Assembly (NCBI RefSeq): GCF_009914755.1
Contig: NC_060937.1
From: the human T2T-CHM13v2.0 reference genome, Homo sapiens
Length of the DNA stretch: 64,000 nt
Strand: one strand, 5' to 3'
The stretch's first letter is position 1, and each line of letters begins with the position of its first letter. Positions 1-64,000 of this stretch are shown in pieces. Position numbers and translations under genes: made by a program. A model generated the notes under the pieces. That model was given only the letters and a program-made list of their open reading frames with translations, was not told the origin of the DNA and ran no database searches.

Positions 1-3000
1 GCTCTTGGAAATCCTGTACTATGGCAGTGCAGAAGGAAAAGAACGGCTTTGAGTGACTATGCAGGACGCCACCATCCTCTAGACCCCAGATTCATAGACC
101 TACCAACAGTTCACACCCTCAGTATGGAAAAGTGATAGGCACTCAACACCAGACCAGCCCATGAGAGCATCCATGGGGGCTAAAGCCTGCAAAGCCACAG
201 GCCCACTGCCCTGGTAGAGGTTTTCCATGAGCCGCTGCCTCTGCAGCAGGCTACTCCCCCTTCCTACTACCCACCACCCTCCCACCACCCTACAGCCAGC
301 CTACACTTCCCCACCCTACTCACCCCTTTTTTCTTCCACCCATACCCCTCCCATCCATGATTAAATAATCTCACACCAGGCCCCAACTCCAACATTTGGG
401 ATTACAATTCCACATAAGTTTTTCCAGGGGCACATAGCCAAGTCATATTATGCTGACCTTGACCCCACCAAATCTCATATCCTTCTCACAGAATAAAATA
501 CAGTCGTGCCTTTTCAAAGTTTCCAAAAGCCTTAACTCATTCCCGCATTAACTCAAATGTAAAAAGTTCAAAGTCTCATCTGAGACAAGACTACAGTCTC
601 TTCTGCCTATGAGTCCCTGAAGTTAAAAGGGTGTTCATTTCTTTCAAGGTACAATGATGGTACAGATATTGGGTAAGCTTTCTCAATCCAAAGGGAAGAA
701 ATTTCCAAGAACAATAACACAAATGGAACCACAGGCCCAATGGACATCCAAAATCCCACAGGTCAGTTTTCATTCAATCTCACATCTCCAAAATCATGAA
801 GAGAACTCAATATCAGAAGGACAGCATTAAGGAGATGGTGTTTAACCATTTGTGAAGGATGCACCCCCACCCCTGCCTTACACCCCCAATCCCACCACAA
901 TCCCATCCAACCCTCCTCACCACCGAATCCCCCCCAACCATCCCCAACCCCCAACCATCCAACCTCCTCTCTCCATCATGATTAAAACACCTTCCACCAG
1001 CCCCCACCTTTAACATTTCCCATTAACATGCCACATGAGCTTTGGTAGAGACAGAGAGCCAAAACATATTATTCTCTCCCTGGTCCCCCAATGTTCATGT
1101 CTTTCTCACATTGCAAAATGCAATGATGCCTTCCCTAGAGTCTCTCAAATCTTAACTCATTCAAGCATTTACTCAAATCCCCAAAGCCCAGAGTCTTATC
1201 TGAGACAAGTCTACAGTCCCTTCTGCTCATGAGCCACTGAATTACATATAAAGGAAGTTTACTGCTTCCAAGGTGCAATGATTTTACAGGCATTGAGTAA
1301 GCATTCCCAGCCAAAAGGAAAACATTTGCGAGAAAGAAGCACAAAACACAGATGGGACTTACAGACCCCATGCAAGTCAAAAACCCAGCAAGCCAGTCAT
1401 TGAATCCTAAAGCTCCGAAGTCATCTTTTCTGAATCTATATCCCACATCTGGAGCACAGGGGTGGATGGCTGGGCTCCCAAGGCCTTGGGCAGCTCAGCA
1501 TCTGTGCCTGTGCAGGGTCTATCCCCCATAGATGCCCTCATGGGCTGGGCTGGTGTTGAGTGCCTGTGGCTTTTCCACACTGAGGATGCCAGCAGTTGGC
1601 GGGTCTATGAATCTGGGGTACGGAAAATGGTGCATTCCTGTGTGGGGGCTACAACCCCATATGTTCCTTCTGTACTGCCCTAGTAAAGGTTTCCCATGAG
1701 GCTCTGCCTCTTGGAAAAGCTTCTGCCTCAACACACAGGTTTTTCCATACATACTCTGGAGTCTAGACAAAGGCTCCCAAGCCTCCAGTTTTGTGCTCTG
1801 TGCACCTGCTGGCTTAGTACTATGTGGAAGCCACCAAGGTTTGAAGCTTGCACCCCTGAAGCAGTGATGCAAGCTGTACCTGTGCATCTTTCAGCCATGG
1901 CTGGAGCTGGAGCTGGAGCTGGAGATGCAGGGATGCAGGCAGCAGTGTCCTGAGGATGGACACAGCTGCGTGACCATGGGACTGACCCAGGAAAGTATTC
2001 TTCGGTCCTAGAACTCGGGGCCTGTGACAGCAAGCTCTGCTGCAAAGGTCTCTGAAATGGCTTCAAGGCCTTTTAGACATTGTCTTAGCTATAAGCACTG
2101 GGTTCCATTTTATGCAAATTTCTGAAGCCTTCTTGAATTTTCCCACTGAAAATCAGCTTTGCTTTTTGACCACATGGCCAGGCTGCAAATTTTCCAAACT
2201 TTTAAGCCCTGCTTCTCATGTAAATATAATTTTCAATTTGAGGTCATTTATTCAGTCACAGAGAAGACCACAGGCTGTTCAAAACAGACAAGACACCTCT
2301 TGAACTTTGCTGCCTACTTCATTTCACCAGATATACCCAAAATCATCACACTCAAGTTCAAAGTTTCAGAGGTCTCCAGGGCAGGGACACCATCCAGCCA
2401 AGTTCTTTGCTAAGTCAAAACAAAAGTAACCTTGACTCCTCTTCCCAGTAAGTTGCTCATTTTCATCTGAGACCTTCTAAGCCTGGCCTTCACTGTCCAT
2501 CCTTCAGTCACTCTTTTAATTATAGCTATGTAACAAGTCTCTATGGTCACCCTTTTAACACATCTCTACAATAGTCCAAATTTTCCCTTATCTTTCTGTC
2601 TTCTTCCAAGCCCCCCAAACTGTGCAGCGTCCAGTCGTTACCCACTTCTGAACCTCATTCTACATTTTCAGCTACCGTTGTGGCAGCCTGGCAATGTGGT
2701 AAAAGAAGAAAAGTCCATTTTCAGGGGGAAAATTCAAGAAGGCTTCAGATATTTCCATATAAAGGAAGCCAAATGCTAATAGTCAAAAAAAAAAAATGAG
2801 GAAAAAACCTTGAAGGCATTTCATAGCTCCACTCTACAGTACAAATTTTCTGTAATATTATTTTTTAAAGAGGTTTAATTGGCTCATGTTTCTGCAGGAT
2901 GTAAAGGCAGCAAGTGGTTTCTGCTTCTGGGAGGACTCAGGGAGCCTCCCAATCATACCAAAAGGCCAAGTGACAATGAGGTGTTCCATATGGCAGGAGT

Positions 3001-6000
3001 AGGAAGAAGACACAGAGAGGGAAGAGGTGCCACACCAGGTAATACAACCAGATCTCATGAGAACTCACTATCAGGAGATCAGCATCAGGAAGATTAACCA
3101 ATGGTGAAGGATCCACCCACACCACCACCTACTGTTTCCAGGCAGAAGCCTCCTGCAGAGGCAGAACCTCTTAGAGAACCTCTACGAGTGCAGTGCAGAA
3201 GGAAAATATGGGCTTGGAGACCCCACACAGGAGGCCACCATCCTGCAGACTGCAGATTCATAGACCCACCAACAGCTTGCACTCTCTGCGTGGAAAAGCT
3301 ACAGGCACTCCACACCAGCCCAGCCCATGAGAGCAGCCATGGGGGCTACACCCTGCAAAGCCACAGGTGCACTGCCCTAGTACAGACTTTCCATGAGCCT
3401 CTGCCTCTGCAGCAGGCTACTCCCCCTTCCTGCTACCCACCACCCTCTCACCACCCTACTAACAACCTACTCCTCACCCTACCCACCCCTTTTCCTTCCA
3501 CACCCGCCCCCCTCCCATCCATGATTAAATCACCTCCAGCCAGGCCCCACCTCCAACATTAAGGATTACAATTCACATGAGTTTTGGTAAAGAAACACAG
3601 CCAAATCATATTATTCTGACCCTGATCCCCACAGTCTCATATCCTTCTCACAGAGCAAAATATATTCATGCCTTTTCAAAAGTTTCCAGAAGTCTTAAAT
3701 CATTCCAACATTAACTCAAATGTAAGAAAATCAACATCTCATCTGGGAGAAGTGTACAGTACGTTTTGCCTATGAGTCCCTGAATTTAAAAGGATGTTCT
3801 TTTCTTTCAAGGTACAATAATGGTACTGGCTTTGGGTAAGCTTTTTCAATCCAAAGGGAAGAAATTTCCCAGGAAGAAAACAGAAATGGGACCACAGGCC
3901 TAATACAAGTCCAAAACCCAGAAGGCCAGTATCCATTCAATCTTACAGCTCCAAAGTCATGAAGAGAACTATCACAAGGACAGCAATAAGGAGATTGTTT
4001 AATCATTTGGGAAGGATCCGCCCCCCAACTCCAATTTTCACTCCTCACCCACACCATAAATCCCCGATTCTCCCTACGCCCCATCTTCCAACACCCACTC
4101 TCCACCGTGATTAAATCACCTTCCACCAGGCCCCACCTTTAACATTCCAATGACAATTCCACATGAGTTTTGGTAGAGACACAGAGCTGAATTTTATTAT
4201 TCTGTCCCTGGCTCCCAAAATCTCATGTCCTTCTCACGTTGCAAAATACAATGATGCCTTCCCTACAGTCTCCTAAAATCTTATAACATTACAGCATTTA
4301 TACACATGTTCAAAGCTTAAAGTCTCATCTGGCATAAGGCTACAGTTGCTTAGGCCCATGAGCCTCTGAAATATAAAGCAAGTTAACTACTTCCAAGGTA
4401 CAATGCTTGTACAGGCATTGGGTAAGCATTCCCAGCCAAAAGGAAGAATTTTGCCAGGAAAAAACAAAACACAGACAGGACTTACTGGCCGCATGAAACT
4501 CCAAACCCAGAAGGCCAGTCATTCAATCCTACAGCTCCAAAATCACCCTTTTTGAAACCCTGTCCCACATCCAGGGCACAGGGGTGTGAGGGCTGTGCCC
4601 CCAAGGCCTTGGGCAGCTTGGCACCTGTGTCTTTGCAGGGTTTATGCCCATGGCTGCCCTCATGGGCTTGGCTGGTGTTGAGTGCCTGTGACTTTTCCCC
4701 ACGAAGGATACAAGTTGTTGGGTGTCTATGAATCTGTGGTCTGCATGATGGTGGCCTCCAGTGTGGAGGCTCCAACCCCATGTTTTCGTTCTGCACTGCT
4801 CTAGTAGAAGTTTCATATAATGCTCTGCCTTCTTGGGATGCTTTTGCCTGGACACCCAGGCATTTCCATACATCTTCCAAAATCTATGGAGAGGTTCCCA
4901 AGCCTCTAGTCTCATGCTCCGTCCACCAGTGGCTTAACACTATGAGGAACTTACCAAGGCTTCTAGCCGGCACCCTCTGTAGCAGTGACCCAAGCTGTAC
5001 CTGTGCATCTTTCAGTCATGGCTGGAGCTGGAGCTGGAGCTGGAGCTGCAGGGATGCAGGCAGCAGTGTCCTGAGGCTGCACACAGAAGGGGGTCATGGA
5101 ACTCCACCAGGAAACCATTCTTCTCTCCTAGGCCCCAGGGCCTGTAACAGCAAGGGCTGCTGCAAAGGTCTCTGAAATGCCCTCAAGGCCTTTTCCCTAT
5201 TGTCTTGTCTATGAACACTGGGCTCCTTTTCAGGCAAGTTTCTGAAGCCTTCCTCAATTTTCCCCCTGAAAATCAGCTTTTCTTTTTGACCACATGGCCA
5301 GGCTGCAAATTTTCCAAACTTTTGAGTTCTGTTTCCCATGTAATGTAAGAGTTGGGACTCATTTAATGTAAGTCTCATCCAGAGGTCATTTCCTCCATCA
5401 CACATAAGAGCACAGGCTGTTTGATGCAGACAGGACACCTCATGAGCTTTGCTGCCCAGTTCATTCCACCAGATACTCAGTAAATCATCACCCTCAACTT
5501 CAAAGTTTCACAGATCTCCAGGGCAAGGTCACCGTGCAGCCACGTTCTTTGCTAAGGAAACAAAAGTAACTTTGACTTCTGTTCCCAGTAAGTGCTTCAT
5601 TTTCATCTGAGACCTTCTAAGTCGGGCTTTCACTGACCATTTTCCTGTGAGCCTTCTGATCACAAGTGTTTAACAATTCTTTACAAAGATCCAAACTTTC
5701 TTTCATCTTCTTGTCTCTGAAGCCCTCCAAACTCTCCCGACCTCTGTCCGCTACTCCCTTCTGAACCTGCTTCTACATTATCACTATCTTTGCACAGCCT
5801 GGCAATGTGGTAAAGGAAAACAAGTCCATTTTAAGGGGGAAAATTCATGAAGCCTTCACATACTTGAATGAAAAGAAGCTGAGTGCTGATTGCCAAGACA
5901 ATGGCATTTAATAGTTCCACTTTGCACTACTAATTTTCTCTATGATCATAAAGAAAAGAGGTTTAATTGGCTCATGATTCTGCAGGCCATAAGGAAACAT

Positions 6001-6590
6001 AATGGCTTCTGAATCTGGGAGGACTCAGGAAGCCTTCCAATCATACCAGAATGTCCAGGGGCGATGAGATGATTCATGTGGCAGGAGTAGGCACAAGACA
6101 GACACAGGAGAGAGTGCCACACCCTATTATACAACCAGATCTCATGAGAACTCACTATCACAATGTCAGCATCATGAAGATGGTGCCTAAACATTGATGA
6201 AGGAACAACCACCCACCCCCAACTCCCACTATTTCTAAACAGAAGCCTGCTGCACAGGCAGAGCCTCTTGGAAAACCTCTACCAGGGAAGTGTGGAAGGA
6301 AAATATGGGCTTGAAGCCCCCATGCAGATGGCCACCAACCTCCAGACCCCAGATTCATAGACCCACCAACAGCTCACACCCTCTGTGGAAAAGCTACAGA
6401 CACTCAACAACAGCCCAGTCCGTGAGAGCAGCTGCAGGGGCTAAACCCTGCAAACCCACAGGTGCTGTGTCCTAGTAGAAGTTTTCCATGAGGCTTTGCC
6501 TCTGCAGCAGGCTACTCCCCCTTCCTACTACCCCTCACCCTCCCACCATTCTACTGCCAACCTACTCCTCCCCACCCTAACCAACCCTTT

Positions 6591-7140
6591 TGTGATAACC
6601 TACCTTGTATTAACCTGGTCGACTCTCCCTTAGCTGACAGAGCCAGACAGACTCCATCTTGGCTCCTTCACTTGCAGCCCCTTACCCACCCCCCTTCCTC
6701 AAGGACTTAACTTGTGCAAGCTGACTCCCAGCACATCAAAGAACGCAATTCCTGATAAGATACTCTGGCAAGCTACATCCACAGTTCCCGCCCTTCGCCC
6801 GGTTGATAGTACCCAAAACCCCCGCATTTGTGTCCAGTTGATAGCACCCAAAGCCCCCACATCTATCACATTTGGATGGATTTAAAGCCCCTGCACCTGG
6901 AACTGTTTGTTTTCCTGTAGCCATTTATCTTTTTAACTTTTTTGCCAGTTTTGCTGCTGTGAGATTCCTTCAGCTAGGCTCCCTGTCCCCCTTCTAAACC
7001 AAAGTATAAAAGAAAATCTAGCCCCTTCTTCCGGGCCAAGAGAATTTTGAGCACTAGCCGTCTCTCAGTTGCCGGCAATAAAGGTCTCCTGAAGTCGTCT
7101 CATGGTGTGGCGTTTCTCTACAACTCACTCGGTTACAACC
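6591..7140 (+). mobile_element. Solo LTR of an ERV1-class endogenous retrovirus (LTR6/HERVS71-like) inserted into one array unit
   Basis: About 550 bp absent from the other units. Starts TG, ends '...ctcggttacaac'; TATA-like gtataaaag at ~7004 and AATAAA at 7077-7082. Flanked by direct repeat acccttt (6584-6590 and 7138-7144). Subfamily name is from recall. Confidence 0.8.
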
Positions 7141-10100
7141 CTTTTCCTTCCACCCCAACCACCTCCAATCCATGATTAAATCATCTCCCCCAGGCGCTAC
7201 CTTCAACATTTGGAATTACAATTCCACCTCAGTTTTTATAGGGACACACAGCCAAACCATATTATTCTGACCCTGATATTCCAGAATCTCATGTCCTTAA
7301 CACAGAGCAAAATACCACCATGACTTCTCAAAAGTTTGCAAAAGTCTTAACTCATTCCAAATGTAAAAAATTCAGTCTCATATGAGACAACGCCACACAG
7401 TCCCTTCTGTCTATGAGTCCCTGAATTTAAAACGGAGTTCTTTTCTTTCAAGGTACAATGATGGTAGAGACATTGTGTAAGCTTTCTCAGTCCAAAGGGA
7501 AGAAATTTCCCAGAAAAATAACACAAATGGGCCCACAGGCCCAATGCAAGTCCAAAACCCAGCAGGGCAGTATTCACTCAATCTCTCAGCTCCAAAATCA
7601 TCAAGAGAACTCACTATCATGTGAACAGCATTAAGGAGAGTGTGTTTATCCATTTGTGAAACATCTGCCCCCACCCTCATCTTTCACTCCCACCCACAAA
7701 ATAATCTCCCCTATTTTCCCCACTCCCTTACCTCCAAACCCCATGCTTCTCCATGATTAAATCACCTCCCCCCAGGCCCCATTTTTAACATTCCCCATTA
7801 TAATCCCACATGATTTTGGTAGGGATGCAGAGCCAAATCATGTTATTCTGACCCTGGCCCCCATATCTCATGTTCTTCTCACACTGCAAAATACAATGAT
7901 GCCTTCTCTACAGTTTCCCAATGTCTTCACTCATTCCAGCATTTACTGAAATGTCCAAAGCCCAAAGTCTCTTCTGAGACAAGGCTGCAGTCCCTTCTGC
8001 CCCTGAGCCTCTGAAATACAAAGCAAGTTAACTTTTTCCAAGGTACAATGATTTTACAGGCATTGGGTAAATATTCCCAGCCAAAAGGAAAAAATTTGCC
8101 AGAAAGAATCACAAAACACTGTTGAGACTTACAGACACTGTGCAAGTCAAAAACCCAGCAGGACGGTAATTGAATCTTACAGCTCCAAATCATTTTTTTT
8201 TAATCCAGATCCCACATCCAGAGCACAAGGGTATGAGGCCTGGGCTCCCAAGGCCTTGGGCAGCTCTGCACCTGTGGCTTTGCAAGGTCTAACCTCCACA
8301 GTGGCTCTCATGGGCTGGGCTGGTGTTGAGTACCTGCAGCTTTTCCACAATGAGGGTGCAAGCTGTTAGAAAGTCTATGAATCTGGCCCTTGTGGAATGG
8401 TGCCTCCCTGTATGGGGGTTCCAACCCTATATGTTCCTTCTGTACTGCCCTAGTAAAGGAGGCTCTGCCTCTTGGAAAATTCTGACCTGGACACCCAGGT
8501 TTTTCCATATGTACTCTGGAGTCTAGACAAAGGATCCCCAGCTTCCAGTTTTGTGCTCTGCGCACCTGCTGGCTTAACACCATGTGGAAGCCACCAAAGC
8601 TTGCAGCTTGTGCCCTCTGAAGCAGTGACACAAGCTGTACCTGTGCATCTTTCAGCCATGGCTGAAGCTGGAGCTTCAGGAATGCAGCCAGCAGTGTCCT
8701 GAGGATGGACACAGCAGCTGGGCCACGGTGCTGGAGAAGGAAACCATTCTTTTCTCCCAGGCCTCAGGGCCTGTGATAGCAAGGGCTGCTGCAAAAGTCT
8801 CTGAAATGCCTTCAAGGCCTTTTTAACACTGTATTGGCTAATAGCACTGAACTCCATTTTATGCAAATTTCTGAAGACTTCTTGAACTTTCTCACTGACA
8901 ATCAGCTTTTCTTTTTGACCACTTGGCCAGGCTGCAAGTTTTCCAAACTTTTAAATATGTTTCACCATGAGGTCATTTCTTTGGTCACATGTAGGACTAC
9001 AGGCTGTTCAACACAGACAGGACACCTCTTAAGCTTTGCTGCCTAAAATTTCCTTCCACCAGATACACTCTAAATTATCACCCTGATGTTCAAAATTTCA
9101 CAGGTCTCCAGGTTAGGGGCATCGTGCAGCAACGTTCTTTGCTAAGAAAAAAACAAAAGTGACCTTGCCTCCTGTTCCCAGCAAATTCCTCATTTTCATG
9201 TAAGACCTTCTAAGCCTGGTGATCACTGTCCATCCTTCTGCCACCTTTTTAATTACAACTATTTGACAAGTCTCTACACTGATCCAAACTTTTCCTCATC
9301 TTCCTGTCTTCTTCCAAGACCTCCAAACTCTCCAACCTCTGGCCATTACACACTTCTCAACCTGCTTCTACATTTTCAGCTACATGTGTCACAGCCTGGC
9401 AATGTGGTAAAAGAAGAAAAGTCCATTTCAGGAGAAAAATTAATGCAGGCTTCAGACATTTGCCTGAAAAGAAGCTGAGTGCTGATTGCCAAGACAATAA
9501 GGAAAAGGTCTTGAAGGCATTTCATAGCTCCACTTCACAGCACTAATTTTCTGTATAATCAGAAAGAAAAGAGGTTGAACTGGCTCATGGTTCTGCAAGC
9601 CTTAAATAAGTCATAGAGGCTGCTGCCTCTGGGAGGACTCAGGAAGCCTTCCAATCATACCAGAAGACCAAGCAGCAATGGGAAGTTTTATATGGCAGAA
9701 GTAGAAACAAGACAGAGAGAGGAAAAAGGTGCCACATGTGTGTATAAACCTGTTATACAACCAGATTTCCTGAGAACTCACTATCACAAGGTCAGCATCA
9801 AGAAGATGTTGCTTAACCACTGGTGAAAGATCTGCCCCCTGCCACCCCCACCCCCCACTGTTTCCAGGCAGAAGCCTGAGGCAGAGGCAGAGCCACTAGG
9901 AAAACCTCTACTAGGGCAGTGCAGAAAAAATATATGGGCTTGGAGGACCCACACAGGAGGTTACCAACCTCCAGACCCCAGATTCATAGACGCATCAGCA
10001 GCTTGCACTCTCAGTATGGAAAAGCTACAGGCACTCAACACCAGCCCAGCCCATGAGAGCAACCATGGGGCTAAAGCCTTCAAAGCCACAGGTGCACTGC

Positions 10101-11039
10101 CCTGGTATAGAGGTTTTCCATGAGCCTCTGCCTCTGCAGCAGGCTACGCCCCCTTTCTACTGCCCACCACCCTCTCACCACCCTACTGCCAGCCTATTCT
10201 TCCCCACCCTACCCACTTGTTTTTTTTCCACCCCTACCACTCTCCCGTTTTTGGTTAAAACACCTCCCACCAGACCCTACCTACAACAGTCAGGAATACA
10301 AGTCCCCATGAGTTTTTGTAGGGAAACACAGCCAAACCATATTATTCTGACCCTGACACCCCCACATCTCATGTCCTTCTCACATAGAAAAATACAAACA
10401 TGCCTTTTCAAAAGTTTTGAAAAGTCTTAACTCACTCCAGCAGTAACTCAAATGTAGTAAGTTCAAGTCTCAACCAAGAGAAGGCTGCAATCCCTTCTGC
10501 CTATGAGTCCCTGAATGTAAAAGACAATTCTTTTCTTTCAAGTTACAATGATGGCACAGGCACTGGGTAAGCTTTCTCAATCCAAAGGGAAGATTTTCCC
10601 AGAAAAATAACACAAATGGGACACAGGCCCAATCCGAGTCCAAAACCCAGCAGGACAGCATTCATTTACCATGAGAACTCACTATCACACAGACTGCATT
10701 AAGGAGATAGTATTTGACCATTTGTGAAGGATCTGCCACCCATCCCCACGTTTCACCCCCACCCATACCATGCACCCCCATTCTCCCACATCCCCCTTCC
10801 AATCCCCATTCTCTACCATGATTAAATCACCTTCTACCAAGCCCCACATTTAACATTCCCCATTACAATTCCACATGAGTTTTGGTAGGGACACAGAGCC
10901 AAATCATATTATTCTCCCTTTGGCCCCCCAATCTCATGTCTTTCTCATACTGCAAAATACAATGATGCATTCTCTACAGTCCCCCAATGTCTGAACTCAT
11001 TCCAGCATTTACTCAAATGTCCATTTGTGAAGGATCCAC

Positions 11040-11225
11040 CCTCACCCCTGCCTTTCACCCCCAACCCCACCACAATCCCCCCAACCCTCACCACCCCCCA
11101 ATCCCCCACCTCCCCACCACAATCCCCCCAACCCTCCCCACCCCCCAATTCCCCCCAACCCTCCCCACCCCCCAATTCCCCCAACCCTCCCCACCCTCCC
11201 AACCGTCCAACCTCCACCCTCCACC
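11040..11225. repeat. C-rich low-complexity tract with ~24-bp tandem units
   Basis: 'ccccaaccctccccaccccccaatt'-like unit repeated 3-4 times; an expanded form of the C-rich tract present in every array unit. Confidence 0.8.
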
Positions 11226-14200
11226 ATGATTAAATCACCTTCCACCAGCCCCCACCTTTAACATTTCCCATTAAAATTCCACATGAGTTTTGGTAGAGAC
11301 ACAGAGCCAAAACATATTATTCTGTCCCTGGTCCCCCAAAATTCATGTCTTTCTCACATTGCAAAATGCAATGATGCCTTCCCTAGAGTCCCCCAAGTCT
11401 TAACTCATCCCAGCATTTACTCAAATATCCAAAGCCCAAAGTCTCTTCTGAGAGAAGGCTGCCATATCTTTTGCCCCGAGCCTCTGAAATACAAAGCAAG
11501 ATAACCACTTCCAAGGTGCAATGATTGTACAGGCATTGGGTAAGCATTCCCAGCCAAAAGGAAGAAATTTGCCAGAAAGAAGCACAAAACACAGATGGGA
11601 CTTACAAACTCCCTGCAAGTCAAAAACCCGGCAGGCCAGTCATTCCATCATACAGCTCCAAATCATCTTTTTGGAATCTATGTCCACATCCAGAGCACAG
11701 GGTGCTGTGACAGCTGGGATCCCAAGGCCTTGGGCAGCTCTGCATCTGTGGCATTGCAGAATCTTTCCCCCACAGCTGCCCTCATTGGCTAGGCTGGTGT
11801 TGAGTGCCTGTAACTTTTAAACACTAAGGGTGCAAGCAGTTGGTGGGTCTATGAAACTGGGGTCTGCAAAATGGTGCCTCCCTGTGTGGGGACTCCAACC
11901 CTATACTCTCCTTCTGTACTGCCCCAGAAGAGGTTTACCATGAGGCTCTGCCTCTTGGAAAAGCTTCTGGCTTGACACTCAAGCTTTCCAATATATCCTC
12001 TGGATTCTAGATGAAGGATCTGAAGCTTGTAGTCCTGTGCTTTATGCACCTGCTGCCTTAACACTATGTGGAAGCCACCAAGGCTTGGAGCTTGCATCCT
12101 CTGAAGCAGTGACACAAGCTGTACCTGTGCATCTTTCATCCATGGCTGGAGCTGGAGATGGAGCTGCAGGGATGCAGGCAGCAGTGTCCTGAGGCTGCAC
12201 ACAGCAGTGGAGCCATGGGGTTGGGCCAGGAAACTATTCTTTTCTCCTAAGCCCCAGGGCCCGTGACAGCAAGGTCGGCCAAGAAGGTCTCTGAAATGCC
12301 TTCAAGGCCTTTTTCCCATTGTCTTGAATTATTGGCACTGGGATCCTTTTTATGCAAATATCCGAGGCCTTCTTGATTTTCCCCCTGAAAATCAGCTTTT
12401 CTTTTGGACCAGATTACAAATTTCCCCATTGTTGAAGCTCTGCTTGTCATTTAAATATAAGTTCCAACTTATGGTCATTTCTTTGATCACACATAGGTGC
12501 ACAGGCTGTTCGATGTAGGCAGGACAACTCTTGAGCTTTGCTGCTTAGAAGTTCATTCCACCAGATACATCCTAAATCATCACCCTCAAGTTCAGTTTCA
12601 CAGATCTCCCGGGAAGGGTCACTGTGTAGCCAATTACTTTGCTAAGGCAAAAGAAAAAAACCTTGGCTCCTGTTCCCAGTAAGTTCCTCATTTTCATCTG
12701 AGACCTTACAAACCTGGCCTTCACTGTCCATCCTTCTGTCAGCCTTTTAATCACAACTATTTAACAAGTCTCTGCAATGGTCCATACTTTCCCTCATCTT
12801 CCTGTCTTCTTCCAAGCTCTCCAAACTCTCGAACGTCTGGCCATTACCCAATTTGGAACCTGCTTCTACACTGTCAGCTATCTCTGTTGCAGCCTGGCAA
12901 TGTGGTAAAAGAAAAGTCCATTATCAGGGGGAAACATCAAGAAGGCCTCCAATATCTGCATTGAGAAAAGCTCAGTGCTAATAGCCAAGAGATTGGGGGA
13001 AAGGCCTAGAAGTCATTTCATAGCTTCCCTTCACAACATTAATTTTCTGTATCTACATAAAGAAAATAGGTCTAATTGACTCACAGTTCTTCAGGCTGTA
13101 AAGAAAGCACAGTGGTTTCTGCTTGTAGGAGGACTCAGGAAGCCTCCCAATTATACCAGAAGGCCAAGCAGCAATGAAATGTTTCATATGGCAGGAGTAG
13201 AAGCAAGACAGAGAGAGGAAAGAGGTGCGACATCCTGTTATACAACTAGATCTCATGAGAGGTCAGTATCAGGAGATCAGCATCAAGAAGATGGTGCTTC
13301 ACTGTTGGTGAAGGATCCGCCCACTATCCCATATCCACCACCCACTGTTTCCAAGCAGAAGCCTGAGGCAGAGGCAGATCCTCTTGGAAAACCTCTACTA
13401 GGGCAGTGCAGAAGGAATATATGGGCTTGGAGCCCCCATGACACCATCTTCCAGACCCAAGAGTCATAGACCCACCAACAGCTCACACCCCCAGTATGGA
13501 AAAGCTACAGGCACTCAACATCAGCCCAGCCCACGAGAGCAGCTACAGGTGCTAAACCCTGCAAAGCCACAGGTGCACTGCCTTAGTAGAGTTTTTCCAC
13601 GAGCCTCTGCCTCTGCGGCAGGCTACTCCCCTCCTGCTACACACCACCCTACAGCCAGCTCACCCCTCCCAACCTTACCCACCTGTTTTTACTTCCAACC
13701 CCACCCCTGTCCCAACCATGAATAAATCACCTCCCACCAGGCCCCACCTGCAACATTCGGGATTACAATTACATGTGAGTTTAGGTAGGGACACACAGCT
13801 ATACCTTATTATTCTGACCATGATCCCCCGAATATCATATCCTTCTCACAGAGTAAAATACAATCAGGCCTTTTCAAAAGATGTCGAAAGTCTTAAGTCA
13901 TTTCAGCATTAACTCAAATGTAAAAAGTTCAACATCTCACCTGAGAAAAGGCTAAAGTCCCTTTTGCCTATAAGCTCCTGAATTTAAAAGGGAGTCCTTT
14001 TATTTCAAGGTACAATGATGATACAGGCATTTGGTAAGTTTTCTCAATCCAAAGGGGAGAGGTTTGCCAGGAAAATAACACAAATGGGATCACAGGGCCA
14101 ATGCAAGTCCAAAACCCAGGAGGCCAGTATCCATTCAATCTCACGGCTCCAAAACCATCACGAGAACTCACCATCATGAGGAAAGGATTAAGGAGATGGT

Positions 14201-15720
14201 GTTTAACTATTTGTGAGGGATCCTCCACCCACCCCCACTTTTCACCACTCACCCCCACCATAATCCACCCATACTCCCCAATCTCCACCTTCCAACACCC
14301 AGTGCCCTCCACGATTAAATCACCTTCTACCTGGCCCCACTTTTAACATTTCTGATTACAACTCCACATGAGTTTCCATAGGGACACACAGCCAAATCTT
14401 ATTATTCTGTCCCTGCCCCACAAATCTCATGTCCTTCTCACTTTGAAAATACAATGATGCCTTACTTACCATTCCCCAAGCCACTATGCTTTTTTTTTTA
14501 CAGCCTGCAGAACCATGAGCCAATCAAACCCCTTTTTGTTATGATTATATAGAAAGTTAGTACTGTGAAGTGAAGCTATGAAATGCCTTCAATGACTTTT
14601 CCCCATCGTCTTGGCTAAGACCCACAAGGCCTTAACTCATTCCAGCATTTATTTAAATGTCTGAAGCCCAAAGTCCCATCTGAGACAAAGATGTGGTCCC
14701 TTCTGCTCCTGAGCCTCTGAAATACAAAGCAAGTTAACTACTTCCAAGGTATGATTGTCCAGACATTGAGTAAGAATTCCCAACCAAAAGGAAGATTTTT
14801 GCCAGAGAAGAACAAAACACAAACGGGACTTACAGGTCCCATGAAAATCTAAAACCCAGCAGGCCACTTATTCAAACCTACAGCTCCAAAGTCATCCTTT
14901 TTTAATCCTTGTCCCACCTCCAGGGCACAAGGGTATGAGGGCTGGGTTCCCAAGGCCTTGGGCAGCTCTCTACCTGTGGCTTTGCAGTGTTCAGTCCCCA
15001 CAGCTGCCCTCATGGGCTGTGCTGGTGTTGACTGCCTGTAGTTTTTACCCACAGAGGGTACAAAGTTCTTGGTGGGTCTATGAATCTGGGGTCTGCATGA
15101 TGCTGGCCTCCAGTGTGGGGACTCCAAGCCCATATTTTCCTTCTGCACTGCCCTAGTACAGGTTTCCCAGGAGGTTCTGCTTTTTTGGCAGCCTTCTGTC
15201 TGGACACCCAGGCATTTTCATACATCTTCCGAAATCTACATGAGGGCTCCGAAGCCTCTGGGCTAGTGCTCTGTGCACCCGCGGGCTTAACACTATGTGG
15301 AAGCCATGGAGCCTTATAGCCTGTACCCTCTGAAGCAGTGATGCAATCTGTACCCGTGCATCTTTCAGCCAAAGTCGGAGCAGGAGCTTGGGCTGCAGGG
15401 ATGCAGGCAGCAGTGTCCTGAGGCTGCACACAGCAGCAGGATCATGGGGCTGGCCCAGGAAACCATTCTTCTCTCCTAGGCCCCAGGGCCTGTGACAGCA
15501 AGGGCTACTGCAAACATCTCTGAAATGCCTCCAAGGCTTTTTTCCCCCATTGTCTTGGCTATTAGCACTGGCCTCCATTTTCTGCAAGTTTCTGGCGCCT
15601 TCATGAATTTTCCCCCAGAAAATCAGCTTTTCTTTTTGACCACTTGGCCAGGCTGCAGATGTTCCAAACTTTTGAGCTCTGCTTGTCATTTAAATATAAG
15701 TTCCAACTTGAGGTCATTTC

Positions 15721-15765
15721 CTCGGTCACACATAACCTCGGTCACACATAAACTCGGTCACACAT
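15721..15765. repeat. 16-bp tandem triplication
   Basis: ctcggtcacacataa(c/a) three times; a single copy in the other units. Confidence 0.85.
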
Positions 15766-18700
15766 GAGAGCACAGGCTGTTTGATGCAGACAGGCCCTCC
15801 CCCCACCCCTTGTGCTATGCTGCCTAGAAGTACATTCCACCAGATATGCACTAAATCATCACCCTCGAGTTCAAAGTTTCACAGATCTTGAGGGCAAGTT
15901 CGCCCTTCAGCCGTGTTCTTTGCTACAGCAAAACAAAAGGTAACCTTGGCTCCTGTTCCCAGTAAGTTCCTCATTTTCATCTGACACCTTGTAAGCCTGG
16001 CCTTCACTGTCCATCCTTCTGCCAGCCTTTTAATCACAACTATTTAACAAGTGCCTACAGTGGTCCAAATTTTCCTTCTTCTCCCTGTCTTCTTTCAAGA
16101 TCTCCAAACTCTCCAACCTCTGGCTGTTACCCACTTCTGAACCTGCTTTACATTTTCAGCTATCTTTGTTGCAGCCTGGCAATGCAGAAGAAAAAGAAGT
16201 CCATTTTCAGGGGGAAACTTCAAGAAGCCTTCAGATATTTGCATTAAAAAGAAGTCCAGTGCTAATAGCCAAGACGATGGGGAAATGTCATTGAAGATAT
16301 TTCATAGCTCCACTTCGCAGTACTTTATTTTCTGTATGATCATAATGAAAAGGGGTTTAATTGGCTCATGGTTCTGCAGGCTGTAAAGAAAGCATAGTGG
16401 CTTCTGCTTCTGGGAGGACTCAGGAAGCCTCCCAATCATACCAGTAGGAAAACAGCAATGAAATGTTTCATACAGCAGGAGTAGGAGCAAGGCTGAGAGA
16501 GGAAAGACGTGCCACACCGTCCTATAACCAGATCTCATGAGAACTCACTATCACTAGGTCAGCATCAAGAAGATGGTGCTTAACCATTGGTGAAGGATCC
16601 GCACCCCAACACAGCTCCACCCCCTACCGTTCCAGACAGAAACCTGCTGCAGAGGCAGAGGCTCTTGGAAATCCTGTACTATGGCAGTGCAGAAGGAAAA
16701 TAAGGGCTTTGAGTGACTATGCAGGAGGCCACCATCCTCTACACCCCAGATTCGTACACCTACCAACAGTTCACACCCTCAGTATGGAAAAGTGATAGGC
16801 ACTCAATACCAGCCAAGCCCATGAGAGTAGCCATGGGGGCTAAAGCCTGCCAAGCCACAGGCCCACTGCCCTGGTAGAGGTTTTCCATGAACCGCTGCCT
16901 CTGCAGCAGGCTACTCCCCCTTCCTACTACCCACCACCCTCCCACCACCCTACAGCCAGCCTACTCTTCCCCACCCTACTCACCCCTTTTTTCTTCCACC
17001 CATACCCCTCCCATCCATGATTAAATAATCTCACACCAGGCCTCACTTCCAACATTTGGGATTACAATTCCACATGAGTTTTTCCAGGGGCACATAGCCA
17101 AATCATATTATGCTGACCTTGACCCCCCCAAATCTCATATCCTTCTCACAGAATAAAATATAATCGTGCCTTTTCAAAGTTTCCAAAAGCCCTAACTCAT
17201 TCCTGCATTAACTCAAGTGTAAAAAGTTCAAAGTCTCATCTGAGACAAGGCTACAGTCTCTTCTGCCTATGAGTCCCTGAAGTTAAAAGGGTGTTCATTT
17301 CTTTCAAGGTACAATGATGGTACAGATATTGGGTAAGCTTTCTCAATCCAAAGGGAAGAAATTTCCAAGAACAATAACACAAATGGGACCACAGGCCCAA
17401 CGGACATCCAAAATCCCGCAGGTCAGTGTTCATTCAATCTCACAGCTCCAAAATCATGAAGAGAACTCACTATCAGAAGGACGGCATTAAGGAGATGGTG
17501 TTCAACCATTTGTGAAGGATGCACCCCCACCCCTGCCTTACACCCCCAACCCCACCACAATCCCCTCCAACCCTCCCCACCACCCACTCCACCCCAACCC
17601 TCCCAACCCCCTCAACCATCCAACCTCCACTCTCCATCATGTTTAAATCACCTACCAGCCCCCACCTTTAACATTTCCCATTAACCTTCCGCTTGAACTT
17701 TGGTAGAGACAGAGAGCCAAAACATATTATTCTGTCCCTGGTCCTCTAAAGTTCATGTCTTTCTCACATTGCAAAATGCAATGATGCCTTCCCTAGAGTC
17801 TCTCAAATCTTAACTCATTCCAGCATTTACTCAAATGCCCAAAGCCCAGCGTATTATCTGAGACAAGTCTACACTCCCTTCTGCCCATGAGCCACTGAAT
17901 TATAAAGCAAGTTTACTACTTCCAAGGTAAATGATTGTACAGGCAATGGGTAAGCATTCCCAGGCAACAGAAAAAAAATTGCTAGAAAGAAGCACAAAAC
18001 ACAGATGGGACTCATAGGATACATAAGTGTCCAAAACCCAGCAGGCCGGTCACTCAATCCTACAGCTCCAAAATCATCGTTTTTGAATCCTTGTCCCACA
18101 TCCATGGCACAGGGCTGTGAGAGCTGAGCTCCCAAGGCCTTGGGCAGATCTGACCTGTGGCTTGGCAGCGTTCAGCCTCCGCGGCTGCCTCTCATGGACA
18201 GGGCTGTTGTTGAGTGCCCATAGCTTTTCCACACTGAGGGTGCAAGCTGTTTGTAGGTCTATGAATCTGGGGTTTGGAGATTGATGCATCCTTCTGTTGG
18301 GGCTTCAACCCTATAAGTCTCTTCTTTGCTCCCCTAGTAGAGGTTCCCCATGAGGTTCTGCCTCTTGGAAAAGCTTCTTCCTGGACATCCAGGATTTTCT
18401 GTACATCTTCTGGAGTCTAGACAGGAGCTCCCAAGCCTCTAGTCTCTTTCTCTGTGCACCTACTGGCTTAACACTATGTGGAAACAATCAAGGCTTTGCG
18501 CCACCTCTGAAGCAGTGACCCAAGCTGTACCTGTGCATCTTTCAGCCATGGCTGGTGCTGGAGCTGCAGGGATGCAGGCAGCAGTGCCCTGTGGTTAAGC
18601 ACAGCAGCAGGGCCATGGGACTGGCCCAGGAAACCATTCTTCTCTCCTAGGCCCCACGGTCTGTGACAGCAAGGGCTGCTGCAGAGGTCTCTAAAATACC

Positions 18701-21700
18701 TTCAAGGCCAGTTTCCCACTGTCTTGGCTGTTTGCACTGTGTTCCTTTTTATGCAAATAACCTAAGCCTTCTTGAATTTTCCCCCTCAAAATCGGCTTTT
18801 CTTTTTGACCACTTGGCCAGGCTCCAAATTTTCCAAATTTTAGATCTCCACTTGAAGTTCCAACTTGAAGTTATTTCTTAGGTCACACATAAGAACACAG
18901 GCTGTTCAATGCAGACAGGACACCTCTTGTGCTATGCTGCCTAGATGTTCATTTCACCAGATACTTCCTAAATCATCACCCCCAAGTTCATAGTTTCACA
19001 GATCTCCAGGGCAGGGTCCCTGTGCTGCCACGTCCTTTGCTAAGGCCAATCAAATGTAATCTTGGCCCCTGTTCATAGGAAATTCCTCATTTTCATCTGA
19101 GAACTTTTAAGTCTGGACTTCAGTGTTTACCCTTTTCTCAGCCTTCTGATCACAAGTATTTAACAATTCTCTATAGTGGTCCAATATTTTCCTCATCTTG
19201 TTGTCTTCTAAGCTTTCCCAACTCTTCCTACCTCTGTCTTTTACCCACTTCTGAACCTGGTTCTACATTGTCAGCTATCTTTATCACAGCCTGGCAATGT
19301 GGTAAAAGAGAAAAGTCCATTTTCAGGGGGAAAATTCACAAAGGCTTCAGATATTTCCATGAAAAGAAGCTGAGTGCTGGTTGCCAAGACAAAGGGGAAA
19401 GGGCCTTGAAGGCATTTCGTGGCTCCATTTCACAGCACTAATTTTCTGTATGATCAAAAGAAAAGAGGTTTAATTGGCTCATGGTTCAGCAGGCTGTAAA
19501 GGAAGCATAGTGGCTTCTGCTTCTGGGAGGATCAGGAAGCCTCCCAATCATACCAGAAGGCCAAGGGGCAAGGAGATGTTTCATATGGCAGGAGTAGAAG
19601 CAAGACTGAGAGAGGAAAGAGGTGCCACACCCTGTTATATAACCAGATCTCATGAGAACACACTATCATGAGGACAGCATCAAGAAGATGCTGCCTAACC
19701 ATTGGTGAAGGATCTGCCTCCCACCCCCACCTCCCAATGTTTCCAGGCAGAAGCCTGCTGCAGACGCAGAGTTCTTGGGATACCTCTACTAGGGCAGTGC
19801 ATTAGGAAAAAATGGACTTGGAGCCCCCACACAGGGGACTACCACCCTCCAGACCCCAGATTCATAGACCCACCAACAGCTTGCACCCTCCGTGTGGAAA
19901 AGCTACAGGCACTCAACACTAGTCCAGTCCATGAGAGCAGCCATGGGTCTCAAACCTGCAAAGCCACAGGTGCACTGCCCTAGTAGGGGTTTTCCATGAG
20001 GCTCTGCCTCTGCAGCAGGCTACTCCCCCTTCCTACTACCCACCACCCTCCCACCACCCTACAGCCAGTCTACTCCCTCCCACCGTACCCACCCCTTTTT
20101 CCCTTCCACATCCACCCCCACCCATGATTAAATCACTCCCTCCCACTCCATCTCATACTCTTATCCCTCCAAACCCTTCCAATATTTGTTTGCTACCCAC
20201 TACTGAGCCTGCTTCTACTTTTTCAGGTATCTATATAGCAGGTTGGCTATGTAGCAATAACAAAAATCCCATTTAAGGGGAAAAATTCAAGATTTCAGAA
20301 ATTTGCTTATAAAGAAGCCCTGTGCTAATAGCCAAGACAAAGGAAAAAAGGCCTTGAAGACATTTCACAGCTCCTCTCTGCAGTTCTAATTTTCTGTATT
20401 ATTGTAAATAAAAGAGGTGTAATTGACTCATGGTTCTGCAAGCTGTGAAGGAAGCATAGTGTCTTCTGTTTCTGGGAGGAATCAGGAAGCCTCCTCATTA
20501 TATCAGAAAGCCAAGGGAAAATGAGATGCCTCCTAAAGCAGGAGCAGGAGGAAGACAGAGTGAGGAAAGAGGTTCCACAGCCTGTTAAGGAATCAGATCT
20601 CATGAGAACTCACTCACTATCAGGAGGTGATGGTCCTTTATCAAGGTGATGGTCCTTTATCATTCGTGAAGGATCTACCTGCACCATTTTATGACTAAAT
20701 CTTTTTCCACCTAGGCCCCGCCTCTGACATCACAGAATATAATTCCACATGAGTTTTGGTAGGGACATAGAGAAAAACCATATTATTCTGTCCCTGACCC
20801 CACGAATCTCATATCCTTCTCACATTGCAAAATACAATCATGCCTTGCCAGCAGTCTCCCAAAGTCTTAACTCACTTCAGCATTAACTCAAAGTTACAAA
20901 GTCCAAAGTGTCATCTGGGTCAAGGCTACAGTCTCTTTTGCCTATGAGTCTCTGAAACAAAAAGCAAGTTCACTGCTTCTAAGGTACAATGATGGTACAG
21001 GCATTTTGTAAGCTTTCCATATCCAAAAGGAAGACATTTTCCAGAAAGCTTCTTATTTCTCTCTGAGACCTCTTCAGCCTGGCCTTCACTGTCCATGTTT
21101 CTGTCAGGATTTTTTGTCACAACCATTGAACCAGTCTCTAGGATGGTCCAAAAGTTTTCTATCTGTCTTTTTTTGAGCCCTCCAAATTCTTCCAACCTCC
21201 ATCCATTACCTGGTTCCAAAGCTGCTTCCACATTTCCAGGTATCTTTATAACAATGCTCCAGTCTTCATTTGCCATTTTCTGTAGATTTATTTTGAAAAA
21301 GAGATTTAATTGTCTCATGGTTCTAAGCACAGTGCTTCTGCTTCTAGGAGGCCTCAGAAATCTTTCAATAATCATGGAAGGCAAAGGAAGAATCAGCTGT
21401 CTCACATGGCAAGGGGAAAACAGAGAGTAGGGATGTGACATAGTTTTCAGTGGCCAGATTTCATGAGAAGTCACTCATTATTGTGAGGATGGTACAAGGG
21501 CATGGTGCTGAACCATTCATGAGAAATTTGCCTTCATAATTCAATCACCTTATAGCAGGATCCACCTTCCACATTAGGAAATATAACTCAACATGAGATT
21601 CGGTGTGGACACATATTCGAATTGCATCATCAATCTTTGAATATAAAGACATCCACAGCAGGCTTTATCCAGCCAACTTCTTTGAGACTCTTTATAGGGT

Positions 21701-21875
21701 TTGAGGTCTAGAGCATATACACTAAAATATTCATACTTCAAAAAGCAATAAAGTGGTATTATCATTTTTCCAAAAGTTACAGCGGTAGTTTAGGCATTCA
21801 TAGCATGATTTAGTTCACATTTGCTACTGTTTCTATTCTATCACGATATTAACTGTTTCCTATACAATTCTGTAT

Positions 21876-22960
21876 TCAGCTGGATTTCAGTTGAGCACAA
21901 AACCATCCTTCTACTAGCTCTTTGCTAGTGTTATTATTCTGCTGTAGAAAGTATCCTTGAACTGGAAACAGTCCACAATGGAGTATCAAGTCATTCAACA
22001 CTATCAATTCCTGGGTGACTTTTTGAAAAAGTAGTATCTCTTGTTGCAAGAAATGCTGCATCTGTGAGTCCATGTCTCTCACTGGAATTGGATGGAAGTG
22101 GTGAATTTCAGCCAAAGTGGCCAAAGAAATGCTGTTCCTGTGATTCTGACATCATCAGCCTCTGCACCTCTATCTTCCCTTCTGCCACTTGTTGTCTGCT
22201 CTCCGTGACTTTTGTAAGAGCTTCCTTGTGTATGTGGACGATGTCCAGGATGTTGGTCTGGTGTCCCTGAGAAAGCACTAACAGGTCCATGGCTGGGTCC
22301 AGGTCCTGCCTGGACTGATTGGCAAAGACCTCACTGACAGTGTGGAAGGCATCTATACTGAAGTGAATGGCCTGGTCCAGCTCCAAGGCCTGGCTGAGGC
22401 TGAAGAACTGGCAGCCTTCTGATGCTCTTTCTTAAAGCCTGTCACCACTCATTGGCTGTGAAGTTGAGGTGAGTGCCCTGTTGTCCATCTTCTTGGTGAA
22501 GCACTTGAAGCCATCAATCTTGCTCTCCCACTCTAAAGGTTGAGTGTCGCCCTGGGGGTGGGCTCAGGGCCAGGAAGAATCTGGCACTCACCAACTCATC
22601 CTTCTCAGCCTTCCTCTTGCCCTGTCTCCAGGCTGTCTCTTTGGTGCTGGTGGGGCGCATCAGGAAGTGACAAAAAATGTGGCACTGTGCCTGCATCCAG
22701 AAGCTGGCCGTGTGGTTCATCCACCAGATTGGGCCCTTTCTGCACTTGAACATAGACACCACTTCACCATAGATGCCTTCCACACTGTCAGTGAGCTCTT
22801 TGCCAATCAGCCCAGGCAGGACCTGGACCCAGTCATGGACCTGTTAATGCTGTCTCAGGGACACCAGGCCAACATCCTGGACATCATCCACATACCCAAG
22901 TAAGCTCTTACCAGAGTCCTTCTCAAGATGGCCTGTGGTCTGCCTCTTGGCATCCAAGAA
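21876..22960 (-). pseudogene. SNX18: Processed sorting nexin-18 pseudogene fragment (end of PX domain, BAR domain, start of 3'UTR), frameshifted and rearranged
   Basis: Minus-strand frames read '[10 protein letters not shown]...[14 protein letters not shown]', 'LDQAIHF...RQDLDPAMDLL...ALTKVTESR' and 'ATLAEIHHFH..VRD..SQMQHFLQQ..FQKVTQ'. These match the recalled SNX18 PX-BAR C-terminus in changing frames, with no intron. Confidence 0.9.
22759..22919 (+). repeat. Inverted duplicate (~160 bp) of SNX18 pseudogene segment 22207-22365
   Basis: The + strand reads [28 protein letters not shown]..., the reverse complement of 22207-22365 ([28 protein letters not shown]). Confidence 0.9.
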
Positions 22961-23084
22961 GCCCACGGTGCTGTAGAAGCCCTGATGCATGGAATGGAGC
23001 CCGAAAGGCAGCGCACACCCCGCTCCTGAGCCTGCTGCTCATTTCCTCTATGTGGCTCCATTTGCAGCACATTTGTTGCATTGA

Positions 23085-23430
23085 GGTCTGTGCACGCCAG
23101 GCAAGGCCAAGCTGACTCAAAGAGCAACCAGCCACCTCTGCAAGGGTGTGCCAGGAGCCGGTGGACCAGCCACCAACCTCACTCCCTGCCAGTCAGGGTA
23201 AATCAGTTATTCTGCCCTGGAGGTAGAGCCCCAGTGCCATCTGCTTTTCCTCAGGCCTCCACTCCATCAGCTGTCAGGTGGTGGTCACTCAGGCTGTGGG
23301 AACCTGGCCATCCCTGTTTCCTTTGAGTGGGGGAGGTTGGTGGCTGGTCCACCTGCTCCTGGCACACCCTTGCAGAGGTAGCTTGTTGCTCTTTGAGCCA
23401 GCTTGGCCTCTCCTGGCATACACAGGTCCC
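23085..23430. repeat. ~100-bp inverted repeat pair (about 23085-23185 and 23325-23430)
   Basis: 'ggccaagctgactcaaagagcaaccagccacctctgcaagggtgtgccaggagc' against its reverse complement 'gctcctggcacacccttgcagaggtagcttgttgctctttgagccagcttggcc'. Confidence 0.88.
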
Positions 23431-24371
23431 GGGTACTGACAAGCTGCTCCGAGTGAGTTTGTCTTCTCTTGGGCCAAATTCTAAGTCTGGCCAGGGCCAC
23501 AGAAGGCCAAGTCCCCTGGGTGGTAATCCTGGCTGCTGCAGGGGGGCCTATGGGGCCCCTCCCCTCCCAGGGCTCAGGATGAGGTCCAACTGGGACAGGA
23601 TGCTTTAGGTATGGGACTTGTGCCCCAGGAGGGGGCCTCTGTCACACAGGTTGGGTGAGAAGATGTATGGCATGCTGCTGGCTGCCAGGGCTGTTGGGAT
23701 GCACATTCACCCTTCCCTTCAGGGACCTCAAAGTGACCAGCTTCCCCTTTAAGAATGACTTCCCAAGGCCCAGGAGCCATCTGGGGCTGCAGAGCAGCTG
23801 GCCGCATGCTGCCCTGGCTTCTTCCATGTTGTGCTGGTCACTACCCACCAAGGGGGTTCAGATGCAGGCACGATGCAGGACGGTTGTCTCTGAACCTGCG
23901 TCTTGGTTATCATGGAGCTGGACTGGGCCTGGTGACAGGGCCCTGATGGGGTTGTCCTGGGTGGTCACGGGGGTGATGAGAAAAATGCAGAATGGAATTG
24001 CTGCGAGGATGAATGAGACGACCGTCAGCACAGAACAGGCACCCGGTGAGTGTTCAGGGATTCCCCTCAGTAGCTGCCCAGAGGCCAAAACCACCCACCT
24101 CATAGTGACTGTCCCCAAGCCAGGAGGAAGAGAAGAGAGCAGGTCCCACTCACCTGAGTCAGTGAGCTGTGTTGAGATGTGCCTCTCATCTAGAAAACGG
24201 TCCTTCACACAGAGCCACTCACAGACACTGCTGTGTGTCTCTAACTGCTCCACAACACAGAGGCGATGGGAACTCAGCAACAGTGACATTGTGGGGTGAC
24301 ACAACCCACCACAATGGAAGCCTGCTTGGGTCAACAGGGCCCAGAGTCAGTGTCCTCTATCCCCTGAACTG

Positions 24372-24440
24372 ACATGTGTGCATGCAATGTGTTTGTGTAT
24401 GCATGTGTGCCTGTGTGTGCGCACATATGTGTGTGTTTGT
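24372..24440. repeat. Degenerate (TG)n microsatellite
   Basis: tgtgtgcatg...gtgtgtgtttg. Confidence 0.7.
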
Positions 24441-24799
24441 CTTACTTCTCTGGACAGGCCTAGCTTCTCCACTCATGGGTGCACCCAGGTCCTCATCACT
24501 GTCACCTTAGAGCATTAGAGCCTCTATAGGTGCTCCCCAATCTCTGTCCTCCCCACCCATGGTGGTCCTGGGGATGCAGACAGAGGAGGGGCACTGCATA
24601 ATGCTGAGAGGGCTGGCACCCTCTCTAGGTGGAACACAGGTAATTTGTAAAGTTGTAGGTCTGCCAAACAGTATTGTATTCAACACATCTTCTCACCTTC
24701 TCTTTCCAGCCACCCTCCAGGGTGCCCTGACTCACCTTCCCTGCAGATGGAGGTGAGGTTCCACAGACAAACCCCCTGAGGTCACACAGTGGCCAGCGG

Positions 24800-25405
24800 G
24801 CCAGGTACTGACCAACCGCCACTGACCAGGTTCCCAGTGATGGGGCCCCTAATGACCACTCCTCCATTGACCAGGTCCCACTGATCAAGTCCCCACTGAC
24901 CATGTCTTCCTAACCAGGCCCGCACTTAATAGGCCTCATGGGCCAGACTCCACTGACCAATTTTCCACTGACCTGGTCCCCAGTGACAAGACCAGGTTCC
25001 CACTGACAAGACCACTATTTACCAGGTTGCTGCTCACCCGACCCCCCACTGAACAATTCTCCATGGATGAGTCCCCAGCTGACCAAGCCACCTCTGACCA
25101 GGCCCTCACTGACCAGGCTCCAAGCCACCAAGGTCCCACACTGACCAGGCCCCTGGTATACTGTATATGCCCCACAAACCAGTTTTTCATTGTTTATGTT
25201 CCAACCAATCAGGCCCCACTAGTAAGGCCACCACTGATGAGGTACCCCCCACTGACCAGGCTTCCAATGACTAGGTCACCAGGTCCCCACTGATGAGGCC
25301 TTTACTGAGGAGCCCACCACTAACCAGGCGCCTGCTGATGAGGTCCCAAATGACTAGGTCCTGATGACCAGGTCACCTCTGACCATGGTCCACTGACCAG
25401 GCCCC
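24800..25405. repeat. Degenerate ~16-bp minisatellite (consensus ~ccccactgaccagg)
   Basis: Dozens of imperfect 'ccactgaccagg', 'cactgacaag' and 'cactgatgagg' units in tandem. Confidence 0.85.
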
Positions 25406-26728
25406 TGAGCAGCCGTGCTCAAAGTCTTATTACAATGTCCCCCTCAGCTCACAGACCCTCCCTCCCTGCATATGTGCCCAGAGGTCAGGCCCTGGGGTTT
25501 TTTTTGGGAAATGGCCTTTCCTCCAAGACACAGGGAGAGACAGTCGGCCTCAGGCTCCAGGTTTCCAGCTCCACACTCACCCCAAAGGCCCTCTGGGCCC
25601 ATCTCAAAGGAGACAGTGAGGTGGCCTGGCACTGCCTGGACACGCCATCTACCCTATTCCTGAGTGTCAGAGTGTTAGGAAGGGAGGGACATTTGGCAGA
25701 TGAGACACACTGTGCTGTTGGGTCTCTCAGGGCCCTTCCCACAGAGCCCCGATCTAAAGACACAGCACAGAGGCTACAGGAAGACTAATCCAGAACCTCT
25801 GAGGCTGAGCCAGGGACCACATGAGGACTGTCCCCAGAGAGCCAGAAGGCCCTTTGCTAGTTTCTTGGTACCTCAGTGGATGCGGCAGCTGTTCTTCTGT
25901 TGGGGACCAGTGAGTACACGCTGGGGAGGGCTCGCCTGTGCTTCCTCAGTGGCTCCACCTCTGCTTCTAAAAAAAATGACTCATTCCAGCGCTGGGGCAG
26001 AGAAAATACACGATGAGCTGAGAACACCTTGTGCCAGAAAGTAAAAAAGTGCTGACAGAGTAATGGAGACAAATCAAAAACACATCAAGTCGGCTTGGAA
26101 TGTCTACCACTGGCCTAATCTTGGGGAATTGGAGCATCAGAATCATGAGCTTTCCTTCTCCCTTATTTATTGGTTTTATTTCTCCATGTAGAACAAAGAA
26201 GAGAATAAGAAAATAATCATCTGGCAACCATCATAGTAATAATTGTTCAAACACAAGTCATCCATGAAATGCTAAATCTAGTGGGTTCTGAGGAATAACC
26301 AGATATTTACAGAGCCTCAAAGTATCTCCATACAAAATATAGTTGAACTACAAAAACAAAATCGTAGCATTAGCATGGACAAACCTGGCAGGTACTCCTT
26401 AAGTCTCCTAAGTAATAAAAACTGTAAACTGCAAATAAGCCTTCGATGACCTTTACTAACCTTTATTAAAGTATCAATGATGACTTGGTTGTTTAAACAG
26501 CTGATATTTGGGCAATTTGAGTATGTCAAACTCAATAATACTTGTTTTCATTTGCAAGAGCCACTTAAAACTTAAGGAGGCTAAAAAACATCATTTAAAA
26601 TACCCTATAAATTATCATCGTACATATGATACAAAAATATCCTACTTCAGTAAATATTGTAATGTTATATATTTTATGAGAAACAATTAAAATGTGTAAA
26701 TAGCCCAGTAATAAAGTTTTATAATCTT

Positions 26729-26847
26729 TTAAATCATACAATTTTTCCTTAAAACTTTATGGTTAAATATTCTCTTCATTAGATGTGGCTTACCAGTGGA
26801 TTCTAGAGAAGAAAATAGATGGGAGCAAGTGTCCAACACAGCAACAG
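26729..26847 (-). pseudogene. Terminal coding exon ending KVLRKNCMI* (ANKRD26-like C-terminus)
   Basis: tttctag|CTGTTG...ATGATTTAA; resembles the recalled ANKRD26 end VLKKNYMI*. AATAAA on the minus strand at 26462-26467. Confidence 0.7.
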
Positions 26848-28013
26848 CTAGAAAGAAAAATAAAGAATTATGTCCTTTAAATAAAACACTTCAGTTAACT
26901 AAGTGTGAGTTTAAAAACTAAAGAGTTGTGAACTTTATCAGAGTTAATAAGTATGAGAAATATGTATGTACATTTACGATACAAAATTACTATTTAATAA
27001 TTTAACATGGCATTAATTCTAATTGTGTTTAAATATCAGAGCTTTTTCATTCTTCATTCATGTAATCAACAGCCATGTGCCAAGGTACTAGAACCAGCAC
27101 TGGAATTACAAGATGAAGATGGTGTGGTCCACCTCTCAACAGTCATATGCCATAGCCTAAAAAAACAGACAGGCAGGTAATGTCCATATAGAGTCATAGA
27201 TACCATGACAGATATACAGCAGGGCACTACTGGAACACACAGAAGGGACACCTACCCACTTTTATGTCAATATCATGGGCTTTCTGATGGAGGAGATAAC
27301 ATAGGTTGATACCTGAAGGACAAGGAAAAGCTTGCCAGATAGAGGGAAGAGGCGAAGGCAAAGAGCCTGAGGTGAGGAAGAGCCCTGCAGAGTTCCCCTC
27401 CATCCAGTTTGGGCTAGAGCAAAGGGCAGAGTGCAGTAAGTGGTGAGAGACAAGGCTGAGTAACTTGACAAGAATTACATTGACATGGGTGTTTTTATTT
27501 CATGGTGAAAAATCTGGAATGTTTCCTGAGAACAAGTGTAAGCCAATGACACAGTAAATGACAGGAGATTTAAAATGTCACCTGTCAAGTGACTGCTTAT
27601 GAAGGGTTATTGCTCAACTAAGCATTTCTGAATGAGTCTGAGGTCTGTTGGCCTTCAATTTCTACCAAAACCCTGAGAACTTGATGATGCCTGTGTTTTC
27701 TGAGAATCGTTTCAGTGTGCTGGCTGACAGTTCCATGAGGATGGCAAAACTTAAGAAAGTGTAGAGCCAGTGAAAAAGAGATGCACAGACTTCTTGGGAA
27801 TTTTTTAAGCTACAGAACATGATGAATTTATGGTGCATAAGTACAGTCTTCTCTGTGAAAGTTTTTGTTCTCACATCTTTCATTAGATGTGTGTAAGAAA
27901 AAAATACTTGACGTAGTATCTACTAACCCAAGAATGAAAAGGAATGCCATTTGCTATTTACACTTTATTTCTAAAATAAACCTAAATTTAATTTAAAAAT
28001 TTTGGCAACATAC

Positions 28014-28059
28014 TTCTCTTTGTTTCTCTAATTATTTGTTCTACACAGTCCAGCTCCAC
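28014..28059 (-). pseudogene. 46-bp penultimate exon: VELDCVEQIIRETKR
   Basis: attttag|GTGGAG...AGAGAA|gtatg; phases join in frame with both neighbours. Confidence 0.7.
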
Positions 28060-28358
28060 CTAAAATAAGTAAAAATAATAATAATGTTTAAGTTAAACAA
28101 GAAACATTATCATGAAAATAATGTATCATTTACAAAATGTGGCCTTTAGTATTTTTAGTGACTAGACATAACTTGAAGTTTGCTTAAATAGAAAAATAAT
28201 CACATAAATAAATTAAAATTTCTACTTATTTTAAGTTTAGATAACAGAGGATGTATATGTGTAATGCTGTTTAGAGTAATCGGACAAAAATACAGTTAAT
28301 ATTGATCTATTGCATTACATGATTTTAGAAAGGTAGTGTTTTATTAGTACAAAGGTTA

Positions 28359-28666
<308 letters not shown>

Positions 28667-28804
28667 TTAAAGCCATCTTTTGCAATGAATGCATTGCTTT
28701 GAAATTCTTAGAAAACTCTGCCCTTTATAAAAGTTTAATCCATTTTTTACTTTAATAAATTTTAACTTAAAAAGAAATTTCTATTCTCTACTTATAGTAA
28801 ACTT

Positions 28805-29945
28805 TTCTTTCTTTTTTTTTTTTAGTTTGTATTCTAAATTAAGGTGGTACCTCCGTAGGATTCTTCCAAAGGCATATTGAGGGATGCCGAGGTTTGCAGT
28901 ACAATTGAGCCCATCACACAGGTAGTGAGCGTAGGACCCAGTAAGTAGTTTTTCAACCCTGGCCCACTCTGTCCCTCCCTGCTCTTATTTCCTAGTGTCT
29001 ATTATTCCCATGTTTATGACAATGTGCACCCAATGTGTAGCTTCCACATGAGTGAAAACATGAGATACTTGGTTTCTGTTTCTGCATTGGTTTGCTTAGG
29101 AGAGTGGATTCCAGCTGTATCCATGTTGCTGCAAATGATGTGATTTTGTTCTTTTTATGGCTGCTTAGTATTCCATGGTATATATGGAATTTTCCAATCT
29201 ACCTTGGATTTTCAATCTACCTTGGATGCACCTGGATTGACTCCATGTCTTTGCTATTGTGAATAGTGCTGCAATGAACATACATGTGCATGCATCTTTT
29301 TGTTACAATGATTTATTGTCCTTTCAGTATACCCCCAGTATAGTAATGGGGTTGCTGCATCCAACGGTTATTCTTAGTTCTTAATTTCCAAACTGCTGTC
29401 CATAGTAGCTGAATTAATTTACATTGCCACAAACAGTGTGTGTTCCCTCTTCTCCACAGCCTCCCCAACATCTTTTTTTTTTTTTTTTCAACAAAAGTCA
29501 TTCTGACTGGTGTGAAATGGTATCTCACTGATGTTTTGTTTGGCATTTTTCTGATGATTAGCAATGGTAAGCATTTGTTAATGTTTGTTGGCCACTTACA
29601 TGTGTTATTTTGAGAAGTGTCTGTTCATGTCCTTTGCCCATTTTTAATGGTGTTATTTATTTTTTGCTTGTTGATTTGTTTAGGTCTCTTATAGATTCTG
29701 GATAATAGGATAATAGGCATTTGCTATACCCATAGTTTGTGAATATTTTCTTCCATTCTTTAGGCTGTCTGTTTAATCCCGTGATACTTTCTCGTGCTGT
29801 GCAGAAGCTCTTTAGCTAAATTAGATGACACTTGTCAATTTTTGTTATTCTTGCAATTGCTTTTGAGGACTTAGCCATAAATTGACAAATATGATGTCTA
29901 GAAGAGTATTTCCTAGGTTTTCTTCCAGGATTTTTATAGTCAGAA
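28805..29945 (-). mobile_element. L1 3' fragment (ORF2 end and 3'UTR)
   Basis: 'ttgctattgtgaatagtgctgcaatgaacatac', 'gagaagtgtctgttcatgtcctttgccca' and 'gtgcagaagctctttag'; ORF 29313..29564 is L1 ORF2-like. Confidence 0.88.
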
Positions 29946-29976
29946 GATGTACTCTTATGTAAGAAAAGCACAAGCC

Positions 29977-30271
29977 TTTTTTTTTTTTTTTTTTAAGACG
30001 GAGTCTCCATCACCCAGGCTATAGTGCAGTGGTATGATCTTGGCTTACTGCAACCTCTGTCTCCTGGGTTCAAGTGATTCTCCTGCCTCAGCCTCCTGAG
30101 TATCTGAGATTACACACGCCTGCCAACATGCCTTGCTAATTTTTGTATTTTTACTAGAGACAGGTTTCATCATGTTGACCAGGCTGGTCTCAAACTCCTG
30201 ACCTCAGGTGATTCACGTGCCTCGGCCTCCCCAAATTTTGGGATTACAAGTGTGAGCCACTGCGCCTGGCC
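29977..30271 (-). mobile_element. Alu
   Basis: Poly-T plus Alu reverse complement; flanking aagcacaa(a)gc repeat. Confidence 0.95.
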
Positions 30272-30449
30272 AAGCACAAAGCTTTTAACATAAAAATGGA
30301 AATGAACATTTTAGTGTTTGGTTTAATTCATAAAATGCAATTATTTTGGATTCTACTAAATAATAAACATCCATATGTGGTAAAGTGTTTGGATGCCAAT
30401 CATTCAGTTGTGATTATGGGTGGGAAGAGTTGAGATGGTGCAAATAAAC

Positions 30450-30754
30450 TTTTTTTTAATTTTTTATTTTCAAGATGGAGTCTTGCCCTGTCACCCAGGC
30501 TGGAGTGCAGTGGTGCGATCTCAGCTCCTGCAACCTCTGTCTCCCAGGTTCAAGCAATTCTCTGCCTCAGCCTTCCTAGTAGCTGGGATTACAGGTGCCC
30601 GCCACCACACCTGGCTATTTTTTTTTTTGTACTTTTAGTAGAGATGGGGTTTCACCATCTTGGCAAGGCTGGTCTTGAACTTCTGACCTCGTGACATACC
30701 TGCCTCGGCCTCCCAAAGTGCTGGGATTACAGGCATGAGCCACCGCACCTGGCT
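30450..30754 (-). mobile_element. Alu
   Basis: Alu reverse complement; TSD ggtgcaaa(t/g)aaactt at 30437 and 30755. Confidence 0.95.
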
Positions 30755-30781
30755 GGTGCAAAGAAACTTAAAAGTGACGTG

Positions 30782-31096
<315 letters not shown>

Positions 31097-31428
31097 CTAA
31101 ACTACAATCAATTAGAGAGTAAGCCAAAGTATCTCAAAGTATATCATCAGTTATAAGGCAATAACATGCAATTTCTAAAACCTAACATAAATGCAGCTTT
31201 TAAAGACATTTTAAACGTGTCAGTTTAGTCACATTTATTGAATAAAGTTAGCAAATGGATATCTCTCAAAAATGAGAGCTCCAGGGAATTAAAAAATGTA
31301 ACGTTCCCATTTCCTTTCTGTGTTAACACAGCTAATTATGATCTTTACTTAACATGCATAAGTCAACAGAACAACTCAGTATTTCACCAAATTAAAAACA
31401 AGAATTACGCTAGAGAAATGAAACCCTA

Positions 31429-31746
<318 letters not shown>

Positions 31747-33001
31747 TTAAAAACTTGCCCTGAGAGTAAACCAAATTACCCACTAAACAGTGTTTTCACA
31801 CTGAAGATGTGTGAGAGCATACCTGTTGCAAGGAATTATACTTTTAAAATCATTCTAAAGAAGCACCTGTGTTTCTAAGGTGATTTATACTGAACAAGCA
31901 GCTCAAACAGGGAAGAGAAATGGCTACCAGTGATGTATGGCTCAACAGGTAAAACTTGCTGCCTTCTAAAATGGCTCTACTTGAAAGATTCTGAAGATTC
32001 CACTTGAAATACTTGTATTTAAAGGGTAACAACATGGGAAAAGGAATATGTTGATTTGCTTGATTATAAGAACCACTTCACTAGAAATAATTATATCAAA
32101 ACATCATGTTGTACTCTTTAAGGTAGGTTAAGAAAACTAAAATGAACAAAAAAAATCTAGGAATACTTGTGTTTAGTAAACCAGTTTTAGGTTTCACCCT
32201 TGTACATTTCACCAATTATCTAGGACCAATTAAACATTTGGTAATGAGGAATAATTCAGAGCAACAACTCCTAGGGGAGAACTAGATTGTTTGGTTGTTG
32301 ATCAAAAAGAACTAAAGCATCTCTGAAGGCAATTAGCCCCCAGCACTGTGACCAAGGCACTGGAGGTGGGGCTTGTTCTTTTTGCCTTCCACACACCCCT
32401 TCAGACTGAACAAGGTGTTATTTTTTAACCACTTTGTGAATTACACTTCTTTAAATTCCTGTGATAATTATTCCCTATTTCATAAGGATGCCTTTCTATA
32501 ACATCTTGAATATGTTACACAAATATTCTTTCTTGAGGCACCCTCTAGTGATAATACTAAAGATCACAATCAAAAACGATTGTGCCCAGAGTATCAGTAC
32601 CACTTGACACTTTGGGTTTAGGTCGTGATCTACCGAAAAGTAAACTCATTAATATTACTATTTATGGAAATTCTGACAAGTAATTTAAAACAAGATCACT
32701 TTATTAATTATAAAGCTTCAAAAATACTTAGTAAAAAAACTAACAGATTAACTACAACAGACTTTTCAGGGGAAAAAAGCCATACAAAAACAAAACAAAA
32801 AAAAAATGAGAGGAGAGACAGAAACTATCCTTGACTAACATTTTAAAGGTAAGATTACTTACTAACATTATTTTCCAAAATTACATTGTCAAATTAGCAT
32901 TCACTTCCTACTAATATCCTGAAGCCATCTCACTAAAAATTATGCTTTCAAAACAAATTAATGAGCTGAATTCATTTTCTATGAGTGTATGTTTGGACTT
33001 A

Positions 33002-33210
<209 letters not shown>

Positions 33211-33698
33211 CTAAAACAAATGAAAAGAATATATTTTTAAAATAATTATAACCTAATTATTATGTTTGTTGCCTTTCATTTTGAGCCAGTGATTCAAAGA
33301 GCAATTTTGAATATGTTAAAAAAAGAGGCTGAAGCTTAAAATATTTATCAGCAGTATCAAAACTAATAACTGAATTCAGAATAAAGTGTGATTTATAAAA
33401 ATTTGAAATCATAATTATGTTAGTATTAACGTAATCTGGTCATATAAAAAGCAACAGAATCCATTCATAATTTTAAAAAGTGATCAACGAACAATGTAGC
33501 TTAAGACCAATTCAAAAGTATCACATAATTTCTAAATCACAACTTTTTCTTATGCCAACTGGTCTTAATCATCAAATGACTCCATAGTAAGAATCATTAC
33601 TCTGAAAGATTGATTTTGTTATAATAATGGAAATTTAAATATTTAAAAGAAAAAACAGATGCCATTTTTTTTCTAAAACTCTACAAAGCAAATTGCTA

Positions 33699-34187
<489 letters not shown>

Positions 34188-34532
34188 TTATTTGTAGTGC
34201 AGTAAATTATTCAAATGTGAACCCTTAAATTACTCAGAATTTTAAGAACAAAGTTAAAGCTACCATGAGTCACAAAAATACATTATTTAACTATCATCAT
34301 CTTTGCCACAGAACTTTTGCACTTCATCTTACTTTTATTTTTCTGATAATTTTTTGTTCCTCCTTAAATGGCACTAAGCTATCTCTTAGTAAAAAGTGTC
34401 TATCCCCCTTCCCTCATTATCATTCCCCATAATATGTCAAAAAAAGTTTCAGAAATATCACATTGAGTTATTTAGGCCGAAGTCAATAAATGGCTCTAGG
34501 AATAAGACTTTGAAAATAATATAACACTCTAT

Positions 34533-34830
34533 ACTAGGCATGGTGGCTCGTGCCTGTAATCCTAGCACTTTAAAAAGCTGTGGCAGAAAGATTACTTGAG
34601 GCCAGGAATTTGAGATCAGCCAGAGCAACATAGTGAGGCCCCATCTCTACAAAAAAAAATTTTTTTTAATTAGCCGGGCATGGTGGCTCATGTCTGTAGA
34701 CCCAGCTATTTGAGAGACCGAGGCAAAAGGATGGCTTGTACCCAGAGTTCAGGGCTGCAGTGAATTATGACCACATCACTGCCCTTCTGCCTGGATGACA
34801 GACAAAGACCATATCTCAAAAAAACACAAA
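34533..34830 (+). mobile_element. Old Alu (J-like)
   Basis: Diverged dimeric Alu with A-rich linker and tail. Confidence 0.85.
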
Positions 34831-34934
34831 ATAATGAATCCTATAAATAAGTATTCTGATGCCATAAGCCTTTCCTTAAACTGCAAATGTTTCATGCTAA
34901 TTTGAGTTGCATTTTAAGAAGTAATGATTCTTGG

Positions 34935-36670
34935 GGTAAAGGCCATAGAATACAGCACCTAGAAATAAATCCACATATTTCCAGCCAAGTGATTTTGGAT
35001 GAACGTGCCAAGAACATACACTGGGGAAAGGACAGCCTCTTCAAATGAATGGCGCTGGGAAAACTAAATATCCATATGGAGAAGAATGATACTAGCTTCC
35101 TATGTAACACCATATAACAACATAAACTCAGAATCAATTGAAGACTGAAATGCAAGGCCCAAAATTATCAAACTACTATAAGTAAACATAGGGAAAGTTC
35201 TTGAGGACAGTCTGCACAAAGATTTTTATGGGTAAGATATCAGAAGCATAGGCAAAAAACAAATGATAGACAAATGGTACTACATTAAGCTAAAATGCTT
35301 CTGTCCAGCTAACAACTGAGTGAAGACAAAACTTGTAGAATGGGAGAAAATATCATCAAGCTATTAATCTAATAAGGGACTAATATCCAAAATGTACAAG
35401 AAATTCAAACAACTTGACAGTAAAAAAAAAATCTGAGTTCAAAATTGGGCAAAATATCTAACTATACTTTTTTTTTAGAAAAAAGAAATACAAATAGCCA
35501 ATAAATAAATTTAACAATGCTCAGTATCACTAATCCTCAGAGAAATACAAATCAAATCTACAATATGATATAATCTTGCTTCAATTTGAATAAATTATTA
35601 TCATTGAAAAGATAAAAAAAAAATGCTGGTGAGGTTCCAGAGAAGAGTAAACTCTTACGTGCTGTTGGTGGCAAGGTAAATTAGTGCAGCCACTATAGAA
35701 AACAACATGAGGTTTCCTCAAAAAATTAATAATGGAACTGCCGAGGGATCCAGCAAGCCCACTACTGGGTATTCAGGCAATAGAAAAGAAAACAATAGAT
35801 CAAAAGGATACCTGTCCTCATATGTTTATTGTAGCACTATTCACAACGGCTAATGTATGGAATCAACCTACATATCCATCTCCAAATGAAAAGAAAAAAA
35901 ACTGTGGCACACATACACAATGGAATACTATTCACCGTATAAAGGAATTAAATCCTGTTATCGTGGCCACGTGGATCAGTCTGGAGGATGTTATGTTAAG
36001 TGCAGACACAGAAAGATAAATACTGCACATTCTCACTCCTGTGTGGGAGCTAAACAAAAATTGAGGGCTGGGCAACATGGCTGACGCCTGTAATTTCCTA
36101 GCACTTAGAAAGACAAAGGCAGGAGAGTCACTTGAGGCCAAAAGTTCCAGAGCACCTGGGCAGCATAGGGAGATATTTCTATAAAGTCAAAAATCAGACG
36201 GGTGCAATGGTGCATGCTCAATAATCCTAGCTTCTCAGGAGGCTGAGGTGTGAGGATCACATGAGCCCAAGAGTTGGGGGCTGCAGTGAACTATGATCAA
36301 ACCACTGTCTCCCATCTGGGTGACTATAGTTGCCCAGAGCCCAGACTACACTAGCAAGACCCTGTCTCTTAACAACAACAAAAATCTCAAAGAAGTAGGG
36401 GAAGGTAGGTTGGTTAATGGATATAGAATTACAGTTAGATAAGAAGAATGAGTTCTGGTGTTCTGCGGCATTGTAGGGTGAATATGGTTAACTATGATTT
36501 CTTGTATATTTTTAAAAAGCCAGAAGATTGTGAATGTTCACAATTCAAAGAAGTGAAAAATGGTTGAAGTAGTAAATGTGCTAGTTAGCTTGATCATTAC
36601 ACCCTATTTACATGTATCAGAATATCACTCTATAACACAATTATGTATATATGTGTCAATTAAAACAAAA
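34935..36670 (+). mobile_element. Old L1 3' fragment interrupted by a degenerate Alu (~36066-36385)
   Basis: 'gccaagaacatacactggggaaaggacagcctcttcaa', 'atgtttattgtagcactattcacaa' and L1M-type 3'UTR 'gaatgagttctggtgttct'. Confidence 0.82.
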
Positions 36671-36689
36671 GAGAAGTTACATCGATCCC

Positions 36690-37092
36690 ATTTAAAAAAA
36701 CAGAATATGGGCCAACCTTACTGACTTCCTCCTAATGAATAGAATGCAGTAAAAGGGATACCATGTGGCTTACCTATCTCAGACTGTTTTCCCTTGGAAC
36801 CCAGCCCCCAGATTGTGAGAGCACTCAGGCCACAAAGAGAACCTGGCAGTGCCAGTGTCAGTGTTCATACTGCCTGTCCCAACCAAGGTTCTAGCCAATG
36901 GCCAGCATCAACCATCAAACACGTGGGTGAGTAACGCTTCAGAGGATTCCATTTCCCCAACTGATAGCTGTTCCTAGGGAAGCTGAGGGGAGTAGAGACG
37001 AGCTGTCCTGGCCAAGCTTTTTCCAAACCACAGGTTCATTAACAAAATAAATATTTTTCTTTTAAGCCACAAAACTGTGGGTAATTGTTAGA
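36690..37092 (+). mobile_element. Old MaLR (MLT1-like) LTR fragment
   Basis: 3' signature 'aaaataaat...ttttaagccac...tgggtaattgtta'. Confidence 0.6.
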
Positions 37093-38384
37093 AAAGTAAC
37101 TTTTAAAAAGAGACAACAGGAAACATAACTTATGCAGCAGAAAAGAGTCTCCTTTAAAGTAGGATCTAATAAATGTTGAGGTTAATTTATTGATGGCAAA
37201 CATTATTGAGAAGCAGCAGATAACCAGGACAGAGACATAAGCTGCTGAGGAGGAACTTTTCCTAAAACTCCTTCAATTATGAACTCTGATAACAAGGCAA
37301 GGGTGTCTCCTTACGGTTTCCCCTCAAGTTAGGAAATAAGACTGGGAAGCAAGAAGAAGACATATGGTATGAAAAAAAACTAGAAATACTTGGTTACACA
37401 ATCAAAATCAGACATTTACCTGATTTGAATTAACTAAAATTCTAAAAGATAAGCTTTCAGTATTTATTAATCAATCTAGTATTTAATTTTTATTTTCCTT
37501 TTCTCAATGAGGAAATGAGAACATTATGAAATGATTTTTAGTCTTCACAGAAGTAAAATAAACATAGTGTGCTTTGAGTGTTAAGCAATCAAGTGCAATT
37601 TCTCCTTTACCTTACTTCAAGCTTGTTTGTTTGGAGAAGTTAAGACCATCCCATCTCTATGCTCTACCACAAGACTTCTCTATAGCACACAACTTGGCTC
37701 TGAAATTTTGAAAGTCAAAATACTAATCTACTATGTGTCTCTGATAAATTGCCTGAATATTACCTGATTTTGAAGTGCTGCACTCCTAAGACCTTTTCTT
37801 GGAATGAGTTAAACTTTATATTCCAGGAATCCTCTACTGAGCTAGAAAGCAGAGCTGTGCATCTCTGTTTCAGTAAAAGGCGGTCAATACAGCTAACTGT
37901 GGTTTCTGAGAATGCAAGATCTGCACCAAGAAAAGGATTAGCCACAGTGCTACCCAAGAGAACCAGCTACCAGGGGGAAAGAGGATCTGTGAACTGCAAG
38001 ATGATGACTTCACTTGATTTCCACTGAGGAAAGCTGGCGGCTCAGACTTAAACTTCTCCTTCCTGGATGGTAAACATCTATGGAAGATTCTATGAATTAT
38101 AATGAGTTAGCAAAACATAATGCACTAAATATTAGACTATGTCAGCAGATCCTGTGACCAAAACTTACTGAAAACAAAACTATAGCGGGAGGCAATGAAA
38201 AAGAGACTAAAGATTTGAATGGAGAAAAAATAAATAAAGTATGTCTTATAGGCCTGGCTTCCCATCATGTCTTAGAGTAAGTGAGGTATAAGCTGGCCAG
38301 AGACTCCTTTGAGACACAAAAGGTGAAATTAAAGATATTCCACTAAATTTAATTTTTTATTACAACATAAGACAACTGGTAATA

Positions 38385-40215
38385 TGCAACATGATTGAAA
38401 AAAACTTCTCAGTAAATTCATTTTGGCCTTGGCATAAGAATAGACATAAACAAAGAATTGATAATCTAAAAATAAACTTGTGCATTTACAGTCAATTGAT
38501 TTTATATAAAGTTAACAAAAGAACAAAATGGGAAAAGAATAGTCTTTTCAACAAATGGTGCTGGGACAACTGGGTATCCATATGCAAAAAATAAATAAAT
38601 TAGGACCAAATATCTTTTTTAAAAATTAACTCAAAATAAAACAGTTAACTGTAACAGCTAAAACTATAAAACTCTCAGAAGAAAACCCTGGCATAAATAT
38701 TTGTGACTGCATTTGGCAGTGTTTTCTTAGCTATGACTCCAAAGGAAAAACGGATTCAATGGACTTGAAAATTGAAAACTGCTGTGCCTGAGAAGACAGT
38801 ATCAAGAAGTGAAAAGGCAAGACACTAAGTAGAAGAAAGTATATGAAAAGCATATACCTGATAAGCGACTTACATATATAGGATATGTAAAGAACCTTTG
38901 CAATTCATGAGTAACAAGATAATTCAATTTTTAAAATGGGCAAAGATTTTGAATAGATGTATCTGCAAAGAAGATGAAAAGATGGATAATGAGCACATTA
39001 ATAGATGCTTGATGTAATTAGTCATTAGGAAAATGTAAATCAAAACCACATGTGGTATCACTTCACACCACAGGATAAAATCTTTGTTCAATAAAAAAGA
39101 GAAAATGTGTTAGGAAAAATGTAAAGAAATTAAAACCCTTATCCAATGCTGCTGGAGATGTAAAGTGATGCAGCCGCTTTGGAAAACAAACTGGCAGCTC
39201 CTCAAAAGGTTAAGCATGAAGTTACCATACAACCCAGAAATTCCAGTCATAAGTATATACTCCAGAAAAATAAAAATCATGGAAGCACAAAAACTCATAC
39301 ATAAATGTTTACAGCAGCATTATTAATATGAGTCAGAAAGTGGAAAGAACCAGAACGTCCATCACCTTTGGGTGGGAAAGAACCCAAAGGTCCATTACCT
39401 GGTGAATGGATAAATAAACTGTTTGATGTATCCATACAATGGAATATCACTCAGCAATAAGAAGAAATTAAGTACTGATACTGTATTAGAAGGAGACAGC
39501 AAAATGCCTAGGCAGATATGGAAGGGTCCCTGGAGAATCTCCAACCAGCCCCACAAGTGTTTACACCAGAAGTTAAGTGCAGATAAGGGAACCTGGACTT
39601 GTCTTGCCTGGACATGCCTGCAGCAGATCAGAGGCCCACATGCACTGGGGGGATGGGGTGGAGCCACCAGGAATTCACGCCTTATGCAGGGGAGGAGCCT
39701 GGCCACTTCAGCTCATGTGCTCCTGGTATTCAATTGTGAGGTGGAAACCTGTTTGCAGGACCACTCTCTTTGCTGAGAGCTTTCCTTTCACTTAATAAAT
39801 TCTGTCCTCCTCACCCTTCAATGTGTCTGCGTGCTTAATTTTTCCTGGTCATGAGAGAAGAACCCAGATGTAGCTGAACTAATGAGAAAAACCCCACATC
39901 AATACCTGCTACAGCACAGATGCAGCATGAAAAATTATGCTAAGTGAAATAAGCCAGTCACAGTAGACCACTTGCTTTTTATTTCAGAGGCTTATAGGCA
40001 AATCTATATAAAGGAGGTTGGTGGTTCCCTACGGCCGACGGAGGAAGGGAAACTAGTGAAGATGGCTAAGTGATGTGGGGTTTGTTTTCAGGGTGATGAA
40101 AATGTTCTAAAATTGATTGTGATGATGACTGCATAACTCTCTGAAAATACTAAAGTCAATGACTCGTATATTTTAAATGAGTGACTTGCATGGTGTGTTC
40201 ATTATTTCTCAATAA
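38385..40215 (+). mobile_element. Old L1 fragment interrupted by a solo LTR
   Basis: 'agtcttttcaacaaatggtgctgggacaactgg', 'tggaaaacaaactggcag' and 'gggtgatgaaaatgttctaaaatt'. Confidence 0.82.
39482..39901 (+). mobile_element. Solo ERV1 LTR (MER61-like), 420 bp
   Basis: TG...CA termini, 4-bp TSD atac (39478-39481 and 39902-39905), AATAAA at ~39794; subfamily from recall. Confidence 0.8.
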
Positions 40216-40449
40216 ACCTGTTACCCAGCCCCCCCAAATTAATTTGGTACTAGTGGTCTGGAGACAGGTACTGCTTGGTTTCAGATCACTGGCCAGAGTT
40301 AAAGACATAAGAGAATCAACAGCATGTCCTTTTTATAGAAAAAAGGTTTATATTTTAAAAACTATCCTTTTCATTAGTATCAATTCTGTAAAATTAAATG
40401 AAAAATCTTTCTTTGACTGCTTAAAGCACTGAGAGATTTATATTGAGGA

Positions 40450-40805
40450 ATAAGACCTCATTTTCTTTGGCCCCGATTTCTATCTAAAGGGTCTGAGAAT
40501 CACACACTTCAAACTATTAAATCTCATCAGATGGGTTTTATTAACTCTTATAATGTGGATTACTTTCTCACCTGATTCTGGTACAGCATCACAGAGAGAA
40601 GAAGCTGAAGGAAATCAAAATATTTAACCCCCAAATATATTTTTCTGACATATTTTGAAATGGCTGCTGCAGGGCCAAGAGATTGAAATGGCCCTCATTA
40701 ATGTAGCCCAATCTCTCCCCTTCTAGGTCTTCCCAGATCTGGGGAAGATGAACTAAGAGGCTGATGCATTTAAAGTCTGAAAAGATATATTTATCCTCTA
40801 TTTTC
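40450..40805. mobile_element. Probable old ERV1 (MER4-group) LTR fragment
   Basis: 'aatcaaaatatttaacccccaaatatattt...gacatattttgaaatggctg' resembles recalled MER31/34/39-type LTRs. Confidence 0.45.
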
Positions 40806-40903
40806 TCAACATATTTTGGTAGAATTTGGGTTTTTCCATTATCAATATGTTCCCAAATTACTTGATTTTTAATCCCAAAACTGATTTAAAATTACCGTAT
40901 GTT

Positions 40904-41550
<647 letters not shown>

Positions 41551-41762
41551 TCAAATATTTTTAAGAGTAAATATTTTAAAATTGTTTAAACAGATATTAT
41601 GTTATAGCATATCAAAGAAACACATCTATAAACTATGATCCTTTCAGTTTCAACTGAGCATAGTTTGGAAGCACCCTATATGAAAGTATAATCTTAGATA
41701 AATAATATGAAGAACAATTTTATGGCATATATGGCAGGTAAAGTGGTATCACAACCATACAG

Positions 41763-42138
<376 letters not shown>

Positions 42139-42963
42139 TAAGATAAAATAACCTATTACTAAATATAAGCCATAACCCAGAAATGAGTAACCAAGATAAA
42201 AAAGTAAAACACATACATTTGAAAAAGACAAAAAATTACATTTTAATACCCATTCACAGTCTATAAGAAGAAAAAAAAGTACACACAAAAAGCATCAAGG
42301 ACATTATTCAATGTAGAAAAAGAGAAGACCAAGAAAGGGGCAGAGAGATGTGTGACGATTTAAAGACTTTGAAGAAGAGATCTAGAGATCTTTGCTGACA
42401 TAATGTCAACAAAATGAAAGAGATACAAAACAATGTAGAGAAAGGCAATGACAGAAAAATGTAGATTAGAATCAGAAAACCAACTTAAGTGCTCAGTAAA
42501 TAAATAGAAAAGTAGCTGTGTTCAGGGCTTCAAAGACACATTCCATTTTAAAAAAAAATCTGTGATCAAAACATGAATGCTCATTTTAAGTTATACATAT
42601 ATTTTTATATATATGAAATTTATTTCTATAAAACAGAAGTTTAATAACATGTATACTTCGTGTATACAATGGAGGTATCTGTGTAAAATGAGTACATTTC
42701 CATATGTTTTATGTCTAAAAGAAAAAGAAGCAGAAACAAAATAGAAGCTATATATCAAGATAAATTTTGATGTTAAAGAATGACACAATAGGTCTTCTTT
42801 AAAGAATTTGAATGCAGCAGAGGATACTACAAAAGGAAGAAAAGATGACCACAGACAGCAAAAATAACTTCAGAAATAAAAATTCAAACTAGGTAATGAA
42901 GAGTGGACTTGACATTATATGCCCAAGGCTTTGTCATTGTTTTCAAAATCATTAAAGAATAAG

Positions 42964-43266
42964 CGTCCGGGCACGGTGGCTCGTGCCACTTTGGGAAGCT
43001 GAGTCGGGCAGATCACGGGGTCAGGAGTTTGAGACCAGCCTGACCAACTTTGCAAAACCTCCTCTCTACTAAAAAATACAAAAATTAGCCGGGTGTGGTT
43101 GCACATGCCTGTAATCCCAGCTACTCAGGAGGCTGAGGCAGGAGAATTGCTTGGAGGCATAGGTTGCAGTGAGCCAAGATGGCGCCATTGCAATCCAGCC
43201 TGGGAGACAGAGGCACTGTCTCAAAAAAAAAATAATAAATAAAAGTAAAAATAAATAAATAAATAA
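42964..43266 (+). mobile_element. Alu with small internal deletions and a (TAAA)n tail
   Basis: Alu consensus motifs. Confidence 0.92.
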
Positions 43267-43483
43267 TATTTTGGCATTCAAAAAATTTTCAGATGTTTCT
43301 CTTTTATACATATTTTAATACAAATTTTTTCATCCCAACCTCACCCCAGCAGCTCAGCTGACTCCCAACCCCATGATGCACATGCCCATAAAGTTGTGTT
43401 GTGAGTTTCTGAAATACATTTTAAAATAGAATTCATTTAATTATGAAAATGGAGACATAAAATGAATTTGTATCTCAGTTTTA

Positions 43484-43678
<195 letters not shown>

Positions 43679-44390
43679 TTAAAATTATTTTTGTAAAATC
43701 TAGAGACCCTCTTTTATCTTAAAAATATTATTTCTCATAAGTTGATAAGTAATATGTATTTAGGCAGGGGTATAAAGTGCATTTTATAAACCTGATGCCA
43801 ATAAGTGCAGATTTCAAAAACAGTCACTTTTCTTAAAACTGCTAAAAATGATACATACTTTCATTATATTTTCTGAAATTTAAACTGCCAAAAATGTTCG
43901 TTACAAACAAGGGTTTTTACACATAAAATACTAAAGGTTAGTAAAAAATGTGTAGTTATATTTACATTTTACTTTTTAAAGATGCTCTAGAAACATTGTC
44001 ATTAATAGTTTAAGATATTCCAAGTTTTCTTAAATTACATCTTACTAAGACGATTTTTAGAAAACTCTTATCTATTCCCCATTACATTTTTGATCCTCAT
44101 CTGTCTTCAGGTTGAGCTAAATACTGTCATTCTCTGTAAGTATTCACCCACAGGTTTCAGTTTTTCCCTTTCTCTTAACCCTTTCTCTTTAAATAAAGTT
44201 TTTTTCTATAATAAACAAAAACACAACTTTTGTCTACTTTTTGTGGTTTTTCTATTATCCTGTTTCTCCCCTTCCACTGGACTCTGTGACACATGGTCTC
44301 ATCCAGAAATCTATTTTTCATCACTTATTGTGTTTTTAATATGGAAATCTGATTTTTCATAATTCCAATAAAAAAGTCCAAGGGTCATGA

Positions 44391-44802
<412 letters not shown>

Positions 44803-45092
44803 TGCTATTCCACTTTTTAAATTCTCTCAGGACTCCTAAAATCTCAAAACTTTGACCTAGATTCCCTAATCTGCATTTCGAGCTCTGACCTTTTTCTTGA
44901 GGCCTCTTCCTTCTAGTACACATATTATAGACAATATTCTCAACCACACGCTCAAGACATTGCTACTTGGTACAGATTACTTTTGTAGATAGTGAATCTT
45001 GTCTATTTTATGTTGGTTCTTATTGATGTTACTTTGAGTATACCGTTATTTTCTAATCTTAAAGGGGGACAGTCTCACCATTATGATATTGA

Positions 45093-45473
<381 letters not shown>

Positions 45474-45886
45474 TAATGAAAACTTTCCCATGAGAATCAG
45501 ATTATCAATTGTTTGCCTTTGTTTTATTTTAAAGAGTTTCCTTTTCCAGAGATATGGCATGATGAAAGTCTTGTTCTAAAGTTTCTAAAGTTTCTTTTGG
45601 GGGACACTCAAATATATCACTGGGAAGCTCCAGTCAAGTAGACATCTCCCTTCTTCCCATTTGAGATTCTTCATCTCAAAACAGTGTCCACCAAATGTCT
45701 TCATCCAGGTAGTCTCTTGCTTAGAAATTCAGGAGATAAGAACCTTCTTGAGAAGTTAGAGGCTATTGATTGAGATGGTTTAATGCTGTCCCTTATTATA
45801 TGTTTTACTCCCAAGGCAGACATCAAAGTGGCTAACAATACTATGCCTGATGTCTAACTCACTTCTATGGGAATCTATACAAAACG

Positions 45887-46183
45887 TTTTATTTATGAGA
45901 CAGAGTCTCACTCTGTTACCCAGACTGGAGTGTAGTGGCTTAATCAACACGCACTGCAGGCTCAATATTCCAAGCTCAAGCGACCCTCCTACCACAGCCT
46001 CCCAATGTAGCTGGGACTACAGGCATGCATCACCATGCCTCTAAGTATTTATTTATTTATTTTTTAAAGACAGGTTCTCATTATATTGCTCTGGCTAATC
46101 TCAAACTCCTGGGCTCAAGCGATCCTCCTACCTCAGCCTTCCAAAATGCTAGGATTACTTGCATGAGCCACCTCCCCCAACCA
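45887..46183 (-). mobile_element. Old Alu (J-like)
   Basis: J-type 'ctcctgggctcaagcgatcctcc'. Confidence 0.88.
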
Positions 46184-47289
46184 GGTGTTTAACTGGGGAC
46201 TAACATGAAGCACTTACAAGAGTACGTGGAACATAGTGAGCTACATAAAATATTTGCTATTAGCATAATAATTTTATTGTATATCTTAACAAAATTGTGT
46301 ATGTTAGGCAGGTGGCATGCCAATGAAAGTAGTCTCCTATAGCTGCACTGAATCATTCTTCCCACCACTGAGAGTTGCAGCAAATGGGGGGCATATAATT
46401 TATAACTTACTTTTACTTTTCTCTGTGTATGACTCAGTAGGCAATGACTATGTATGTACTACAATGTAAATAGCATCTCCTGGATGGAATAGTACATAAC
46501 TGACATGACCAGTAGAGACAGGCTAAAGACACTGAGCTTAAAACCCTGGACTCTATTGCTAAACCAAGGCTCCTGAATCTGTTCCCTCTGAGCAACTGTT
46601 GCTGTGGTGCTGCCTTCGCAAGCACTCTGCTGAGCACTGAGATTGAGGGGCTGTGCTATCCGTCATCAGACAAGCTGCAGCCAGAACTGTTCAGCTGACA
46701 AACTGGGAGCAGTCCAGAAATACAGTAATGGCTGCATAGTGAAAAAAGGCCAATTTAGATTCTTTTTCTTAGAGAGAAAAACATAAACATGTGATTGAAC
46801 GAGTCTCCTCTATTAGACTAATTGGTTTAGATTTGATATTTAATTGCTAAAAATACATTTAGAATATAAATCTTACTGTGTCAAGGTCTCAAAGAACAAA
46901 TAATTGGTATGGTATAAAGTATTTAATTGTATGCTAAAAATTTCTAAGCTAAAATATTTTCAATTTATGCAAGGATAGGTGCCATACATATTATATATTA
47001 TTCCCCCATTAAGCAAATTTATACTGAGACAAAATTATCTTCCATAAAAAAGAAAAAGCCACATAAAATTAAGGACTAAGTTTTTCTGCACAGACTGGAC
47101 AACAATTCCTAACACATAAGGTCAATGAGAATCAGAACAGTCAGAGAAAGCTTCATAAAAACAAAAAAATTGTCTGCCAGGTCTGAATGAATGAGGCTAG
47201 ATGAACAGAAACTGAGAAGGCAGAAAGGATAGCATGAGCAAGACAAGTGCTGAAATCTGCCCAATTAACTCTGAGGATAAAGTCCAATG

Positions 47290-47790
47290 GCAGGGAAATA
47301 AAAACACATGTCCACATAATAACCCCTAAGTGAATGTTTGCAGCAGCATTTTTCATAATAGCTAGAAGTGGAAACTAACCTAAATGTCCATCAACTGATG
47401 AATGAATGGAAAACCAGTATAGCCATGCAATAGAGTATCATTTAACTATAACAAGAAATAAACTACCAATGTGTGCTAAAACATGCATGAATTCTGAAAA
47501 CATTAAGCTAAGTGAAAAAGCCAGTCACAAAGGACTATGTATTGTCTAACTCTATGTATATGAAATATGCAGAACAGGCAAACCTATGGAGACAAAAGTA
47601 GATGGTGTTTGCCTACAACAGGGGTAGGTGGAGGGACATGGAGGAAGGCTGCAGTCATGCCTAGGAGATGTGGGGTTGCTTTTCAGGGTGATGAAAATGC
47701 TGTGAATATACTAACAGATACTGAGTTGCACATTTTAAATGGTTGACCTGTCAGATACATGAATTATATCTCAGTGAAACTGTTTTTAAA
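47290..47790 (+). mobile_element. Old L1M 3' fragment
   Basis: 'aaatgtccatcaactgatgaatg' and 'gctaagtgaaaaagccagtcacaaagg'. Confidence 0.75.
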
Positions 47791-48389
47791 ATACAATGGC
47801 AGGATCAAGATAATTTTCTCAGCTCTCAATTTTTGATGTACATACTATATCAGATCTAAATATTTCTATACTTTTATAGTATATTTTAAATAAAAGGTAA
47901 ATAAAGAAAATGCCTTACTTTTCAAATAGTTTGTAAATTGACATAAAACATGTACATTTCAAAGAACAGTATAACGGCCTTTCTATACAAGTTAACTTAG
48001 AATCTGTGAAATAGACACAGATTCTGTGTCCTTTCACAAAAGTGAAGAAATAAGACAATTTTCTGGAACATTCCATTAAACATTGTCCTCTGATTTAATC
48101 TGGCCTGCCTCATCATAGCAATACAAAAATTACTTGAAAATATGTTTAACAGGAAAAAAGTCAATTTTCTCTGAGGAATAATGTATAATTATCAACTTTT
48201 CCAAGGGTACATATTGTAAGAGAAAAGGTATGAAATCCTTTTTCAAAATGGTAGAACAAAAGTCACAATATAAAAAAAAAGTACATTATAAAGATAGTAA
48301 AATGGAAATAATTAATTATAATGAAAGTACAAAATCAAGCTTCTGCCAAAATTAGTATCCTAAAACATGTTATATAATTCAACCAGCTA

Positions 48390-48629
<240 letters not shown>

Positions 48630-49704
48630 TTAATAACATTTAACTCTAACATACCTACTTTGAAAATTATCTCACACACATCAGTTCACCTTCTTTTCAT
48701 CACATGTACACATTTTTATTTATTACTGAATTCAGTGAGGGATGCAGAATGTGTTATCCTCCTGCCAAATTGGTGTTCTCTTAATACAACAGATTCATCC
48801 CACCATTCAATCATCTTAGAAGCTCAACTCAACCTCAAAGTTCCTAACATAATCAACTGTTCAAATCCTTCCAACAGATTCCTGTCTCAGAATAAAAGTA
48901 AAATTCCAATGGCCTCTGAGGCCCTAGGTAAACAGGCCTCTACCTCCCTCTCTGACTTCAAGCTCCTACAACTCCCTCCTATAATTACTCCATTCCCACT
49001 GTACGTGAAGCCTGCCACCCCTCTTTAGTCTGAAAATGGGGATCTAATGCCTAACTCATAAATCACAGGCAGCTACAGTATCTTTGTACTGGACAAAGTT
49101 ATATTCAAATGATAGTCATTGAGCCTTGAAATAAAAATTATGAGCTAATTATTAATAAAAATATTCAAAGTAAATTATGAATACCAGTGGGAAGACTAAA
49201 TCAAATATAGTTTTGCTAAAATTTACATTTACCCTAAATTATAATTTTATAACAAGTAGGTGCCTTTAAAACATTACATGGTCATAAAAATATGTAATTT
49301 GAGACTGACATATTTTCAGATTTAAGTTAAATTAATATGAATAATAATAAAGCTATACCAACTAAAATATATAAAAAACTACTTAAAGCAAGATATTACA
49401 AGACACAGCAATACACTTCATCTGGGAAATCTACAATTAAGTGTTGAAGCAAATCAATTAAATTTTAATTTGAAAACACTCATTTCAGGTGTAAACATTT
49501 CCATTTATACCTTCATCATGGTCTTAACATGTGGCAACATAAAGACATTAAAATTATTATTTCAGCACTACAGGACTATCTACCTTAAAATATGACTCTG
49601 TGCCTAATAAAATGTCATAGGTGACACAATGTCTTCTCTCAAAGTAAATCATCTCTCACCTCTATGGAAACAAGGTATGTTTCTAAGCTGATGTAATAAA
49701 CACA

Positions 49705-49990
49705 TTTTTCTTTTTTTTTTAAATCAAAAAGCTTTGTTAAAATATAATTTACATACTATAGATGTATCTGTTTTAACATAAAGTTAAAGATTTTCAGTAC
49801 ATTTTCTGAGCTGTGCAGCCATCTCTACAATCCAACTTTAGAGCATTTCCATCACTGCAAGATCCCTCACGCCCATTAGCAGTCACTACCACCTTCCAGC
49901 CCCAGCCCTTTGCAAACATTAATCTACTTTTTGTACCTATACATTTCTCTTTTCTGGATGCTTCATGTAAATGGAATTATACAGTATAGT
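49705..49990 (-). mobile_element. Old L1M 3'UTR fragment
   Basis: 'ataatttacatac...cccattagcagtcact...taatctacttt'. Confidence 0.65.
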
Positions 49991-50107
49991 AAACACACTT
50001 TTTATCTACTGATTTTTATATTCAACTAGGTTCAACATGTATCCAGAACCAAATGTTTAAATTTTCTTTCTAGAAGTTTGAAAATATTTATTTTCCTTGA
50101 TACTTAC

Positions 50108-50503
50108 TACTGTTTCTGCTTTCTGTCTCTCATATTGAAAGAGACTTTCTTTTAAATGATCATATTCATTCATTAGCTTCTTATTTTTCTCTTCTAGCAT
50201 GAGGTCTTTCTACTCTCAATAAAGCCTCTTTGGATATTAATTACTATCTCTTTATGATCCTCTTTCTGATGAACATCAACTAGTTGCTGTTCAAGCCATG
50301 GATTTTCACGTTGGAGTTGACATATCCTCTCTTCTACACAGTTCCACTTTCCAGTGGATTTACTGACTTTAGCTTCTGCACTTTGATACATCTCTTTCAT
50401 TTCCTTTATTTGCTGCTGTGTTTGGCTTAGGTCATTTTGTACAGTTTCTAAAGCCAATGACTTTTTTCTGAGAGTATCTCTTGTCTTACAGAACTTATCT
50501 TTT
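50108..50503 (-). pseudogene. ANKRD20A: 3' half of the large coiled-coil exon (...LALETVQNDLSQ...), with inferred 4-bp frameshift near 50205
   Basis: ORF 50194..50457; donor GTA|gtaagta at 50107. Read-through gives VVSIKENKYFQTSRKKI* (stop 50057-50059), matching the recalled ANKRD20A C-terminus. Confidence 0.92.
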
Positions 50504-52991
<2,488 letters not shown>

Positions 52992-53530
52992 CGGAACTTA
53001 TCTTTTAAGGTATTGAATTTAATTTGCATTTTAGAAAGTTGTTCAGTAAGAAACTAATTCTTATCTTCTACTTCGGAAATATCAGAACTCATTTTTACTT
53101 GTTCAGAAACATCTTGTGTTCTCTCTAAAGCAAGTTTCAGGTTTCTTTCTGTTTTCACATTTTCACTGTGTTTACTTATAGCAGCAGCCAGTCTAGACTG
53201 ATAAGATTCAATTTCAGCTTCCAGTTTTTTCTTGCTTTCTTTTTCCTTCAACAGTTCAGAATTGAGCCTTGTATTCTCAGCTTTGAGATCATTAAGCTCT
53301 TGTTGATACCGGAATGCTGTTTTTGTTATCATTTCCTCATTGAGTTTTATACACTTTTCAAGGGCAGCATTTGTTTCTTTAGCAATTTTAATGTCCTTAA
53401 GATATTTATTTTCTTTTTCCAGGTTGTCATTTTTCATTATGCATATTTCCTGTCTGAGTATAGCAATATCTGTCTTCAAAATGCAATTTTCATCCATCAG
53501 ATCTTTCATTTCTTCATGATTATGAAAATC
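52992..53530 (-). pseudogene. ANKRD20A: 5' half of the large coiled-coil exon (DFHNHEEMKDLMDENCILK...), with premature TAG at 53054-53056
   Basis: atttag|GATTTT acceptor; ORF 53054..53509. The frame continues N*FLTEQLSKMQIKFNTLKDKF up to the insertion site. Confidence 0.93.
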
Positions 53531-54705
53531 CTAAATAAAACAACAGAAAGTTTTAGCTAGTACTCAATAAAATAACATATCATGATTACCTCTGAAGTTA
53601 AAGAATAACCTGCACATCCATGCACTAAAAAGGTTACTGTAAGTGGATATCCAACTGGAGAAAAAGTTGAAGCAAAATTTTGAACCTTATAGAGCATAAA
53701 TTCCAAAAAGTTCAGAAATTTATTTAAAGTCAATGAATTTATAAAAGTAAACACACACACACACATGCACACCAGAGAATTTTTAAGAATTTCAGAATTG
53801 GAAAAGCCTTTCCCTGAATTACAACAAACTCAAAAGTATAAATTAAAGCATTAACAAATTTGACTAAATTAAAATATGTCAAAAAATTGCATTTACACTT
53901 TGATATCTAACCTATACACCACCCTATAGTAAGAACCTTAGTTCACACGTATTTGGACAGATGAAATTTCCCAGAGTTATTACAGTTCTGTTTCACTGAT
54001 AACATTCTATTCCAATTTGACTCTTTTAACACTTTTATAGTCAGTTATAAGAATTACATTTACTAACATAAATCTACACATTATACTAGTCACTCCTATA
54101 TACATTCATTGATGAACTCATCTAGTTACCATAATTTTGAGAAAGAAAGGTTAAAAATATAAGCAAGCTACAGGATTTTCCCCAGGACTTCTGACTCTAC
54201 TTCTAGTTCTCCAACAGATCACAGTTACTTCTGTGGTGTAAATATATCCATACGAAAGAAAACTTTTATTTCAAAACACCAGTGGTAAATAAGATAAAAT
54301 TTATAGACCTCTTCTAAGAATATCATGAGATTATTTGTGATTGCAATAATTTCTGTTTCTTCTTTATAATATTAGGTACAGTAATCAATATGAAATAGGG
54401 GAAAGTACAAGAACAATTTTACTGGGAACAAAATCTTTATCAATAAGTTATCACTAAGTATATATTATGGCATATTATTGTTTTCAAAAGCTCTTTGTAA
54501 TAAAATAATATCCTATGTGGATGCCAAGATTTATAATATATATTAATAATTGTACCTGTAAGTGTCATCACTCATTTTTAAAAATGAGATAACATTTCTG
54601 GTTTGTTTTTTACCTAAATAATATATATTAAATCAAGTGGATATTGTAAGTAACACTGATAAAATAAAGTTTAAAATATAGAATTTTTACCAAAGATTGA
54701 TTTAC

Positions 54706-54886
54706 CTGATTTGGAGTATTTCTTGCAGTCTTCGGTTTCATCTCTAGTGATTGAACAGTTGGTTCAAGTTGTTTTGCTTCAACTTCTTTGTTATATTGTT
54801 TCTCTTTCCTTTCTAATTCTTCTCTATTTTTTTTGTACAGCATATTAACATTTGTTTTTTCTTCATTTTCTTGTTGTAAGGTGCAT
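54706..54886 (-). pseudogene. ANKRD20A: ANKRD20A-like exon (181 bp): CTLQQENEEK...ARNTPNQ
   Basis: ctgcag|ATGCAC...AATCAG|gtaaat; lies within ORF 54628..54942. Confidence 0.9.
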
Positions 54887-55933
54887 CTGCAGATAAAGAC
54901 ATTTATCTTGAAATTCATTTTGTTAAAAAATAAAGAGTTCATCCTGTTATCTACCTCTGCAGATGTTGTTTATTATCCTAATAAAATTTCTATGTTCTGG
55001 ATTATTTTTCCTTTGCAGTTCTCAGATATTTAAATTCTCACTTCAACATCTTCAAAAGAATGCATATACTTGAGAAGTAGTAAGGAAAGAATATTCTGCT
55101 AAAGGTTTTATTACTAGTGACTCTAGTATATATTATAAAAAAGGATACTGGAGATAATTCAGTAAAGTTACAAGTTCAAAATTACCTTTTCAAATCACAC
55201 AGTCATAATTACTCCCTAATTAGAAAAGGTCATTTACAATCAACTAAAATTTTAAAGTTACTATTTACTGACAAGTGTATAAGTTCACTAGAAATAAATT
55301 TTCATCTTTACGAAATATTGCGGGTGTCTCTCCAAATGATTTACAGAGTAAGATGTCTCTCACAAAAACTATATCTGCAAATGACTGTCATCCAAAACTA
55401 GGCTAAAGAGTCTAACATCTGTTACCTCACACTTTTTATAATTCTTTCTTAATACTTTCAATTCACCTTCTTATTACATATATTTTATATATTAATTAGC
55501 CTATTGTTCATTATGTGTAATATATAATTAATGCCCTTAATAAGTTTGTGTATGTTTACACAAGTTATGTTTTCCTGGGAAATCTAGTCCCAGAAGTGGA
55601 GTTGTTGAGTTAAAGGGATGTCAGGTTATTTGAAATTTTGATACACAGCACTAAGTTACCCTTCACAAATAATTTACCAATTTCATATACCAACAGTGTA
55701 TGAGAATGCCTTTTTCCTCACATTTGCCAACATGAGTAATTACTTTTTAAATATCAGCATGACTTTACAAAATATATCTTATTTTATGTTAATTTACATT
55801 TTTCTGATTACCAGACAGGGCTAAATATCCCTGGTAAAAATATAAAACTTGTTAATCATAAGGAATATTAGTCCAATTTTGAATTAGTTTATAGCACAAT
55901 GACAATTATCTCCTGTGAAATACTGCTATAGGT

Positions 55934-56258
<325 letters not shown>

Positions 56259-56281
56259 CACACTGCAATAGGCTTACTTAC

Positions 56282-56443
56282 CTATCATGCTCTTCCTTCA
56301 GTTTCTTGGGAAATTGCTGAGGCTGTTTTCCTAATCTTTCTTTGTTGGGTTAATCTGTCAGCAGCAGCAGAAGATGTACTATGACATATATTTTCTGATA
56401 GTTGTATTTTTTCACTTTTGTATGTATTATTTCCTTCTTTGAC
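56282..56443 (-). pseudogene. ANKRD20A: ANKRD20A-like exon VKEGNNTYKSEKIQLSENIC...; inferred 2-bp deletion frameshift
   Basis: ttaaag|GTCAAA...GATAG|gtaagt. The frame shifts between 'RKT' and 'PQQFPKKLKEEHD'. Confidence 0.87.
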
Positions 56444-58194
56444 CTTTAATAAAAGTAATATGAATAATAATTATTATTTTATTCATAAAAAGAACTTTTT
56501 CCCTGATTTTTTCACTTGATTCAGGTTAACTATCACCATTTTAATGATAAAGGTATTTTGTGCTTACTTTAATTTTATCATTATACATAATTATTATAAT
56601 TATAAGGTACTCACCATTTTATCAATGAAATTTTTGTCAAGTCTGCTCATTTCTGTTTGAGTGAATGGAAGAATTTTCCAAAATTTTAAAAAGTCCTCTT
56701 CTCCATTTTGTGCTTTTATTCCCATCCACTCTTTGCTATCTGACATAAATGTTTATGCTATCTGACTGGCAGAAACAGAGAAATAAAAAGACACAGGCAT
56801 AACATATGTCTTCTGTCTTTACCACCTGGATTTTACATGAAATAGCCAGATTTAGAGGATGTGACTTTGTAGGGCTTCAGGAACAGTAAAGAAGATTTCC
56901 CTTTTCTGCACTAAGCTATTCTTTTCCCCAGTGCCTTTTATCTCTCTTTTTTTTTTTTTTTTTTTGAATCCTGGGATATCAAAAAAGTAAAGGTGCTCCC
57001 TGAACTATGGGAACCAAAGTTTGCCACAACACAAGAAGCAGAGTGAAACTGCTGAGTTTCTAGTGCAGAATTCTGGAAAACGACATGCTTCCCAGATTTC
57101 ACATTCTATTACCACAAAAGTTTATAGGTGGAAAACATAGGATACAGTTACCTACTTTAGCCCCATTATCTACTGATAATGGGAGTCAAACCAACCAAGA
57201 CATATTAAATGTTTCATCCAGAGCTCTTGAGGTGGCATTCCCTAGCATTTCATGGCACCATATAACATGATACAATTCCATATTGCTGAATTACATATAT
57301 TACCAGATAAATTTATCAAATTAAATATATTAAAAGTCTAACTTGAGCAAAGCAATTTAATGCCTCAGAGGGTGGAAAAAGGCCTCATCTGCTTTTACTT
57401 TGAAAGAAGAAAATCTCTAGATTTTTGTCTATCTTTAGAACACAATGTACAGAACTCAGCTTTCTACTAAAGAGTCAAAGGCTAAATTTTTGACTAAGAA
57501 ATTATGCTTCTTACATGATAAAAATCATACATGCCAAAACTTACCATACTTTATTAAACAACATAATGTAAGGTCTGATTCAACAGAAATATTGGAGAGT
57601 GGTGATTTTTAAAAATATGTGGAAGTATATATTTGTTTTCAAAATATTGGAAATAACCATGATGGGACTATAAGTTCAAGCAGTTTGAGCTAAGCAGATA
57701 AACTTGCATGCATGAAAACATATTAAACAGACTCATTTGGCTGGGAATATTCGTTGCAACTCTCAAGGCTAGACGTGTTTTTGTGGCTCATCTCAGTCAT
57801 TGCTTCCCTCCCATTGTATTACCATTCTATCATTAAATAAATGTAATTCATCTCTAAATGAATACAGAAAAAAGAATCTAGAATCTAGAGCTTATTTCTT
57901 TAGCAATTTCTTTATGTTGATCTGGTTCATAAAGGTCACATGGTATATGGCTGAATTAGTTTCCCAGCTCATACGCCACTTGGAAGACTGATAGGAAGAC
58001 TTAGGTTGATTAATGAACAAACATTATGAGAACATTCTCCAGAACCATTATTTAGATAGCAAAACTAATCTACTTTGACACACAATTACACATTTAGATA
58101 ACCCCACTGTAACTGTACACATGAGATTTTCTTGAATAGAAAATCTGACTAAATCAAATAATTGACAAAGAGAAAAAAGCAGCAGCAAGTGAAC

Positions 58195-59326
58195 CTCTGT
58201 CTTTTTGAAGTTGGACTTTCTCTTTTTCCAAAGCCAGGAACTCTACTTGTAACATGCTACCTCATTCTTTTTTACTATTTATTATACTTTTAAGTTCTGG
58301 TACATGTGCACAACGTGCAGGTTTGTTACATATGTATACATGTGCCATGTTGGTGACCTTGGAATATCTTGCTGTGTCTTCTAGCTATATTTTTGATGTT
58401 CTCTCACTATGTGGCAAAGAATAAACCCACACTTTATAATTCAAGATTCATGCTTTTGTAGTTATTAGCACTGGGATTGTCATATAGTGGCTTCTGGAGT
58501 AAGCACTGTATTGGTTTTCTGTTTTTATAAGTATCTGTAGCAGCAGAAATACTGTGGCTTTCTATCTGAATCATATGCTTCATTTCTTTGGGGTGGGTAA
58601 ACCACAAATCAAAAAGACTTTCTGGATCTCTAGACTGAGGCCAATGCCTAATGTCTAATTTCCAATTAGTGGTATTTGGGTTTGTATTTTTTGCCATTTG
58701 CATGTGAAACTCTTAATCATCTTTCATTTCAATCATAATTACTGGGTTCCTTAATGTTTCAGTTTCTGTATCATTACAAAAATTTTCATCATCTGTGTTA
58801 GAAACAAGCTATGTGTCTGGTTTGTTATCATTTTCATAGTCTGATTTATTTTCATTTAAATGAAGCTTAGAAGATGACTGGTAAGTGTATTTCAGGGACC
58901 TGGAGTGTGAATGGAATAAAAAGACATTTGACATGGGATTCCTCTATTCAGGTGCTGCTTGGAATGCCACAGAGTTAGACCCTCCAGATGCATTTTTCTC
59001 CTCACAATCAGGGACCTGATTCATCAGATCAGAGGGCACTCCTTTTTCGTTCATCCCTCTTTAGAGTTACTATGTAGAAGCTCTTCCTCAGGGCAAGCAG
59101 TAATTTTGGAGTTTCCAAAACCTTTACCAATATTCAGCTTGAACTTGTTTGTAATGAATTTTAAAGAAAGTCGTGAATATACAGATAGATTCCCTTTATC
59201 ACAATTCTTACCCAGTTCTGGTTCTTGAGGCTTTTTTTTTTTTTTTTTTTTTTTTGGCAGGTGCAAAATGGAAAACAAATTTGCTTGTTTTGTTTCTCAG
59301 ATGTCTTTTCTGTCAGAGTGCATGTT
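58195..59326 (-). pseudogene. Fossil large exon homologous to CCDC144/ANKRD26-family sequence, degenerate
   Basis: tttag|AACATG acceptor. Fragments EKTSEKQNKQ, QEPELGKNCD, ACPEEELL, QMAKNTN, ANNYKSM and LQVEFLALEKEKVQLQKD fall in broken frames, with stops, an expanded A-run (59232-59255) and an L1 fragment inside. Confidence 0.7.
58268..58355 (-). mobile_element. Very short young L1PA 3' end inside the fossil exon
   Basis: 'ttattatactt..taagttct.gtacatgtgcacaacgtgcaggtttgttacatatgtatacatgtgccatgttggtg'. Confidence 0.88.
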
Positions 59327-60474
59327 CTAAAATTAGCTTTAATCAAGTATAAACAAATATTAGAAAATAATTAAAATTTAACTGTGAAACTTAATCTGCG
59401 TGTTGCCACTCTTCAATTATGGGATTGTAACTAAAAAGTGAAAAATAATTTGCCTTGGCTTAACATAGGACAGAAACATAAACCGGCAAGCTGAACTCTC
59501 AGTGTTTGTTTGGACTAAACTTAATGCATTATGTGTAAAGTCTACCAGAAATGAATTCAAAGATGATAGGTAGTATTATAAAAGCTTCCTCTCTTACAAA
59601 GACTTTACCTCAGCATACCAGAAAGAGTGAGCCCCTACAGTGCATGTATATTTCTGAAGATTAACTAGAGACTAGGCAAACACTAAATTATTAAGAGCCA
59701 AACTGAACACCAATAAGAAAGAGAAGCAAAATTTTAAATTCTAATTCAAATGATATACTATGATATCCACTTCTAATATATTTTAAGTTCCAGTAGTGAT
59801 AGTGTTTGGATTTTTTTAATTTTAGTAATATTTACTATGTATTTATGTTGAAATAAAGTTATTGTTTGTACCCTGATACCAAAGGTCCCATTCTGCAAGG
59901 TAGGATTCTCTTAAAAGGCAACTGGGTTGGTTTTTATGACCCCATTCACTCCCTGAACACAGACACAGAAGTCAACTGGTGACCACAAAACAGAATAAAT
60001 CTTTAACCTCGGCACTGATGACCAGCAATATAAAACTGCAACATTTGAACCATTGGCAATGATGACTCTTTTAACACTAGTTTAACTCAGCGGCCATCGT
60101 TATTAAATTGTTCATAATTTCTATTCCTTAGTAATATGACCCAATATTTCATGTTACCTTCTGTATTATGAGTAAGGTTATACAAATAAAAGAGCAAGAT
60201 AATTGTGAAAAATTCTTGCCTCAATTCCAAGGGTAAAGACAGCTATGAGTTACTAGAGATAGTAAGAATTACTAGAATAATGAATAAGTTACTAGAGATA
60301 GTAAGAATATCTTAAGTTTCATAACTGGTTAAAATGTTTTAAAAATTAAATATAAAATTATGATCTATTGGATTCTAAAGGTATAGTCTAAAAGGTCATG
60401 TCATTTGGACTATGCTTTGTTACTAAAGCAAAAAAAAACCTAATATTAAACAAGAAACTTAAATTTTCATATAC

Positions 60475-60545
60475 CTGTGGTTGCTTCTTTTCACTTCTTT
60501 CACGTCTTTGTTGCTCTTCCTCTGAAGCCACTGGTAAGGCTTGTT
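60475..60545 (-). pseudogene. ANKRD20A: ANKRD20A-like exon (71 bp): EQALPVASEEEQQRRERSEKKQPQ
   Basis: caacag|AACAAG...CCACAG|gtat; peptide matches recalled ANKRD20A. Confidence 0.88.
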
Positions 60546-61044
60546 CTGTTGACAAATTCATTGGTTTAGTTCAAATGAACTAAGAACAGTTAGATAAAGA
60601 CTATAATCTTTATAAAAATAAATAGAAAATAACATTTCTTCGTATTTTATATTTTGAGGGTTTAAATGAAGCTTAATGTTTACTGAAATATTTACTTCTT
60701 TAAGAAATACTTCTAATTATCCAAAACTTCAACAAACCATTTGGGGAGACACTAGATATCACCAGGTTCAAGCCATACAAAATCTCAGGGTCACTCACAA
60801 ATTGTTCCACCCAACATAAATCAACAAAACTGTTGGAAACAAAACAAAATTTTGAAATACAGTCAAAATATACAATGTACATAACAGTATCTTTTTAACA
60901 AGACACTAATTGAGTTGGCAGTTACTAATTTGCAAAATTATTGTTTATATCTTAATTAGTGTGCACACCATTTTTTACATCGCAAATGTTTTCCCCCTGC
61001 TATTCTGAAAAATTTATTTTCATCTTTTAAGACTCAGAAAGTAG

Positions 61045-61342
61045 GCTGGACATAATAGCTCACATCTGTAATCCCAGCACTTTGGAAGGCCAAAATAGGA
61101 GAATTACTCGAGGCCAAGACTGTAAGACCAGCCTGGAAACCATAGATAACCTTGACTCTACAAAAAATTAGGCAGGTATGGTGATATGTGCCTGTAGTCC
61201 CAGCCACTCAAGAAGTTCAGGTGAGAAGATCCCTCGAGCCCAGGAGTTTGAGGTTGCAGTGAGTTTCAATCACGCCATTGCACTCCACCCTGGGTGATAG
61301 AGTAAGAACTTGTCTCCAACAACAGAAAAAGAGAAAAAAAAA
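61045..61342 (+). mobile_element. Old Alu (J-like)
   Basis: Diverged dimeric Alu. Confidence 0.88.
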
Positions 61343-61885
61343 GGCTCAGAATGCTGTGTGAAGTCTTCCTTGATTCTAGCTATCTTTCTCCACACACACA
61401 GGTGTCTGTTTCATTGCGGTCCCTTAGTACTTTGTCAATTTTTCTAGTGTCACTTTACCACCTGAACTGCACATCATGTCTTTACATGTCAATCCCCTTT
61501 GCTGCTAGACTGTAGAGGACAATCTTTTGAATCATCTTTGTATAAACAGTCTTAATTTTGCTAAATAATTACTTATTGAGTTCCTGCTAAGTGTTAGGCA
61601 CTGGGGTATAAGGAAGGAACATAAAAGCTGTCAGGGATGGCTTTCCTAAAGATCATGCATGAGCTGAGAATTAGAGAGTGAGGTTCGCCAGATTAAGTGA
61701 GGCAGAGGGCAGGAAAGGGTTAGCACATGCCAGGCAGCAACAAGAGAGGGAGAGAAGCCTCCAAGAGAGTATGTATTTCTCTGCAAAAGAGGAATGGTGA
61801 GGGGGCCATTACCAGCAGCTGAGTAATTCCAGAGAAAAAGGCAGATGGGGAAAGGGCTACGGATAGAGATTTGGGCAGAAATCAG

Positions 61886-62284
<399 letters not shown>

Positions 62285-62614
62285 TAACTCTAAATACTGT
62301 GAGGAGCATAAAATTCTGAGGCATATAAATAAATGAACAAAGATAAAATATGGCAATGTTGCAAAGATGATGCAGGCCTGAGGAGATGTTTTCAGAAATG
62401 ATTAGGATACAAGTATCAGTGGCCATTATAAGAATGAATTTTTATTGAATGAATAAATGTATATATCCAGGTCCCTGGAGAAATACCCTCTGCTCATTAC
62501 TTTACAAATTTTATCAAATGAGAAGTAAGATAATATACATAAACTGTTTCAGTTACTTGTATTTACTTTACACTTTTTCTGTTTCAGTTTTACTGTGCCA
62601 AGGAAATGCATTTG

Positions 62615-62939
<325 letters not shown>

Positions 62940-64000
62940 ACATATGGGGATTTTGTTTTAAAAGTTCTGTTTCCTGGATCTACCAAGCTCATGAGAAAAT
63001 AGAAGCAAACAAGTCATCTGCATAAGTAACAAACTTTGGATTTATAGCTTGTCATCACTACTCTAGAAGATTATCATCATGTTTTATAAAACAAAATGTT
63101 AATTCTAGACATAAGGGGAAAAAGAAATTAAAACTATAGGGGTGGGGGAAAATATTGCATAATTTATTACTGTTGACCTGATCATATGACTGATTAAGGG
63201 CACTGAATTTAACTTGTATGTGAAGTAGACCCCACATTAGCTGCAGTTAATCAGTAGACCAGGTGTTCTAGCAGAATTAAATTTGATGCTCCTGTGTTAT
63301 CTTTAAATGACACAGCTCTTCTGAAAACCGTACTCCTAGTGTATGATTATCCATTAAGACAAGGTGATGGAATGTGTGAATACAGCTGAGGAGACACCAC
63401 AAGGCAAATGCTCAATGGTTCCCATTAATATTGGGAAAATCAACACTATAAAACAGAAAGCCATAGGCATTATTTAATATTTGGTTTGGGAAGGTATTTT
63501 TAGTGACACTGCATACAGTTGTACTGAATAATTGCAAAATTAGAGATATAAAAATAAAACAAAGGCACATTGTGTTTGAGTAGGGAATCTGTAGATGTCT
63601 AGCTGGTTTTCCCATCCAGTCCCAAAATTCTAAATATAATCATGGTACCCACACTCAAATTTATGTTAAATAACAACCTCAATGAAATCACTCTTTCTCC
63701 TCATTCTCTTTATTTATATGTTGCTTTCCTTAAGGGAAGAATACAAATGCCTTGCTAAGAACCATTCTGTTTGGTTGTAGCCTGCATAAGGGGAGTAAAC
63801 ACAAAGTACCTTTGATCACAAAATGACTTTTTAAAAGTCAGAACTATGGTAGCATGAAGCCAACCGAGGTAATCTAGAATAAAATTTTCTATGCTTCTTT
63901 CCCTTCTTTGCTCTCTTTCTACTCTAATAACTGCGATTCATGCAGGCAATGAAGAGTATAATTCCCTGATAGAAACACAGCTCCAAAATTAATCCTTTCT

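What the first reader, a model, noticed from the sequence alone, without database searches (positions are those of the whole stretch)
1..21632. A more than 21-kb macrosatellite built from a scrambled MaLR retroelement
Seen: ~3.1-kb core units repeat head to tail. On the + strand each runs: first part of the LTR, an inverted internal segment, a C-rich tract, LTR end, ~350 bp of internal region, a second LTR end with C-tract, ~1.6 kb of internal region, and another inverted segment. Established: MaLRs normally occur as solo LTRs or single LTR-int-LTR copies. Inference: one provirus was rearranged and then amplified by unequal exchange into a composite satellite. Repeat annotation would split it into dozens of MST fragments and hide its structure. 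It may be copy-number variable and supplies many LTR pieces downstream of the ANKRD20A pseudogene. This is the best candidate here for an under-described element.
Basis: partly seen in the sequence, partly recalled or inferred. Interest (0 to 1): 0.72.

Follow-up and report, generated by a model that had tools for sequence, protein, structure and literature searches.

The report
Known MaLR "LTR array" megasatellite, 13q11
This is the right half of an already published human repeat array made of head-to-tail copies of a scrambled old retroelement, likely grown by unequal crossing-over; in this genome it is one 19-kb block shorter than the published copy, which likely reflects variation between people.

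Summary
Window 1-21,632 is the distal half of the 13q11 "LTR array" of Warburton et al. 2008 (PMC2588610), a MaLR-derived megasatellite. The paper's two primers hit once per unit (6 and 7 sites; chance 0). Its own refutation test ("already catalogued") is met. "One provirus" is not supported: the two duplicated halves of a unit are as divergent as independent insertions. Small additions: here the array is 41.1 kb with 12 units, against the published 60.4 kb with 18, a gap of one 19.3-kb HOR, while the chr18 and chr21 sizes match the paper. The chr13 and chr18 monomer losses have different breakpoints. A chr9 sister array holds identical 6,208-bp dimers. There is no long ORF and no evidence of function.

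The parts
1..21632 (.). Distal half of the 13q11 MaLR 'LTR array'; whole array runs from about -19,493 to 21,632 (41.1 kb)
   Evidence: paper Table 3
1..350 (.). Tail of the last monomer (type F, my lettering) of the upstream six-monomer HOR
351..3514 (.). Monomer type A, first unit of the five-monomer HOR
   Evidence: tree clade A; map
3515..6590 (.). Monomer type B
   Evidence: tree clade B; map
6591..7137 (+). 547-bp non-MaLR solo LTR with TG...CA ends, an AATAAA near its 3' end and an apparent 7-bp flanking duplication; once per HOR; taken as the paper's LTR6A (name from the paper, no repeat library here)
   Evidence: sequence; 2 copies chr13, 4 chr18, 3 chr21; 31 dispersed copies at 83-89% among the 40 scored of 418 candidates
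7138..10251 (.). C/D hybrid monomer: type-C head switching to type D near 7,240-7,340, where one monomer was lost
   Evidence: tile identities; offset shift 19.27 to 16.4 kb
10252..13711 (.). Monomer type E, with an extra LTR-end piece and long C-tract (10,830-11,216)
13712..17010 (.). Monomer type F, with an extra inverted LTR piece at about 14,478-14,617
17011..20136 (.). Terminal monomer: type-A-like start, then a type found only at the matching ends of the chr18 and chr21 arrays (96-98%)
20137..21632 (-). Terminal MaLR piece: LTR plus internal start, internally deleted, then an uninterrupted LTR (about 21,286-21,630); strand inferred

Best explanation
This is the distal half of the published 13q11 'LTR array', a non-coding megasatellite of scrambled MaLR pieces with a six-monomer higher-order repeat, which likely arose from a cluster of two or more old MaLR insertions and likely grew and shrank by unequal crossing-over. 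Shown: shared junctions in every unit, six monomer types, one foreign LTR per HOR, 95-97% identical partner arrays on chr18 and chr21 with shared flanks, and hybrid monomers at deletion points. Inferred order: (1) nested or adjacent MaLR copies were rearranged into a 3.1-3.5-kb unit; (2) the unit amplified and diverged into types 75-87% alike; (3) a younger LTR inserted once; (4) a six-unit block amplified (HOR copies 90-97% alike); (5) segmental duplication spread it to chr13, 18 and 21 (flanks about 97%); (6) array-specific crossovers removed monomers or whole HORs. It is most likely functionless, methylated filler whose only activity is as a recombination substrate.
For: Paper's primers match once per unit, mostly without mismatch. 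The only long-arm cluster on chr13 is this one. My boundaries give 79.5 kb on chr18 and 53.8 kb on chr21, equal to the paper's Table 3. The tree gives six types plus a terminal type, each 100/100; layouts are chr13 6+5+1, chr18 6+5+6+6+1, chr21 6+6+3+1, matching the paper's described deletions. The C-to-D switch lies about 100-200 bp after the insert on chr13 but about 850 bp after it on chr18, so the same monomer was lost twice, between the two most similar neighbours (89%). Longest stop-to-stop frame is 182 aa, against 464 aa for a MaLR ORF. CpG observed/expected is 0.115.
Against: Size and unit number on chr13 differ from the paper (41.1 kb and 12, against 60.4 kb and 18); I had no hg18 sequence to align, so this is a comparison with a printed table. 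My chr18 count is 24 against the paper's 25 (the partial end units may be counted differently). MSTA, THE1 and LTR6A names come from the paper and were not tested against a repeat library. Lack of function is argued from absence: no expression, methylation or binding data were available. Only three dispersed reference copies were used, and they form a separate branch from the array, so they may be another subfamily.
Confidence: 0.93

Rival explanations
1. A single provirus was rearranged on itself, and all MaLR parts of the unit descend from it.
For: All array pieces form one clade apart from the three dispersed copies (100/100). Every part maps onto one ordinary LTR-internal-LTR layout. The array may evolve faster than dispersed copies, which would deepen internal splits.
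Against: The two duplicated halves are 71-77% alike and split as deeply from each other as from the terminal element (75-78%); branch depths of 0.13-0.16 equal those of independent dispersed copies (0.10-0.16). The paper reports both MSTA and THE1 fragments. The left end starts in mid-LTR, so no shared target-site duplication could be tested.
Confidence: 0.25
2. The one-HOR difference from the published 13q11 array is an assembly or bookkeeping error in one of the two references and not a polymorphism.
For: Only two assemblies are compared, one through a table; the paper itself warns of assembly errors in some arrays.
Against: HOR copies are only 90-93% alike on chr13, which is easy to assemble. 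The deficit (19,249 bp) equals one HOR (19,262-19,324 bp). The paper describes three HORs on chr13 with the third short, and here two are found with the last short.
Confidence: 0.2
3. The array is a regulatory or chromatin element, for example a platform of DUX4-type sites active in early embryo or testis.
For: MSTA copies are enriched among DUX4 peaks (588 of 19,782; PMC3836709 passages). A palindrome-like 11-mer one base off the recalled DUX4 motif is kept exactly at 7 of 13 homologous sites in the window, and the terminal LTR has one perfect match at 21,537. The family sits on many pericentromeric and acrocentric arms.
Against: The monomer sites miss the recalled motif at one position; the motif itself is from memory and a search for the 11-mer returned no relevant paper among 13 listed. 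The LTR is split in every monomer. Arrays are absent from some acrocentric chromosomes in healthy people. No functional element is annotated in the window.
Confidence: 0.1
4. The units are independent MaLR insertions piled into a hotspot.
For: Monomer types are about as divergent (75-87%) as dispersed copies.
Against: The same rearranged junctions recur at 6-7 sites each, and types repeat in fixed order across three chromosomes.
Confidence: 0.01

Closest known systems
'LTR arrays' megasatellite of Warburton et al. 2008 (PMC2588610), 13q11 member
   Same: MaLR LTR and internal fragments in both orientations; ~3.5-kb monomers; six-monomer HOR with one foreign LTR; last HOR on chr13 lacking one monomer; sister arrays on chr18 and chr21 of the same sizes; ten clusters on chr9; the paper's primers match.
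   Different: Here 41.1 kb, 12 units and 2 HORs, against 60.4 kb, 18 units and 3 HORs in the assembly the paper used. The complete genome also gives coordinates for arrays on 13p, 14, 20, 21p and 22 that the paper saw only by FISH.
T2T 'composite' repeats (Hoyt et al., 10.1101/2021.07.12.451456), such as ACRO and LSAU-BETA
   Same: Tandem core units of three or more repeat pieces, attributed to unequal crossing-over, spread over acrocentric and pericentromeric regions.
   Different: This unit is made only of LTR-element pieces and is old (types 75-87% alike). It is not named in the preprint's main text; the supplementary list of 19 composites was not seen.
Ordinary dispersed MaLR (MST/THE1-type) elements
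   Same: All parts but the insert and C-tracts align to them at 62-81%.
   Different: Dispersed copies are single LTR-internal-LTR units of about 2.4 kb (L026, L027, L029; short flanking duplications are visible in two); here the LTR is split, part is duplicated, two internal pieces are inverted, and the whole is arrayed.

Membership tests
Warburton 2008 LTR arrays | Tandem monomers of about 3.5 kb | tested here: met
   Marker spacing 3.1-3.6 kb; diagonals
Warburton 2008 LTR arrays | Made of MaLR LTR and internal fragments in both orientations | tested here: met
   88% aligns to dispersed LTR-internal-LTR copies, with two inverted pieces per unit
Warburton 2008 LTR arrays | Fragments are of MSTA and THE1 subfamilies | not testable with these tools
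   No repeat library available; names taken from the paper
Warburton 2008 LTR arrays | The paper's conserved primer sites occur in each unit | tested here: met
   6 and 7 sites, 10 of 13 without mismatch; chance 0
Warburton 2008 LTR arrays | Six-monomer HOR on chr13, 18 and 21 | tested here: met
   Six clades in fixed order; offsets of 19.3-19.6 kb
Warburton 2008 LTR arrays | One full-length foreign LTR (LTR6A) per HOR | tested here: met
   547-bp LTR, 2+4+3 copies, with dispersed relatives; the name LTR6A itself is untested
Warburton 2008 LTR arrays | Last HOR on chr13 lacks one monomer | tested here: met
   AB-DEF layout and C/D hybrid
Warburton 2008 LTR arrays | 13q11 array size 60.4 kb, 18 units (property of one assembly, not of the family) | tested here: inconclusive
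   41.1 kb and 12 units here, short by one HOR; chr18 and chr21 sizes match; hg18 sequence not available
T2T composite repeat catalogue | Listed among the 19 curated composites | tested here: inconclusive
   Not named in main text; supplementary table not seen
Intact MaLR element | Two whole LTRs around one internal region with a target-site duplication | tested here: not met
   LTR split in all monomers; left end starts mid-LTR

The most novel reading that the evidence does not exclude
This old megasatellite family is still changing size in living humans by whole blocks: 13q11 has two-HOR and three-HOR alleles, the same monomer was lost independently on chr13 and chr18, and a chr9 array has very recently grown four identical 6,208-bp two-monomer units, a new higher-order repeat in the making. 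That would make it an overlooked, multi-locus copy-number polymorphism and a clean model of HOR birth outside alpha satellite.
Probability: 0.6. Interest if true: 0.35.

Novelty: already known. Interest (0 to 1): 0.2.

Why it matters
The element was described in 2008, so finding it adds little. The residual value is that the family appears neglected since then and that the complete genome shows size differences by exact repeat blocks. If these are real alleles, the 28 or so arrays are recombination substrates in pericentromeric and acrocentric duplications and can be typed in pangenomes. No link to a gene, trait or disease was found.

Tried and rejected
Whole-monomer genome search was not scored; a 461-bp query worked. 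Tandem Repeats Finder misses the array because its period limit is 500 bp. Target-site test of the whole array failed because the left end begins in mid-LTR. Tile-by-tile comparison could not tell which HOR is missing on chr13: the window's HOR is 89-97% like several chr18 and chr21 HORs. L028 was dropped as a reference because it is interrupted and lacks an LTR pair, leaving 3 of 4 fetched. In the monomer tree, pieces under 450 bp were left out (55 rows kept). Coding function rejected. Literature searches for follow-up work returned only the 2008 paper as describing these arrays; passages of two satellite reviews and of an acrocentric preprint did not mention them under the terms used. The library lacks most subscription papers, so this does not show that no follow-up exists. 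The chr2 and 13p sister arrays were not read.
Full report
Observation. Self-comparison of the window shows periodic diagonals over 1-20,680 at 77-84% identity and repeated short inverted matches. To test the anatomy I found dispersed relatives with a window-derived pattern (212 matches genome-wide) and read four; three are ordinary LTR-internal-LTR elements of about 2.4 kb. 88% of 1-21,632 aligns to them. Three rearranged junctions recur at 6-7 sites each, so units are copies of one another.

Identity. A full-text search led to Warburton et al. 2008, PMC2588610. I read its abstract, matched passages and parts 3 and 4 of 6 of the body; figures are not held. It describes 'LTR arrays': ~3.5-kb monomers of MSTA and THE1 LTR and MSTA-internal fragments in both orientations, 25 arrays, the largest at 13q11 (60.4 kb, 18 units), 18p11 (79.5 kb) and 21q11 (53.8 kb), with six-monomer HORs marked by an LTR6A. 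Its two primers hit the window 6 and 7 times, once per unit, with none expected by chance. Genome-wide the listed exact hits fall in 28 clusters on 11 chromosomes, ten on chr9 as in the paper, and only one on the long arm of chr13 (my count; 63 one-mismatch hits were not listed). No exact hit is on chr15, where the paper saw no array on 10 of 16 chromosomes.

Higher-order structure. I read 80 kb upstream and the chr18 and chr21 arrays. The chr13 array begins at about -19,493 and shows 90-93% identity at offsets of 19.27 kb and then 16.4-16.65 kb. A tree of 55 natural internal segments gives six monomer types and a terminal type, each at 100/100. Layouts are chr13 ABCDEF/AB-DEF/T, chr18 6+5+6+6+1 and chr21 6+6+3+1 (my lettering), matching the deletions the paper describes. 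A 547-bp LTR at 6591-7137 occurs once per HOR: 2 on chr13, 4 on chr18, 3 on chr21. It has dispersed relatives at 83-89% (31 of the 40 scored, of 418 candidates), so it is a younger family; I take the name LTR6A from the paper.

What is different from print. With my boundaries chr18 is 79.5 kb and chr21 53.8 kb, equal to the paper's table, but chr13 is 41,126 bp against 60,375 bp. The deficit of 19,249 bp equals one HOR. The paper has three HORs on chr13 with the third short; this genome has two with the second short. A polymorphic whole-HOR loss or gain is the likeliest reading (about 0.75), but I could not align the older assembly, and tiles did not show which HOR is missing. The lost monomer on chr13 and chr18 is the same type, but the switch lies 100-200 bp after the insert on chr13 and about 850 bp after it on chr18: two events between the two most alike neighbours (89%). 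On chr9, both primers recur four times at exactly 6,208 bp; in the 14 kb I read, copies match with 0 mismatches over 6,208 and 1,585 bp, and the unit is two monomers 77% alike. The remaining period rests on primer spacing alone, and an assembly artefact is not excluded.

Origin. The duplicated 'LTR end plus internal' halves are 71-77% alike, the terminal element is 75-78% like both, independent dispersed copies are 79-81% alike and LTR pairs of one element 81-86%. The three lineages split unresolved at a depth equal to that of independent insertions. This favours two or more nested or adjacent insertions, in line with the paper's MSTA plus THE1 labels, though a self-rearrangement at the time of insertion is not excluded. 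The left end begins in mid-LTR, so no whole-array target-site test was possible. The later steps (amplification, one LTR insertion, HOR growth, spread by segmental duplication with flanks about 97% identical, local crossovers) are inferred from the nested identities and agree with the paper's scheme.

Function. The longest stop-to-stop frame is 182 aa among 19 of at least 120 aa; a MaLR ORF is 464 aa (PMC3836709, passages). CpG observed/expected is 0.115 against 0.219 in 26-64 kb, as expected after long methylation. The LTR is split in every monomer. The array lies 4.2 kb beyond the 3' end of ANKRD20A9P (annotation), and the LTRs probably face away from it, so they are unlikely to drive it (inference). 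One lead: MSTA is enriched among DUX4 peaks; a perfect match to the recalled DUX4 motif lies in the terminal LTR at 21,537, and a one-base variant is kept at 7 of 13 homologous sites. This is untested.

Later literature. In the T2T repeat preprint the main text has no occurrence of MaLR, MST or 'LTR array' (passages; supplements not seen, and they may list it). Passages of PMC12767296, PMC7767330 and PMC5687341 do not mention the arrays under the terms used. Searches returned the 2008 paper as the only description (listings and abstract starts seen); search 25, limited to 2021 onward, and one search listed none that describe it.

Verdict. Real, well observed, already known. Interest 0.2; the part worth following is size variation by exact blocks on chr13 and chr9.

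Noticed in passing
G000:C9:77,816,846-77,837,091 (L030, L031): Sister array with a 6,208-bp two-monomer unit: both primers recur four times at that exact spacing, and the copies read have 0 mismatches over 6,208 and 1,585 bp. Very recent expansion or assembly artefact; it lacks the 547-bp insert in the part read.
   Followed up: partly
window 51,024-52,413: GC-rich 37-bp VNTR, about 37 copies, in an ANKRD20A9P intron next to RHOT1P3. It resembles an SVA VNTR, and an SVA group carrying RHOT1 sequence is recalled from memory; not tested.
   Followed up: no
window 22,207-22,365 and 22,760-22,918: 159-bp inverted repeat at 92% identity inside the SNX18P26 pseudogene.
   Followed up: no
window 24,756-25,412 and L006/L007 (about -20,350 to -19,490): The same degenerate 15-20-bp minisatellite-like repeat lies on both sides of the array (60-66% alike); on the left it abuts the truncated first LTR directly.
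   Followed up: partly
window 1-17,900 against chr18 and chr21: Identity to the partner chromosomes is about 94-95% inside the HORs but about 97% in the flanks and terminal monomer, suggesting exchange among older HOR copies or faster change inside the array.
   Followed up: partly
G000:C13:10,485,863-10,496,124: A second, oppositely oriented array on the short arm of chr13; the paper saw short-arm arrays on 7 of 16 chr13 by FISH. Not read.
   Followed up: no
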